64,000 nt of DNA from an uncultured Thermoplasmata archaeon (GTDB lineage Archaea > Thermoplasmatota > Thermoplasmata > UBA10834): positions 256,001 through 320,000 of the forward strand of contig CAVRDX010000003.1 of the NCBI GenBank assembly GCA_963719945.1. The letters are read 5' to 3'. Of the stretch, positions 1 through 64,000 are shown piece by piece; the stretch's first letter is position 1, and every line of letters begins with the position of its first letter. The notes under the pieces are model-generated. The model had not been told where the DNA came from and searched no databases. It saw only the letters and a program-made list of their open reading frames with translations. Made by a program: the position numbers and the translations under genes.

Positions 1-2
1 AT

Positions 3-329
3 GATGCATCCGGCCTTCCTTGGAGATCACTTCTCCATGAACCTGTCGGCGGCTTCATAGTTGGATATCTTTCCATCGGTTGGAGGTTGATGCTGCCTCT
101 CATATTCTGGGGAGTTCATGTTTTCATGGATCGGCTGCAAATCGAATTCATTGATTACTCAACACCTATCGAGTCTGCAATCCTGATTGGCGCTGTGTTC
201 GGTTCGTTTGTGATAGGATACCATCGCTGGGTTGTCATATCGGGCGAGAAGACCTGGTCCCGCTACTTGATGCATCTGTGGGCGATAGTCAGAACCAGCA
301 TCGCACGCAAGGGTTCCGTCACTCCTTGA
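3..329 (+). CDS. 3' part of a membrane-associated metal-dependent hydrolase (YdjM/LexA-binding-like); runs off the left edge
   Basis: Frame is open from position 3 (DASGLPWRSLLHEPVGG...HVFMD); RSLLH and HxxxD motifs with hydrophobic segments. Confidence 0.5.
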   Translation, partial: DASGLPWRSLLHEPVGGFIVGYLSIGWRLMLPLIFWGVHVFMDRLQIEFIDYSTPIESAILIGAVFGSFVIGYHRWVVISGEKTWSRYLMHLWAIVRTSIARKGSVTP

Positions 330-1209
330 CGCGTTCGTAGAACCTCAGCAGGAAGATGACCCAGATGACCTCGAAAACGATGCATATGGTCGCTGGTACG
401 GCGACTATCGGGTCGAACAGTGCGATTGCCAGCGTCGCGGTCAATCCCAGGTTCTTGTAGCTCGAGAATAGCACCTGAGTGACACGTGCCTCCTTGGGAA
501 CGCCCAGCTTTTTCAGTGAGAATTCGACACCCAATCCTGTACCAAATGTTCTAATGATCGATACCGCGGCCACTGCGAGCACTATCCAAGGCTCGCTCAC
601 GAATGCGTTTCTGTTCGCTCCTGCGACAGCGAATATCAGTATCGCGAAGAGGATGTTCATGGCCTGAGTCATCACGGACTTGTCAATGCTGGCACGCATG
701 ACGATCCTGGATGCAACCATGGGGAGGACTATCAGGAACAGAAGTGACACTATGAGGTCGTTGACCGATACGGCAGAACCTATGAGTGCCAGCGAGATCA
801 GTGGCATAAGGGCGAGGGCGCTCAGGTAGTTCACAGCGGTCGAGAACAGGGCCTTTGAAGTCTTGCCTCCGAAGATCGTGGTGAAAGGCACGATGGATAT
901 GGCCGAGGGTGCCGCTGCCATGAGCACCCACCCCCACCATAGGTCCTCTGGGAAGAGTCGGCCGAGTATCAGGATGACTCCCGTGAGCATTCCATAATTG
1001 AGGATGAGTGCTACGACCGCATCCTTGCCATGCTCCTTGCTCTTCGTTTCTGCCAATCGTACTCTGGAAAGGGACAGGGTCATCAAAATCGCCAGAGATG
1101 CCATGGAGATCTCCTTGGTGAGCCAAGGGAATCCTCCGAGCAGCAACCCGAATAGCAGGCCGAGCCCCATCATGGCGCTGTAGCTGCCCAGTACATCTGC
1201 TGGCCTCAT
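319..1209 (-). CDS. Bile acid:sodium symporter (BASS) family membrane transporter
   Basis: About 9 TM helices; AAAPSAIS and SYKNLGL motifs typical of BASS/Acr3-fold transporters. Confidence 0.7.
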   Translation of the reverse strand: MRPADVLGSYSAMMGLGLLFGLLLGGFPWLTKEISMASLAILMTLSLSRVRLAETKSKEHGKDAVVALILNYGMLTGVILILGRLFPEDLWWGWVLMAAAPSAISIVPFTTIFGGKTSKALFSTAVNYLSALALMPLISLALIGSAVSVNDLIVSLLFLIVLPMVASRIVMRASIDKSVMTQAMNILFAILIFAVAGANRNAFVSEPWIVLAVAAVSIIRTFGTGLGVEFSLKKLGVPKEARVTQVLFSSYKNLGLTATLAIALFDPIVAVPATICIVFEVIWVIFLLRFYERVKE

Positions 1210-1305
1210 GATGTGGTCGAAGAACGCATGGACTACAAATATGCTTGTCGTTGTTGACGAGTCCGCACCTAATCCTTTTTATCATCCCTGGCCTTATCGA
1301 GGCTG

Positions 1306-1956
1306 ATGAGCATCATCGAATGGGGTACCAATCTCATATTGGACCTGATATCCACGCTCGGCTATCCTGGAATCATCCTCCTGATGGCCCTCGAGAGCGC
1401 ATGCATGCCGATCCCGAGCGAGATCGTCATGCCTTTCGCCGGCTATCTTGTATATGCCGCCGAGCAACCCGGATTCGACGGGAACGCGATGACGCTCATA
1501 GGTGTTAGTCTCGCGGGAGCGATCGGCTGTACATTGGGCTCCATCGTGGCGTATTATCTCGGCAAGTACGCGGGACGACCATTCATACTGCGATACGGAA
1601 GATACGTCTTGATCCGCGAGAAGCATCTCGATATGGCGGACAGATGGTTCGAGAAATATGGCGATGCAGCCACGTTCATCGCGAGGCTTCTCCCGATAAT
1701 ACGGACATTCATATCCCTCCCGGCCGGGATTGCCAGGATGAATTTCAAGAAATTCGTATTCTACAGCTTCGTAGGGTCGCTACCCTGGACCGCGATGCTT
1801 GCTTACGTCGGATATGCCCTTGGTCCAAGTTGGGAAGAAATCGGAGGCTGGTTCAGAGGAATGGATTATGTCATCGTCGTCGGTCTAATCGTCGTGGTGA
1901 TATGGTATGTATATCGCTTCAAGAAGCAGAAGCGAGTATCAGAACCTCAGCCGTAG
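1306..1956 (+). CDS. DedA family membrane protein
   Basis: LESACMPIPSE, FEKYG and ARLLPIIRTFISLPAG motifs. Confidence 0.92.
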   Translation: MSIIEWGTNLILDLISTLGYPGIILLMALESACMPIPSEIVMPFAGYLVYAAEQPGFDGNAMTLIGVSLAGAIGCTLGSIVAYYLGKYAGRPFILRYGRYVLIREKHLDMADRWFEKYGDAATFIARLLPIIRTFISLPAGIARMNFKKFVFYSFVGSLPWTAMLAYVGYALGPSWEEIGGWFRGMDYVIVVGLIVVVIWYVYRFKKQKRVSEPQP

Positions 1957-3713
1957 TAGTATTCGCCTTTGGATTTCTGCTCCCTGTCAAGCCTGGAATC
2001 CTTCTTGTTTATCCTTGGTCTCGAGGAGTCCTGGTCGCGTCTGAATGTGATGTCTACATCCTTGAGGAATCGGTTCATGCCATCCCTCATCCCGAACGGC
2101 CCTTCAGCGACACCCTTCACAGAAGGTTCTCCTGCGAACACCATCAGCGAGTCAGAGATCAAGTCGATCATATAGACATCATGGTCGACGATCATGGCGG
2201 ATTTGCTCATTTTCTCGATGACCCTCCGGATGGTTTTGGCGGTGGTCATCCTCTGAGCAGAATCGAGGTAAGCTGACGGTTCATCGATCAGATATATGTC
2301 CGCCTGTTTGCCCAGGCACTCTGCAATGGCCACCCTCTGCAGCTCGCCGCCGGACAGAGTTCCCACCTCCTTGTCAAGAAGGTATTTGAGGGTGAGAGGT
2401 TGCGCCACTTCTGCCTGGAAGAACCCCGAATCATACTCCTTTCCAATGTTCGTCATGAGCATGTGCCTGACCGTTCCCTCGAACTCTGGCTTTATGTACT
2501 GGGGCTTGTAGCTTACGGTGACCTCTCCCATGACTTCGCCCGATGTCGGTTCGATCTCTCCAGCCAATATCTTGACGAATGTGGTCTTCCCGGTGGCATT
2601 CGGTCCGACGGCTCCGACCACTTCGCCTTTCCTGATCGCCCCGCCTGATACTTTCAACTTGAAATTCTTGATCCGTTTCGTTATATCCGTGAATTCGACG
2701 AGGCGCTGGGTCTGCCAATCGCCTCTGGGCGGCCTGCGCTCGAACTTTATCTCGGTCTCCCTGAACCGAATGTTCTCTTCCCTCAGGTACCCTTCGAGGT
2801 AGACGTTTATGGATGTCCTGACCGGCCTAGGATGAGCCATCACTCCATATGCTCCCTCGGAACCGTACATTATGTGGACAAGATCCGCCAGGAAATCGAT
2901 TATTGCCAGATCATGTTCGATCACCATGACCTGTTTAGTCTCGCTCAGTTTCTGTATGACCTTTGCGATTTTCAAACGTTGGTAGATGTCCAGATATGAT
3001 GAGGGTTCGTCGAAGAAGTAGACATCTGCGTCCTTCAGCAAGGTGGCAGCGATCGCCACTCTCTGGAGCTCTCCTCCTGAGAGTTTCGAGATATCCCGGT
3101 CCAGCACTCCAGATATGGTTAGCTGGTCGGCGATTTCGTCGAGTCTATTCGATTCATCTACCTTGGTGAGTAGATCACTCACTGGTCCTTTGTGGATCGC
3201 AGGCAGCTTATCCACATATTGTGGCTTGAGCGCAGTCCTGGTCTTCCCGTCTGCGAGATCCCCGAAGTAATTGTTCAGGTCGGTCCCGGCATACTTCTCC
3301 AAGACCTTGCTCCAGTCGCCCCCTCCTTCGTAATCTCCGAGGTTCGGTATGACCTGGCCAGAAAGGATCGATATTGCTGTGGTCTTGCCTATCCCGTTAG
3401 GCCCGAGCAGCCCGATTACCTGTCCTTGCCTGGGGATCGGCAGCCGATAGAGCCTGAACGAGTTCTTGCCGTACTGATGAACCAGTTCTCCTTCCAGTTC
3501 ACGCGGCAGGCCGATGATCTTGATGGCTTCCAGAGGACATTTGTGAACGCATATCCCACACCCGACGCATAGGTTCTCCGCGATGTACGGCTTGCCAGAT
3601 TCCCCTATCGCAATGGCTTCTACCCCTGTGCGCACGGGCGGGCAATAGTGTATGCACTCAAGGCCACATTTCTTTGGCTGGCATCGGTCCTTGAGTATTA
3701 CAGCTATCCTCAT
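1947..3713 (-). CDS. rli: Ribosome recycling ATPase ABCE1/RLI1
   Basis: N-terminal two [4Fe-4S] Cys motifs, two ABC domains (GPNGIGKT, GPNATGKT, LSGGELQR twice), C-terminal GEYYY. Confidence 0.97.
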   Translation of the reverse strand: MRIAVILKDRCQPKKCGLECIHYCPPVRTGVEAIAIGESGKPYIAENLCVGCGICVHKCPLEAIKIIGLPRELEGELVHQYGKNSFRLYRLPIPRQGQVIGLLGPNGIGKTTAISILSGQVIPNLGDYEGGGDWSKVLEKYAGTDLNNYFGDLADGKTRTALKPQYVDKLPAIHKGPVSDLLTKVDESNRLDEIADQLTISGVLDRDISKLSGGELQRVAIAATLLKDADVYFFDEPSSYLDIYQRLKIAKVIQKLSETKQVMVIEHDLAIIDFLADLVHIMYGSEGAYGVMAHPRPVRTSINVYLEGYLREENIRFRETEIKFERRPPRGDWQTQRLVEFTDITKRIKNFKLKVSGGAIRKGEVVGAVGPNATGKTTFVKILAGEIEPTSGEVMGEVTVSYKPQYIKPEFEGTVRHMLMTNIGKEYDSGFFQAEVAQPLTLKYLLDKEVGTLSGGELQRVAIAECLGKQADIYLIDEPSAYLDSAQRMTTAKTIRRVIEKMSKSAMIVDHDVYMIDLISDSLMVFAGEPSVKGVAEGPFGMRDGMNRFLKDVDITFRRDQDSSRPRINKKDSRLDREQKSKGEYYYG

Positions 3714-3756
3714 CGACTTGGGTTAAGGCGGGGTCCATTTAAAAATATATCAGCGG

Positions 3757-5277
3757 CTACCTGTCTAGGACAAGCTCGATCTCCTCGACGATCGGGTCGA
3801 TATCGAGTTCTACGTAGCCTATCGTCTGGACGAGTTCGTCCGCTGAGAATTTCTGACCATATGACCATAGCTCGGTGATGAACTCGCCAGTTCTTTGGTT
3901 CTCGAACCAGTTCTCCCCGAACTTCTCTTTTAGGGCGGATCTGAGTTGTCCCTCGAATATCCACGCGCGCAGGTACTCGGCACAGTAGAATGCATCGTCC
4001 ACATCCTCAAGGAAGTTCTTCTCGGAGTGCTTGAACTTCAATCCTTTCTGAAGTGTGGTCCTGTAGACCTCAGAAAGCTCCGTCCCTACGCTGCTCTGGT
4101 GGAGCTTCATCTCATAGATCAGCTTAGATGCATATCTTCGCAGGAACATGAGCTTGTTCAGAACGGTGAATCGCTCGAACTCTTGAGCGTCCTCCATCCC
4201 TAGGTATCGTTTCAACCACAGTCCGTCCGTTGGAAGATAGTTGAAAAGGAACGCGAATGTCTCCGTCACCGAATTGTCGCCAAGATACTTGTATTCGGCT
4301 GGATGTTTTCTGTCCGTGGTTCCGAAATGCCATGCATGACCGCCTTCATGGAAGAAGGATTCGTAATCCTTCCATCCTCCCATCGGAAGTATGACGAGTT
4401 TGACATCGTCCGGCACCCTGACAGGTGCACAGAATGCCCTCGGGGTCTTCTTCTCTCGCTCCTCGGCGTCTATATGTATGTTCTCATAACCTCGAGTGTC
4501 TATCCCCATACCTCTCAATGTCTCTGAGAATGATTCTATCAACCTGTCCTTCCGGAAGTATCCATCATGCTCCTCTCCCTTGAACGCTATCGGGATGTCA
4601 CAGCTCCAGGCATCCGAAAGGGATGAATGAAGCTTGTCCTGGAGCAGTTCGTTCATCTTATCGACGTATATCTTCTCCGTCCTCTTGAGGAACTCCTCCA
4701 TCACCGCTTCGAGCTTTCGGTAATCGACACCTTTCAAGGATGCACACATGTCACGATAATTCTTGAATCCCAGCTCGGCGCTCTTGTCATGAGCGCTCTG
4801 CATACGCGAGTGCAGGATCTCATTGAGCTTTTCCGTCTCGACAAGTTTAGCCTCGAACAGCCTGTGCCTCCGTTCAGTATCAGGCTCGTTCCTGAGCCTT
4901 ACTGGCACCATTCTGTAGGGTACCATCTCTCCATCGAAGGCTATCTCGGTTCTTGTCTCCCAGGTGCTGGCCCTGTCCGTATGGTCCTTTATCGCGTTCT
5001 CCACATGGCCCAGGGTGGAGAATGTCCGGAGGTACCTCATCCATCTGGAATCCTCATCCGGCTTGATTGCTTCCAATGATTGTCTCACGACCTCGATGGC
5101 TTCCACGGAGAACAGGTGCGAATACCTCTCATAGATCGGCACGGTGCTCAGGTCGTCCTTGATGCCTGCATAGTTGCTGTAGAACTCTTGCATCAACTCG
5201 CTCTGAAACGCCTCTAGATCTCCTCGCAATCGGCCGAGTTCAAGAACGGCCATGGTGTCATTAATCTCTCTTCTCAT
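3757..5277 (-). CDS. M3-like zinc metallopeptidase (oligopeptidase family)
   Basis: FHEGGHAWH (HExxH) with downstream ETFAFLF Glu ligand; PRAFC motif. Confidence 0.7.
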   Translation of the reverse strand: MRREINDTMAVLELGRLRGDLEAFQSELMQEFYSNYAGIKDDLSTVPIYERYSHLFSVEAIEVVRQSLEAIKPDEDSRWMRYLRTFSTLGHVENAIKDHTDRASTWETRTEIAFDGEMVPYRMVPVRLRNEPDTERRHRLFEAKLVETEKLNEILHSRMQSAHDKSAELGFKNYRDMCASLKGVDYRKLEAVMEEFLKRTEKIYVDKMNELLQDKLHSSLSDAWSCDIPIAFKGEEHDGYFRKDRLIESFSETLRGMGIDTRGYENIHIDAEEREKKTPRAFCAPVRVPDDVKLVILPMGGWKDYESFFHEGGHAWHFGTTDRKHPAEYKYLGDNSVTETFAFLFNYLPTDGLWLKRYLGMEDAQEFERFTVLNKLMFLRRYASKLIYEMKLHQSSVGTELSEVYRTTLQKGLKFKHSEKNFLEDVDDAFYCAEYLRAWIFEGQLRSALKEKFGENWFENQRTGEFITELWSYGQKFSADELVQTIGYVELDIDPIVEEIELVLDR

Positions 5278-5381
5278 GTATATTCATTTCCACTCCATTC
5301 CAGTTTCTGGCCAATGAAACGAGATCCCAGAACCGCGCTACATTTAAGTGCGAAGCCTCCAATGATGGGCAGTTGGTCTCG

Positions 5382-7589
5382 ATGTCACGTGTGTTAGTCT
5401 GTGTAGCATGGCCTTATGCAAACGGAACGATCCATGTGGGCCACGTGGCCGGCTCGCTCCTGCCAGCAGATATATTCGCTCGCTTCAACCGCCTTATCGG
5501 GAACGAGACGATAATGGTGTCAGGTTCCGACATGCACGGCGCTCCGATAACCGTTAGCGCCGATAAGGAGAAGGTGTCCCCGGAAGTCATTGCCAACAGG
5601 TATCATGAGATCAATGCAAAGGCAATCGCCGACCTTGGGATCGAATTCGATCTGTTTACAAATACTCACACTCACAATCACGAAGAGGTCACAAAAGAGT
5701 TCTTCGTGAAACTGCTCGAGAAGGGACACCTCGAAAAGAAGACAACCCATCAGTTCTATTGTCCAAGCTGTCACAGATTCCTTCCGGACAGGTATGTCGA
5801 GGGAACATGCCCTCACTGCAAATACGAGCGCGCACGAGGAGACCAGTGTGATTCATGTGGCATGGATATGAACGCGGATCAGTTGATCGATGCAAGATGT
5901 CAATTATGCGGAGGGGTGCCCCAGCTCAGGGAGACAGAGCACTTCTTCCTAAAACTCTCTCATTTCACCGATGATCTCATGGAATATGCGGAGCGCAGCT
6001 CCCATTGGAGACCACATGTCCGTGCATTCACCATCAACGTGTTGAAGGATTGCCTCGTGGACCGTCCCATAACCCGTGATATATCCTGGGGTGTGCCTGT
6101 TCCGGTGGGAGGGTTCGATGACAAGCGGATATATGTCTGGTTCGAAGCAGTCATCGGCTATCTTTCCGCCTCAAAGGAATGGGCTATCCTTGAGGGTAAG
6201 CCAGACGACTGGAAGAAGTTCTGGACAGACGGCGATTGCAGAAGCTATTACTTCCTCGGAAAGGACAACATCATCTTCCACACAATAATATGGCCCGCCA
6301 TGCTGATCGGTCACGGTGGTCTCAACCTTCCGTATGATGTGCCTGCCAATCAATACATGAATCTGGGGGGTCAGAAGTTCTCTAAGAGCATGGGAGTAAG
6401 CATAGCCATCCCTGAAATGCTTCATAGGTTCAAGCCGGATATAATCAGATATTACCTCTCCGCGAACATGCCCGAGACTAAGGATTCGGAATTCGCCTGG
6501 GAGGATATGTCGCAGAGAGTGAACAACGAACTCGTTGCGACATACGGCAATTTCCTTCACAGAACCCTCTCGTTCACGCACAAGAACTTCGGTGAGATCC
6601 CGACATTGGGTGAGCTGGATGAACGTGATCAGAAGGCCATCGCTCGGATAGCCGAAACCTCTGCAATTATCTCCAAGGCATATTCGTCCTGCGAGTTCAG
6701 GGTGGCCATGAAAGCCCTCATGGACCTGGCTCAGTTCGGCAACCAGTACTTCGATCAGGTTGCGCCGTGGTCACTCATCGGCAAGGACAAGGCGAGATGT
6801 GGTACGGTGCTCAATGTCAGTCTGCAGATAGCAAAGGCCCTTTCGGTCATGGCGTTCCCGTTCATGCCATACTCCTCGGAATCCATCTGGAAGCAATTAT
6901 GCATGGATGCGACCATCGAGGAAATCGGTTGGAAAGGGATCGAAGATGACTTGGTCGCAGGTCGGAAGATGGAGAAGCCTATTCCCCAATTCGCGAAGAT
7001 AGAGGCCACATCCGCCGGCGATTTCCAGAAGTACGCTGTATTGGATTTGAAGATCGGCAAGGTCAAGGAGGTCAGACAGCATCCGAACGCTGACAAGCTG
7101 TATGTCATGTCTGTCGACATCGGTCGCCCGATAACAATAGTCAGCGGCCTGAAGGAGTTCTACTCGGCGGAGGAACTCTGTACAAAGACCCTGGTGGTGT
7201 TGACCAATCTGGAGCCAGCCACGCTCAGAGGCGTAAAGTCTGAGGGGATGTTGCTGGCAGCAGAGGGTGATGGCAAGCTTGCACTCCTCACCCCTGAAAA
7301 GGACCTGCCTGCCGGGACTCAGATCGCGAGCGGGATGGATGTCGGCTCGAAGCCGATCAGTTTCAAAGAGTTCCAGAAACTCGATATGAAATCCGGGACA
7401 TTATCTGCGGAGCAGCCCGCCACAGCCGATGTGGGTGGTCGGAGGGTGGCTTGTACTATCGACGATGGCAAGCCCGGGATGACCTATGCGTTGCTCCTGA
7501 ACACTGACAAGTCTGTCGTGATGACTTCATCCGATGGTGTGAAGATCGTTTTCGACAGGGAGATACAGGCTGGTGCTAAGATCCGATGA
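5382..7589 (+). CDS. metG: Methionine--tRNA ligase with C-terminal tRNA-binding OB domain
   Basis: PYANG..HVGH, Zn knuckles, YVWFEA, GKDN, KFSKS, HPNADKLY..GVKSEGM. Confidence 0.97.
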   Translation: MSRVLVCVAWPYANGTIHVGHVAGSLLPADIFARFNRLIGNETIMVSGSDMHGAPITVSADKEKVSPEVIANRYHEINAKAIADLGIEFDLFTNTHTHNHEEVTKEFFVKLLEKGHLEKKTTHQFYCPSCHRFLPDRYVEGTCPHCKYERARGDQCDSCGMDMNADQLIDARCQLCGGVPQLRETEHFFLKLSHFTDDLMEYAERSSHWRPHVRAFTINVLKDCLVDRPITRDISWGVPVPVGGFDDKRIYVWFEAVIGYLSASKEWAILEGKPDDWKKFWTDGDCRSYYFLGKDNIIFHTIIWPAMLIGHGGLNLPYDVPANQYMNLGGQKFSKSMGVSIAIPEMLHRFKPDIIRYYLSANMPETKDSEFAWEDMSQRVNNELVATYGNFLHRTLSFTHKNFGEIPTLGELDERDQKAIARIAETSAIISKAYSSCEFRVAMKALMDLAQFGNQYFDQVAPWSLIGKDKARCGTVLNVSLQIAKALSVMAFPFMPYSSESIWKQLCMDATIEEIGWKGIEDDLVAGRKMEKPIPQFAKIEATSAGDFQKYAVLDLKIGKVKEVRQHPNADKLYVMSVDIGRPITIVSGLKEFYSAEELCTKTLVVLTNLEPATLRGVKSEGMLLAAEGDGKLALLTPEKDLPAGTQIASGMDVGSKPISFKEFQKLDMKSGTLSAEQPATADVGGRRVACTIDDGKPGMTYALLLNTDKSVVMTSSDGVKIVFDREIQAGAKIR

Positions 7590-8248
7590 AGCTCGACCTG
7601 CATATCCATTCAAGCTATTCGAGAGACGCCAGCGCCAGCCCGGAAGACATATTGACTGCCTGTAAGACTGCCGGCCTCGATGGATGTGCCGTAACGGATC
7701 ACAATACGGTCGAAGGATCGTTCAGGGCATCATCGATGGGCAAACATCACGGGCTCTTGGTGGTTAGAGGGGTCGAGGTCTCTACGATAGATGGTCACAT
7801 CCTCGCATATGGCGTGCGCGAGTCGATACCAAAGAGGCTATCGATCGAAGAGACCATCGAGAAGATAGTGGCTGCCGGGGGTGTACCGGTCGCAGCGCAT
7901 CCCAAGAGGTTCCCGTCCGGAATCGGGTTGGAGGCCGCTTCAGAGAACAAGTTCAAAGGAATCGAAGTCCTGAACGGTGGCAATTCTACATGGAACAACA
8001 GGGCCGCGAGAAAGGTCGCTGTGGCCAAGAATTTGGCTCGGATCGGTGGCTCAGACGCCCATAAGGTCACGGAGATTGGTCGTTCATATACAATATTCGA
8101 GAATGTCTCCACTGAGGAAGATGTCCTCAGTGCTATCTCTTCAGCTGCCACAAGTGCAGACGGTCGCAGTCGGACTGCGGTCGAAGGTATGGTCTACGCA
8201 GGCGAGACTCTGGTGGAATGGCTCCGGGGCGGATTGAAAAGACAATAG
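7586..8248 (+). CDS. PHP-domain metallohydrolase
   Basis: DLHIHS, AVTDHN, GVEVST..GH, AAHP, GGSDAH. Confidence 0.9.
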   Translation: MKLDLHIHSSYSRDASASPEDILTACKTAGLDGCAVTDHNTVEGSFRASSMGKHHGLLVVRGVEVSTIDGHILAYGVRESIPKRLSIEETIEKIVAAGGVPVAAHPKRFPSGIGLEAASENKFKGIEVLNGGNSTWNNRAARKVAVAKNLARIGGSDAHKVTEIGRSYTIFENVSTEEDVLSAISSAATSADGRSRTAVEGMVYAGETLVEWLRGGLKRQ

Positions 8249-8251
8249 CGC

Positions 8252-8611
8252 TCAGATGTTCTCTGCAATCCTGTCGGCGTATTCCCTGACCGTCGTCGCG
8301 AGCTCGCTGGTTGGTATCTCGTTGGATGCGGTAACGACGAGAAGGGCACGGTTTCCAGCGCTCAGCAGGACCATCTTCCCTCTTGTCAGCTCAACGCAGA
8401 CGTGTTGCAGCTTATCTTTGAGCTCTGCTGTAGCGGTCTCCGCGGCACCCAGCAGAATCGCGGACATGGCGACAAAGGTCTCCAGGTGCACTCCTTTCGG
8501 AGAGTCTCCTGCGATATGCATGCCGCTCCTCGAGACCACAGTTGCCTCATAGACAGATGAAATGGATCGTACCTCATCTAGTATCTTCTCAATCGCGAGA
8601 TACTCAGTCAT
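8252..8611 (-). CDS. Roadblock/LC7 (MglB-like) domain protein
   Basis: 119 aa; VVSRSGMHIA, FVAMSAILLGAAE..L..V.VE pattern. Confidence 0.85.
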   Translation of the reverse strand: MTEYLAIEKILDEVRSISSVYEATVVSRSGMHIAGDSPKGVHLETFVAMSAILLGAAETATAELKDKLQHVCVELTRGKMVLLSAGNRALLVVTASNEIPTSELATTVREYADRIAENI

Positions 8612-8754
8612 ATTCTCCGTAGCCCCCTCTGACAGATATGGTCAGCATTATCTGGAGAGGATATAAAGTTTAGTGGCTCCGTTTGTTATTGAGTAGATTG
8701 ATTGTCGGGCTCGATGACTTGATATCCGCTCAGTGTTATCCTGCGACGAATCCG

Positions 8755-9792
8755 ATGAGAATACTGCATCAGGACTCCAATACCAACGAGATAAAGCTCC
8801 TACCAGAGAGCATAGACGACCTCTGGCACCTGTCCAATCTGGTCGATATAGGTGACATGATCTTCTCATTGACCTATAGGCGAAAAGAGGAGAAGACCGA
8901 CAAGCTTCGGGCCGAAAGGATGGAGAAGGTCCGCATGTGGCTCGGGATACGGGTCGAGAAAGTGGAGTTCCATGAGTCCGATGACCGGCTCAGGATATTG
9001 GGCGTGATAGAATCCGGCCCTCAGGACTTGGCGGAGCATCACACTCTGATGATTGCTCCAGGCGACGATTTGACAATAATCAAGGCCGAATGGAAGATCC
9101 ATCATTTCGACCGGATAAAACGTGCGATAGCGTCGGCCGAGAAACCGAAGATTGTATTCGTCGCGATCGAGGATACCGAAGCCCTCATCGCAGCAGCCAG
9201 GGAATATGGGATGAAGGAATTAGCAACGATTACTAGGAACCCTGGCGGAAAGATGTACGAGACCAAGAGCGATGAGAAGGACTTCTTCGATGAGATCGTT
9301 GCGAAATTGTCCTCCATACTGACGGACGAGCCATTGGTGGTGCTCGGTCCCGGTTTCGCGAAAGAAGCATTGGCAAAGCGTATCCGAGAGAAGTTGCCAG
9401 ATGTCGCGAAATCCATGTCTGTTCATTCGACCGGGCAATGTGGCATGGCTGGCATCCACGAACTAATGAAGAAGGGGATCGGCGGCAAACTTCTCGACGA
9501 GTCGAGGGTGGCCAAAGAGATCATGCTGGTCGAGGAACTGTTTTCTGAGATTGGTCGCGAAGGCATGTATGCCTACGGTCATGAATCTGTCAAGAACGCT
9601 CTGAATGCAGGAGCGATCAGGGTCTTGTTGATCCTCGATACGAAGGTGCGTGTCGAGGGCACAGACGCGATGATCAAATCCGTAGAGGATGCCAGGGGCG
9701 AATTCATGATCATAAGCTCTCTCCATGAGGCCGGACGACGTCTCGAGTCACTCGGCGGTATCGCCGCGCTCCTGAGGTACCGGATCGCTTGA
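8755..9792 (+). CDS. pelA: Pelota (aPelota) ribosome rescue factor
   Basis: PESIDDLWHL, LRILGVI, HHTL, GPGFAK, LGGIAALLRY; start taken as ATG 8755. Confidence 0.95.
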   Translation: MRILHQDSNTNEIKLLPESIDDLWHLSNLVDIGDMIFSLTYRRKEEKTDKLRAERMEKVRMWLGIRVEKVEFHESDDRLRILGVIESGPQDLAEHHTLMIAPGDDLTIIKAEWKIHHFDRIKRAIASAEKPKIVFVAIEDTEALIAAAREYGMKELATITRNPGGKMYETKSDEKDFFDEIVAKLSSILTDEPLVVLGPGFAKEALAKRIREKLPDVAKSMSVHSTGQCGMAGIHELMKKGIGGKLLDESRVAKEIMLVEELFSEIGREGMYAYGHESVKNALNAGAIRVLLILDTKVRVEGTDAMIKSVEDARGEFMIISSLHEAGRRLESLGGIAALLRYRIA

Positions 9793-9808
9793 GTTCCGAT
9801 GGTACCCT

Positions 9809-10267
9809 CTAACCCTTGCGAGCCTTCACGATGTCCATCGTTGCATCGATCAACATCCCGACCGGGAACGGTTTCGCCCAGAACGAGACCGCACCAGCGC
9901 CGAGCGCCTCTTCTCGGATGGATTCGTCGGCACTCGAGAATATGATCGGTATCGACGCATCCATCTCCCGGATCTCCTTGGTCGTCTGGATTCCATCCTT
10001 GTTCGGCATCCGATGGTCCATTATGATCGCATCGGGTTTGCAGGGCATGTCCCGGAAGAGCTTGACCGCCTCGTCTCCGTCTCTGGCAGAGAATACGGTG
10101 TGTCCTCTCGATTCGAACATGTCCTTGTACAATTCTCGGATGAAATCTTCGTCGTCTACAACGAAAACTCGCGCGGACAGCCTTCCGGCTCGCCCGTTCT
10201 GTTTCACGGTCGTGTAGCCTCCTGACATTGCTGCCAGTGCCCTCAGACCAGGTTGACTATCTCTCAT
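9809..10267 (-). CDS. Single-domain response regulator (CheY-like receiver)
   Basis: VVDDE, MDHRMP..DG, FSSA, KPF; true start may be later than 10267. Confidence 0.88.
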   Translation of the reverse strand: MRDSQPGLRALAAMSGGYTTVKQNGRAGRLSARVFVVDDEDFIRELYKDMFESRGHTVFSARDGDEAVKLFRDMPCKPDAIIMDHRMPNKDGIQTTKEIREMDASIPIIFSSADESIREEALGAGAVSFWAKPFPVGMLIDATMDIVKARKG

Positions 10268-10382
10268 TGCACACTACCCTGATCAGGCACAGGTACTGCG
10301 CTAATATGTGGTCCACTGTCTCACAGTGATTCCACATGTGCATCCCAGCTATCCCGATACGACCCTATCTCCATCGTCTCTA

Positions 10383-11507
10383 TTAAGGCTTTTGCGGTTG
10401 GTTCATACTCCCGCGAATCGGTCGACCTCTCGCATCGTAGTACCGCCTCTTGATCCATAGAGACACATTTACAAGACCGATGAGGACTGGCACCTCCATC
10501 AGCGGACCGATGACGGTGGCGAACGCCTCGAGCGAGGCTATTCCAAAAGTCGCAACGGCGACGGCGATTGCGAGTTCGAAATTATTGCTTGCAGCCGTGA
10601 ACGACTGAGTTGCTCCCTGAGCATAGGTGAATCCCAGTCGATGGCTCAGTGCGAAGCTGACGAAGAACATGAGTATGAAGTAGATTACCAGTGGCACCGC
10701 GATCCTCACCACGTCGAACGGATGGTCGATGATGTACTCACCTTTCAATGAGAACATCACAACAATCGTGAATAGTAGACCTATGAGGGCAAGAGGGCTG
10801 ATCTTGGGCAAGAATGATCCCTCGTACCATTCCCTTCCCTTTCGTCTCGCAATCAGATACCAACTCGCGATTCCCGCAGCGAATGGAATCCCCAGGAAGA
10901 TTACAACGCTCTTTGCGATATCTGCCATGCTTATGTCAACAATCACTGCCTCAGCAGACGGTGATATCACAGGCGTCATGATGGTGATGAAGAAATACGC
11001 CAATGCAGCGTAGGTGATGATCTGGAATATCGAATTGACTGCAACCAGCACAGCGCAGTATTCACTGTCTCCTTCTGCAAGCATGTTCCATACCAAGACC
11101 ATTGCAATACATCTTGCGAGGCCGACCAAGATGAGTCCCCATCGGTAGGGCGCCATCTCCGGTTCTGGTAGGAATGTCCATGCCAAGGCGAACATCAGGA
11201 CCGGTCCGATGATCCAATTCAGAAAGAGCGAGGTACCGAACATCTTCTTCGCTTCTCTCAGCTTTCCAAGCTGTTCGTACCTCACCTTTGCCAATGGCGG
11301 GTACATCATCACAAGTAGCCCGATGGCGATAGGTAGCGAGACCTTGTCGATATTCATCGAGTCCAATAGGTCGGCTATCTCGGGGTATAGGTAGCCTATG
11401 CCTATACCCAGTGCCATGGCCAGGAAGATCCAGATCGTAAGGAATTCATTCAAGAACGAGAGTCCCTTTGCAGGCTTCTCTTGATCGGTGCCTCTCCCTC
11501 TTGACAG
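10383..11507 (-). CDS. acr3: ACR3 family arsenite efflux transporter (probable CTG start at 11507)
   Basis: GLSFLNEFLTIWIFLAM, MMYPPLAKV, GLARCIAMVLVWN, ASNNFELAIAVA, GPLMEVPVL. Confidence 0.93.
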   Translation of the reverse strand: MSRGRGTDQEKPAKGLSFLNEFLTIWIFLAMALGIGIGYLYPEIADLLDSMNIDKVSLPIAIGLLVMMYPPLAKVRYEQLGKLREAKKMFGTSLFLNWIIGPVLMFALAWTFLPEPEMAPYRWGLILVGLARCIAMVLVWNMLAEGDSEYCAVLVAVNSIFQIITYAALAYFFITIMTPVISPSAEAVIVDISMADIAKSVVIFLGIPFAAGIASWYLIARRKGREWYEGSFLPKISPLALIGLLFTIVVMFSLKGEYIIDHPFDVVRIAVPLVIYFILMFFVSFALSHRLGFTYAQGATQSFTAASNNFELAIAVAVATFGIASLEAFATVIGPLMEVPVLIGLVNVSLWIKRRYYDARGRPIRGSMNQPQKP

Positions 11508-11516
11508 TCTCCCACC

Positions 11517-11795
11517 TCAACTCTTCGAGTGTTTCTTCTTGAGTGCGTGCAGTTCCTCCGCCAACTCCCTCATCGTCGGGAACGAGATCGCTTCGAATTC
11601 GCATTTTCCTTTGCATCCTGTGCATGCCACGACGCACGAATATGGGTTCTCGACGATGGCTCCATCATCCGTCATCTTGTACACGCCCTGGTGACAGAAG
11701 CTCACACACACGCCACACTTGGTGCACTTCTTACGATCTATTCTCGGGAACCACTGGATCTCTTCCCTCGGTATGCCATGATATTCGGTTGCCAT
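11517..11795 (-). CDS. 4Fe-4S dicluster ferredoxin-like protein
   Basis: CTKCGVCVSFC and CVVACTGCKGKC motifs. Confidence 0.88.
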   Translation of the reverse strand: MATEYHGIPREEIQWFPRIDRKKCTKCGVCVSFCHQGVYKMTDDGAIVENPYSCVVACTGCKGKCEFEAISFPTMRELAEELHALKKKHSKS

Positions 11796-11811
11796 TCTAA
11801 TGCCTCATGAA

Positions 11812-12117
11812 TCAGCAGCTGCCTTTGCACGAGCAGCAGCTTTTGCGAGATGAATCCTTTCCCTGCCTTCTTTCCTTTTCTTCGGAGAACGCCTTCCATA
11901 TCCCGTCCGAATAGTCCTTCTCTGCAGGTTTAGGGATGTAATTGTGCTCTTTCAATTCCGCGAATAATATCTCTTTGAGCAATTCGTCGGGTGCATCGTC
12001 CATCTCGAAGGCTTTCTCGAAGATGCTATCCAATCCGGATATTCCTACTTCACGTCCGCCTATTATGATTTTCTTGGTCACGGTCCTTCCAGGACAGCAA
12101 GGTTCGATTATCATCAT
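11812..12117 (-). CDS. Small protein with vicinal Cys pairs, co-oriented with ferredoxin-acr3
   Basis: N-terminal CC, C-terminal CCSCKGSC; HNYIP motif. Confidence 0.65.
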   Translation of the reverse strand: MMIIEPCCPGRTVTKKIIIGGREVGISGLDSIFEKAFEMDDAPDELLKEILFAELKEHNYIPKPAEKDYSDGIWKAFSEEKERRQGKDSSRKSCCSCKGSC

Positions 12118-12208
12118 GTTCCACCGATGCTAGGCGGAATATCGTACATCGCTGAGAAAAGGCTTGCGTCTACCTGAGAAATGGGATTATACAGAAAAAG
12201 AGGGAGTT

Positions 12209-12237
12209 GATAGGTAGGATGGAGCGTCCTACCTATC
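12209..12237 (-). terminator. 11-bp hairpin followed by a T-rich run, ending the small-peptide gene
   Basis: GATAGGTAGGA/TCCTACCTATC perfect stem; CTCTTTTT follows on the minus strand. Confidence 0.65.
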
Positions 12238-12247
12238 CGGGATGACG

Positions 12248-12343
12248 TTAATAGTCAGCAACTTCAACAGCTTGTTCGAGTTCCGGCTCGCACCCGAATA
12301 GATCATAGACTTCTTCCCAGCTGTAGTGGTCCGCATCAATCAT
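12248..12343 (-). CDS. Unannotated 31-aa acidic peptide MIDADHYSWEEVYDLFGCEPELEQAVEVADY
   Basis: AGGTGA SD 6 nt before ATG, TATA-like CTTATTAA upstream, hairpin/T-run downstream. Confidence 0.65.
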   Translation of the reverse strand: MIDADHYSWEEVYDLFGCEPELEQAVEVADY

Positions 12344-12439
12344 TCTTTTCACCTTGCTATCAACCTCTACGGGAAATCGGGGTTAATAAGCTGGTATCCG
12401 GAGGTCCGCGAAAATAGTCTGGCCATGCGAAAGTGATAT

Positions 12440-14155
12440 TCAATTCGCATGCCTGATATGGACCGCCTCTCCACGCTGCGCCAGTTCCATCTCTACAGGG
12501 CTCATCCTGGCCACGCCGACAGCCCTGGCCTCTTCACCATGGACAATGACGACATCGTCACCGATCCTAATCTCTCTGTCCGCTTTCTTCACGCCGACAG
12601 CGAACAGGTTGCCCTTGGGTTTGAAATCGTCGATCTCAACACGGTACGAGCCCGCGTCCGCGAGCACCTTCCCACCTTCGAGTGTGAGGGAGATCATCCC
12701 TCGCTCAGCAGTCAGCATGCCCACCTGCTGACCGTCTCGCGTTATCCTGACATTGGGCCATCTTCCCATGACCACCGCGCCATCGCATAACGCGTTTCCA
12801 GCTGGACCGAACTGGAACCTGCATATCGACCGCAGTTCCTCAAGGTTCCTCGAACGACGCACAGGTCCGCGATCATCCGCATCGAAATCCCTGAGGGTAT
12901 CCTGCAGACGATTCAACGAATCCCTTGATCCAGGTTCACCTCTCGAAGTGTCAACGAAATCAGATATTCCAGAATTCACTGGCTCCCGTTCATCACCCAA
13001 GTGGGAGATCACGAGATCGTACTTCTCGCTGGATACGAGCCATGACACCAGCTCCTGGACCATATGCTTCTCGTCTCTGTCCCAATGGCCCGTGACCGGG
13101 ATATCGTAGTCCTTTGCTGGGTAGAACAATTCAAGCTCTCGGGGAACGATGCCCAACGGCGAGGTCACGATCACCTCGTGCACGATGGATGCCCTTCCGC
13201 TGGCCTGTATCGCTTCGCGGAACCTCTTGTGTGATTGTGAGAGCGAATATGGTTTTCTCGCGGAGCAAGGTATCAGCACCAGTATCCTCGTGCCTTCCGG
13301 ACGATGATATCTCTCCTGGATCCTCAGCTTCCATCTCGCAATGTCCGGTCTGTTGAGGGACTCCTTCGAACCCGCGTGGAAAGGTGCGCCTTTGATCGAT
13401 GCATGCATTTCCTGGAGTTGATATGCGATGAGGTCCATCAACCTAAGATTCTGGACCAGCCAGGGGTCGCATCGGATGCGTGATTCCACAAGTTCCCTGA
13501 GGGTCCCCTGGTCTATCGCGTGCCTCACCAGTCTTATCTCACTCTCCGCTGCGGATTGGTTGTGCCTGAGGAGATGGTCGAAATCCCTCTTGTCCGATTC
13601 ACACGCTTCGCAGGAACAAGGCATCTCCTTTATGCTGGACGCATCGATGATGCCGTGGTTGGTGAGATACTGTCCGTTCCTGGCAGCCATCACGAGCGGG
13701 ATCGTGTCGATCACATCGATCCCGCAGTATGCGAGGAATGCCAATCTGTGCGGGAAGCCGGCGACTGAACATAGCAGCGGCTTCAGGAGAGAATCGCTCG
13801 ACTTCAGCTTGACGACCTGCTCCACGAATCTTCCAGAATCCAACATGAGGCTGGATATGTTATCCAGAAAGACGAATCCCGATCGGTCGGTTCGTTCATC
13901 TGAATACGGCGATCCCCTTAGCCCGACCTTTATGACACTTTCTCCATCCGAACTCGCTTCGAAGAAGGATGAGCCAGATACTCTGAGATCTCCTGACTCG
14001 GCGATATTGTCGTAAGTGAGCCGGGGTCCCCTGCAATCGGTTCTGATCTTCTCGGTGCCAATGGTTGCCAGAGTCGGAGTCGAATACTCTCGTCCATCTA
14101 TCTCTAGAATGCCTCTTCTGGCCAAACCGTCTCTGCCGAGTAAATCGAATCTCAC
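12440..14155 (-). CDS. arcS: Archaeosine synthase subunit ArcS (TgtA2)
   Basis: Degenerate TGT-like N-terminus with CSCEAC..HN, PCSARKPYSLSQSH, SPLGIVPRELE..YD..VTGHW, C-terminal PUA domain. Confidence 0.9.
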   Translation of the reverse strand: MRFDLLGRDGLARRGILEIDGREYSTPTLATIGTEKIRTDCRGPRLTYDNIAESGDLRVSGSSFFEASSDGESVIKVGLRGSPYSDERTDRSGFVFLDNISSLMLDSGRFVEQVVKLKSSDSLLKPLLCSVAGFPHRLAFLAYCGIDVIDTIPLVMAARNGQYLTNHGIIDASSIKEMPCSCEACESDKRDFDHLLRHNQSAAESEIRLVRHAIDQGTLRELVESRIRCDPWLVQNLRLMDLIAYQLQEMHASIKGAPFHAGSKESLNRPDIARWKLRIQERYHRPEGTRILVLIPCSARKPYSLSQSHKRFREAIQASGRASIVHEVIVTSPLGIVPRELELFYPAKDYDIPVTGHWDRDEKHMVQELVSWLVSSEKYDLVISHLGDEREPVNSGISDFVDTSRGEPGSRDSLNRLQDTLRDFDADDRGPVRRSRNLEELRSICRFQFGPAGNALCDGAVVMGRWPNVRITRDGQQVGMLTAERGMISLTLEGGKVLADAGSYRVEIDDFKPKGNLFAVGVKKADREIRIGDDVVIVHGEEARAVGVARMSPVEMELAQRGEAVHIRHAN

Positions 14156-14219
14156 GACAAGTCATAGGGAATTGGGTAATAAAATGAATTGATTGGAGTC
14201 CTAGGATGGACTCCTTAGG

Positions 14220-14576
14220 TCAGAAAGTCGTGACCAGGTCGTGTTCAGAGGCCAGCCGCTTGACCTCGGACGCTGATATTACCTTGAGGCCTTCGAACAG
14301 TCTGGATTCCTCTATGCATCTGGACGCCAAGTCCTCTTTCACCACATAGACCGGGACATCGAAGTCGTACAGTTCCTTCGTCGCCTCCGCATTCGAAGGC
14401 ATCCTCACAGCCTCCGGTTTCTGGCTGCCCAGTCCGTTGTATACCCCGTCCTCGATCAAGACCACTGAGGTCTTCATCCCGTTCACGCCCATTGCGAGAG
14501 CCAGCCTCAGCCCTGCAAACGCTTCCTCAAGTCCGTAAGGCGCCCTTGTCACTAGAACCAGTGTTGATTCTGCCAT
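14220..14576 (-). CDS. DsrE/DsrF-like (TusC-type) sulfur relay protein
   Basis: TRAPYG, LIEDGVY, EDLASR. Confidence 0.8.
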   Translation of the reverse strand: MAESTLVLVTRAPYGLEEAFAGLRLALAMGVNGMKTSVVLIEDGVYNGLGSQKPEAVRMPSNAEATKELYDFDVPVYVVKEDLASRCIEESRLFEGLKVISASEVKRLASEHDLVTTF

Positions 14577-14582
14577 GCAATA

Positions 14583-14942
14583 TCACCTCGCAATCGTCAC
14601 CAGCCGGTCGGACTCCGACAGGAATTTGAAGAGATCGTTCGTAAGACTGCCGACCTTGGCACTGGGTATCTCCTCTCCCCTCTCGAACCCCCTGGCCGCG
14701 AAGCAGGTCTCGCAGATGGCCTGCGTGACTCCGTTCTTCCCTGCCGCCTCGAGCTCGTTCCCTATGTTCGGGAACCTCTTCGGGTTCTGTCCTTTCTTGA
14801 CTGCAGTCACGCCTTCGCCGTAACCGAACATGTTGACCTTGTATCCTTTGGCCTTCGCGGCATCAGCAAGCTTCACGGCGATGTTCGCATCCATCGCCAT
14901 CATGGAACCTGTCCTCCATAGTATGGTTAGAGTCTTCGTCAT
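14583..14942 (-). CDS. DsrE-like (TusD-type) sulfur relay protein
   Basis: FGYGEGV, AICETCFAARG with the conserved Cys. Confidence 0.8.
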   Translation of the reverse strand: MTKTLTILWRTGSMMAMDANIAVKLADAAKAKGYKVNMFGYGEGVTAVKKGQNPKRFPNIGNELEAAGKNGVTQAICETCFAARGFERGEEIPSAKVGSLTNDLFKFLSESDRLVTIAR

Positions 14943-14951
14943 CGTATCACC

Positions 14952-15251
14952 TCACACGGTCACAGTTCGCTGTGTCCGCTCCATTATGCAATCGATTATC
15001 TCGTCGTAACCGACCGCCTTTCCGATCTTGATGTCTGCCGCAGTGAAACCTCTTGCTTCGAGGTCATCCTTGGCGACGAGCACTTCTGTCGCGACACCAT
15101 CCAGTTTGACGCAATGGGCTGGGTTGATTGAATGATATACGGCGTCCTCGAATAAGATGACGCTAGAATCCTCCTTGGACGCCAGACGTTCCATCATATG
15201 GGTGGGATCCTGTTCACTCGGCGATTTGATGATTATGAACGCAGTCTTCAA
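14952..15251 (-). CDS. DsrH/TusB-like sulfur relay protein
   Basis: KSP, LFEDAVY, DDLEARG; TTG start behind GAGGTG. Confidence 0.8.
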   Translation of the reverse strand: MKTAFIIIKSPSEQDPTHMMERLASKEDSSVILFEDAVYHSINPAHCVKLDGVATEVLVAKDDLEARGFTAADIKIGKAVGYDEIIDCIMERTQRTVTV

Positions 15252-15262
15252 AGATGTCCACC

Positions 15263-15667
15263 TCAACCTATGAAGAGGGTTATCTTCGAGTCGGCTGCCA
15301 GGTTCAGGAACGCCGACGCTCCTAGCACCTTCGTCCCTTCCGTGAGATCAGATTCCTTCACTCCCATAAGACTCATGGATGTGCTGCAGGCGTAGAAGTG
15401 GACCCCGAGGTCCTTCGCCTGCTCCATCATCTCCTGGTAACCCGGTATCTTGAGTTTCATCATCTTCTTCTCGATCATGCCAGTGAAGAACCTCATCATC
15501 CCTGGCAATTTCGGCTTCGCTCCCTTCTTGAGCAGCTTAAGCCCAAAGAATGTGTAGAACACATGCACTTCCATTCCCATGCTCGCTCCGGTCGTTCCCA
15601 TGATGAGCGGCATCATCGCCTTGTCGAAGCTCCCTTCGCTCACGACCATGCAGAATTTGTCAGCCAT
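15263..15667 (-). CDS. DsrE2/peroxiredoxin-like sulfur carrier
   Basis: FYTFFGLKLL, GVHFYACSTSM..MG, GASAFL. Confidence 0.85.
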   Translation of the reverse strand: MADKFCMVVSEGSFDKAMMPLIMGTTGASMGMEVHVFYTFFGLKLLKKGAKPKLPGMMRFFTGMIEKKMMKLKIPGYQEMMEQAKDLGVHFYACSTSMSLMGVKESDLTEGTKVLGASAFLNLAADSKITLFIG

Positions 15668-15698
15668 TATTATCTCTCCTTCATTATATCGATTGTTC

Positions 15699-15926
15699 TC
15701 ACTTCAGCTTTATGTAGAATCTGAATATCTTGCCGTCCTCTTCCTGTCCGATGAGTTGATTCCCGGTCCGGCTGCACCAGGCTGGCACGTCTTCTTTCGC
15801 GCCGATATCGTCGGCAAGCAGTTCGAGTATCTGGCCGGATTTCATTTCCTTGATCTTCTTTGCGAGTTGCACTATCGGCATCGGGCACATGAGTCCCTTC
15901 GCGTCCAGGGTCGCATCCTTCTCCAC
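15699..15926 (-). CDS. tusA: TusA/SirA family sulfurtransferase
   Basis: LDAKGLMCPMP (CPxP), DVPAWC; GTG start behind GGAGTG. Confidence 0.92.
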   Translation of the reverse strand: MEKDATLDAKGLMCPMPIVQLAKKIKEMKSGQILELLADDIGAKEDVPAWCSRTGNQLIGQEEDGKIFRFYIKLK

Positions 15927-16052
15927 AACATCCACTCCTGCGGTATTGTCACTACCGTGCAAAACTCCATTGCAGTGTTACCTAATAAACATTTTCACGT
16001 CGAATGATCCCTGCACTGGCGAACCAATGCGTCACAACGGTTAAGTATAAAA

Positions 16053-16430
16053 ATGGCAATAGCGTGCAACATGGTAGAACCACAGAAGATCCTGTCGGGG
16101 CAGGCCACATGCAGGGACATCGTCAAATGTGTCTATGGCTTATCCGATTTCGAGCTCCTCATTTACAAGAAGCTCGTCAAACAGGGTCCTCTCAAGGCCG
16201 ACGACCTCGCTCCTTCCGTGAAGAAGGACCGAAGCACCGTGTATCGTGCTCTTCAGAAACTCGTATCGTCTGGTCTGGCATTCCGCGAGACAAAGACCAT
16301 AGAGCGGGGTGGATACTTCCACGTGTATACTGCTGTGCAGCCAAACCAATTGAAGCAGAGGTTGCACAGGTGTGCCGATGATTGGTTCGATAATATGAAG
16401 ACTGCGATTGAGGACTTCGATCTTGTATGA
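16053..16430 (+). CDS. TrmB-type HTH transcriptional regulator, divergent from the sulfur-relay operon
   Basis: KCVYGLS, DRSTVYRALQKL, GGYFHVY. Confidence 0.85.
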   Translation: MAIACNMVEPQKILSGQATCRDIVKCVYGLSDFELLIYKKLVKQGPLKADDLAPSVKKDRSTVYRALQKLVSSGLAFRETKTIERGGYFHVYTAVQPNQLKQRLHRCADDWFDNMKTAIEDFDLV

Positions 16431-16496
16431 CTCGGCCACAGGTCGGACTGACCCGCCTGTGAAAACCTTATATGCAGATAACCGATTTGGTGCTTG

Positions 16497-17432
16497 ATGT
16501 CAGACGGCTTCAAAGGAATGGACATCGTGTCCATCCGTGATTTTTCAAGGGATCAGGTCGAGCATGTTCTCGATGTTGCCGAGACGATGCTCCCGATCGC
16601 GAAGGGGGAGGAGAAAAGCAAACTCTTGGACGGCAGGATTCTGGGGTCACTGTTCTACGAACCGTCGACCAGGACCAGGCTGTCTTTCGAAGCGGCAATG
16701 ACCCGTCTTGGCGGTTCGACGCTCGGATTCGACGAACCGAAAGGGTCGTCAGTCGCCAAAGGGGAGACGCTCGCGGATACGATCAGAATGGTCGATGCAT
16801 ATTGCGATGTGATCGTTCTGAGACACCCGCAAGAGGGCGCTGCAAGAATGTCCGCGCATTTCGCTGACAAGCCGATATTCAATGCGGGAGATGGCGCCGG
16901 TCAGCATCCCACGCAGACCATGCTCGATCTCTTTACGATCCGCAAATCGAAGGGCAAGATCGATGGGAACCATGTGGTGGTCGTCGGGGACCTGAAGTAC
17001 GGAAGGACGGTGCATTCACTGTCCGAAGCCCTGGCGATGTTCGGTGCGGAGCTGACGTTCGTCGCGCCGCCATCCCTGCAGATGCCCAAGGAGCATCTCA
17101 AGCACATACAATCGCTCGGGACGAAGCCCAAGAGCAGCAGCAACTTGGAGGATGCCATCAAGGATGCGGATGTGCTCTATGTCACGAGGATCCAGAAAGA
17201 GAGGTTCCCAGACCCTGCGGAGTATCAAAAGGTCGCAGGCGCTTACAGGATAGACCTGCCGATGCTAAAGGATGTCAAGAAGGACATGATCATAATGCAT
17301 CCGCTCCCAAGGGTTACCGAGATATCCCCTGATGTGGACAAGACTGAGCATGCCAAGTACTTCGAGCAGGCATTCAACGGAGTGCCCGTCAGGATGGCAC
17401 TCCTCTCGATGGTGTTGGGGGCGGTCGAATGA
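16497..17432 (+). CDS. pyrB: Aspartate carbamoyltransferase catalytic subunit
   Basis: [25 protein letters not shown]. Confidence 0.97.
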
Positions 17433-17884
17433 AGGAATTCAAGGTCACGCCGATAAGGAACGGCACGGTCATAGACCACATACAGGTCGGGATGGCTCTC
17501 AAGGTCTTGCGGATCATCGGCGTCAAGGAGGATGTGAGCTCGACCGTCAGCGTGCTCATGCACGTGCCCAGCAAGAAAGGCGGTTGGAAGGACATCGTCA
17601 AGATCGAGGACAGGGAGTTGGACCCCAAAGAACTCGACAAGGTGGCTCTCATATCTCCCGATGCGACTATCAATATTATCCGTGATTACAACGTCGCCGA
17701 GAAGTTCGTGGTCGAGGTTCCGAAATCTGTTCTGGGCATTATGAAATGTTCGAATCCGGGCTGCATAACGAACAAGAGCGAGCCTATCGAGCCAGAATTC
17801 GTCGTCGAATCGAAGAAACCCCTGACCCTGAAATGCGTATACTGCGACAGGATCACAACGGAGATATCAGAGAATCTGATATGA
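17429..17884 (+). CDS. pyrI: Aspartate carbamoyltransferase regulatory subunit
   Basis: [22 protein letters not shown]...CVYC. Confidence 0.96.
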
Positions 17885-17903
17885 TGAACTAGGCGGTGCA
17901 CCC

Positions 17904-18236
17904 TTGAGGCTTAATCTCGAGTCACTCAGGTGCGTAGGTTGCGGTCTGTGCGAATCAGTGTGCAGCTTGAGCCGCGATTCCGTTCTGACAGCGATGAGTT
18001 CGAGCATCATCCTACACATCGAGGACAAGGTCAACTACTTCGGGTTGGTGCTCAAGACCAAGGATGACGGATTGGTGGTCGCTCGACCTGAGGGGGACTC
18101 CTCTGGCCAGCAACCCTCGGGCTCAGATGGTCCCGGTGCCAAGCCCATACTATTGCGTGAACCTTGCGACTTATGCAGGGGCGAGCCCAAATGTGTGAAG
18201 ATGTGCCCGACCGGCTGCATCACGGTGGTGGACTGA
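17904..18236 (+). CDS. 4Fe-4S ferredoxin-like subunit preceding the AOR-like gene
   Basis: CVGCGLCESVC and CDLC..EPKCVKMCP. Confidence 0.85.
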   Translation: MRLNLESLRCVGCGLCESVCSLSRDSVLTAMSSSIILHIEDKVNYFGLVLKTKDDGLVVARPEGDSSGQQPSGSDGPGAKPILLREPCDLCRGEPKCVKMCPTGCITVVD

Positions 18237-18237
18237 G

Positions 18238-19428
18238 ATGTATCTGCGGAATGGCCGAGCGGCTATCATCGACCTTTCGACAGGAGCGGTCAGTGAGCAG
18301 GAGTTGGCCGAGGACACTCTGCTGAGCGAGATGTCATCGATCGAACTGTCCTCATCTCTATCCGTCGAACATGGGAATGCATTGGTACTCGGCTCCGGTC
18401 TATTGACGGGAAGCCTGGTTCCAGCCGCATGTACGGGCATGGTCTTCTCCTCAGATGAGAGCGGAAAGGGAACGATCTCGCCAATCATGGGCATGGCCGG
18501 TGTCGAGCTGAAGCTGGCAGGTTTCGATTTCATAGTGGTCAAAGGTGAGTCTCCGGAGGCAGGATATCTATGGGTCAGGGATGGCATCGCAGAGTTCGTC
18601 CCGCTTCCAGAGATGCTCGGGATGGATTCCTGGGCTAGGACGGACAGGATAAGGGTGGATCAAGGTGACCGTCGCATACAGGTGATCGCATCAGGGCCAC
18701 TTGGAGATGCCAGACACCCTTCTTCCAGGCTCGTCACGAACCATTGGCTGGGTGAGGACGAGGTGGGACTCGCATCAGCTTTCGGGAAGAGGCGATTATG
18801 CGCGGTGGCCTTCAGAGGGATGGGCGAGTTGGAGGTCGCTGATCCGGAAGCGCATTTCGCATCCTCGGTGGATCTGCAGAAAGAGCATATCTCGAAGCTT
18901 GGTGTGTCCGCAGGACTCGCATCTTATTTTGGAGGTGCGGATGTCGACCACTTTAAGAATATCATACACCGCGTCATCGGATGCTTCGGATGCCCGCATC
19001 CTTGCAGATCATATGCCAAAGTGAATGAGGCCCCTGGAAAGATGTCGATGGGAGCCTCTGAGCCAGGATATCTCCATTATGATATCATTTCCTTGAAGAC
19101 TGCCTTCGATGCAGGTATCGATTCCTCAGACGCGACGAGGATCATGATGACCTGTTCGAAAGCCGGGATCGATCCCGTCTCAGCCCTATCTGCCCTCGGA
19201 ACGGATGCGATAGGGATGAGTGTTGCTGAGCTGGTTTCCAGAGCATCTTTGTTCGGGACCATCGACCGGTCGAACCTGGAAGGGTCGTTCATCAAGGCGG
19301 TGTCCGACCCGGAATCTTATTCGAGGATCGTCTCTCTTGGTCTGTGCCCCAGATACTGGGGCAAAATCGGTCTCGACATGTCCTCAATTTCGTCATCTAT
19401 CGAATCAGCTATCGGAAACCCTCTTTGA
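18238..19428 (+). CDS. Short, divergent aldehyde:ferredoxin oxidoreductase (AOR)-like protein
   Basis: IDLSTG, G.G.LTG, ELKLAGFDFIVVKG, GCFGCPHPC, LGLCP; only 396 aa. Confidence 0.75.
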   Translation: MYLRNGRAAIIDLSTGAVSEQELAEDTLLSEMSSIELSSSLSVEHGNALVLGSGLLTGSLVPAACTGMVFSSDESGKGTISPIMGMAGVELKLAGFDFIVVKGESPEAGYLWVRDGIAEFVPLPEMLGMDSWARTDRIRVDQGDRRIQVIASGPLGDARHPSSRLVTNHWLGEDEVGLASAFGKRRLCAVAFRGMGELEVADPEAHFASSVDLQKEHISKLGVSAGLASYFGGADVDHFKNIIHRVIGCFGCPHPCRSYAKVNEAPGKMSMGASEPGYLHYDIISLKTAFDAGIDSSDATRIMMTCSKAGIDPVSALSALGTDAIGMSVAELVSRASLFGTIDRSNLEGSFIKAVSDPESYSRIVSLGLCPRYWGKIGLDMSSISSSIESAIGNPL

Positions 19429-19488
19429 CCTCAAGGCCTTTCAAAAGGTTTTTCCAATGCTCGTGCATCTATGATACAGGGTGTAGCG

Positions 19489-20031
19489 TTGAAGATACTA
19501 GTCACAACCGGCATGCCTGGCTCCGGCAAAGAAGAATTCCTGAAGTGCTGCGCAGACAGAGGCGCGAAGGTCATCCGAATGGGCGATGTCGTGCGGGAGA
19601 AGGCAAAGGAGTTCGGCCTGGACCATTCTGACAAGAACCTGGGCGGACTCGCCAATGATGAGCGGAAGAAGTTTGGAATGGACATTTGGGCCAAGAGAGT
19701 CATCCCGCTCGTGGGCGGCGACCTTGTGGTCATCGACGGGACCAGAGGACCGGACGAGATCAAGGCGTTCAAGAACGCATTCGGCGCGAATCTCATGACT
19801 GTCGCAATACACACATCCCCAAAGACTCGTTTCGAGAGATTGAAAGCCAGGGCCCGTTCAGATTCTCCAACGAAACTGTCTGAGTTCGAGATACGGGACC
19901 GCCGAGAGCTCGAATGGGGATTGGGGGACGCGATCGCACTCGCTGACCACATGGTCATAAACGAGTCGACCCGCGAGGACCTCAAAGTGCAGGTCGACAA
20001 GCTCCTGGATGCTCTGCTGGCAAAGGGGTGA
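19489..20031 (+). CDS. UPF0200 nucleotide kinase / archaeal dephospho-CoA kinase-like
   Basis: GMPGSGK, MGDVVR, IDG, RFERL..R.R.D, RDRREL..G. Confidence 0.85.
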   Translation: MKILVTTGMPGSGKEEFLKCCADRGAKVIRMGDVVREKAKEFGLDHSDKNLGGLANDERKKFGMDIWAKRVIPLVGGDLVVIDGTRGPDEIKAFKNAFGANLMTVAIHTSPKTRFERLKARARSDSPTKLSEFEIRDRRELEWGLGDAIALADHMVINESTREDLKVQVDKLLDALLAKG

Positions 20032-20035
20032 ACCG

Positions 20036-20305
20036 CTGGAGTTTCTGGCCATCAAGCCCTGCAAGTTCGATGCCTACGAGGCAGTTCCAAAGATGAAATT
20101 GGATCTGGACCTCGATGTATGTGAGGCAAAGCTATCTCGGGCAGGCTACGAGATAGTTACCAACGCAGGTGTGATGCTGACGATGAGGAAGGATGGTTTG
20201 GAGATCACGGTGTACCCTCACGGCAGACTTCTGATGCATCCGATAAAGAACAGAGACGATGCAGAGGCTCAGGCGCGCAGTCTCTATAGTGTCATTGAAT
20301 TGTGA
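20036..20305 (+). CDS. Small conserved hypothetical protein (probable CTG start)
   Basis: KPC..AYE..., ITVYPHGRLL; GGTGA SD 4 nt before CTG. Confidence 0.65.
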   Translation: MEFLAIKPCKFDAYEAVPKMKLDLDLDVCEAKLSRAGYEIVTNAGVMLTMRKDGLEITVYPHGRLLMHPIKNRDDAEAQARSLYSVIEL

Positions 20306-20393
20306 CGTTCGGGCACACTTTGATACGGACATCCACGGTTTCACTTTAATATTATATCACGATTCTTGTGATGAAATCGCGAAGGTGATATGA

Positions 20394-21320
20394 GTGATAG
20401 AGCTTCATAATCTATCGAAATCGTTCGGGCCTATAAATGCCGTGAGCAACCTGACCCTGACGGTCGAGAAAGGCACTACCGTGGGGTTCCTTGGACCTAA
20501 CGGTGCTGGGAAGACCACAACGATCAAGATCCTCACGAACATGATCTCCGCGACGGATGGTCGAGCGCTCCTGAATGGCGTCGATGTGATCAGCCATCCC
20601 AAGGAAGCTCTGGCTCACGTCGGAGCAGTGGTGGAAACACCCGAATTCTATCCCTATCTGAACCCTGTGGAGACGCTCTCCTACCTGGGCCGCATCCGAG
20701 GCATGAAGTCGAGTGACATCAAGATAAGAACAAACGAGATCCTCGACATGGTCAAGCTATCCGAATGGCGTTCGACCCGCATAGGAAAATTCTCAAAGGG
20801 GATGAAACAAAGGTTGGCTATAGGACAGGCCCTTCTTCACGAACCGGACATACTCATACTCGACGAGCCGACGAGCGGACTAGATCCCCGCGGGATGGTC
20901 GAGGTCCGTGAGATAATACGCTCGCTCAAGAAGCAGAACTACACGATATTCATGAGCTCTCACCTCCTCGGAGAGGTCCAGGACACCTGCGATAGAGCTG
21001 CCCTGATAGATCATGGCAAGTTGTTGGTCTACGACTCGATAGATAATCTCAAGAATCTGAGCAAGGTCTCCAAGATCGAGGTCACCAGCATCGGTCCGAT
21101 CGAGGACGCGATGGTCGCCAAGATGCAATCGATGCCCAACATGAGGGCGATCGACCGGGTCAACCATTCCACTTTGGTGATGACATATGAGGGTTCGCTC
21201 GAGAGCAGGGCAGAACTCCTTTCCATGATACAGTCCCTCGGAATACGGGTGACTGGATTCAGTCCAGTCGGTCTTCCACTCGAGATGATGTATATGGATC
21301 TGGTCAAGGAGTCGAGGTGA
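20394..21320 (+). CDS. ABC-2 type transporter ATP-binding protein
   Basis: GPNGAGKTT, FSKGMKQR, LDEPT, SSH. Confidence 0.95.
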   Translation: MIELHNLSKSFGPINAVSNLTLTVEKGTTVGFLGPNGAGKTTTIKILTNMISATDGRALLNGVDVISHPKEALAHVGAVVETPEFYPYLNPVETLSYLGRIRGMKSSDIKIRTNEILDMVKLSEWRSTRIGKFSKGMKQRLAIGQALLHEPDILILDEPTSGLDPRGMVEVREIIRSLKKQNYTIFMSSHLLGEVQDTCDRAALIDHGKLLVYDSIDNLKNLSKVSKIEVTSIGPIEDAMVAKMQSMPNMRAIDRVNHSTLVMTYEGSLESRAELLSMIQSLGIRVTGFSPVGLPLEMMYMDLVKESR

Positions 21321-22165
21321 TTATGATGACGGAGGAACTCAAAGTGACACACGCGCTGCCATCCGACTCTGAGCAGATACCGGTGGTCTGGAGATACGAG
21401 CTGCTCAAGTACCTTAGGTCAAAGCGATTGGTCGCGTCGCTCGCGATCGTAGCGCTGATGGTATCGCTCCTCTACCTTCTACCGTTCGCCTTTGGAGATT
21501 CATATGAGGACACCTCATCCGAGGATTTCGCGACGACTTTCATGGGGTTCGCCAGCATACTGGTCATAATCTGCGCGACGTTTTTCGGAGCTGATTCGAT
21601 AGTCAGCGAATTCCAGAACAGGACGGGATACCTCATACTTCCCAATCCTATCAAGAGGTCGACTCTATTCTTGGGCAAGTTCGCAGCCAGCATTACTGCA
21701 GGCGTGATTGTCATAGGCTTATTCTATGTGTTGACTGCGATACTCTCATTGGTCTCTACTGGAGGCATCGACGCTGATTTCGGGCTATCTTTCGCGTTCT
21801 GCATAGAATACCTGTTGGCTGCGATGGCAATCGCCTATCTGATCGGGACCATTCTGAAGGGATCGACAGGTGCGATCGTGCTGACCTTCTTCCTGTTGTT
21901 CATGATCCTTCCAATAGTGGATGCGGTCTCGATGGTGTCGGACGTGGAGATAGATGGCTCACTGACATACGCGGCAGGCGTTATTTCGTACATCCTCGAG
22001 GATCCGTATCCCGTGGACATGCCGCCGCAGGATGTGGGTCAGGGCTTCATGATCAGCTCTTTCTATCCTGACCCTGGCATTGCAGCGATCGTCATGTTTG
22101 CCTATGCCATCGTGGCTCTGGCGGTCAGCATGGTGCTGTTCAAGAGGAAGCAGTTGGCGGGATAG
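21317..22165 (+). CDS. ABC-2 type transporter permease
   Basis: Six TM segments; SEFQNRTG..P..R..GKF motif; coupled to the ATPase. Confidence 0.9.
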   Translation: MIMMTEELKVTHALPSDSEQIPVVWRYELLKYLRSKRLVASLAIVALMVSLLYLLPFAFGDSYEDTSSEDFATTFMGFASILVIICATFFGADSIVSEFQNRTGYLILPNPIKRSTLFLGKFAASITAGVIVIGLFYVLTAILSLVSTGGIDADFGLSFAFCIEYLLAAMAIAYLIGTILKGSTGAIVLTFFLLFMILPIVDAVSMVSDVEIDGSLTYAAGVISYILEDPYPVDMPPQDVGQGFMISSFYPDPGIAAIVMFAYAIVALAVSMVLFKRKQLAG

Positions 22166-23339
22166 GCGGCGGTGGCGGTGGCACCTGACCTGGGGGAGAT
22201 CCCCAGTTCGCCCGCTGTTTCCTTGCAGCGGCGATGTCAACCACTCTCAGGAAGTCCTCTCTGGTTATGACACCGACCAGACTTCCTGACTCGTTCACGA
22301 CCGCCAATCGGTCGACTTTCTTCTCGCTCATCAGCTTCAGCGCGTCGACGGCAATAGTGCTCGGCGTGACAGTGATCGCTGGTGAGATCATCACATCCCT
22401 CACCCGGGCGAATGGAAAAGTCTGCATCGAGATCTTCTTGGTGTCTGCGAGAGTGACCATTCCCACGAGTCCTCTGTCGACGACCGGGAATCCTTTGTGA
22501 CGGGTATAGTACATCAGGTCGATGAGCTGCTGCACAGAAGTATCGGGGTGCACGACTTTGACATCGGTGGACATCAACCCCATCACATTCATGCCTTCGA
22601 GGCTATCGTTGATTATCGTCGCCTGCTCTTCGTCCCTTCCTGCGAAATAGATGAAGATCGCGATTGCGATCAGAATGATGTCGAAGCCCAGCCATATCGC
22701 GAACACTCCCATCGCGATCGCGCAGAATCTTCCGACTGCAGCTGCTTTCTTGGTTGCTTGAAGGTGCGACATCCTAGTAGCCAGCGCAGATCGCAGAACC
22801 CTTCCGCCATCCATCGGGAATGCTGGCAGTAGATTGAATGCTGCAAGGAATACGTTGTAGAACGCGATGAGGCCGAGCAATATCAGCGTGCCTTCGAGGA
22901 CTATCGAGTTGGATTCGATTAGTGCAAGAAGTTGCATCGACCCGTAGAAGACAAACCCCATGGCGAAACTGGACAGCGGCCCGGCAGCAGCCATCATCAA
23001 TTCCTGGCGTGGCTTCTTCGGAATCTCCTCCATCGTCGCGATCCCGCCGAATATCATCAGGGTTATGCTCCTGATCTTGACACCGTATCTCATCGCTACA
23101 TACGAATGGGCCAGTTCGTGGATGATGACTGTGATGAAGAAGATCACGGCTGCGACGGCGCTGAAAGCAACTCTTGTTCCCCAGTCGGTATCCAGCCCGC
23201 CAAATCCTAGGGTGATCCCTAATATCTCACTGCTGTTTTGATAGAACAAGAATACGATGAACGCGAGTATGATTATGAATGTCAGATGCAGCTTCATGGG
23301 TATGCCCATTATTCGTCCGATCGTGAGCGATGAATTCAT
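22140..23339 (-). CDS. Site-2 protease (M50) with CBS pair
   Basis: HELAH, FNLLPAFPMDGGR, two CBS domains. Confidence 0.94.
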   Translation of the reverse strand: MNSSLTIGRIMGIPMKLHLTFIIILAFIVFLFYQNSSEILGITLGFGGLDTDWGTRVAFSAVAAVIFFITVIIHELAHSYVAMRYGVKIRSITLMIFGGIATMEEIPKKPRQELMMAAAGPLSSFAMGFVFYGSMQLLALIESNSIVLEGTLILLGLIAFYNVFLAAFNLLPAFPMDGGRVLRSALATRMSHLQATKKAAAVGRFCAIAMGVFAIWLGFDIILIAIAIFIYFAGRDEEQATIINDSLEGMNVMGLMSTDVKVVHPDTSVQQLIDLMYYTRHKGFPVVDRGLVGMVTLADTKKISMQTFPFARVRDVMISPAITVTPSTIAVDALKLMSEKKVDRLAVVNESGSLVGVITREDFLRVVDIAAARKQRANWGSPPGQVPPPPPPIPPTASS

Positions 23340-23464
23340 CGAATCGTATTGTCCGTCTCCAGTATTTAATGCTTGGACGATTTCTTAGTCACTCTGGCAG
23401 CAATATTTTTCCGAAAAGGTCATATAAAAGCAATGCTACTGTCATTCAAAGGGATGGGTATTAC

Positions 23465-25193
23465 TTGCGCCGTTTGATGGCAACATGCTTGCTGGCCGTC
23501 ATTGTAGCATCTTTAATTGTGCCTGCTCATCTTATGATTTCCATCGAATCTGAGAGCGGCATGACGCCTTTGGTGGATGCTTCTTCCGAGTCATCTCCTC
23601 CCTTGAGCAGCATATCGTTCTCTCAATCGATTGACACATCTCAGATCGTTCTCGAGTATCCTCTCGTTTCGCGCGCGCTCATGCTTCCTGGTGGATCAGT
23701 TGATGTCACAATGGGTGATATCAATGGGGATGGATTGGATGATATCATTGCTGCAGTGTCCGATGAGATGATGATTTCAGTATTCTATGGTCAGATTGAT
23801 GGTGTCTATTCGAGCTACCCATCTTATAATATCTCGCTACTCAAGGAATCCCATTAGAATCGCATCATTGATTCATATGGGACTGGCACAAACCAACATT
23901 GTCGTGTTGGAGCGGAGAATTGGATTCGTTTGACACTGAGCATTTTGCCTTGTATAACCGAATATCTGATTTTTCATTCAATAGAGTTATAGACAGGACG
24001 GTCTATGAAAACGCGACAGATTTTGTTGTTGGTGAGTTCTCCGGAGATTCATACCCTGATATGGCATTCGCTGTGCTGGGCGATGCCGCAATCTCGAGCA
24101 GGTTCGATTGAGATACTGCAAGGGCCCAACCTATGCAGATTATCTCACGACTCTGACGGTGGTTATGGGTCAAATTCCATTGATGCAGGGGATTTCAATG
24201 ATGACGGGCTCCTAGATATTGCGCTATGCAATTTATTTGATTCCAATGTTATCATTTACTCAGCCTGATACAGTTGGATTCTCCTCTGACGCTTCATGCC
24301 GAGTAGTCAGGTTCTATCAACTCGATGGCTCATCCTATCGACTATGATTCGGGCAATCTCTAAATGGTGATTCGACTAGATGATTTGTTGTCGCGACCAA
24401 GGTGCCTCCTCTGATACGAATTTCTTCTTCCAGTCATACTGACCAGCTTCCTGTGACTGAAACATATGCCAGAAGCTTAATCTATTCGATTCCGAGCGCG
24501 TATCTCTCTTGGTGACATGAATGACGACTCTCGCGATGATATAATTCTGCTCAGTGAGGAGTCATGCGTCGCTATTGTGTTTCATTCAGATCGATCGTCG
24601 TATCCAGCTTGGGGCTGAAATACCCAGTCAATTATTTCCCGTAGGTGCGTATCCAACAAGCGCTTTTGTTGGCGAAATCGATGAACATCGATGGTCCTGA
24701 CCTTCTGATTTCTACATGCGGGATGATGGCTCAGGGTCCAGCATTGCGATATATTCGACTCGATTGCCAATCCTATTCGAAATAGCAACGCGACGATATG
24801 GACCGATGTGAACTACGAGGCAACTTTGCTTGCCACAGGCGACATAAATGGTGATGACCACGAGGATATCATTGCAGTCTACCCAGCGCTGAACTCGATC
24901 TGTTATCTTCTAAGCGCGGCAGGACCATCGAATTATTGGTCATCTGGGCTATTCTTCCGATGAGATTGCTGTAGTGGATATCGATGATGATGGATTCGAC
25001 GATATCATCACATCGAATAGAACTCATGATTATGTGGACGTATTATTCGGCCAAGCTTCTCTGCCTGGATCATTCACAGTCGTGCAGCTCGGTTGCGAAT
25101 CGAATGTTACTGACTTGGCGATTGGTGACATGAACTCATGACGGTTTTCCGGATATCATCGCTAGCACATCGAATGGCTCTATTTACATATTC
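23465..25193 (+). pseudogene. Frameshift-riddled 5' part of a giant FG-GAP/VCBS-repeat surface protein
   Basis: Signal-peptide-like start, then about 9 GDxNxDGxxD-type repeats spread over different frames, continuous with the 25194-28556 ORF. Confidence 0.75.
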
Positions 25194-28100
25194 ATGAGCA
25201 CAGGCACTGGACCGAATTTCGAGGAACCAATCGTTCTGTACCCGACCCCTGGAGTATCCATTGCATCGGTTGTAGTTGGGGACTTTGACTCTGATGGCCT
25301 CGATGACATCGCATATCCTCGCGCCGACCGGGCAATTGATATTCTGCTTCAACCCGAATCTGATTCGGAGTTCAGCCTTCCTGCGGATAGAACATTGACT
25401 GCGAGCACAGATCCTGATTTCACTTTCTTGTGGTCTGGGGATATCACTGGGGATGGACGTGACGACATCGTCGCGATGCGCCCATCAGACCCGAAAATGT
25501 ATCTGTTCGACCAAGATGATTTCATCACAGCACCTCATCCATACGCAACTCTGGATCTGCCAGAGGTTCCATCTTTCGTGACTGTGACGGATGTCACTGA
25601 TGATGGACATGCGGATGTCCTGGCGATATTCGATTCTGCTGATCTGGTATTCCTATACAGGCAGAGTGGAAGTTCCTTGCCATCATCGCCTTCAATGGTC
25701 TTCGTGACCGGTGCATATCCTGTCTGGGCTGGGCTCGGGGACGGTAATGATGATCATAGGGGCGATCTCCTGGTGGTCGATTCAGGTTCTCATAGTATCT
25801 CTGTCTGGATGCAGAACAACTTCGCTCCGACTGTCTACACCGGAGGTCCGTACACCACGGAACAGGGTGATTGGCATCAATTCAATGGCTCATGTATTAC
25901 TGGCGCCTCTGAACTTCCCTATATGGAATATAGATGGGAGTTCGGGGACGGTAGCGAATCGGATTGGTCGAGAGATTCTGCACCGCTCCATCGATACATG
26001 TCCCTCGGCAACTTCACCGTGAATGTGAGCGTCAGGGACCCTTGGGGGCTGACCGATTCGGACAGTACTTACATAGTCGTAATCGACAGTGTGCCGGATG
26101 TCGAATTCACCTGGTCTCCCTTGAATCCGATAGAAGGCCAAACGGTCGTGTTCGAGGATGCGACAGAGTCCTACGATGAATTGGTCCTGCTCAATTGGTC
26201 GGTGGACGGAGCGTTGTTCTCGACAGGCTTGGAGCACACATTATTGACATCGTTCGACGATGGCATTCACACGGTCCAGCTGACCGCCTTGGATTCCGAT
26301 GGCTCGATCGCATCGATATCACATACATTTGCGGTACAGGCGGCAGATCCCGAGATGCAGATCATCGCCCCGGGAACTGCAGATGAAGGAGACGCGGTCT
26401 CATTCTTGGTCATCATAGATTCATGGCATGGCGGGCCCATCGATCCAATATCCAGTTACGAATGGAATTTCTCATACACTGGTGAACCATTCGTGGCATC
26501 AGAGACGACAGGGACTTCGAACACCACTGACCATGTGTTCGGAGCTTCTGGGATATCTCAGATATATGTGGTCGCAGTGAAGGTCACGGATATCGATGGA
26601 GATCACAACATCTCCTACATCAATATCGAGATATTCGACATCGGTCCGACTGCCTTGTTCGAACTCTCGAATGCCGATCCCGAGGAAGGTATACCATTCG
26701 CGATAGTGGATGAGACTTACACCTACGACGGAATAACAACCTGGAGCTGGATGCTCACATATCCAGACAGCTCCACTGAGACATGGAATCTGGATCCGAG
26801 CGGCATGGAATCTCTGGAGTTCGTGCTCGGCAATGGTTCCTATTCAATGCGGTTGCAGGTCGCAGAGGCAGACGGAGATTCAAACGCGTTCATTCTAGAT
26901 TTCGAAGTGGCCGAGATACCGCCACTCATAACTCTGATCGCCAGACCCTTATCGTCTTCATATCTTGAATTCCAGACCATGACTCTGTCTGCCCAAGTGC
27001 AGAGCCACGATGAAATCACCGGGTATCAATGGGATTTCGTATCACTAGGTGCTCAATTCATCATGGATGTCTCGACCGATTCGAACGAGACGACTCATAG
27101 TTACAGCTGGGTAGGGAACTACACTGCCAAGGTGAATGTGACAGACGAAGATGGATCATATGCTGTTGCAGAGCTAGATATTGAGGTCGTCGATGCAGGA
27201 TTGTCTGCGACGTTCGAATCCGATGTGGATATCTTGCGGGAAGACATGAACCGGACCTACGAGCTCACTTTTGACGCATCATCTATCGCCACAAGATTCC
27301 CTGACATATCTCTGACGACATGGGAGTTCGGGGATGGCTCGAAGGAGATACTTCCAGGTCCACCATCTGAAACGATAACTCACGAATACGATCCTATCCA
27401 CGACTATGTCGTGAACCTCACGATATCCGATGACGATGGGAACACGCTCATCATCTCAAAAACGCTCCTACTCATCCAACCTTCCATCGAGCTGATCAAT
27501 CCCATCGACGACAATGTGATCCGCTCAGGATCACCGATACGGTTCATCATTGGTGATGACTCGCCACCATTGGTATCTGTTCAATATTCTGTCGATTCAC
27601 AGTCGTACATGGATTTCGAGACCATGTACTCCATAGACACTGCTGGTTGGACGGACGGCACATATTCGATCTGTGTGCGCGCAGAGGACAAGGATGGCAA
27701 CATCGCAGTGAAGGACGATGTCGAAATCAGAATCGATGACACATCCCCCTCGGTAGAGGTCCTATGGTCCGAGATATCTGCATACGGTGGCGACAAGGTC
27801 AACATATCCATACAGATCACCGACGAGAACATCGATCCTGATTCAGTCGTGTTGCTCATAAAGTATCCAGGTGACGATTCCACATCATCGTTATTGATGC
27901 GGCCAGGGCTAGATGGCAAATTTTATGTCCTTGTGGAGATGCCAAAGAGATCCGGGACTGTCGAGTTCTATGTCCATGTGGCTGATCTAGCAGGCAACGA
28001 GATGACGACCGAACCGGACTACTTCGAAGTGAAACTGCATTTCATCGATGCCGCATGGCCATATCTGCTGGTTGCCGCGATGATCGCAATGGTTGGAACG

Positions 28101-28556
28101 GGGTTCTATTTCCTTCGTGAATCCAAGATCGCGGTGGACGAGACATTCGTGATATACAATGACGGCAGGATGCTTGCTCACAGCACTCGTCGTCTCAAGC
28201 CTGGAATGGACGATCAGGTGCTGAGCAGCATGTTCGTTGCGATCCAGGACTTCATAAAGGATTCCTTCAAGGACGAGACATCATTCACACTCCGCAAACT
28301 CGATTTCGGAGACAAGTCCGTTCTCATCGAGAAAGGGGATCATCTGTTCCTCGCAGTAGTTCTCCACGGCAAGGCCTCGAAGAAGGTGGCCAGGAAGATG
28401 AAGGATGTCCTCGACGACATCGAGGATGAGTTCTCAACGGTGCTCATGAACTGGGATGGTGACTTGGACCAGGTACGGGGAGTCACGGACATGGTCAGTC
28501 GACTGTATTCGAAAGCCCCGACCATGCCATCGGGACTGAATAGAAAGGAGACATAG
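25194..28556 (+). CDS. Intact 3' part: FG-GAP repeats, multiple PKD/Ig-like domains, TM helix, cytoplasmic longin-like domain
   Basis: GDFDSDGLDD repeats, WEFGDGS PKD motifs, TM AAWPYLLVAAMIAMVGTGFYFL, tail ETFVIYNDGRMLAH...SMFVAIQDFIKDSF...WDGD. Confidence 0.8.
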   Translation: MSTGTGPNFEEPIVLYPTPGVSIASVVVGDFDSDGLDDIAYPRADRAIDILLQPESDSEFSLPADRTLTASTDPDFTFLWSGDITGDGRDDIVAMRPSDPKMYLFDQDDFITAPHPYATLDLPEVPSFVTVTDVTDDGHADVLAIFDSADLVFLYRQSGSSLPSSPSMVFVTGAYPVWAGLGDGNDDHRGDLLVVDSGSHSISVWMQNNFAPTVYTGGPYTTEQGDWHQFNGSCITGASELPYMEYRWEFGDGSESDWSRDSAPLHRYMSLGNFTVNVSVRDPWGLTDSDSTYIVVIDSVPDVEFTWSPLNPIEGQTVVFEDATESYDELVLLNWSVDGALFSTGLEHTLLTSFDDGIHTVQLTALDSDGSIASISHTFAVQAADPEMQIIAPGTADEGDAVSFLVIIDSWHGGPIDPISSYEWNFSYTGEPFVASETTGTSNTTDHVFGASGISQIYVVAVKVTDIDGDHNISYINIEIFDIGPTALFELSNADPEEGIPFAIVDETYTYDGITTWSWMLTYPDSSTETWNLDPSGMESLEFVLGNGSYSMRLQVAEADGDSNAFILDFEVAEIPPLITLIARPLSSSYLEFQTMTLSAQVQSHDEITGYQWDFVSLGAQFIMDVSTDSNETTHSYSWVGNYTAKVNVTDEDGSYAVAELDIEVVDAGLSATFESDVDILREDMNRTYELTFDASSIATRFPDISLTTWEFGDGSKEILPGPPSETITHEYDPIHDYVVNLTISDDDGNTLIISKTLLLIQPSIELINPIDDNVIRSGSPIRFIIGDDSPPLVSVQYSVDSQSYMDFETMYSIDTAGWTDGTYSICVRAEDKDGNIAVKDDVEIRIDDTSPSVEVLWSEISAYGGDKVNISIQITDENIDPDSVVLLIKYPGDDSTSSLLMRPGLDGKFYVLVEMPKRSGTVEFYVHVADLAGNEMTTEPDYFEVKLHFIDAAWPYLLVAAMIAMVGTGFYFLRESKIAVDETFVIYNDGRMLAHSTRRLKPGMDDQVLSSMFVAIQDFIKDSFKDETSFTLRKLDFGDKSVLIEKGDHLFLAVVLHGKASKKVARKMKDVLDDIEDEFSTVLMNWDGDLDQVRGVTDMVSRLYSKAPTMPSGLNRKET

Positions 28557-28564
28557 GTGATCGC

Positions 28565-29353
28565 TTGAGCATTCCTCTTCCTGATCTGCCCACCATCATC
28601 GGTGTGACGATATTCTGTACGTTCCTGGCGATAGTATCGTACAAGAAGAGGATATTCGATCTGTCAGGCTCGTTGTCTGCATTCCTGGTCGGGATGGTCA
28701 TTGGGTTATGCGGCAATGTGTTGTGGCTCGTGCTGCTCCTAGTATTTCTCATGACGAGCTTCGGGGCGACGAAGTACAGGTTCGAATGGAAGAAATCCGA
28801 AGGCTTCCAAGAGGGATCCAAGGGCGAGAGGAATTGGAGGAACATAGCTGCGAACGGTGCAATACCTACGATCATAGCGTTTGCGAGCTTCGTGTCTGAA
28901 TTCGCTAGCGGAGGTGACCCCTCAGCTAACTGGCTTCCTAAGGACATGGCGAGTTATCTCTTCGTATCGTCCATCGCAGTGGCCGCCTCGGATACGGCTG
29001 CGAGTGAGATCGGGATCATCGATCCGAGGGTCTTTTTGATAACGACCCTGAAGCGAACAAAGCGTGGTGTGGATGGAGGCGTGTCAGTGACTGGCCAGCT
29101 TATGGCATTCATCGCTGCAGCGTATACATCCGTCGTCGCATATGTGGTCTTCGCTGCCATAAATCAAGACCTTCTTGCTGGCCCACCGACTCTCTTCATA
29201 CCGATGCTATGTGGATTTCTCGGATGCCAGATCGACAGTGTGATCGGCGCAACATGGGAGACGAGGGGTCGGATAGGTAAGCTCGGGAATAATTTCACAT
29301 CGATCGCGATCGGCACGCTTATCGCACTGGCATTGGCGTTGGCCTCCGGTTAG
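28565..29353 (+). CDS. DUF92/TMEM19 family membrane protein
   Basis: R.WRNIAANG, ASDTAASEIG, G.DGGVS..G, DSVIGAT.E, NF. Confidence 0.9.
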   Translation: MSIPLPDLPTIIGVTIFCTFLAIVSYKKRIFDLSGSLSAFLVGMVIGLCGNVLWLVLLLVFLMTSFGATKYRFEWKKSEGFQEGSKGERNWRNIAANGAIPTIIAFASFVSEFASGGDPSANWLPKDMASYLFVSSIAVAASDTAASEIGIIDPRVFLITTLKRTKRGVDGGVSVTGQLMAFIAAAYTSVVAYVVFAAINQDLLAGPPTLFIPMLCGFLGCQIDSVIGATWETRGRIGKLGNNFTSIAIGTLIALALALASG

Positions 29354-30069
29354 CTCTTGGACATGACCACGGTGTACATCGGTCCTTCCTCTGGATAATA
29401 GAACATCTCGTCTATGGTCCATCCTGCACGGGCAGATATGGCTTTCATCTCTGCGGGAGTGGTGAGGAGCAGATCGTACCAAGCCCCCACCGCTTTACCG
29501 TACCTGAACCTTATCCTTACCTGCCCCGGAGGTTTTCCTCTCGCCCTGTTCTCCTCAAGATAGCTCAAATGGTCGGGCAAGGTAGTGTTCACAGGATCGA
29601 TGGATTCGGCTATGATGATTCCATCATCGCTTATGATCCTCCTCAGCCGAACCAACATCGCAGCGACCATATCCGGCGATCCACACAATCCGAAATTATT
29701 GCCTAGTGCTATGGCGGTATCGAAACGGTTGTCCGGGAAATCCAGATCACACGCGGACATCTTGAGCGCGGATTTGACTCCTCTCCCCCTCGCGATGGAG
29801 ATTGCGAGATCGGAGATATCGATACCTACTACATCGAGGCCTTTCTTCTGGAGATGCAAGGTCACCCTGCCGACTCCCATGCCGATATCGAGCACCCTCC
29901 CTTTCGCCTTCTCAAGCGCCTTCTTCTGGCGAGCGGGGAAATCGACGTATGATGTGAAGTACGACTCGAGACTATCGGTATCCACATAGCCATCCTCACG
30001 CTCGATCACCATCGGCTCGCGGTTGCCTGATATGTAACCCTTGTATGCCTCTCCGAACGGGTCCGCCAT
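29350..30069 (-). CDS. Class I SAM-dependent methyltransferase
   Basis: VLDIGMGVGR, GIDIS, FDT..LGNNFG. Confidence 0.9.
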   Translation of the reverse strand: MADPFGEAYKGYISGNREPMVIEREDGYVDTDSLESYFTSYVDFPARQKKALEKAKGRVLDIGMGVGRVTLHLQKKGLDVVGIDISDLAISIARGRGVKSALKMSACDLDFPDNRFDTAIALGNNFGLCGSPDMVAAMLVRLRRIISDDGIIIAESIDPVNTTLPDHLSYLEENRARGKPPGQVRIRFRYGKAVGAWYDLLLTTPAEMKAISARAGWTIDEMFYYPEEGPMYTVVMSKS

Positions 30070-30105
30070 GAGGTCGAGCTAAAGCGTTACATGAAATAAA
30101 GATTC

Positions 30106-30843
30106 TTACAGCGAATCGATGATTCCGACGACTTCATCAAGGGACCTGACGAAACCATCTGCGGCTTTCGACGGTTCGGTCTCACGTCCGAGGACATGTA
30201 TCGCATGCATCCCCAATCTCTTCGCTCCAGCGATGTCATGCTCCCCATTGTCTCCTATGTGCACAGTGGCCTTGGGTAGCACCTTGAGCTGTTCGAGGGT
30301 CACTCTGAACGCGGCCTCCGCTGGTTTGCGGACCATGATCTCATTCGAAAAGGTCGTCGCTTCGAAATACTGGAGTATCCTCCAACCCTCCATTAGTTTC
30401 CTGAGGGTTGCGCCAGGAGTCTTCCCAGTATTGGATATGAGTCCGATCCGATACCCCTCTTCATGAACCTTCTGGATAGTCTCTTTTGCTTTTGGCAGAA
30501 GCGCGGGTGGATGCCCCAGTATGCTGTCTGAATATATCCGCAAGATCTCTTCGAACTGATCGGCCGTCAGCTTACTGGGCAATCTGCACTCGACGCAGCT
30601 CAGCAAGAATAGCACATGGTCTCTGACGGGCATGTCCCTTGCCTTTGCCCAAGTCAGTTCGAGGAAAGTTCCCGTCTTCCTGTACGCCTCTTCAATCTCC
30701 TCGATACAGTGCGGTCGCCCAGAATCCTCAAGCGCGTGAGCAATCTCGCCTATCCTTACTTTTGATACTTTGTCCGAGCCGCCAGGAAGTTCTTGGATGA
30801 GCGTATCCCAGAGGTCGAAAGTCACTGCGGTTATCTTCCTCAT
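30106..30843 (-). CDS. HAD-family hydrolase
   Basis: FDLWDTL, ISNT, KP, HIGD..HDI.GA. Confidence 0.92.
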   Translation of the reverse strand: MRKITAVTFDLWDTLIQELPGGSDKVSKVRIGEIAHALEDSGRPHCIEEIEEAYRKTGTFLELTWAKARDMPVRDHVLFLLSCVECRLPSKLTADQFEEILRIYSDSILGHPPALLPKAKETIQKVHEEGYRIGLISNTGKTPGATLRKLMEGWRILQYFEATTFSNEIMVRKPAEAAFRVTLEQLKVLPKATVHIGDNGEHDIAGAKRLGMHAIHVLGRETEPSKAADGFVRSLDEVVGIIDSL

Positions 30844-30990
30844 GGTCAGGACCAGGCAATAGCCACAACCATAATGAATACATCTTCTTCTATCTCGGAT
30901 CTGGTATAGTCGGCAACGAACGGTTCTGCCAAATTTCAGACAGCTCAGGCAATGCTTATATATGACATCGTATTTAGACGGCTACAGAGA

Positions 30991-31211
30991 GGTTTGACGG
31001 CCATAGTGGCGGGGTCACACCTGGTCTCATCCCGAACCCAGAAGTTAAGCCCGCCTACGTTCTCTGTGGTACTGAGGTGCGCGAGCCCTCGGGAAGCCTA
31101 AGGTCCTAGCGGCCTCTCATGCATAGCGGCTAGATGCGCTAGCCCTGTACCTTCGGGTACAGGGTGATCCGCATCGTTTGAACCCGTTATGTGTGTGGAA
31201 CGCTGTCAGCC
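30991..31211 (+). rRNA. rrf: 5S rRNA carrying an about 97-nt structured insertion (about 31098-31195)
   Basis: GGCCATAG..GGGGTCACACC..CATCCCGAACCCAGAAGTTAAG..GTACT..GCGAG..GGGAA core; 3' GAACGCTGTCAGCC closes the 3'-domain helix and helix I only after the insert; TATA (TTATATA) upstream, T-run downstream. Confidence 0.93.
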
Positions 31212-31303
31212 ACTCTCTTTTTACATTTTATTATATTTCGTGCCACTTGTGACCAAGCTTTTATAAGAATACATATGACTTGTCTTACCGGAGCCGGGTA
31301 CCA

Positions 31304-32179
31304 ATGGACCTTTCGGAAGAAGAGAAGCTGGCATATATTGCGATCCTTGTGGTTCTGATGGTATTCGTTCTCTATTTCGAATTGCATGTGATGAAGAAGA
31401 AATCGAAAGGGGTCCGTTCCATCAGCATAAAGAAAGATGAAGCCTACAACGCCATCCACACTTGTCGTTCAGTCATCGGCGTAGTCGAGAGACAAGGGAC
31501 AGACGTCTCCGAATCACGGTCTTTGGTAGAGAAAGCGCGACGCGAGCTGGATCGGGGTGATTATGATACGGCAATCTCATTATGCGAGAGTGCCAGGGAG
31601 GAACTGGCGAAAGCCAGGACGAAGCGGTCATCCCTCCCAGAAATAGATTACCATCAGACTGAGAAGGAACATTTGGAGGAGGTCGCTGAACGGATAGTCA
31701 AGACCCCTGTCAGAAAGCTATCCGAGCGCGAATACACCGGCACAAAGCTAGAGGTTCAGAGTGGCCCCAGCTATTTGGCCGCGAAATTCGAGATAAATAC
31801 TGCACGCGGCGAAATCAAGAACGCCTCCGAAGCTGGAGACGATGTGTCCGCAGCGTCGAAGTTGCTCTCAGAGTCGATTCGAGAATTCGACTCGGGCAAC
31901 TACACCAAAGCCCTCTCACTCTCGGTTAGAGCTAAGAAGTCACTCTCACCCGAAGCGGACACGATTCCGCTCAAGCACGTCGCATCAGATTCCTCGATGA
32001 TCGAGGCGGACCGCGGAAGCGAGCTCTGTTCCTCTTGTGGTTTCGTCCTGTCAACCCAAGACGAATTCTGCGGCAAATGTGGTACACGCCGGGTCAGTGC
32101 GCGGGTGTGTCAGTCCTGTGGAAGGGAAGCAACGATCGATGATAAGTTCTGCAGGAAATGCGGGTTCAGGATCAAGTGA
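31304..32179 (+). CDS. Membrane-anchored helical protein with C-terminal double zinc ribbon
   Basis: N-terminal TM, two helical repeats, CSSCG..FCGKCG..CQSCG..FCRKCG. Confidence 0.8.
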   Translation: MDLSEEEKLAYIAILVVLMVFVLYFELHVMKKKSKGVRSISIKKDEAYNAIHTCRSVIGVVERQGTDVSESRSLVEKARRELDRGDYDTAISLCESAREELAKARTKRSSLPEIDYHQTEKEHLEEVAERIVKTPVRKLSEREYTGTKLEVQSGPSYLAAKFEINTARGEIKNASEAGDDVSAASKLLSESIREFDSGNYTKALSLSVRAKKSLSPEADTIPLKHVASDSSMIEADRGSELCSSCGFVLSTQDEFCGKCGTRRVSARVCQSCGREATIDDKFCRKCGFRIK

Positions 32180-32185
32180 ATCTCT

Positions 32186-32944
32186 TCACTTATGGCCTTT
32201 ATTATTCACTATGACTGCAGCGAGCGCCCCTGCTCCGAAACCATTGTCGATGTTGACCACGCCTATGCCGCTCGAGCAGCTCGATAGCATGCCCAGGAGT
32301 GCGGCCATTCCACCGAATCCCGCTCCATAGCCCACACTCGTCGGAACCGCGATCACCGGCTTGTCCGTGAACCCAGCGACGACACTCGGTAGTGCACCTT
32401 CCATTCCTGCTATCACGATGATGACATCTGCGGACTCGAACTGGTCGAGGTTCGATGTCAATCGGTGGACGCCAGCGACGCCTACATCGAACAATCTCTC
32501 CACATCGCATCCCAACAATTTGCAGGTGACAGCAGCTTCCTCTGCCACTGGGATGTCTGATGTTCCAGCTGTCACTACGAGCACCTTGCCCTTGACGCTC
32601 CTCTGCTCGGTCCCGGCTGTGACGATTCTAGCCTCCGGGTACCATACGACATCATCTCCGAAAACTCCTCGGAGGTTGAGATAGCTCTCCTCTGTCATTC
32701 TGGTGAATACAGCCTCTCCTTTCCTGGCCAGAGTTCGTCTCGCGATCTCCACCAGTTGTTCCTGGGTCTTCCCAGGCGAATATATCGCTTCGGGGATGCC
32801 CTTTCTGAGCTCCCTGTGATGGTCCAGTTTGGCGAAAGTGATGTCTTCGTAGGGCAGCCTTTTCAGTTGCTCGAGCGTCTCAGCGACCGTAAGATCACCT
32901 TCTCTGAGTGATCGGAGGACCTTTTCCAGACTCTCCCTGTTCAT
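32186..32944 (-). CDS. larB: Nickel-pincer cofactor biosynthesis protein LarB
   Basis: DHHRELRKG.PE, AGTSD.PVAEEA, DVGVAG, AGMEGALPS, PTSVGYG, VVNIDNGFGA. Confidence 0.94.
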   Translation of the reverse strand: MNRESLEKVLRSLREGDLTVAETLEQLKRLPYEDITFAKLDHHRELRKGIPEAIYSPGKTQEQLVEIARRTLARKGEAVFTRMTEESYLNLRGVFGDDVVWYPEARIVTAGTEQRSVKGKVLVVTAGTSDIPVAEEAAVTCKLLGCDVERLFDVGVAGVHRLTSNLDQFESADVIIVIAGMEGALPSVVAGFTDKPVIAVPTSVGYGAGFGGMAALLGMLSSCSSGIGVVNIDNGFGAGALAAVIVNNKGHK

Positions 32945-33753
32945 CTGTCCAGCACCTCGTTGAGACTGCCCATCCTGTATCCTTCCATATCGAGCGTGAC
33001 GTACACGAAGCCCAGGGACTTGAACATTGCTGTTACTTCCATGGCCAATTGGATGGAGGAAAGTCTCCCAATATCGTCTTGGTCGACTTCGATCCTGGCT
33101 ACATCTCCATGGCTCCTCACTCGGACCTGTTCGAACCCTTTCTCAATCAGGAACGCCTCGGCCTTTTCGATCCTCGCCAGCTTCTCAGCCGTTATCTCTT
33201 CGCCATAGGGGATCCTCGTTGCCAGGCATGGATTCGCTCGTTTTGCATGAGTCTCCAAGCCGAGTTCCTCAGATATCCTTCTGACCTCCTCCTTACCGAT
33301 GCGGGTCTCGATGAGCGGGCTCTTGATGCCCAGTTCGTCCTTCGCTTTCAATCCCGGTCTGTAATCGTGGATATCGTCCGCGTTTGCGCCATCTATCACT
33401 TGGTTGAGGCCATGCTCCTTGGCAACCTTCGAGATGAGTGCGAAATCAGCAAGCTTGCATTGATAACATCTATCCGGCGGGTTCTGGGTGAATGACGGTT
33501 CGGATAAAGGATCGCGGATCACTATTATGTGCTCTATGCCTATGGTCTTGGCAACTCGCTTAGCTGCTCCGAGCTCACGTCTGGGAAGCAACATGGAGTC
33601 GACGGTGACCGCGACCGCCATCTTCCCGAGCTCATCATGGGCGATCTTCGCTACCAGGGCAGAATCGGTTCCGCCTGAGAAGGCGACTACTGCCGAGCGG
33701 TAGGACCTTACAGTCTCCCTCAGCCTGTCCAATCTATTGGTGCACGAAGGCAT
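32941..33753 (-). CDS. larE: ATP-dependent sulfur transferase LarE
   Basis: AFSGGTDS PP-loop, RCYQCK, DYRPG, CLATRIPYG, GYRMGSLN. Confidence 0.94.
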   Translation of the reverse strand: MPSCTNRLDRLRETVRSYRSAVVAFSGGTDSALVAKIAHDELGKMAVAVTVDSMLLPRRELGAAKRVAKTIGIEHIIVIRDPLSEPSFTQNPPDRCYQCKLADFALISKVAKEHGLNQVIDGANADDIHDYRPGLKAKDELGIKSPLIETRIGKEEVRRISEELGLETHAKRANPCLATRIPYGEEITAEKLARIEKAEAFLIEKGFEQVRVRSHGDVARIEVDQDDIGRLSSIQLAMEVTAMFKSLGFVYVTLDMEGYRMGSLNEVLDR

Positions 33754-34066
33754 CGGATTCTTGTCAACACCTGGCGGTTATTTCAATCTTGGTAGGCATT
33801 GGTTACTTCGGAAGCCAATGCGGTGCTTCCAATGACGTGGTGGGGTCGCTTTTCAAGGTATCCTTCTTCACATGTGTAGCGGCCGATAAGATATCCTTTT
33901 TCAGTGTCTAGGCACCCCTCCAAGGGATGTTCGATTTCGAAATATTGCGATAGACTCGGACATGGGAGCGGGACGACCTTTTTTTAAGCGTTTTGCTCAC
34001 CAGACAGAACATTATATATAGCATCCAGGCGGCTAGTGACTGTGGGCTGGGCTTCGGAGGAAATAG

Positions 34067-34339
34067 ATGGCCGAGGAGAACGTAATATACATTGGAAAGA
34101 AGGCAACGATGAACTACGTCCTCGCTGTCGTGTCTCAGATAAACGGAGGATGCTCCGATGTCTGTATAAAGGCTAGAGGACGCGCAATCAGCAGGGCAGT
34201 GGACGTCGCAGAGATCGTGAGGAACAGGTTCGTCAAGGACCTAGGCTACAAGGATGTCAAGATCGAGACCGAATCCTTGCCTGGTGAACACGGTGGAAGT
34301 GCGAACGTCTCCTCTATCGAGATCTACATGTCCAAGTAG
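34067..34339 (+). CDS. albA: Chromatin protein Alba
   Basis: [31 protein letters not shown]. Confidence 0.96.
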
Positions 34340-34475
34340 GTCACGTTGTTCTAGATGATGGCCCGGGTGGCTCTGGATGGGGCTAGTGTGAACCCTATCT
34401 TACGACGGTTTTATCATCGCCCACTGCAATCGGTTCGATAATGTGCGCCGTGTCATGCGATTGGAGCGTGTCCCA

Positions 34476-35267
34476 ATGATATTGGTGAAGCTCGGTGGCA
34501 GTGTGATAACCGACAAATCTAGACTCCGGACCTTTAGAAGGAGCGCTTGCGACCGCCTCGCGAGGGAGATCAGGTCCGGTGCTTCAGAGGGAGTCATAGT
34601 GGTCCATGGCGCAGGTTCATTCGGTCATATCGTCGCGAAGAAATATGCGTTGCACAAGGGGTTCAAGTACGATTCTCAGGTCGAGCATGTCGCCACCGTC
34701 CAGAGGGACGTGCGTGAGCTGAACCTGAGAGTGTTGGAATCATTGATTGACGCCGGGTTGAATGCGGTGTCGGTACCTCCAGCCTCCTCGTCTACATTCG
34801 AGAACGGCTGCGTCAAAACCTTCTCGGGCAATTCTTACACATCTCTTCTCGACATGGGTCTCGTGCCCGTGACCTTCGGCGATGTGGTTCCCGACATGGC
34901 GATGGGTTTCTCCATATGTTCGGGTGATTTGATGATGGCTGAATTGGCGAAGGCGTTCAAACCACGATTGGCCGTATTCTGTGCAGACGTCGATGGAGTG
35001 TTCGACAAGGACCCCAAGCTGGACAAGAACGCCAAACTGTTGTCAGAGATCGATTCTTCGATCACCATGACTCCATTCAGGGAGAGGTCGGTAAACGCTG
35101 ATGTCACCGGCAGCATGAAGGGGAAGATGGAGAGAATGCTGGCCATCTCCGAGCACTGCGAAAAGTGTATCATAGTGAACGGCAATGTGCGTGGCAGACT
35201 GGAATCGGCCATAATGGGAAAGCAGGTGAAGTCTACCACGGTCGTTCCGCGGCAGGTGTCTGCATGA
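34476..35267 (+). CDS. ipk: Isopentenyl phosphate kinase
   Basis: KLGGSVITDK, HGAGSFGH, SGD, DVTGSM.GK; operon with fni and idsA. Confidence 0.92.
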   Translation: MILVKLGGSVITDKSRLRTFRRSACDRLAREIRSGASEGVIVVHGAGSFGHIVAKKYALHKGFKYDSQVEHVATVQRDVRELNLRVLESLIDAGLNAVSVPPASSSTFENGCVKTFSGNSYTSLLDMGLVPVTFGDVVPDMAMGFSICSGDLMMAELAKAFKPRLAVFCADVDGVFDKDPKLDKNAKLLSEIDSSITMTPFRERSVNADVTGSMKGKMERMLAISEHCEKCIIVNGNVRGRLESAIMGKQVKSTTVVPRQVSA

Positions 35268-36352
35268 ATGGTGAAGGTGCGAAGAAGGACAGGCTGATAG
35301 AGCGCAGGAAGAGCGATCATATCGAGATCTGCGCAAGGGAGGAGCTGATGGCAGCAGGATACTCCTACTGGGATGACGTCCGTCTGATCCACAACGCATT
35401 GCCTGAGATCGACCTCGCTGACATCGATACCTCTACTGTTCTTTTCGGTCGCAAGCTGGAAGCACCCATCATAATATCCGCTATGACTGGCGGCTATGGC
35501 AAGGCTGAGGAGATAAATCGTACTCTTGCGGAAGTGGCAGAGCATTATGGCATAGGTCTGGGCGTGGGAAGCCAGAGAGCCGCACTCGAGAACCCAGAGC
35601 TCGTACAGACATATTCTGTGATCAAAGAGTTCGAAGTACCACTCAGGATCGGGAACCTAGGTGCCCCCCAACTCATCAGACAGGGCCTGAAGGTCCCGTT
35701 GGATGTGGATGATGGTCGGGCCGCCATGGAAATGGTCGATGCTCATATCCTTGCGATTCATCTCAACTACCTACAGGAGGTCGTCCAACCAGAAGGTGAT
35801 ACCCAGTCTCGTGGTTCTCTCAAGGCCATATCCGAGTTCTCGTCATCCCTCCCCGTCCTGGCCAAGGAGACGGGTGCCGGGATTTCCCGCAGTACCGCGC
35901 TCAAGCTGAAGAAGGCTGGGGTGAAAGGGATAGATGTGGGTGGATTCGGCGGAACGAGCTTCTCAGCCGTCGAATACTTCCGCGCGAAATCCGTGGGTGA
36001 CGCTACTCGCATCAGCCTAGGCGAGACCTTCTGGGACTGGGGGATTCCCACCCCGGTGTCGATCCAGCTCTCCACCGTGGGCGTGCCACTGGTCGCTACA
36101 GGGGGTGTGAGGACGGGCCTCGATGTTGCACGAGCGATCGCAATCGGCTCATGTGCTGCAGGACTGGCTGGCCGCCTGCTCCCTGCTGCGCTCGAAGGCA
36201 AGGATTCGTTGATGGTCGAGATGGGTATGATAATACAGGAACTCAAGACCGCGATGTTCCTGGTGGGAGCGAAGAATATCGAGGAGCTGGGCGCGACACA
36301 TGCGCTGCTCACCGGCAGATCCCGAGAATGGCTGAACGAGGTCACGGAGTGA
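35264..36352 (+). CDS. fni: Type 2 isopentenyl-diphosphate delta-isomerase
   Basis: RK.DHI, AMTGG, GSQR, HLN.LQE..QPEGD, KETG.G, GGTS, WGIPT. Confidence 0.96.
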   Translation: MNGEGAKKDRLIERRKSDHIEICAREELMAAGYSYWDDVRLIHNALPEIDLADIDTSTVLFGRKLEAPIIISAMTGGYGKAEEINRTLAEVAEHYGIGLGVGSQRAALENPELVQTYSVIKEFEVPLRIGNLGAPQLIRQGLKVPLDVDDGRAAMEMVDAHILAIHLNYLQEVVQPEGDTQSRGSLKAISEFSSSLPVLAKETGAGISRSTALKLKKAGVKGIDVGGFGGTSFSAVEYFRAKSVGDATRISLGETFWDWGIPTPVSIQLSTVGVPLVATGGVRTGLDVARAIAIGSCAAGLAGRLLPAALEGKDSLMVEMGMIIQELKTAMFLVGAKNIEELGATHALLTGRSREWLNEVTE

Positions 36353-36358
36353 TTTGCG

Positions 36359-37342
36359 ATGATTTTCCCGGACGATTACAAGGACCGTGTAAAGAGGATC
36401 AATGAGCGATTGATGGATTCGCTGAACATCATGGAAGACCAGAGGCTGAAGGCAGCGATGGCTCACTATCCCTCGGCTGGCGGGAAGCGGCTGCGTCCTC
36501 TGTTGGCGACCATGGTTTCCGAGGCGGTCGGTGGAAAGGCGGATGCCGCGATACCATTCGGAGTCGCTCTGGAGATGGTGCACAATTTCACTTTGGTCCA
36601 TGACGATGTCATGGACGAGGACGATACCCGAAGAGGGATCAAGACGGTCCATTCCGCGTTCGGCATCCCTGAGGCGATTCTGGCCGGGGATGCGATGTTT
36701 GCTCGGGCGTTCGAGATTGCGATAGAGTCCGATATCGAGGATGCCCGCGCTATCATGCTTGTCGAGATACTTGCCAGAGCCGTGAGATTGCTGGCCGAAG
36801 GCCAGCAGATGGACATGGACTTCGAGGACCGGGATTCGGTTTCCTCGGACGAGTATCTGAAGATGATAGAGAGGAAGACGGCTGTCCTATATTCTGCTGC
36901 AGCTCAGGGTGGAGCGATCGCCGGTGGCGGGACCGAGGCTCATCAGGAGGCCCTGTTCGAGTACGGTAGATTGATCGGCCTCGGATTCCAGATCATGGAT
37001 GATGTGCTCGACTTGACATCCACCCAGGAAGCATTCGGCAAGCCAGTGCTGAACGATATCAGAAATGGCAAGAAGACCCTGATCGCAGTTCATGCGCTGG
37101 AGAACCTGAAAGGTTCCCAGAGGGATGAGTTCCTTGCGGTCCTTGGCAAGAAGGACGCTACCGAATCTGAGCTCGTACGGGGCAAGGAAATACTGGAAGG
37201 GATCGGGGCGATAGACCACGCCAGCAGGATCGCGAACGAGTTCGTTGCGAAGGCGAAGGACCAGTTGAGCGTGCTCAAGGATTCCGACCACAAGAATGCG
37301 CTGAAGGCGTTCGCGGATTTCATGGTCCTGAGGAAGACCTAG
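36359..37342 (+). CDS. idsA: Geranylgeranyl diphosphate synthase (polyprenyl synthetase)
   Basis: GGKRLRP, HDDVMD..RRG, GQ..D, KT, FQIMDD. Confidence 0.93.
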   Translation: MIFPDDYKDRVKRINERLMDSLNIMEDQRLKAAMAHYPSAGGKRLRPLLATMVSEAVGGKADAAIPFGVALEMVHNFTLVHDDVMDEDDTRRGIKTVHSAFGIPEAILAGDAMFARAFEIAIESDIEDARAIMLVEILARAVRLLAEGQQMDMDFEDRDSVSSDEYLKMIERKTAVLYSAAAQGGAIAGGGTEAHQEALFEYGRLIGLGFQIMDDVLDLTSTQEAFGKPVLNDIRNGKKTLIAVHALENLKGSQRDEFLAVLGKKDATESELVRGKEILEGIGAIDHASRIANEFVAKAKDQLSVLKDSDHKNALKAFADFMVLRKT

Positions 37343-38004
37343 GCGACCCCGTTCTTTGTGAGCTTGAAATCCGCTCTGCGGCCTTCTTCCAGATGGCGGT
37401 GCTTGATGATCACTGCCCGTCTGTTGCTCGAGCCGATCTTGTCGAGTCTGATTATCGCTTTGGCGTTATGGAGCAGAACATGCCCACCCAACGGCTCGAA
37501 GGTCCCCTTCTCTATATCAGTATACACTTGGGATGTCAGGAGTATGGGCATGCCCTTGATTCTTGCCACTGACAGTAGCTTCGCCAGTTGAGGACTGAGC
37601 GACTTCCTCGTGCCCTTCTCCTCATCGTTCCTGGTGAGCCTATAATGTATGGTGGCCGAATCCAGTATGATGACTCCGACGTCCAGTGAGCTATCGGCCA
37701 GTTTGACAGCTTTGTCAACAAGCCTCTCCTGTTCTTCGAAGGAGTGCGGTTCGAAGAACAACATGTTCTTCATCACCTCATCGAACTTGTCATCGGCTAT
37801 CTGCTTGAGCCGTTCGATCGAGACGCCCTCCGTGTCTATGAATATGACCTTCTTCCCCTGCAAGGCGACATTCCTCGCGACTTGGAGGCATATGTTTGTC
37901 TTGCCTGTGCCTGCTTCGCCGAAGAGCAGCGTTATCGCGGCTCCTTCCAGACCCCCTTCCAGGAGTCCGTCCAATCCAATGGACCCGATGGCCAAGTGTG
38001 ACAC
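37339..38004 (-). CDS. radB: DNA repair protein RadB
   Basis: GEAGTGKT, IDTEG, KHR motif, no N-terminal HhH domain. Confidence 0.94.
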   Translation of the reverse strand: MSHLAIGSIGLDGLLEGGLEGAAITLLFGEAGTGKTNICLQVARNVALQGKKVIFIDTEGVSIERLKQIADDKFDEVMKNMLFFEPHSFEEQERLVDKAVKLADSSLDVGVIILDSATIHYRLTRNDEEKGTRKSLSPQLAKLLSVARIKGMPILLTSQVYTDIEKGTFEPLGGHVLLHNAKAIIRLDKIGSSNRRAVIIKHRHLEEGRRADFKLTKNGVA

Positions 38005-38101
38005 GCTCCACCATCGGGCTGGTCAGTGATAATGGTTACGCGTGCAATTGACCCCATTGCAGATAGCTCTCGTCGACTCTCAGACAGTCTTATAATGACG
38101 G

Positions 38102-38743
38102 ATGGCTTTGCAAGTGGTTGTGTCAGTTCACAGGGTTGGTGCAGAAGCACGCCTAGACTCCGATACTTGGATGGATCGCGAGGTCGTCGTCAAGCAGAGA
38201 GTGGTAAAGGGCTATAGACACCCCGTGATTGACAAGAACCTCCAGGCCGCACGGATCAAGAACGAGGCACGTCTCATGCTCGAGGCCAGGAAAGGCGGCA
38301 TCGCAGTCCCAATCATATACTCGATAGACCTGGCTGGCAATAGGATAATCATGGAGGAGATCAAAGGCGTCAGGGTCAAGGACGCCCTTCAGGATTTGCC
38401 ATATCCCCGTGCTCGTGAGATATGCGAGAAGATCGGCGAGATATCGGCCTTGCTTCATGCACATGATATCGTACACGGTGATCTGACGACCAGCAACATG
38501 CTTCTCGAAGGGGATAGGATAGTCGTGATCGATTTCTCACTTGGTTCCAAGACCTCGGAGATAGAGGATAAAGGGGTGGACATGCACCTCCTCGAGGAAG
38601 CGTTCCATTCAGCACATCACTCTCGGGCCGAGCTATTCGATGTGGTCAAGGAGTCTTATATCCACCATTATAAGCGGGGGGACGAAGTCCTCAAAAAGGT
38701 GAAGGAGATAGAGAGGCGGGGGCGGTACACACGAAAAGAATAG
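38102..38743 (+). CDS. bud32: KEOPS kinase Bud32 (stand-alone)
   Basis: GAEA, K.YRHP, HGDLTTSN, IDF.L, EDKGVD, C-terminal RGRY; start may be a few codons later. Confidence 0.94.
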   Translation: MALQVVVSVHRVGAEARLDSDTWMDREVVVKQRVVKGYRHPVIDKNLQAARIKNEARLMLEARKGGIAVPIIYSIDLAGNRIIMEEIKGVRVKDALQDLPYPRAREICEKIGEISALLHAHDIVHGDLTTSNMLLEGDRIVVIDFSLGSKTSEIEDKGVDMHLLEEAFHSAHHSRAELFDVVKESYIHHYKRGDEVLKKVKEIERRGRYTRKE

Positions 38744-39300
38744 CGTTCGCAACCAGCAACAACGGCAAATTCAGAGAGATATCCGCTCAGATGGCGTTGC
38801 ACGGCTACGAGCTGGACCATCTCAAGACCCCGTATCCCGAGATCCAGGCAGAATCACTCGAGATAACCATAATCCCTGGGTTACAGTGGCTGATATCCAA
38901 GTTTGACCGACCCGTGATGATAGATGATTCCGGCCTGTTCGTGGATGCCCTCCGAGGCTTCCCCGGAGTGTATTCATCCTATGTCTTCAAGACCGTCGGC
39001 TGCAAAGGAATCTTGGACCTCATGAAAGACATGAGCGACAGGACTGCGAGGTTCGAGTGCTGTATCGGATACATGGAGCCTGGCGGAGAGCCGTTGATAA
39101 CCAAAGGAATCGCGACCGGGTCGATATCCGAGAAGATGGTTGGTACCGGTGGTTTCGGATATGACCCCATATTCATCCATGAAGGCGACACCAGGACATA
39201 CGCGGAGATAGACATCGCGGAGAAGAACACCATGTCCCATAGAGGCAGGGCTATGGTCAAGTTCCTAGAGGAGTTGCCGAAACTAATAGGCGACCCATGA
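38731..39300 (+). CDS. rdgB: Non-canonical purine NTP pyrophosphatase RdgB/HAM1 (probable ACG start)
   Basis: IAFATSNNGKFREI lies upstream of the first ATG (38791); EIQ, DDSGL, GFPG.YS, GFGYDPIF, SHRGRA. Confidence 0.92.
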   Translation, partial: TKRIAFATSNNGKFREISAQMALHGYELDHLKTPYPEIQAESLEITIIPGLQWLISKFDRPVMIDDSGLFVDALRGFPGVYSSYVFKTVGCKGILDLMKDMSDRTARFECCIGYMEPGGEPLITKGIATGSISEKMVGTGGFGYDPIFIHEGDTRTYAEIDIAEKNTMSHRGRAMVKFLEELPKLIGDP

Positions 39301-39354
39301 GAATCCTTTTATCCAGGTCTGCTATAATCGGGTAACGGCCATGCCGCCACGCAC

Positions 39355-39431
39355 GGGGTAGTGGTTTAGCTTGGTATGATTCGTGCTTTGGGAGCATGAG
39401 GTCGTCGGTTCAAATCCGACCTACCCCACCA
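39355..39431 (+). tRNA. tRNA-Pro (TGG), CCA encoded
   Basis: GGGGTAG/CTACCCC acceptor, loop TT-TGG-GA, GGTTCAAATCC T arm. Confidence 0.96.
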
Positions 39432-39474
39432 ATTTCCCAACCTATTCCCGGATTCTACTAGCTGCGATTGCGTC

Positions 39475-41400
39475 TCAGTCGACGGCTGGCAACATGACGT
39501 TGAATACTGCGCCAGCCCTCTGGTTCCCCTTCTCCCTGTCCTCAACCCAGATGCGTCCTCCGAACTGCTCCGCAATGGATTTGACTATCGATAGTCCGAG
39601 TCCTATGCCCTTGCCGCCTGATACCCTCGGTGCGAACTTGCCGAATATGGCCAACTTCTTGTCGTCAGGCACGCCGACACCGTGGTCCGCTATCGAGATC
39701 ACCCACCAATGGCGGCTCTCCTCCTCGCGTCTAATGATTGAGATCTCTATCTCAACGATTTCTCTGGGATCATACTTGATTGAATTGTTCAACAAGTTCT
39801 GGAACAGGTCGTGCAAGAGGTCGTTGCCTCTTATCAAGCACCTGCTGTCAGGCGCATCTATGCGAATGGACACCGTCTTCTCCGTGCTTGATTCTCTGAA
39901 ATCTTTTGCGAGCCCGTGCAGTATCGGGACGAGATCGATCGTGAGCATCTTCTCAGTCCCTTTCTCCTTGACGAAGACAAGTTGCTTGATCCTTGAGATC
40001 AGATCATTGCTGAGCTCGATCTGTTTCCTGGCCTTACCGAGGGCCAAGTCCCTATGCTCGTCCTGCACATCCTTCTGTGTGGCCATGTCGATCAGGACGC
40101 CTATGCCCGTGTTGTAGTTGCTTATGTCGTGGAACAGTAGTCTGTTGAGCATCTCGATGTCCTGTTTGCTCGAAACGATCTCCTCTATCAGGTCGTTGTT
40201 GCGGAATGCGAGCGAGACGATCGATCCATAAACACTCATCATCTCGAGCAGGTCCTTCTCGAACATGCCATCATCGGGTCGATCCATCGCATATATCACC
40301 GCGACGATATCGTTATAATGATCTCTGAGTGGGATCACGAAAAGGTCGTATCGGATATCGATTTCTCTACTACCCGCATCAGCAGATTTCTGAATGGCCA
40401 TTATCATCTTGGAATCGGTCGGCTTGATCGGCATCTGCGATAGCCGATGCTCGGTGAACTGCATCATGGGGATCCAGAACAGATCCTCGGTGAATCGGTA
40501 CGCCGAATCACAATCGAGGTGGACCATTTTCGCGAACATGGGTCTGGCATCTTCCGATGAATCGCCGTTAATGAATCTGAAAAGCCCTTCTCTTTCATCA
40601 AGCAACGCAACCTGACAATTCCTGAATCCGAGGTGCGCGGAGAGAAAGTCCCTGGCCGCTACGAGCATCTCTGACCGGTCCATGGCCACGACAATCCTTG
40701 TGGCGAGGTTGAGCAAGCTCGAGAAGACCCTTGCACGCCACGCACTGGCGCCAAGCATTGATTCCTGTACGGTCCACATGCCGGATAATTCTATAGCGAT
40801 AGATGCGACTGAAGCGAGTATCTCCAGCTGGAAGATGACATTCCTGGGTGGTTTTCTGTGGTTCACCGTCTCCATTATCTCTATGCATCCCAGCTGCTTC
40901 CCGTTCTTGTCGAAAAGAATCGTGTCGATGAAATCCATCGGATGCCATTCGTCAGGATCCTTCCTTGAGGGCAGACTTCTTGAAACACCGTCATAGAACG
41001 AACTGTCGAAATCCTCTATGAGAACATACTCTCCAGGTGCGAAGAATGTGAGCGCACCTATCTTGTCAGAAATCTTGAGTGTATCCTTCCAACTTTCAGC
41101 GGAATATGAAACTCCCTTTATCTCCGCTGCCTGGTCCTCAGGGTACCCGACAAGATGCCGAACCCTCCACACGCCAGTTTCTGGATCGGTCCTGTATATG
41201 ACCAACTTCTTTATCGCGAACAGCTCGGTCGCTGCCTTGCCGATGATCTCGAGTATCTCAGACTCGTCCCTGTGGTGAAGGACTACGAGGGATATCTCCA
41301 GGATCTTCTTGGCGAGGTCGTCACTGACCTCGTGCTCAATCATATCCTTCTCGGGCCTTTCTCTGTATCCTCTGCCCGAGGAGGTCTCACCAGAGTCCAC
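39475..41400 (-). CDS. Cytoplasmic GAF-GAF sensor histidine kinase
   Basis: HDISN H-box, NLLNNSIKY, DHGVG, GIGLGL; two GAF-like segments. Confidence 0.9.
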   Translation of the reverse strand: MDSGETSSGRGYRERPEKDMIEHEVSDDLAKKILEISLVVLHHRDESEILEIIGKAATELFAIKKLVIYRTDPETGVWRVRHLVGYPEDQAAEIKGVSYSAESWKDTLKISDKIGALTFFAPGEYVLIEDFDSSFYDGVSRSLPSRKDPDEWHPMDFIDTILFDKNGKQLGCIEIMETVNHRKPPRNVIFQLEILASVASIAIELSGMWTVQESMLGASAWRARVFSSLLNLATRIVVAMDRSEMLVAARDFLSAHLGFRNCQVALLDEREGLFRFINGDSSEDARPMFAKMVHLDCDSAYRFTEDLFWIPMMQFTEHRLSQMPIKPTDSKMIMAIQKSADAGSREIDIRYDLFVIPLRDHYNDIVAVIYAMDRPDDGMFEKDLLEMMSVYGSIVSLAFRNNDLIEEIVSSKQDIEMLNRLLFHDISNYNTGIGVLIDMATQKDVQDEHRDLALGKARKQIELSNDLISRIKQLVFVKEKGTEKMLTIDLVPILHGLAKDFRESSTEKTVSIRIDAPDSRCLIRGNDLLHDLFQNLLNNSIKYDPREIVEIEISIIRREEESRHWWVISIADHGVGVPDDKKLAIFGKFAPRVSGGKGIGLGLSIVKSIAEQFGGRIWVEDREKGNQRAGAVFNVMLPAVD

Positions 41401-41618
41401 ACTTATCAGTTGCCATTATGGTCGTTGACCGATATTAAAAGAGGGGGCAGATGCTAGGCTCGATTCGGGCCGGTTAGCGTATGGCTATGGATTGGAGATA
41501 TCTGAGCTGTTGTGGCTTAGCCATGCGCTATTCTCCTTCTACACGTGAGAATTGCACTTACTCTAAATAGGGGAACGATATACCCTTTTTAGAAACAGGT
41601 CTTAGGAGGCCTCTGGCA

Positions 41619-42926
41619 ATGAGAAAATGGAAGGATATACCACTCTGGAAGGATGTAAGTCCCAAGCAGTGGACTGATTGGAAGTGGCAAGTGAGGAACC
41701 GCATCACGGATGTCGACACACTTGCCCAAGTCATCAATCTCACCCCTGAGGAGAAGGAGGAGATTCGCAACTCGATGAAATATCTCCGGATGGCAATCAC
41801 TCCATACTACGCTTCTTTGATGGACCCGGACGACCCGATGTGCCCGATCAGGCGACAGGCGGTTCCGACGTCCGCGGAACTTCATGTCGGCAAGGACGAT
41901 CTGGAGGACACTGTCGGGGAGACGACCGACGCGCCCCATGAAGGGCTGACTCACAGATACCCCGATCGCGTCCTCCTGCTTCTTACTGACCAGTGCAGCA
42001 TGTACTGCAGGCATTGCTGCAGGAGGAGGATTGTCGGCACGACCGACCACGCCCGCAGCTGGGATGAGATCAAGGCCGGCATCGATTACATCAGAGACAC
42101 CCCGCAGGTGCGGGATGTTCTTCTCTCCGGAGGGGACGCGCTGCTGGTATCAGACGCGCTATTGGAGAGAGTTATCCGGGAGATCAGGAAGATCAAGCAT
42201 GTCCAGATAATCAGGATCGGCTCTAGGACGCCAGTTGTCCTACCCTATAGGATAACTCCGTCCCTTGTGAAGATGCTCCGGAAGTATCACCCTATCTGGC
42301 TCAACACCCATTTCAACCATCCGAACGAGATAACGCCAGAATCGAAGCGTGCGGTGGAGATGCTAGCCGATGCGGGCATACCCGTGGGCAACCAGACTGT
42401 CCTGCTGAAGACGGTCAACGACTGCCCGACCATCATGAAGAAGCTCTGTCAGGACCTGACATACATCAGGTGCAGACCCTATTACATCTACCAATGTGAC
42501 ATAGCCAAAGGTCTCGAGCACTTCCGCACGGCCATATCCAAAGGGATAGAGATCATCGAGAACCTCAGAGGGCACACTTCGGGCTACGCGGTCCCTCAGT
42601 TCGTGATAGATGCGCCGACTGGCGGCGGGAAGATACCAGTCGGTCCGACCTACCTGATATCGCAGTCTGACAAGCGTGTGATACTGAGGAACTACGAGGG
42701 CGGCATATTCCAGTTCCCGGAGGTCGAAGGTGACAGGATAAGCCGATGCCCACCGAACTGCAAGTTGTGCGAGACATACGAACATCTCGAATCCAAAGAG
42801 GGCGTTGCGTCGGTCTTGTCAGGGAGAAGGATGTGTCTCATCCCAGAAGGTACAGCAAGGGAAGAGCGCAGGAAAGGGTACGACAGGAAGCCGAAATCTA
42901 AGCCGCCAAAGTGCACGAGCTTCTGA
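41619..42926 (+). CDS. kamA: Lysine 2,3-aminomutase (radical SAM, PLP)
   Basis: HRYPDR, CSMYCRHC, LSGGD, YQCD, VIDAPTGGGKIP, C-terminal Cys cluster CPPNCKLC. Confidence 0.93.
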   Translation: MRKWKDIPLWKDVSPKQWTDWKWQVRNRITDVDTLAQVINLTPEEKEEIRNSMKYLRMAITPYYASLMDPDDPMCPIRRQAVPTSAELHVGKDDLEDTVGETTDAPHEGLTHRYPDRVLLLLTDQCSMYCRHCCRRRIVGTTDHARSWDEIKAGIDYIRDTPQVRDVLLSGGDALLVSDALLERVIREIRKIKHVQIIRIGSRTPVVLPYRITPSLVKMLRKYHPIWLNTHFNHPNEITPESKRAVEMLADAGIPVGNQTVLLKTVNDCPTIMKKLCQDLTYIRCRPYYIYQCDIAKGLEHFRTAISKGIEIIENLRGHTSGYAVPQFVIDAPTGGGKIPVGPTYLISQSDKRVILRNYEGGIFQFPEVEGDRISRCPPNCKLCETYEHLESKEGVASVLSGRRMCLIPEGTAREERRKGYDRKPKSKPPKCTSF

Positions 42927-42953
42927 AACCCTCTTCGAAACCATTTCCCTTCT

Positions 42954-43625
42954 TCATTTATCCGTGAGCGATGCCTTGATTATCCTGTATGTCCCAGAGT
43001 GCTGGGACCAATTGCACCCCGCCTCGTCTATGTGAATCCTCTTCCGGAAGTTGGGGCCGTTCGTCACGAATGTCTCTATCTCCCCTCCCTCCCCTGAGAC
43101 GCTTATCCTGAACTTCTCCCTCAACTTCTCAAGGTCTTTGATCGTCTCGGAAGTTATCACCCTCCCGAGCCATTCCTCGTCAAAGCCATGGGCGTACACT
43201 CCTATCACCATGAACTCGAACCCTGCATGGACCATATCCTCCAGCAAGGCTACCTGGTTCTTGCGCCAGAGGGGTGAGTACAGAGGTTTGCCTAGTTTGT
43301 GACATATCCCATTCAATCGGGTCCACTGATAGTCCGATGCTATGGCACCCGATAGGAACCCGTCCACATCCTCGTCTTCCATCAGTGTCTGGATGTCGTC
43401 CAGTTCCTTCTCCTTCTCTCCGGAGCTGGTCCTGTGTTTGATCGGTATCCCCATTGCCTCCGCTTGGAGTTCGGTCCATCGGATGTTCGGATAGTGGAAC
43501 ATGTACGAGTCTTCCCGTTCGGGTACGACCGTCAGGAGGCTGGTCACCTCCCATCCTTGCTGCTGGGATAGGTATATCGCGTAGGTCGAATCCTTCCCGC
43601 CCGAGAATAATGCAGAGACTCTCAT
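42954..43625 (-). CDS. Diphthine--ammonia ligase (Dph6)-family PP-loop ATPase
   Basis: FSGGKDS, SYMFH, GAIASDYQ, PLW, GEGGE.ET. Confidence 0.9.
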   Translation of the reverse strand: MRVSALFSGGKDSTYAIYLSQQQGWEVTSLLTVVPEREDSYMFHYPNIRWTELQAEAMGIPIKHRTSSGEKEKELDDIQTLMEDEDVDGFLSGAIASDYQWTRLNGICHKLGKPLYSPLWRKNQVALLEDMVHAGFEFMVIGVYAHGFDEEWLGRVITSETIKDLEKLREKFRISVSGEGGEIETFVTNGPNFRKRIHIDEAGCNWSQHSGTYRIIKASLTDK

Positions 43626-43710
43626 GCTCTTCCCATGCGCATATGTTTGTAGATGGTAAATAAGGACTGCCGTTCCGGGAATCTGGTTGCGTTTATGTAC
43701 CTGCAGTCCA

Positions 43711-43923
43711 ATGCACTCGAACGTGTATTACTGCCCCAAGTGCGATAGGACCGTGTCGAGGGAGCGGCTCATGGAGATCTGCGCGGAGCTCGAATCCAAG
43801 TTCGGAAAGAGCCCTGCGACCACGTTCTGCTGCCCAGTATGCGACACCGAATTCATCGACTTGGACAGAGTTTCACCCGGGGGTGAGAAGCATGTCGGCG
43901 ACACGAGGAAGAGGACGGATTGA
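43711..43923 (+). CDS. Small zinc-ribbon protein
   Basis: CPKC...CPVC; overlaps the creatininase start. Confidence 0.6.
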   Translation: MHSNVYYCPKCDRTVSRERLMEICAELESKFGKSPATTFCCPVCDTEFIDLDRVSPGGEKHVGDTRKRTD

Positions 43924-44668
43924 TGCTAACGAGATTACCAGCCCCGCCTTCGCAGAGGCTGCGAAGGCTGGAACAATAGCCATCCTGCCGATCGGTTCCA
44001 TGGAGGAGCATGGCGCTCATCTTCCGCTGGGCACGGACTCTATGCAGGCCGAGGAGATCGCAGGTCGAATCGCCGATGAATTCAACGCGCTGCTACTTCC
44101 TCCGATCCGTTATGGCGAGTGCAGGTCGACCAGGAACTTCCCAGGGACGATCTCCCTTAGCTTCGAGACGGTTTGTGCTCTGACGATCGACATCGTGTCC
44201 GAGCTCTCAAGGAACGGCATAGACAAGATACTGGTCCTTACTGGACATGCAGGCTCTGGACACATGGCTGCGATCCGGTTGGGCATCCAGAGGGTAGTTG
44301 AGGACGATCCAGAACTCAAGGTGATGGTGCTCTCCGACTATGATATAGCATACGAGCTGAGAGGAAAGGAATTCCCTGGCGATGATGGTCATGCCGGGCT
44401 CATCGAGACCTCCAGGATACTCAACCTCAGGAAAGATCTCGTGGGCAAGCAGAGACCTGTTGGAAAGGGGAGACCTCCAAAGTTCATGATCGTGAGCGAT
44501 CCCGAACGCTATATCCCAACCGGGGTCATGGGCGATCCGAGGGGTGCGGACGCTGACCGAGGTAGAAGGATCGATGATTACGTTGTCGATGAGCTGTGCG
44601 CGCTCATCCGCAAGAACTTCGGGCTGGTGTCTCGCGGCAGGAAGCGAAGCGTGCGCAGAGGGGACTGA
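43892..44668 (+). CDS. Creatininase/FAPy-deformylase family amidohydrolase
   Basis: PIGSMEEHG.HLPLGTD, FPGT, GH.G, HAG..ETS. Confidence 0.9.
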   Translation: MSATRGRGRIDANEITSPAFAEAAKAGTIAILPIGSMEEHGAHLPLGTDSMQAEEIAGRIADEFNALLLPPIRYGECRSTRNFPGTISLSFETVCALTIDIVSELSRNGIDKILVLTGHAGSGHMAAIRLGIQRVVEDDPELKVMVLSDYDIAYELRGKEFPGDDGHAGLIETSRILNLRKDLVGKQRPVGKGRPPKFMIVSDPERYIPTGVMGDPRGADADRGRRIDDYVVDELCALIRKNFGLVSRGRKRSVRRGD

Positions 44669-44672
44669 TTCA

Positions 44673-45356
44673 ATGGATCATAAGGAGATGGCTGCCAGAG
44701 AAGCTGTGAAGTACATCGAGGATGGAATGGTGGTTGGTCTTGGAAGCGGGTCCACTGCCAGCATTGCGATCAGGTTGATTGGTGAGAAGGTCAAGAGCGA
44801 GGGAATCGACATCATAGGTATACCGACGTCGAAAGCGTCCGATCTGCTCGGTCGTGCGGTCGGTATCAAGATCGGAGAGCTCGACGATCATCCGCATGTC
44901 GACATCACCATCGACGGAGCGGACGAGGTCGGCCCGAGACTCAACCTCGTGAAAGGTCTCGGAGGCGCCCTCCTGCGCGAGAAGATCGTGGCCGCAGCCA
45001 CTCAGCTCGAGCTAATAGTGGTTGATGAATCGAAGTTGGTCCAGTTCATCGGTCAGAAATCGCCGCTGCCAGTGGAGATCGCGAGGTTCTCACACAAGAC
45101 GACCATGCTAAGACTCGCATCACTGGGCTGCACGCCAGTCCTTAGGATGGCGGGAGACGCACCTTATGTCACGGACAACGGGAACTACATCGCCGACTGC
45201 AGATTCCTGAAGATATCTGATCCAGCCGCGATGGAGATCAAGATTGACCAGATCCCTGGAGTCGTCGAGTGCGGTCTATTCATCGGCCTCACGTCGAGGG
45301 TCATAGTCGGAAGCCCTGGCGGGACAAGGATACTTGAGAAACAGTGCATGCTCTGA
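44673..45356 (+). CDS. rpiA: Ribose-5-phosphate isomerase A
   Basis: GLGSGST, DGADEV, KGLGGALLREKIV, TDNGN. Confidence 0.96.
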   Translation: MDHKEMAAREAVKYIEDGMVVGLGSGSTASIAIRLIGEKVKSEGIDIIGIPTSKASDLLGRAVGIKIGELDDHPHVDITIDGADEVGPRLNLVKGLGGALLREKIVAAATQLELIVVDESKLVQFIGQKSPLPVEIARFSHKTTMLRLASLGCTPVLRMAGDAPYVTDNGNYIADCRFLKISDPAAMEIKIDQIPGVVECGLFIGLTSRVIVGSPGGTRILEKQCML

Positions 45357-45370
45357 AGGACATCTGGCGG

Positions 45371-45736
45371 CTACTTCGCCTGTTCCTTCAGCTGCTTGAT
45401 GTTGATATCGATCATCTCGATTTTCTTCCTCTCCTCGGCCTCTATCATCTCGATGATCTTCTCGAACGGTATCGCCAGCTTGTTGGAGTGCACGGGTCTG
45501 CCCTTGCCCTCCTTCTTTATGTCTCTCTTGGCGACCCACTTCCTTCTCCGCAGCTCCTGCATGGCGATTGAGACCTCTGGCTGCCTGAGACTGGTCGCAC
45601 TCTCTATCTCCACGGAAGTCGTCTCTTCCTTCTTACGGAGATAGACAAGAGTCTTAGCCATGTTCTTAGACAGACCTGTCCGCATAAGGAGTTCGACGAG
45701 CACTTCGTCCTTCTTTGTTAGCCCCTTGTCCGTCAT
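45371..45736 (-). CDS. Winged-HTH transcriptional regulator
   Basis: IE..T.LRQPEVS.AM, GKGRP. Confidence 0.85.
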   Translation of the reverse strand: MTDKGLTKKDEVLVELLMRTGLSKNMAKTLVYLRKKEETTSVEIESATSLRQPEVSIAMQELRRRKWVAKRDIKKEGKGRPVHSNKLAIPFEKIIEMIEAEERKKIEMIDINIKQLKEQAK

Positions 45737-45961
45737 ATTATCTGCCTGCCCATTTATTAATTACCAAATATTTATTGTTTCTCATTAGAATGCGACGATA
45801 TTTACCAAGTCTGTTATCAGACACGCTAGGAAATGCGCATGCGCGCCCGTGCTATTATATGGGTCCAACCCCTGCTCTATTCGAAGCTCGGATGAACTCA
45901 ACAATGCTTTTATATAGGTTCCCGCTTACTCGTTCAACGCCCCCAGGGGTCGCTGATTAGC

Positions 45962-46243
45962 ATGAAGATGCCAAGGGTTAGAAAGGAATATTGCCCGAAG
46001 TGCAAGAAGCATACGGAGCATGAAGTCGAGAGGGTCAAGACTAGACCTAGAAGCGAACTCAAGTGGGGTCAGAGAAGGTACAGGCGGGCCACATCTGGTT
46101 ATGGTGGTTTCCCGAGGCCCAAGTATGGGGACCGCCAGAAGCCGACTGTGAAGGTCGCGCTCAGGTATAGGTGCAAGTCCTGCAAGAAGGCTCACCAGAG
46201 ACCATGTTTCAGGGCGAAGACCTTCGAGCTTAAGGAGGTATGA
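45962..46243 (+). CDS. rpl44e: 50S ribosomal protein L44e
   Basis: YCPKCKKHTEH, GYGGFPRP, KPT, CKSC. Confidence 0.96.
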   Translation: MKMPRVRKEYCPKCKKHTEHEVERVKTRPRSELKWGQRRYRRATSGYGGFPRPKYGDRQKPTVKVALRYRCKSCKKAHQRPCFRAKTFELKEV

Positions 46244-46246
46244 TTC

Positions 46247-46432
46247 TTGAATGAGATTCCAGCTCCGACGAGCAAGTTCATCAATGTCAAGTGCCAGGAT
46301 TGCGGCAACGAGCAGATCGCTTTCAACAAGCCCGCGACACATGTCAAGTGCAATGTGTGCGGTGCCACGCTGATCAAGCCCACCGGAGGGAAAGGCCAGA
46401 TCAGGGGGCAGCTGCTCGGAGAGGTCCATTAA
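46247..46432 (+). CDS. rps27e: 30S ribosomal protein S27e
   Basis: [25 protein letters not shown]. Confidence 0.96.
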
Positions 46433-47217
46433 TGCCACGAAAGGTAGAATTTCCAGAAGTGGGCGATCTAGTCATCTGCAGCGTGAAGAACGTCAAGAAT
46501 TTCGGCGCTTTCGTCGACCTCGACGAGTTCGAGGGCAAAGAGGGTTTTATTCACGTCAGGGATGTGGCCACTGGCTGGGTCAAGTACATCAGAGACCACG
46601 TCAGAGAGGGCCAGAAGGTCGTATGCAAGGTTCTAGGTGTGGATCGGGAGCGCGGACACATAGACCTGTCACTCAAGCAAGTCAACGATCACCAGCGCAG
46701 GGAGAAGATCCAGGAGCGCAAGAACGAGAATAAGGCCGAGAAACTCTTGGAGATCGCCGGCGCAAAACTCGGCAAGACGCTCGATCAAGCCTACGATGAG
46801 GTGGGTGAGACTCTGATATCTGAGTTCGGCACCGTGTACAGTTCGTTCGAGGCGGCCGCCGCAGACCCTTCAGTGCTGGAGGACATAGGTGTCGCCAAGG
46901 ACTGGATCGCTGCCCTCGTCGAAATCTCAAATGAGAACATACAGTTACCCTCGGTCACAATCGATGGCACCCTCGAAATATCAACTCCGGCCTCAGACGG
47001 TGTCGATCACCTCAGGGCTGCGCTGATGTCCGGCCTGCACTTCGATGACGCCGAAATCGACATCCTGTATCTAGGCGCTCCGAAGTACAAGGTCACTGTC
47101 ACCGCTGAGGATTACAAATTGGCCGAGAGTGCGTTGAAGCACTCGATCGACAGCATCTCGTCAGAGATTCAGAAATCTGGCGGGACCGCATCTTTCAAGA
47201 GGAAGGAAGAGCTGTGA
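46432..47217 (+). CDS. eif2a: Translation initiation factor aIF2 subunit alpha
   Basis: S1 domain FPEVGDLV, GHIDLSLK, GAPKY, DYKLAE. Confidence 0.95.
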   Translation: MPRKVEFPEVGDLVICSVKNVKNFGAFVDLDEFEGKEGFIHVRDVATGWVKYIRDHVREGQKVVCKVLGVDRERGHIDLSLKQVNDHQRREKIQERKNENKAEKLLEIAGAKLGKTLDQAYDEVGETLISEFGTVYSSFEAAAADPSVLEDIGVAKDWIAALVEISNENIQLPSVTIDGTLEISTPASDGVDHLRAALMSGLHFDDAEIDILYLGAPKYKVTVTAEDYKLAESALKHSIDSISSEIQKSGGTASFKRKEEL

Positions 47218-47381
47218 AGACTCTGCTCATGAAATGCCCTTCGTGCAGGTCGTATACATTGCGCTCGACATGCCCGAAGTGCGGAGGGACAACATTCATG
47301 TCCATGCCTGCCAAGTACTCACCTGAGGATAGATATGGCGAGTACAGAAGACGACTCAAGAAGGAGCTGTCGGAGGGATGA
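47214..47381 (+). CDS. nop10: H/ACA RNP protein Nop10 (55 aa, absent from ORF track)
   Basis: GTG start overlapping the aIF2alpha stop; KCPSCRSYTL..CPKCG...PAKYSPEDRYGEYRR. Confidence 0.93.
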   Translation: MKTLLMKCPSCRSYTLRSTCPKCGGTTFMSMPAKYSPEDRYGEYRRRLKKELSEG

Positions 47382-47384
47382 TAG

Positions 47385-48143
47385 ATGGACGATATCGTGA
47401 TAGTCCAGAAGGAGAAGCCTCAACTGAACGACCCGATCTTGATCGAGGGCCTGCCTGGAGTAGGTAATGTAGGCAAGCTCGCAGCCGAACACTTGGTCGA
47501 TCAGATGAAAGCTACCAAGTTCATAGAGATATTCTCGAAGTATTTCCCGCCGCAGATACTCGTCAACGATTCCGGTACCATCCGCCTCGTGAGCAACGAG
47601 ATGTTCTATGTCAAGAGGCCGGATTCACCCAATGACATAGTCATCCTGGTCGGAGACTATCAGGGGCTCACCCCTGACGGCCAATACGAGCTTTCCGACA
47701 GGGTCTTGAAGATATCGAAGGAGCTCGGGATCAAGAAGATATTCACACTCGGCGGGTACGGGTTGGGAAGGATGATCGAGACTCCACGTGTCCTGGGAGC
47801 TGCCACGGACGAAGCCTTTGTCGAGGAGATGAAGAGCAACGGAGTCACATTCGCCAAGGGCGAGCCGGGGAGCGGTATCGTCGGTGCCAGCGGCCTCCTG
47901 CTGGGTTTGGGTTTGTTGTATGACATCAGATGTGTTTGTCTCATGGGGGAGACATCCGGATACTTCGTAGATCCAAAGGCTGCCCAGGCAGTCTTGGATG
48001 TTCTCTCGAAGACATTGGGCTTTGCGATCGACCTTTCTGCTCTCGAGGACAGGGCAAAGCAGATCGACCAGATCACATCGAAGCTCCGCGAGGCTGAACC
48101 GACACCTGAGCCCAGAAAAGAAGATCTGGGCTATATCGGCTGA
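47385..48143 (+). CDS. Proteasome assembly chaperone (PAC2/PbaA-B family)
   Basis: EGLPGVGNVGK, GDYQ, TLGG, GIVGASGLLLG, MGETSGY..DP, YIG. Confidence 0.92.
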   Translation: MDDIVIVQKEKPQLNDPILIEGLPGVGNVGKLAAEHLVDQMKATKFIEIFSKYFPPQILVNDSGTIRLVSNEMFYVKRPDSPNDIVILVGDYQGLTPDGQYELSDRVLKISKELGIKKIFTLGGYGLGRMIETPRVLGAATDEAFVEEMKSNGVTFAKGEPGSGIVGASGLLLGLGLLYDIRCVCLMGETSGYFVDPKAAQAVLDVLSKTLGFAIDLSALEDRAKQIDQITSKLREAEPTPEPRKEDLGYIG

Positions 48144-48268
48144 TTCTACCCTGCCTATTCAAGTCAGCTTGCCAGCTGTTTGGCGAGATTAAAAAAATAG
48201 GGGGGAGGTAATCCTAATAGTGAGACTCTGAAAAAGGGTAGTTAGAGTGCATCCCATCCCGTTTCTGA

Positions 48269-48505
48269 CTACTTCTTCAGATACTTTTCCTCGAATTGCC
48301 TCATTTCTGCGAGTGTTTGTTCCGCATGTTCCAGCTTCTTCATGCGGTCCATCACGAGCTCCATCCTGGCATATATGAGATCCCTGATGGCGACCCTTAT
48401 CGCCTCGGACCTTGAGGGGAAATCGTCTATCCCAACGAGGAAGTCGAGAGCACGTAGATGGCGCTCTGGTATGCGGATGGTGATCTTCTCAGTTTCAGGC
48501 TCCAT
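48269..48505 (-). CDS. Ribbon-helix-helix protein (CopG/CdrS-like)
   Basis: KITIRIP...FPSRSEAIR.AIRDL. Confidence 0.85.
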   Translation of the reverse strand: MEPETEKITIRIPERHLRALDFLVGIDDFPSRSEAIRVAIRDLIYARMELVMDRMKKLEHAEQTLAEMRQFEEKYLKK

Positions 48506-48732
48506 AATGACCGCCCCGCTATTGTCTCCCTCGCGACGCTTTCTGTACCTCGTATGCCTTACGAGCGTCGGACAAATCCCTTATAAAGTTGTAAATATAT
48601 AAAACTTAGTCTTTTGATATTGACGCATTAATTGATTGGTTTGATGATTGCTTTGAATTCGATTCTTCTGAAAAACACTTTATATAGAGTTCATAATAAG
48701 GTGCCCAAACGCGTCCCGCTGGACGTCAAGAA

Positions 48733-48845
48733 CCCGACTTAGCTCAGACTGGCTAGAGCGGCTGACTGTAGTAAGGATATCGGTACGACCGATTTCAGTC
48801 GCTGATATCAGCAGGTCCCCGGTTCAAATCCGGGAGTCGGGACCA
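48733..48845 (+). tRNA. tRNA-Tyr (GTA) with 35-nt intron at 37/38 (48772-48806)
   Basis: CCCGACT/AGTCGGG acceptor, GCTGA-CT-GTA-G...A-TCAGC anticodon arm, GGTTCAAATCC, ACCA. Confidence 0.94.
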
Positions 48846-48859
48846 CCCTCTCAAAATCC

Positions 48860-50200
48860 TCAGTCTGTGATCGCATCCAGGCCGTCATCTTCCGATGGCT
48901 TGACGACTTCTTTGTTCTTCTCGAGCAGCGCCAGTTCTCTTTCGGAGAAAGCTCTCGGGTCCACGGATATCAATAGTCTAGATTCGCTCGTCATTGCGGT
49001 CTCCGTCCATCTGTCGACCGCCTTCAGCATTCGCGCGAAATCGTTGCTCGTGACTAGATATTCCACCCCGTCCAATAAGACGACCCCGTTCGATGATTTC
49101 TCCATGAAGTTGATGAGTAGGTCAGTCAGCAAGCTGATCTTTGCGGGGTCCATATTGTCCTTGCCAGCCACCGTCGAAAGCCAGATTATTGGCGTGGTCT
49201 GTATGAAGTAATTGGACCGCACATCGTTTGGGAATTGTCGGGTGACTATCAACCCTTGCGCCCTGTTCCTATACTTCGAACATCCTCTGCACGGGCAGGG
49301 CAGTCTGCATGTGCTACACTCTATGCTCTCGCACGGGAAGCTGTCGTCATTCTCGCAGTCGAAGCATCTGCGCTTCAGAATATCTGCGAACATCTTGAAA
49401 GTGAAATCAGGCTTCTCCTCCTCTATTAGGTAGACATGCCTGTGAAGCAGTTTGAACGATGCCTTGGAACTCGACACCATGACTTCCTGGACCGGAGATG
49501 CTCTCATCACCATCTGTCCCTTGGCGATCGAGAACGCAAAGATCAATCCCGACAGCGCCGTGCCTGCCACCAGGGTCGCTGGGGCGAGTGCGCTGTGCAC
49601 GAAATCCATCGATGAATTGCTGAGGATGTCTATTGCGTAGGGGATTCCGCTGATTGCGAATATCCATAGTCCGAGCAGGTATCTTATGCCAGATTGCTGC
49701 TGCGATTCGCTTTCCTTGTCCCTGGAATGCAGGACGAGAGCCGTGGCGAGGATGACCATTGTTGCGGTGTACGCCACCTTTACCCTCAGACCCGTCAGGT
49801 CCAAGGTCACTATGTCATCGTGGCTGTAGTCGACCGTCACCAATAGGCCCAGAACGATCGCGATGATTACGCCCACGATCATGACGATGCCTGGGGCATT
49901 GGGGGATTTGATGCGTATAGTCCTGTCGACAGGGAAGACGATTCCGATCTCCCAGAGGAATGTCTGTGCTAGTAGGAACGCAATCAATGATACCTTGGCA
50001 ATCGAATCCGCAGTATCCTTCTGGTCGCTATCGATCAGGGTGAAGAGCGAGCTGGTCGTCATCGATATGAAAACGCAGATCATTGCAAACATGAAAACAG
50101 TGGCTGCCCTCGACTGAGGGTTCTTCATCCACCCGAGCATTCCTGCCCCAAGGCATATCGCCCCTGCACCGACCGAACCAATCCAGATAAGATCTACCAT
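48860..50200 (-). CDS. Multi-TM membrane protein with C-terminal DUF835 (KaiC-like) domain containing a Cys-rich insert
   Basis: About 7 TM helices; YLIEEEKP, GLIVTRQFP, IWLS, VVLLDGVEYL..NDF. Confidence 0.82.
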   Translation of the reverse strand: MVDLIWIGSVGAGAICLGAGMLGWMKNPQSRAATVFMFAMICVFISMTTSSLFTLIDSDQKDTADSIAKVSLIAFLLAQTFLWEIGIVFPVDRTIRIKSPNAPGIVMIVGVIIAIVLGLLVTVDYSHDDIVTLDLTGLRVKVAYTATMVILATALVLHSRDKESESQQQSGIRYLLGLWIFAISGIPYAIDILSNSSMDFVHSALAPATLVAGTALSGLIFAFSIAKGQMVMRASPVQEVMVSSSKASFKLLHRHVYLIEEEKPDFTFKMFADILKRRCFDCENDDSFPCESIECSTCRLPCPCRGCSKYRNRAQGLIVTRQFPNDVRSNYFIQTTPIIWLSTVAGKDNMDPAKISLLTDLLINFMEKSSNGVVLLDGVEYLVTSNDFARMLKAVDRWTETAMTSESRLLISVDPRAFSERELALLEKNKEVVKPSEDDGLDAITD

Positions 50201-50275
50201 CGGGGGATACCTCTTGCAGTCGCCTCAAACGACTTTGAATCCATGGCTTTCAGCAGGTGTTAGCGAACAATTATA

Positions 50276-50638
50276 TCATGCCGTGGTTGCAGCACGAACA
50301 GCCTCAAGCAATCGTTCCACCTGGAATGGTTTCGCAACGAAGTCGACCGCACCCGCCCTCATAGCTTCCTTTCTCAAAGCCTCCTTGACCAGTGCGCTGA
50401 CAACTATTATCCTCGCCTTCGCATCGAGTTCCATGATCTTCATGATTGCCGATAATCCATCCATGCCCGGCATCAATATGTCCATGAGGACGACGTCCGG
50501 TTTAAGCGCCTTGAATTTCTCAATGGCCTCAAGACCATTTGCGGCTTCTCCCACAATCTCATGGTCGTGAGATTCGAGAATATCGCGTATCATCTCCCTG
50601 ATGAACGGTGCGTCCTCAACGATAAGAACTTTCGCCAT
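50276..50638 (-). CDS. CheY-like single-domain response regulator
   Basis: VLIVED, EAANG, MDILMP.MDG, VSAL, KPF. Confidence 0.92.
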   Translation of the reverse strand: MAKVLIVEDAPFIREMIRDILESHDHEIVGEAANGLEAIEKFKALKPDVVLMDILMPGMDGLSAIMKIMELDAKARIIVVSALVKEALRKEAMRAGAVDFVAKPFQVERLLEAVRAATTA

Positions 50639-50937
50639 CTCATGACCTGCCTTTACATCGCGGGCAAACAAGTTCTATCCTGTTCGCCTCATCAGTGAAA
50701 AAGAATCCGTGCATATATAAGTTGGCTATCTCTATTATCGGAATTGATAGCAAACGTGGTTTTGGATGAGTCAACGTGCGCGTGCGTACACTGGTGAGGT
50801 CGAGAATTCGATCGTTTCCAAACAACCGCAATCGCATGAGAGAATCCCTGTCAATGAATGCCTTTGGCATTCGTGTCTGACACTCGACTTGCTGATACCA
50901 GTCACCGAAAAGTAATAAATACGATAAGATACATATC

Positions 50938-52245
50938 ATGAATCGTCTGACATATGTCGGACTCGAAGGGATGGGCATGGTATTTGGGATCGGCAAAAAG
51001 GATGCTCAAGATGTGCAAGGCTCGCCTCAGTCCGGAGGTGTTCCATACAGACTCGCATCTTACGATCACGACCACGAAGGCAAGAAGTTCAGGTCCAGCA
51101 ATGTTGTATACAGCTTCTGGAGCGCATCGAAGTACGTGCTGATACTATCGCTCATCCTGTGGTGGCTCCCTATGTTCGGCCAGATGATCGCCGGATATGT
51201 CGGAGGCAGAAGAGCGGGTGGTCCTTGGAAAGGCGTCGCCGCGTCCATCTTGCCTGTCGTCTGTCTATATGTCGTCATGACTGGCTTCGACAGCGGCTTC
51301 TTCCCATCGCACTTCTTCGGAGTGGCGATCGCACCGGCCGCGATAGGCGCGTCTCTGAGCGAGAGCATTCCATTCTTCTCACCGTATGTCCACTTCTCGT
51401 CTGAATACATCGGGGCTTTCGTTGATACTCTCTCGGGTGCGAGCTCATACGGTATCAACACATACATCCTGACAGTCGCCTTCGCATATGTCGGCGGAAT
51501 ACTTGCGGAGCAGAACAGGAGAGAGATCGAGTTCAACTCCGGTTCGATGATGTCCAACACCACTGTCTTGGTTGCCGACAACGCCCAACAACAGCAGCAA
51601 CTACCGTCCTATGCGACGCCGAACCACAGTCTGGCACACATGTTCAGCGCAATGTTCCCTTGGTCCAAGGATCATCAGATGGCGCAACAGGGTCATCTCA
51701 CAGCAGCTCATGCATCGCACTGGGATGGCGCAGTCCCGATGAGGTACGGCGAGGTCGACCATCATGGAAGAGCCGTTGCGGCGCCAATGCTTCCTGGTCA
51801 TATGGATGTGCAGGATGAGCCTGCGACGTTCAGTCAAGCGACAGCGAAGAGGGCGAAGCACAGGACCGAGAGGAAGCCACATCAGCGCAAATCGGATCCA
51901 TGGGTGAGGGCCCAGAGGCGCGCGAATCAGAGCTACTCATCTGCTCGAAGGTTCAGGATGCCGGAGCCAGAGGGCGAGGACGAGCCCGCTGTTCCTGCAC
52001 AGAGGACACCGAGAAACGCCTCGCGCAATGTGCAAAGATACGTACCTGGGGACACACGGTCGATAAAGAAGGCTCGTAGGGTCATCGAGGCGGAATGGGG
52101 CAGAAGCTCTTCTCCACCGGTTCATCATAGATCGACTCGCTCATCGTCCAGACATCATGAACTGAGTGATTCGGAAGTCCCCGAACTCCCGCATCAGCAG
52201 CCGAAGGCACACAAACCGTCATCCAATCACTGGGACTCTATCTGA
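50938..52245 (+). CDS. Membrane protein with long disordered Gln/His/Arg-rich C-terminal tail
   Basis: LWWLPMFGQMIAGYVGGRRAG membrane segment; low-complexity second half; start uncertain (50938-50977). Confidence 0.7.
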   Translation: MNRLTYVGLEGMGMVFGIGKKDAQDVQGSPQSGGVPYRLASYDHDHEGKKFRSSNVVYSFWSASKYVLILSLILWWLPMFGQMIAGYVGGRRAGGPWKGVAASILPVVCLYVVMTGFDSGFFPSHFFGVAIAPAAIGASLSESIPFFSPYVHFSSEYIGAFVDTLSGASSYGINTYILTVAFAYVGGILAEQNRREIEFNSGSMMSNTTVLVADNAQQQQQLPSYATPNHSLAHMFSAMFPWSKDHQMAQQGHLTAAHASHWDGAVPMRYGEVDHHGRAVAAPMLPGHMDVQDEPATFSQATAKRAKHRTERKPHQRKSDPWVRAQRRANQSYSSARRFRMPEPEGEDEPAVPAQRTPRNASRNVQRYVPGDTRSIKKARRVIEAEWGRSSSPPVHHRSTRSSSRHHELSDSEVPELPHQQPKAHKPSSNHWDSI

Positions 52246-52265
52246 GCCCTGTTCAATCACAGGGC
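52246..52265 (+). terminator. Hairpin after the upstream gene, next to the element insertion site
   Basis: GCCCTGT/ACAGGGC 7-bp stem. Confidence 0.5.
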
Positions 52266-52270
52266 GTTCT

Positions 52271-52279
52271 GTCTCAAGA
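52271..52279 (+). repeat. Target-site duplication GTCTCAAGA (left copy; right copy 53622-53630)
   Basis: Exact direct repeat abutting both TIRs. Confidence 0.9.
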
Positions 52280-53621
52280 GGTTCTGTCAATAATCGGGTG
52301 GTGGTCATGATGACCACCCCACCGATTGACTCGTTCCATTCGGCTCCGACCGTGCGCCCATCTCTGGGTCGCAGAGGGTCATCACCACGTCATGTTGGAA
52401 CGCATCCGGGAAGGCTGTATTCAGCAGGTTTATGCCAGCGTTGACATGCCTGTCGGCACGCCAACCGCACTCACACTCGAACTCGGAGCCCATTCGGGAA
52501 TGATTCAATCTCCCACATATCGGGCACCTCCTGCTGCTGTTGTATGGGTCGACCTTGATGATTGGCACGCCCATCCAGGCCGCCTTGTACTCGATGATGT
52601 TGTGCAGTTTCCTCCGAGGCCATGAGCTCAACCGTCGGTTGAGCGATTTGCCGCGCTTCCGCGCCGTCATCCCACTCAGGTCCTCGAGCACAATCGTCGA
52701 TTTATGCTCCTCCGCGAAGCCGAGGACCGCATTGGCCACTTGGTGCATGCGATACTCTATCCGATGATGCTCTCTCTTCCCCTCTCTGCGACACAACCGC
52801 CTCGATGTCCGCCGGTCGTGCGCCTTCCTCTTCTGAAGACGCTTACGTCGGTCGTGATGCCGTGCCTGGATGATTGCGACATCGGTATATGCTGCTTGAA
52901 CTGGCGCACTTTCCCCTTTGCTCAGGAGCACGCCGTCCAAGGATCGTTCATTGGTATCGAGAGACAGGGCCGTCTCTGGAATGTATGATTTAGGTGGACT
53001 CTTCCTGAAGACTATTATGACCCTGTCTGGAAGTAGGGTCAGTGAACCGAGGGAAAGGGATTTGTCGTTCAGAAACCCACGATGGTAATCGCTCAGGACG
53101 AGCCTCAGCTTCACATGACATCCAGCCCGTATCGGAAGGTCGACCACGCCTTCCTCCCGATCGAGCTTGTATGCCTGGTTCTCCGCCTTCATCATCAGTC
53201 GCCGCACATATGGGAATGCGACGGACCGGCCCCTTTCCCCAACGCCTTCGCAGGTTCTTCAGCACCGAACCCGCGACCTCGAACGAGGATACCAGATGCT
53301 GGGCATAGATGTTCGGATGCTCCTTCCTGAAGTCTTTGTACGCCAGCTTCACCAGGGCATTTCTGGAGGTGACCTTTGCCTGGAGGCCGGCCCTGATCGC
53401 GCAATTGGCCGCCAGGCGGAAATCCTCCATGAGCATCCTGGCCTCAAACGGGAGCTCCCCATGAATGTGGAACACTACCGCTCTGTGGAGCATCTAATAC
53501 GGTATCTGGCCAGGGACATATCCATCACCTGGCTACATGCATGCTACTCATGCGATCGATGAGATATTCATGTCATCGGGAAAGGCACCATCGACAACAC
53601 CACCCGAAAATTGACAGAACC
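52280..53621 (-). mobile_element. Non-autonomous TIR element carrying tnpB only; 24-bp TIRs, 9-bp target duplication
   Basis: GGTTCTGTCAATAATCGGGTGGTG (52280-52303) vs reverse complement of 53598-53621 GGTTCTGTCAATTTTCGGGTGGTG (22/24); GTCTCAAGA at 52271-52279 and 53622-53630. Confidence 0.9.
52305..53493 (-). pseudogene. tnpB: TnpB-family RNA-guided nuclease split by a 1-nt frameshift near 53212
   Basis: RuvC-I LSLDTN, RuvC-II IVLEDL, IEYKA, SRRCPICG..CECG Zn finger, ADRHVNA; N-terminal ORF 52990-53493 joins the C-terminal frame at RRIP/YVRR. Confidence 0.9.
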
Positions 53622-53703
53622 GTCTCAAGACAACTTTTTTATCCAAACACGACTTCAGTCATTTATAGTATGAAGCGTCCTCGGGATGCTTGGAGCGGAT
53701 CTA

Positions 53704-54006
53704 ATGTTCTGCAAGAGTTGCAAAGCCCTTCTTTTTCCGAACAAGGATGGCAAGTTGGTCTGTAGGAAATGCGGGGCCGAGATGACGCCGACCGAGGAGC
53801 AGACGGTTATCACTCACAAATCCCGTGACAGGGAGGTAGCTGTCGTCGGCGAGATTTCAGGGACGCTACCGACAACGGATATCGAATGCCCTGATTGCGG
53901 CAACAGGACCGCTTATTGGGTGCTCAGGCAGACCCGAGCAGCCGATGAACCGGCAACTAGGATATACAGATGCACGAAATGCTCTCACTCTTGGAGAGAG
54001 TATTAG
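53704..54006 (+). CDS. tfs: Transcription factor S (TFS/RpoM)
   Basis: MFCKSC, CPDCGN, QTRAADEP.T..Y.C..C...WREY. Confidence 0.95.
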   Translation: MFCKSCKALLFPNKDGKLVCRKCGAEMTPTEEQTVITHKSRDREVAVVGEISGTLPTTDIECPDCGNRTAYWVLRQTRAADEPATRIYRCTKCSHSWREY

Positions 54007-54071
54007 TCTGGATGTTGCGAAAAGCTTTTTAAAACGCTGAAGGGTTACAGGTAGGTACGGAAGGGGGGCCA

Positions 54072-54812
54072 ATGTTCCAGGCGAAAGCCAGAGCTGAAGT
54101 CTTGAAAGAAGTCGTAAATGTCGTTTCCAGTCTCGTGGATGAAGCTAAATTCAGTGTGAACGCTGATGGTCTTACACTCAGGGCCGTCGATCCTGCCCAC
54201 ATCGCAATGGTCGATCTTACACTTGGGAAGGACGCCTTTGAGGAGTTCAAGGCAGACGAGAACGAGATCGGAATTGACATAGACAAGCTCGCCCAGTTCC
54301 TCAAGCTGGCGAAGTCCGATGACATTGTGGACTTGAAGCATGATGAGGACAAGCGCAGACTGAATATCGTGGTGGGCGACATCACCAGACGCATGAGCCT
54401 CATCGATACGACTGGCATGAGCGATCCCAAAGTGCCTAACCTCAAGCTCGATGCTGTGATAACTATCAAAGGCGAGGATCTGATCCACGGGATACGCGCT
54501 AGCGAGACGGTATCGGATCATATCGCTCTCATTGCAAATCCCGAAGGGTTCGAGATGAGCTGCGAAGGCGATATGGACCAGGTCCATTTCAGGAAGTCTA
54601 AGAAGGATCTGATATCCTTGGATGCACCTTCGAGCGTTCGGAGCCTATTCCCGCTGGAATATTTCTCCAACATGCTGAAGGCCGTCTCTTCAGGAACCCA
54701 CGTGGTACTGCACCTGGGCAACGATTTTCCTGTGAAGATGGAGTTCAAGATCGCTGGGGGAAAGGGTGAGGTCAGATACCTGCTCGCCCCAAGGATTGAA
54801 AGCGGTGACTGA
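54072..54812 (+). CDS. pcn: DNA polymerase sliding clamp PCNA
   Basis: AVDPAHIAMV, IGIDI, S.F..EY, YLLAPRIE. Confidence 0.96.
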   Translation: MFQAKARAEVLKEVVNVVSSLVDEAKFSVNADGLTLRAVDPAHIAMVDLTLGKDAFEEFKADENEIGIDIDKLAQFLKLAKSDDIVDLKHDEDKRRLNIVVGDITRRMSLIDTTGMSDPKVPNLKLDAVITIKGEDLIHGIRASETVSDHIALIANPEGFEMSCEGDMDQVHFRKSKKDLISLDAPSSVRSLFPLEYFSNMLKAVSSGTHVVLHLGNDFPVKMEFKIAGGKGEVRYLLAPRIESGD

Positions 54813-54893
54813 TGGATATCGTTCGGGGATTGATCCATGAATGGTCCATGAGGGTTTGATGATGGACTTACCGCATATCGTTCTGTAGGTGAC

Positions 54894-55523
54894 ATGTTCA
54901 TGAGAAGGCTCAGGATCGGTGTGCTCGCGTCTGGTGGAGGCACCAACCTCCAGGAGATAATAGATTCTTGCGAGAGCGGCGAGATAGACGGTGATGTCGT
55001 CGTTGTCATATCCAACAAGCCCGATGCTCTCGCCCTTGAACGGGCGAGGAAACACAGGATCGATGCATTCAGCTTCCCCAGCAAGGGTGTGCCGCGTGAG
55101 CAGCACGAGAATGACATCATCGAGTGTCTCGATAGGAACAAGGTCGATCTCGTGGTCCTGGCCGGATATCTAAGGGTGCTCACCCCGATCATGATCAACA
55201 AATACGCGGGCAGACTGATGAACACACATCCCGCACTCCTGCCCTCCTTTGGTGGAATGGGCATGCACGGGCTGAACGTGCACAAGGCCGTGCTGGATTA
55301 TGGATGCAAACTCTCCGGATGCACGATACATTTCGTCAGTCAGGATGTCGATGGTGGCCCCATCATCTTCCAGAAGGCAGTGCCTGTCCTTGAGGATGAT
55401 TCACCCGAGATGTTGCAGGAGCGAGTGCTCAAGGAAGAGCATAGGCTGTTGCCCAGGGCTATACAATTATTCGCTCAGGGAAAGCTGAGGCTTGAGGGAC
55501 GGCGCGTCAGGATATTGTCCTGA
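54894..55523 (+). CDS. purN: Phosphoribosylglycinamide formyltransferase
   Basis: ASGGGTNLQ, LAGYL, NTHPALLPSFGG, GCTIHFV..D.GP, EH. Confidence 0.95.
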   Translation: MFMRRLRIGVLASGGGTNLQEIIDSCESGEIDGDVVVVISNKPDALALERARKHRIDAFSFPSKGVPREQHENDIIECLDRNKVDLVVLAGYLRVLTPIMINKYAGRLMNTHPALLPSFGGMGMHGLNVHKAVLDYGCKLSGCTIHFVSQDVDGGPIIFQKAVPVLEDDSPEMLQERVLKEEHRLLPRAIQLFAQGKLRLEGRRVRILS

Positions 55524-55573
55524 TGATTGCCACTTCACCCGAATAGTTTAAACTAGGACGACTGATATCCCGC

Positions 55574-56446
55574 ATGCGACTGGCGGAAGCTCTCCAGGAG
55601 GAGACTCGAGTGGAAGTCTACGACGGCGAATTCATTGCGGAACTCGAATCGATTGCGAAGAAGGTCAGATGGCATTCAATACGTATGATCTACGAGGCTG
55701 GTTCAGGGCACCCTGGTGGATCCCTGTCTGTCACGGATATCCTGGTCGCACTGTATTTCCATATCATGAAGCACGATCCGAAGAACCCTGATTGGTCGGA
55801 TAGGGACAGATTCGTGCTCAGCAAGGGTCATTCGGCACCCGCTCTGTATGCGGTTCTTGCCGAGGCTGGATATTTCCCTGTCGACGAGCTCCTGACGCTC
55901 AGGAAGATGGGCAGCAGGTTGCAGGGCCATCCATGCATGCGAAAGACGCCAGGCATCGAGATGTCCACAGGCTCCCTCGGCCACGGTCTTGCAGCAGGGA
56001 ACGGCATGGCCCTCGCAGCCAAGCTGGACCGCAAGCTCTACAGGATCTATGTGGCCCTGGGAGACGGCGAGATGGATGTTGGAGAGAACTGGGAAGCCGC
56101 TATGCTGGCATCTCATTACAAGCTTGACAATGTCATAGCATATGTCGATCGGAACAAGCTCCAATTGGACGGACCAACCGAGAAGATAATGTCGATCGAG
56201 CCGCTCGCAGACAAGTGGAAGGCATTCGGATGGCATGTGATCGAGATCAACGGTCACAACATGAAGGAGATCATACAGGCGACGAACGAGGCGAAGAGTG
56301 TCAAGGGGAAGCCTTCGGTCATCATCTGTCACACGATCAAGGGCAAAGGGGTCAGCTTCATGGAGGGAGCGCTCCACTTCCATGGCAAAGCCCCTGACGA
56401 GAAGGAATTCAATCAGGCAATGAAGGAACTGGGGGCGGACGAATGA
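55574..56446 (+). CDS. Transketolase N-terminal subunit
   Basis: SGHPGGSLS, DRFVLSKGH, LQGHP, TGSLGHG, GDGE. Confidence 0.94.
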   Translation: MRLAEALQEETRVEVYDGEFIAELESIAKKVRWHSIRMIYEAGSGHPGGSLSVTDILVALYFHIMKHDPKNPDWSDRDRFVLSKGHSAPALYAVLAEAGYFPVDELLTLRKMGSRLQGHPCMRKTPGIEMSTGSLGHGLAAGNGMALAAKLDRKLYRIYVALGDGEMDVGENWEAAMLASHYKLDNVIAYVDRNKLQLDGPTEKIMSIEPLADKWKAFGWHVIEINGHNMKEIIQATNEAKSVKGKPSVIICHTIKGKGVSFMEGALHFHGKAPDEKEFNQAMKELGADE

Positions 56447-57387
56447 CCTGGAAGGTGGAAAGCCAGAGGAAGCAGTATGGTCGGGCGCTCGTCGAGCTGG
56501 GCAAGGAGCGGAGCGACATCGTGGTGCTGGATGCAGACCTATCGAGCTCCACTAGGACCTCCGACTTCGCAGCGACATTCCCTGAGCGGTTCTTCAACGT
56601 AGGCATAGCCGAACAGAACATGATGGATACCGCAGCCGGTTTGGCAGCCTCCGGAAAGACCGTGTTCGCATCGACGTTCGCAGTGTTCGGCACCGGTCGA
56701 TGCTACGACCAGATCAGACAATCCATCGCATATCCCCAGCTGAACATCAAGATCGTCGCATCACACGCTGGTATCACAGTCGGCGGGGATGGAGCATCCC
56801 ATCAGATAATCGAGGACATTGCCCTGATGAGAGTGCTACCGAACATGACTGTCATAGTTCCGGTCGATTCGATGGAGACCTACAAGGTCATCAAGGCCAT
56901 TGCGAAGACGAAGGGGCCTGTCTATGTCCGCATTGGCAGGGCCGACGTGCCAACACTCACAGACGAGGCGACTCCTTTCGAGATGAACAACGCCTCAGTG
57001 ATGCGTGACGGAGCGGATGTCACCCTCATCGGATGCGGGATCATGGTATCGAAATGCCTCGAAGCCGCCGAGGAGCTGGCCAAGCACGGGGTCGATGCCA
57101 GGGTGATAAACCTGCACACTATCAAACCCCTCGATGAGAAGACCATCGTCAAGGCCGCCAGGGAGACCGGTGGAGTGGTGACCGCTGAGGAGCATTCCGT
57201 CATGATGGGTATGGGTAGCGCGGTGGCGATGTGCCTCGTGGAGAACTTCCATGTGCCGATGAAGAGGGTCGGCATACCCGACACGTTCGGTGAATCGGGT
57301 GCATGTAACGAACTGATGGAGAAGTACGGCTTGACTGTGGAGCACATAGTCGAGGCGGCTCATGACGTTCTAAGGCGGAAGAAGTGA
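56443..57387 (+). CDS. Transketolase C-terminal subunit
   Basis: DADL..ST, GIAEQ, DGASHQ, TIKPLD, EEH. Confidence 0.94.
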
Positions 57388-57398
57388 GGTGTCCAGAA

Positions 57399-58046
57399 AT
57401 GAAGATATTCATAGATACGGCAAACCTTGAACACATCAAGGAAGTCAACAGCTGGGGGATACTGGACGGAGTGACGACCAACCCTTCCCTGATTGCGAAG
57501 GAGGGTTGTGACTTCAGGGAACGTGTCAATGCCATATGTGCCATAGTCGACGGTCCGATAAGCGCAGAAGCGATCTCGATGGACGCATCGGGTATGATTG
57601 TCGAGGCAAGGGAACTCTCGAAGATACACAAGAACATCGTGGTGAAGATACCGATGACCTCCGAGGGCCTCAAGGCAGTCAAGGCGCTGTCGAAGGAAGG
57701 CATACGGACGAATGTCACACTGGTATTCTCTGCCAATCAGGCACTGCTCGCTTCGAAGGCGGGCGCGACCTATGTCTCTCCTTTCGTCGGGCGCCTGGAC
57801 GACATCAGCCACACCGGGATGGATCTGATCCGGGACATAGTCGAAATCTTCAGAATCTACGACTACGAGACAGAGGTCATTGCAGCCAGCATACGCCACC
57901 CGGTCCATGTGACGGAAGCCGCCCTGGCGGGTTGCGACATAGCCACAATCCCCTATGATGTCCTCAAGAAGATGATCAAGCACAACCTGACCGACGAGGG
58001 TATCCAGAAGTTCCTCAAGGATTGGGAGACAGTTCCGAAGAAGTGA
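57399..58046 (+). CDS. tal: Transaldolase (TalC/FSA family)
   Basis: [40 protein letters not shown]. Confidence 0.93.
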
Positions 58047-58061
58047 TCGAACACCCTCGGC

Positions 58062-58583
58062 TCATCCTATGTAGGGGTCGGTGCTAGACCGGTCGAAGCC
58101 ATTTACCAGCTCGATCCGCGGCTCGACCTGAGGCTTCCACCCATAGACCGGATACACGAGTTTCGGTATGAACTTCGAAAGGTCCGCTGCGAACTGCGTG
58201 ACCGGATGCGTTGGCCCGAATGTCTTTTCGCTTATCTCATAGACCTTCGTCCTGGCCTCCATCTCGTCTATGATCCCCAGTGTGTGCAGGTACTCGTGCA
58301 GCAAGATGTGGAACACATATGGTTTGTAGAGCGCAGGTTCCGTTTCCTCTATCCTTTTCAACGGTATGCTGTTCATCACGATTATGTTCGTAGCGACAGG
58401 ATAGAACGCTCCGACGAACCCTTCGAGACCACCGCCTAGGTTCGCGAGGCCGAGCATCAACCCCCCTCGCTCCATGCCAGTGCTCCTTCTCACTACAGTC
58501 TTCACCAGTTCAAACAATTCTATGAGGTTGCGAGCCCCATCCAACTGCTCCCCGTACGAATAAGCCTTGTTCACAATCATCAC
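58062..58583 (-). CDS. Small zincin-like protein (HExxH)
   Basis: ILLHEYLHTLG..DE. Confidence 0.65.
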   Translation of the reverse strand: MMIVNKAYSYGEQLDGARNLIELFELVKTVVRRSTGMERGGLMLGLANLGGGLEGFVGAFYPVATNIIVMNSIPLKRIEETEPALYKPYVFHILLHEYLHTLGIIDEMEARTKVYEISEKTFGPTHPVTQFAADLSKFIPKLVYPVYGWKPQVEPRIELVNGFDRSSTDPYIG

Positions 58584-58673
58584 ATTGATTCATTTGAGGA
58601 TATAATCCATGCGCCTTAAAAGCCTGAAACGAGTCGAAAATGCTGATATACATAGGATTGCTCTAGGCAATCT

Positions 58674-59834
58674 GTGCACTCTGAAGTGTTGATCATCGGT
58701 GCAGGCCCTACGGGTTCCACCGCAGCGGGATGCCTTGCGGGCCATCATGATGTGATGATATTCGAAGAGCACGCCACACCAGGCCAGCCTGTCCAATGCG
58801 CTGGATTGATCACTCCCAGAGCGATGCCAGATTTCGCGAAGGCGTCTGTGATCAACAAGGTCCGGGGCGCCAAGATACATTCTCCTTTGGGGTTCACGCT
58901 CACCCTGGAGGCAAGGGACACAAAGGCGTTGGTCGTGGACAGGGCAAGGTTCGACGAGTGCCTCTTCCATAATTCCATCGATCTTGGCGCGGAACCACTG
59001 ACTGGCGCGAAGGTCCGGGCGGTCAAGGCGATGGATGGGCGCGTCCGCATCGAAGCCCTTGTCGAGAATGATCGGCAGGAATTCGAGGGGAAGCTCCTGA
59101 TCGGCTGTGACGGATACAGGTCCGTTGCGAGGTCTGCTGCCGGGCTTCCCGGGCCGAGGCACATGCTTTCAGGATTCCAAGTGGACCTCATCGGGGTGGA
59201 GCATGACCCTGATTTCGTCAACCTCTACCTAGGGAACAAGGTCGCACCGGGATTCTTCGCGTGGTCAATCCCTGCAGGGGACCGCGTAAGGGTAGGACTC
59301 TGTGTCTGGAAGAGTGATGATTCTCCCTCCGCCTATCTGAAGAAATTGCTATCAAGACCGGAATTCAAAGGGGGTAAGAAGGTATCGTCATCGGCGGGGA
59401 AGATACCTGTGGGGACAACCAAGACTGCTATGTCCGGGAACATATTATTGGCCGGGGATGCAGCATGCCATGCGAAGCCTCTATCCGGAGGCGGAGTCTT
59501 CACTGGAATCCGTGGCGCGCAGCTGGCGTCGGAATGCGCCAGCAGATACCTCGACACGATGGACGCGGGCGAGTTGTGGAAGTACGACCGCATGTGGAAG
59601 GATGATTTCGGGAAAGAACTTGCGAGGGCATTCCGGATCAGGAAGATCTTCGTATCTCTTACTGACAAGAAGATGGACCGCGCGCTCAGGATGTTCGACG
59701 ATCCGGAGATACTGTCTCTGATTAGGGACCGAGGGGACATCGACTATCCTGCGTCACTTACGCCCTATGTGCTTAAGCTTGCTCCCAAGCTCGCGCATTT
59801 TTCCCCTCAGCTTATAGAATCTCTTCTCAAGTGA
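58674..59834 (+). CDS. Geranylgeranyl reductase family FAD oxidoreductase
   Basis: IGAGPTG, QCAG, DRARFD, PGFFAWSIP, GDAA..KP.SGGG. Confidence 0.9.
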   Translation: MHSEVLIIGAGPTGSTAAGCLAGHHDVMIFEEHATPGQPVQCAGLITPRAMPDFAKASVINKVRGAKIHSPLGFTLTLEARDTKALVVDRARFDECLFHNSIDLGAEPLTGAKVRAVKAMDGRVRIEALVENDRQEFEGKLLIGCDGYRSVARSAAGLPGPRHMLSGFQVDLIGVEHDPDFVNLYLGNKVAPGFFAWSIPAGDRVRVGLCVWKSDDSPSAYLKKLLSRPEFKGGKKVSSSAGKIPVGTTKTAMSGNILLAGDAACHAKPLSGGGVFTGIRGAQLASECASRYLDTMDAGELWKYDRMWKDDFGKELARAFRIRKIFVSLTDKKMDRALRMFDDPEILSLIRDRGDIDYPASLTPYVLKLAPKLAHFSPQLIESLLK

Positions 59835-60566
59835 CGGGTATTTGCCTGGGTTATCTAACACGAAATAGTATAGCGCCCCGAATCCGAGGACGCACGAAGC
59901 ACCTATCAGCAAGACCAATGGCCATCTAGGGATAGGGATCTTGATTCCGAAGGAAGAGTCAGGTATGAGTCCATCGATTCCCAGCGACTCCATGTAAGTC
60001 ATGTTGACTATGCTTTCGCCGGGATCGAATGAGACGAGGTTGTCCCATTCCTCCTGCGAGAAGTAGCCTCTGGATTGAAGGATCACTGGGGTCGAGTTAC
60101 CCTCAAAGAGGAATGATAGTTTCAGCCTGATGAAATATGTCGCCTGAGAGAAATATGAGCCATGAGGCGTGTTCTTTCCCACTGCTATATCGAGTTCTAT
60201 CCTCTCGGTCTCGCCAATGCCCAATTCATCGATGATGACAGATGTTTCTATGTCCCCGTTCTCGAAGCAAGGAGGCGATTCGAAGTCCTCGTCGACGTCG
60301 ACGACCTCCTCCTGGGTAGCATATCGGTAGATTCCGATGGTCAAATTGACCTGAGTCATGACTGCCACGACGTCATCGTAAGGATTTGTCAGATTGAATG
60401 AGAAGACAAACGTGTCTCCGGGAGCCACGGTCGGTGTGGAGAAACCCGAGAAGATGTTATTGGCATACTGCGGGCTACCTGGCCGGTCTATGTCCGCGGT
60501 TGTCATGCTGGGCAGGGCGATGATGAGTACCATGATGATGGATAACGCCCCGCAGATTACTCTCAT
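59754..60566 (-). CDS. Exported/membrane-anchored hypothetical protein
   Basis: N-terminal signal-like segment, C-terminal TM and basic tail; 3' end overlaps the GGR gene by 81 bp. Confidence 0.65.
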   Translation of the reverse strand: MRVICGALSIIMVLIIALPSMTTADIDRPGSPQYANNIFSGFSTPTVAPGDTFVFSFNLTNPYDDVVAVMTQVNLTIGIYRYATQEEVVDVDEDFESPPCFENGDIETSVIIDELGIGETERIELDIAVGKNTPHGSYFSQATYFIRLKLSFLFEGNSTPVILQSRGYFSQEEWDNLVSFDPGESIVNMTYMESLGIDGLIPDSSFGIKIPIPRWPLVLLIGASCVLGFGALYYFVLDNPGKYPSLEKRFYKLRGKMRELGSKLKHIGRK

Positions 60567-60662
60567 TTCAAGTTGGGAAGTCCGAATCCGACTATATCGT
60601 TTTCGGTCTTCCCATGGACCAGGGAAAGAGTAATTACCTGCTCCAATATTGACTCAGACGTG

Positions 60663-61688
60663 ATGGGCGTAAGAGTACCCAAGGGATCGGCAGAGGCTCT
60701 TCGACTAAAACTGACGCGCTCCGGCCTCGTGGACAAGCGTTCGCTCATAATCGAGAAGGACGATTTCGTGGTCATTCCCGTGCTGGCGGAGCCAGATGAA
60801 GAACTGCTTGCTCGCCATTGCGCACAGATGACTACGTCGGATTTTCCACCGGGGAAGAGTAGGGTGGATCCAATCGAGACGATACGCAAGGAAGCCAAAG
60901 TCCCAGATGCACTCAGGGACCTGTTGCCAGATAAATGGGAGCAGTTTGGAGATATCGCCGTTATTCGGCTCCCGAAAGCCCTGGATGATCACGAATCATC
61001 GGTCGGTGACATATATGCGCGGGTCCTGGGCGTCAAGGCGGTGCTCAGAGACACTGGTGGGGTGACTGGCATGTTCCGGATGCCTGTCGTGAAGACGATC
61101 CACGGATCGGATACGGTCACCATTCACAAGGAGAACGGTATACTCTACAAATTCGATGCTGCCAGGTTGATGTTCTCATCAGGCAACGTCGAAGAGCGGC
61201 TGAGGATGTCTGAGGTCTTGTGCGACGGCGAGACGATCGTGGACATGTTCGCAGGGATAGGATATTTCTCGCTGCCTTTGGCAGTCAATCAGCGGCCGAA
61301 GAAGATAATATCGTGCGAGTTGAACGAGATATCCCATTCTTATCTCCTGGAGAACATACGTTTGAACGATGTCGAGGGGATCATCGAGCCGATCCTCGGG
61401 GATAATAGAGAACTTCCTGGAGACGCCTTCGCAGACCGTGTGATCATGGGCTATGTCAAAACCACTCACGAATTCCTTCCCACTGCGATGCGACTCGTCA
61501 AAGATGGTGGCATGATACATTACCACGAAACATGTCCGAACGAGCTTCTACCTGACAGACCTGTCCAGCGGCTGAGAAGTGCTGCCCGGAACCATAGGGT
61601 CGAGGTCCTCAGGTTCAAGGAAATAAAATCGTATTCTCCAGGCGTCAGTCATGTGGTAATCGATGCTCGGGTGGTCAAATCCTCTTGA
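60663..61688 (+). CDS. Trm5/Taw2 (Met-10+) family tRNA-modifying SAM-dependent enzyme
   Basis: HKENG, MFSSGN..ER, DMFAGIGYF, GDNR, DRVIMG, HYHE, KSYSPG..H. Confidence 0.88.
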   Translation: MGVRVPKGSAEALRLKLTRSGLVDKRSLIIEKDDFVVIPVLAEPDEELLARHCAQMTTSDFPPGKSRVDPIETIRKEAKVPDALRDLLPDKWEQFGDIAVIRLPKALDDHESSVGDIYARVLGVKAVLRDTGGVTGMFRMPVVKTIHGSDTVTIHKENGILYKFDAARLMFSSGNVEERLRMSEVLCDGETIVDMFAGIGYFSLPLAVNQRPKKIISCELNEISHSYLLENIRLNDVEGIIEPILGDNRELPGDAFADRVIMGYVKTTHEFLPTAMRLVKDGGMIHYHETCPNELLPDRPVQRLRSAARNHRVEVLRFKEIKSYSPGVSHVVIDARVVKSS

Positions 61689-63246
61689 GCTCTTCCGTGC
61701 TTCCAGCTTCCTTCACGAATCTGGCGAATGCCTCATGATGTTCTTGGATGCCGTCGCTTCTCAAGAGTTTGTCTGCGAATCCGGATAGATGCTTGCCGAA
61801 CTCAAGCTCCTCGTTTGTGAACTTCCATGATTTGGTCGATATGCCCATCGCAAGGTAGAATGCGTGTGCGATTGAGCGCATGCGATGATCGTTAGAGGTG
61901 TCTGAGTCGAGGACCGCGTTCGCACCCGCGCCTCCCTTTGTCTTGTACGCTCTTGTGACATCATCCGTGAATTTCGCGTATTGTGACAGCTTTTCATATG
62001 ATGGTATCTGGGAATTGACCTCATCATGCTCGGCCTTCTTGATGGCCTGCCTGATGAGCTTCATCGGGGACGCCACCGTCTCATCGTCGTCCTTGTATAG
62101 CTTGTTCGCGATCTTATCTGGCACAACTGCCTTGAGTGCATTCAGACCGTGCTCTGACCAATATCTTGAAAGGAGGCTGTTGACGGTAGTGCCTGGAGCG
62201 ACGATCACTGGATGGGCGATATCCTTCATCAAACCCTTGAGCGAATCCGCCTCGACGTCATCATCAGTCATCTCAGCAACAAATAGATCAACATCCTGCC
62301 CGAAGCATTTGGACCCGATGATGTACATCCTCTCGCTTCTCTTCTCGATGATATCACGGACATTGTCCATATGACTCTCCAGGAACTCCTTGTCACCTAT
62401 CTGCCCCGATGAGTATTTGTCGAGCAGGTCATTGTCGATCCCTTCGAACAACACGTCCTCGAGCCCTTCGTTTCCAGACAGTACCTTGACAGGCCGCCTT
62501 ATCGTTATATCGAATTCGTGGAGTATGTTCGGTACGGCCATGCCCTCGGAGAGCACTTTCAGAGTGTTCTTGTTCTTCGCACCGCATTGAGCGCAGACCA
62601 AGACCTTTGACTTCGAGTTAATGAACCCGAACTCGATCCGATCGGTCTCGCTTGAGATGTGTGGACATAGATACGATTCAGCTTCCTGCTTGGTAGCACC
62701 GACAGCTCGTGCTGCGCCTTCTATGTACTCCTCTGGTGGGTTCGAATCCTTGCCTGTGCATATGAATTCATCATCGTAAGAGTAGAAATGCAGCCCCTTC
62801 TTCTTCACGAGGTTGACCACTGAGAGGACACGCCACTTCGGCGAATCGTAGTTCTGCACCCCTATCAGCATCTCCTTGCTGGTGCGGCCTCTCAGGGCGA
62901 ACATCACTGTTCCGGCGGGATACTTGGCGGATGCTAGGTACGGGGCCTTCTCCTCGTGGACAAGACCGATGGTCGCCGCACAGGCACGCGCCAGTCTATC
63001 GCCTTTCTTGGCCAATTTCGCTAGCTTGACGGGGTCGTCTTTGAACTTTGCGACTCGCTCGAGGTGAACCCTGGTCTTCTTGAACTGGCAGGAACCACAT
63101 GGATGCGCGCATTCTGGCAGGATGACTTTCGGGTCATCCATGATGACCCTGGCCTTATCTATCAGATCCTTCTCTCTGACCTTGGAGGCTATTCGGGCGT
63201 TCACCCTCATGCGCATGTTCTTGTTTCGCTTCATTTGAGTGGACAT
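61675..63246 (-). CDS. Conserved hypothetical protein with Cys motifs
   Basis: 523-aa ORF; ILPEC..C..C, CPH, C..C. Confidence 0.7.
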   Translation of the reverse strand: MSTQMKRNKNMRMRVNARIASKVREKDLIDKARVIMDDPKVILPECAHPCGSCQFKKTRVHLERVAKFKDDPVKLAKLAKKGDRLARACAATIGLVHEEKAPYLASAKYPAGTVMFALRGRTSKEMLIGVQNYDSPKWRVLSVVNLVKKKGLHFYSYDDEFICTGKDSNPPEEYIEGAARAVGATKQEAESYLCPHISSETDRIEFGFINSKSKVLVCAQCGAKNKNTLKVLSEGMAVPNILHEFDITIRRPVKVLSGNEGLEDVLFEGIDNDLLDKYSSGQIGDKEFLESHMDNVRDIIEKRSERMYIIGSKCFGQDVDLFVAEMTDDDVEADSLKGLMKDIAHPVIVAPGTTVNSLLSRYWSEHGLNALKAVVPDKIANKLYKDDDETVASPMKLIRQAIKKAEHDEVNSQIPSYEKLSQYAKFTDDVTRAYKTKGGAGANAVLDSDTSNDHRMRSIAHAFYLAMGISTKSWKFTNEELEFGKHLSGFADKLLRSDGIQEHHEAFARFVKEAGSTEELKRI

Positions 63247-63365
63247 GATAACTACCTCTGGTACAAGGTTTTTGCCCTCGAATCCTTCTCACCAGCCAGT
63301 CGTCAAGAAAAGATTATTAGTTCACCCACCCCATAAGGACATCAGCCGGGATGTGGATGAACTAG

Positions 63366-64000
63366 ATGTCTCAAGAAGAGGATTATGCCCGAGGATTCCT
63401 CAAAGGGTTCGAGGAAGGCCTACGGGATGCATGGGAAGAGATCATCAAGCTCTCTACCAAAGGATATACATCCAGAGAACTCCAGATCATGGCAAAGACG
63501 AAGAAATCGATGATGTTCCAGAGAGTACAGCTGAAGAAGGATGAACTGGAACGCATCCTTGGCAAGACGTTGGATTTGCCAGATATACCGTCCGAGGCTG
63601 CTAGGAAAGACCGTGTGGAACTGATGCCTGGCTGGAGCTATGTGGTGAAAGAGGAACGACCCGACAAGAGCTTCGCGCTGTTCTCTTCCCTCGTATCCTC
63701 CGGTGCCAGAGGCCTCTGCATATCCAGAGCCCATCCTGACATGCTCAAGCAGAAGTACGGCTTCGATGCGAACGTGATATGGCTCACAAAGACGGAGACC
63801 CCTCAAAAATCGTCCGACCCGAAGGGCGTCGAATTCGTCTCTCCCAACAACCTGGCACACCTGGCATCATCAATACGGGAGTTCCTCTCCAAAGGTGAGA
63901 ACGGTGCCGTCATAATCGAGGGCCTGGAATACCTCAACACCCAGAACGATTTCAAGAGCGTGCTCAAGTTCGTGCAACTGATCAATGAGCAGATCGTATT
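63366..64000 (+). CDS. DUF835-domain protein, truncated by the window end
   Basis: ATG 63366; YARGFLKGFEEG N-terminus; GLCISRAHP, IWLT, IIEGLEYL..QNDF. Confidence 0.85.
   Translation, partial: MSQEEDYARGFLKGFEEGLRDAWEEIIKLSTKGYTSRELQIMAKTKKSMMFQRVQLKKDELERILGKTLDLPDIPSEAARKDRVELMPGWSYVVKEERPDKSFALFSSLVSSGARGLCISRAHPDMLKQKYGFDANVIWLTKTETPQKSSDPKGVEFVSPNNLAHLASSIREFLSKGENGAVIIEGLEYLNTQNDFKSVLKFVQLINEQIV

Follow-up and report, generated by a model that had tools for sequence, protein, structure and literature searches.

The locus described here raises the question of whether an archaeal 5S rRNA gene carrying a large additional segment is a genuine gene with a functional product, and from where such a segment might have originated. 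The gene occupies positions 30991-31211 of the window, by which we mean the whole stretch of DNA analysed (64,000 nt, from an uncultured Thermoplasmata archaeon). An initial annotation had proposed a 5S rRNA of about 221 nt in total with an expansion of about 97 nt; this was confirmed by in-register comparison, and all coordinates given for 30991-31211 were verified against the sequence.

Organization of the expanded 5S rRNA gene

RF00001 matches the 5S core at 30993-31114 with 76.1 bits, and this match ends in a false 3′ end, where helix I is closed on a part of the insert with several mismatches. The genuine closing strand of helix I is located at 31198-31211, and the 5S unit therefore comprises 221 nt. 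The features of the gene and its flanks are as follows:

30956..30963, + strand: putative archaeal TATA box of a stand-alone 5S transcription unit (from sequence and from family conservation 27-37 nt upstream of the gene)
30986..30990, + strand: purine-rich 5′ leader, which can lengthen helix I with 31213-31217 (paired in the fold)
30991..31098, + strand: 5′ part of the 5S rRNA core, from the helix I 5′ strand to core position 108 (RF00001, invariant columns)
31099..31195, + strand: expansion segment of 97 nt, inserted after core position 108 and before 109, which is the 104.1/105 site of Halococcus (placed in register with normal and haloarchaeal 5S; fold; covariation)
31101..31115, + strand: hairpin A, 5 bp, first arm of a predicted four-way junction (covariation)
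31118..31195, + strand: long arm, with stem B formed by 31118-31129 and 31184-31195 (double changes in 8 of 12 pairs)
31130..31183, + strand: asymmetric internal loop 1 (31130-31132 opposite 31176-31183) and the 6-bp stem C (conservation)
31139..31169, + strand: internal loop 2 (31139-31141 with 31166-31169) and distal hairpin D (31142-31165, UUCG loop at 31152-31155)
31196..31212, + strand: 3′ part of the 5S core, the strand closing the parent helix and helix I (sequence, fold)
31213..31230, + strand: 3′ trailer and T-rich tract (sequence; pyrimidine-rich in all relatives)

The core is canonical, with helices I-V and the conserved letters of loop C and loop E placing it in the RF00001 family, and invariant 5S columns are preserved across 40 expanded genes. 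Freed of the insert, the core folds in a 5S-like manner with helix I closed, and the fold of the whole gene has a z-score of -3.8. The bounds of the insert were set by lining up the gene with the invariant flanks of normal relatives of 122 nt and are ambiguous by one base, 31100-31196 being also possible. Two separate insertions of 13 and 84 nt were considered and rejected, as the register and the covariation of hairpin A favour a single insert of 97 nt.

The TATA box, flanking stem and T-run noted earlier around the gene are all present and recur in the family, where the GAG/CTC extension of helix I is also found, with a compensated variant in one relative (L052). Pairing of the leader with 31213-31217 likely represents a precursor processing stem, and the T-rich tract at 31213-31230 is likely a terminator; a scan for bacterial-type terminators gave no match at the 5S 3′ end, as expected for archaea. 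The 5S gene lies alone between a divergent HAD hydrolase gene and a zinc-ribbon protein gene, and is unlinked from the 16S and 23S rRNA genes, which are located on another contig. Annotation based on Rfam trims expanded 5S genes to approximately 122 nt with a false 3′ end, the same misannotation having been described in haloarchaea by Stepanov and Fox (PMC7812874). Elsewhere in the window, positions 25194-28556 encode an FG-GAP/PKD/Ig-domain membrane protein with a C-terminal cytoplasmic domain, and positions 48733-48845 hold a tRNA-Tyr(GUA) gene with a 35-nt intron, missed as such by a default ARAGORN run.

Structure of the insert and selection on its folding

The minimum free energy (MFE) fold of the insert has a stability of -47.1 kcal/mol (z = -4.5), which was equalled by none of 200 shuffled sequences, and it returns all four helices that had been drawn by hand. 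In the family, stems B-D are 88.8% paired with two-sided changes in 13 of 28 pairs (0/500 shuffles), and hairpin A is 100% paired with compensatory changes in 4 of its 5 pairs. This covariation signal exceeds every slid control as well as the 500 shuffles, and upholds the proposal that selection acts on the structure of the RNA. The model-fitted alignment of 67 inserts is 93.5% paired, a value to be read with the tendency of the CM alignments used for the inserts to lean toward the model; seven 97-nt metagenome inserts from outside the modelling set are 97% paired on the same structure. The unpaired letters of both internal loops are nearly invariant in the family. Loop 1 and stem C (31133-31138 with 31170-31175), the base pair of which is invariably G-C or G-U, form the most conserved region of the insert and are common to haloarchaeal and Methanonatronarchaeia inserts, while loop 2 and hairpin D constitute the part that varies between lineages.

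A K-turn in loop 1 was rejected, as the G of the would-be first sheared pair is a U in several families. An Rfam scan of the insert by itself returned chance matches only, and a plasmid search returned none matching across the insert. Positions 31121-31133 of the window, in stem B and loop 1, are identical over 13 nt to the 5′ start of the 23S rRNA gene of the same assembly (L209, G000:C1:130252, minus strand). This identity to the 23S 5′ end amounts to 6-10 nt in most family members, shows no covariation and falls to zero in the sister family; it is probably due to chance.

Authenticity of the gene and retention of the insert

That the locus represents an assembly artefact, a MITE insertion or a pseudogene, with a normal 5S gene located elsewhere, is given some room by a MAG that is just 87% complete. 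The additional 5S copies for which the initial annotation had recommended a search were not encountered in the assembly, which contains one 5S gene and one copy of the insert, and the single-contig relatives G017, G018 (98% complete) and G020 each have one 5S gene, with the insert. Homologous inserts, likewise recommended for a search, were present in 32 of the 32 family relatives having a 5S match, always inside the 5S gene. Moreover, 77 metagenome contigs hold the family flanks together with the insert and none holds the flanks joined; these contigs appear to be DNA assemblies, so the flank counts carry nothing direct on RNA. The spanning contigs speak against the misassembly that had been raised as an objection, and the MITE insertion raised alongside it is contradicted by a single-copy insert, with one model match per genome in 59 genomes and no copies at unrelated loci. 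Taken with the conserved 5S core and promoter, these observations leave the likelihood of an artefact, MITE or pseudogene negligible.

A number of individual 5S loci in other genomes are noted here. In G189 (contig C128; L242 and L435) the 3′ half of the expanded 5S gene, including insert and terminator, recurs 2.5 kb farther downstream as a duplicate that lacks the 5′ core, and G028 (contig C83; L007) has a second, normal-length and bacterial-looking 5S gene on a 557-bp contig, which is likely bin contamination. Family f6 includes a truncated 5S gene (L235, G092), whose 88-nt match stops in loop D, as well as a 5S copy that lacks the normal helix I 5′ strand (L236, G165).

The insert is very probably retained in the mature rRNA, a conclusion drawn from the Halococcus precedent and from the lack of a conserved bulge-helix-bulge (BHB) motif and of an RNase III match. 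In H. morrhuae the insert is kept in ribosomes, where it forms a four-way junction in the 50S subunit and a flexible arm with faint density toward helix 38 (PMC7530397). If the insert were instead cut out of the precursor as an intron or intervening sequence, its exact losses could have arisen via reverse-transcribed spliced RNA, and those losses are indeed exact to the nucleotide, even within genera. Archaeal rRNA and tRNA introns of the BHB type and bacterial intervening sequences excised by RNase III resemble the present insert in being insertions in a stable RNA gene that end in a long stem; unlike them, it has no BHB junction, homing-endonuclease ORF or RNase III match, and its internal loops are under strong selection. 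Some tRNAs of this genome contain introns, which makes the presence of a splicing endonuclease likely, and the survey of Stepanov and Fox, in which both BHB introns and RNase III-excised intervening sequences are discussed, cautions that retention is unproven outside the classic cases (PMC7812874). Against removal, BHB motifs at the exon-intron junctions showed no conserved register, the best one occurring in 5 of 96 sequences, and no PF14622 match indicative of RNase III was found in this 87% complete genome, the control giving matches in 8 bacteria. Excision would furthermore leave two core pairs mismatched, a partial remnant of 26 nt exists in genome G095, and the probable homologue in H. 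morrhuae stays in its ribosomes (PMC7530397). Removal of the insert as an intron or intervening sequence is consequently regarded as very unlikely.

Distribution of the arm

The initial annotation viewed the insert as an independent expansion restricted to its own lineage, which is not supported, as the arm is widespread in Thermoplasmatota, where it was found in approximately 20 families, and is bridged to the haloarchaeal insert. A model built on one family recovers 67 of the 77 Thermoplasmatota inserts. With a broader model a match was obtained in 59 of 151 sampled genomes of the class, one in each and nearly all-or-none by family, and in 14 of 151 genomes of the phylum, and reading of low-scoring 5S genes revealed diverged inserts in the same register in six more families. 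The insert measures 97 nt here and 95-113 nt in most Thermoplasmatota carriers. Carrier counts obtained by contig scan are to be read as "at least".

Among the matches listed, the Thermoplasmatota carriers include Ca. Saliniplasma, Ca. Haladaptatiplasma, Ca. Sysuiplasma and RBG_16_67_27, and those on the Halobacteriota side include Halalkalicoccus, Halomarina, Halodesulfurarchaeum, Salinirubellus, Actinarchaeum, Ods02 and Marine Group IV HikBin1. A previous survey reported archaeal 5S expansions in 15 Halobacteriales strains only, with their spread ascribed to horizontal transfer; the genera it names are four from the Halobacteriales, and Thermoplasma, Methanomassiliicoccales and Methanonatronarchaeia do not appear in it (PMC7812874). 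Salinirubellus, Actinarchaeum, HikBin1 and Ods02 are absent from the list of Stepanov and Fox, and haloarchaeal-type inserts were also found in members of Halobacteriaceae and Haloarculaceae outside it (L124, L125, L160, L090, L086 and L095 for these lineages together). Across the 151 Halobacteriota sampled, an insert turned up nowhere except in three Methanonatronarchaeia and three genomes of the haloarchaeal side. Scanning 401 Halobacteriota genomes with a loose pattern yielded mostly noise and was rejected. Our literature search found no paper on a wider distribution of the 5S arm.

Relationship to the Halococcus-type insert

The Halococcus type, described from Halococcus, Halalkalicoccus, Halomarina and Halodesulfurarchaeum, consists of 108 nt inserted after archaeal core position 104.1 and before 105 (C108/G109 in H. 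marismortui) (PMC7812874), and has been visualized by cryo-EM (PMC7530397). The suggestion that the present insert lies at the same place holds to the nucleotide: the register is identical in 85 Thermoplasmatota and 14 haloarchaeal-side inserts, and by this register the Halalkalicoccus insert is 108 nt, equal to the published length (PMC7812874). The two types share, besides the exact site, a similar size, the status of sole 5S type in the cell, a short 5′ hairpin followed by a long arm at a four-way junction (here predicted from the secondary structure), stem C with the loop-1 signature, and an otherwise canonical core. They differ in that the Thermoplasmatota carriers belong to another phylum and are mostly non-halophilic sediment lineages, the insert is 97 nt here, the 5S gene is unlinked from 16S/23S, the two core pairs at the junction are open here and closed in haloarchaea, and no significant sequence-only similarity is seen; retention in ribosomes has been observed in H. 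morrhuae and is predicted here. The distal arm in the window is a simple UUCG hairpin and not the conserved haloarchaeal distal module with its GGG/CCC hairpin, and both one-sided models skip the distal part in cross-alignments. As the distal module is replaced, the insert is a variant and no plain member of the Halococcus type. The Thermoanaerobacterium (41-46 nt at 52/53), clostridial and Pseudoalteromonas 5S types (PMC7812874) are likewise self-folding helical modules on an intact core, but occur at other sites with other structures, often coexist with normal copies and are confined below family rank, whereas this arm spans approximately 20 families and two phyla.

Sequence-only HMMs gave no match between Thermoplasmatota and haloarchaeal inserts, and the family-only model R1 had no significant match to the latter. 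Independent consensus folds show the same layout in both groups, down to a stem C of 6 bp whose basal pair is always G-C or G-U. When the Thermoplasmatota-only CM was run over 94.5 kb of haloarchaeal loci, the top 8 matches were inserts with ends within 0-2 bases, at only 12-20 bits, and deep Thermoplasmatota inserts score in the same range with this model. Over all direct comparisons between the two groups the CM scores lie at 11-21 bits, a weak similarity. The top 5 matches in the reciprocal haloarchaea-only search were also inserts, the best, in one family, reaching 21.1 bits (E 0.0047, model E-values being rough), and the 16S/23S loci of this genome attained at most 10.5 bits. Fourteen unpaired insert positions agree between the groups (p ~0.003, the positions having been picked after inspection of the alignment), and identity to haloarchaeal inserts is 43-50%. 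The strongest evidence for homology is the bridge formed by Methanonatronarchaeia, in which 3 of the 4 genomes with a 5S match have a 106-110-nt insert in the same register, one of the carriers being Ca. Methanohalarchaeum thermophilum by McrA. With the Thermoplasmatota model, two of these three inserts reached 29.1 bits (E 1e-4) and 22.3 bits, and the haloarchaeal model gave the same two 20.4 bits and 21.0 bits (E 0.003 for the latter score). These E-values span 1e-4 to 5e-3, neither model having been trained on the inserts, and the third insert scored 15-16 bits. These inserts combine a Thermoplasmatota-like proximal loop with the haloarchaeal distal GGG/CCC hairpin.

Convergence, whereby independent expansion occurred at a tolerant site and the likeness stems from a favoured junction and common RNA motifs, would account for the lack of a sequence-level match, the modest identity and the dissimilar distal arms, and the insertion site is known to be sterically free (PMC7812874). 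It does not sit well with an identical register and helix order, the shared design of stem C and the shared unpaired letters, and it is largely refuted already by a bridging class that both one-sided models recognise, so that we hold it to be very improbable. On this comparative evidence the Thermoplasmata arm and the Halococcus-type insert are probably homologous.

Probable loss and possible transfer of the arm

The history of the arm was read on a tree of 14 ribosomal proteins from 80 genomes (2400 columns), rooted on five Halobacteriota and obtained by a quick search with no mixture model; its deep forks are left open. Carriers occupy 13-14 separate places on this tree, including the deepest Thermoplasmatota branches, and in the sampled tree a single gain requires approximately 19 losses, gains alone requiring 13. 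With one genome per family (19 families), insert distance correlates with ribosomal-protein distance (rho 0.40, p 0.002), and 5S core distance does so with a rho of 0.46. The insert subtypes map to species-tree clades. The correlation with protein distance, together with the insert-less genes described next, favours ancient inheritance with repeated precise loss.

Traces of such loss are visible in the genes themselves. Next to the insertion point, core pair 74 is open in 99% of expanded Thermoplasmatota genes and core pair 75 in 92%, whereas 82% of normal genes have these positions paired, and the open all-pyrimidine junction persists in 6 of 51 insert-less genes, including those of G110 and G121, whose congeners carry the insert. 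In G095 (L228) a stub of approximately 26 nt after core position 108 consists of hairpin A and a short tetraloop hairpin, the stub of stem B, and its family relative G143 has the full 96-nt arm. These open-junction and stub observations favour loss over repeated gain. Within a genus or family the insert is exactly present or absent between similar flanks and cores in the pairs L216/L434, L214/L433, L243/L241 and L218/L429, and genera and the families f31, f36 and f54 are of mixed state. The 5S gene of G169 (L241) has an odd 3′ end. Family f21 contains a normal-length 5S gene (L245, G175) with a junction equal to that of the window gene minus the insert; f21 is sister to a family which, judged by 5S and by the tree, resembles Methanomassiliicoccales.

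The patchy distribution, with its 13-14 state changes and the mixed states of f31, f36 and f54, together with the rarity of the arm in sampled Halobacteriota, could also be explained if the homologous arm had spread across phyla, and perhaps families, through horizontal transfer limited to the segment itself, followed by recombination into the resident 5S gene. Ca. Saliniplasma, Methanonatronarchaeia and haloarchaea share hypersaline habitats, in line with this explanation. Within haloarchaea, transfer of the segment has been proposed by Stepanov and Fox (PMC7812874). Subtypes that follow species-tree clades, distances that track the protein tree and open-junction scars that point to loss are at odds with this explanation, and the 5S cores divide by phylum (SH-aLRT 98), so that transfer of the whole gene is not indicated. 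We therefore consider movement of the segment an unlikely explanation. As the arm is rarely found in sampled Halobacteriota, the two phyla may share it through one ancient transfer instead of by descent. Overall, it is probable that the arm is homologous to the Halococcus type, dates back to the root of Thermoplasmatota or close to it, has been inherited vertically and lost many times by precise or partial deletion, and forms part of a functional and sole 5S rRNA.

Proposed role and significance of the arm

The secondary structure of the arm, the selection on it, its site and its distribution are established. In the mechanism we propose, the 5S gene would be transcribed alone from its own TATA promoter and trimmed at its ends with the insert kept, and the resulting 5S rRNA of approximately 220 nt would be incorporated into the 50S subunit. 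The insert would open the parent helix adjoining loop E and so create a four-way junction, in which hairpin A and a long arm, itself a stack of three helices, would meet two helices of the core. The arm itself would be accessory, without an essential role; its repeated loss implies that it is dispensable. Its most likely accessory function is to stabilise the central protuberance or to recruit a factor. Tentatively, and at somewhat less than an even chance, loop 1 may be a module that docks or bends the arm through contact with a further RNA element or with a factor, 23S helix 38 being a candidate partner. The 8-nt strand of loop 1 fits U-U-N-R-A in the family and resembles a T-loop, a five-nucleotide loop with a non-canonical Y-A closing pair and a base intercalated between positions 4 and 5 (10.1101/2022.12.26.521914); 6-nt variants of the strand do not fit. 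No extension or residue of uL5, uL18, uL30, eL19, uL15, eL32 or uL6 was found to track the insert.

The arm is fixed in whole Thermoplasmatota families and is found too in Methanonatronarchaeia, Hikarchaeia and other deep halophile lineages. On the reading preferred here, its history changes from that of a recent curiosity to that of an old and repeatedly deleted domain, with a bearing on models of rRNA growth mainly by accretion. The present analysis supplies what the cryo-EM study of Halococcus lacked, i.e. a secondary structure backed by covariation, a conserved loop to mutate, non-halophilic carriers, the ribosomes of which may image better, and congeneric pairs with and without the arm. 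A bolder and more doubtful proposal is that a structured 5S domain of approximately 100 nt, docking via a conserved internal loop on the ribosome or on a factor, was already present in the common ancestor of Thermoplasmatota and Halobacteriota and has been cleanly shed dozens of times. If this is true, secondary reduction would account for the normal 5S rRNA seen in Thermoplasma, Methanomassiliicoccales, marine Poseidoniia, methanogens and most haloarchaea, and Halococcus would be a relict rather than a recent acquirer.
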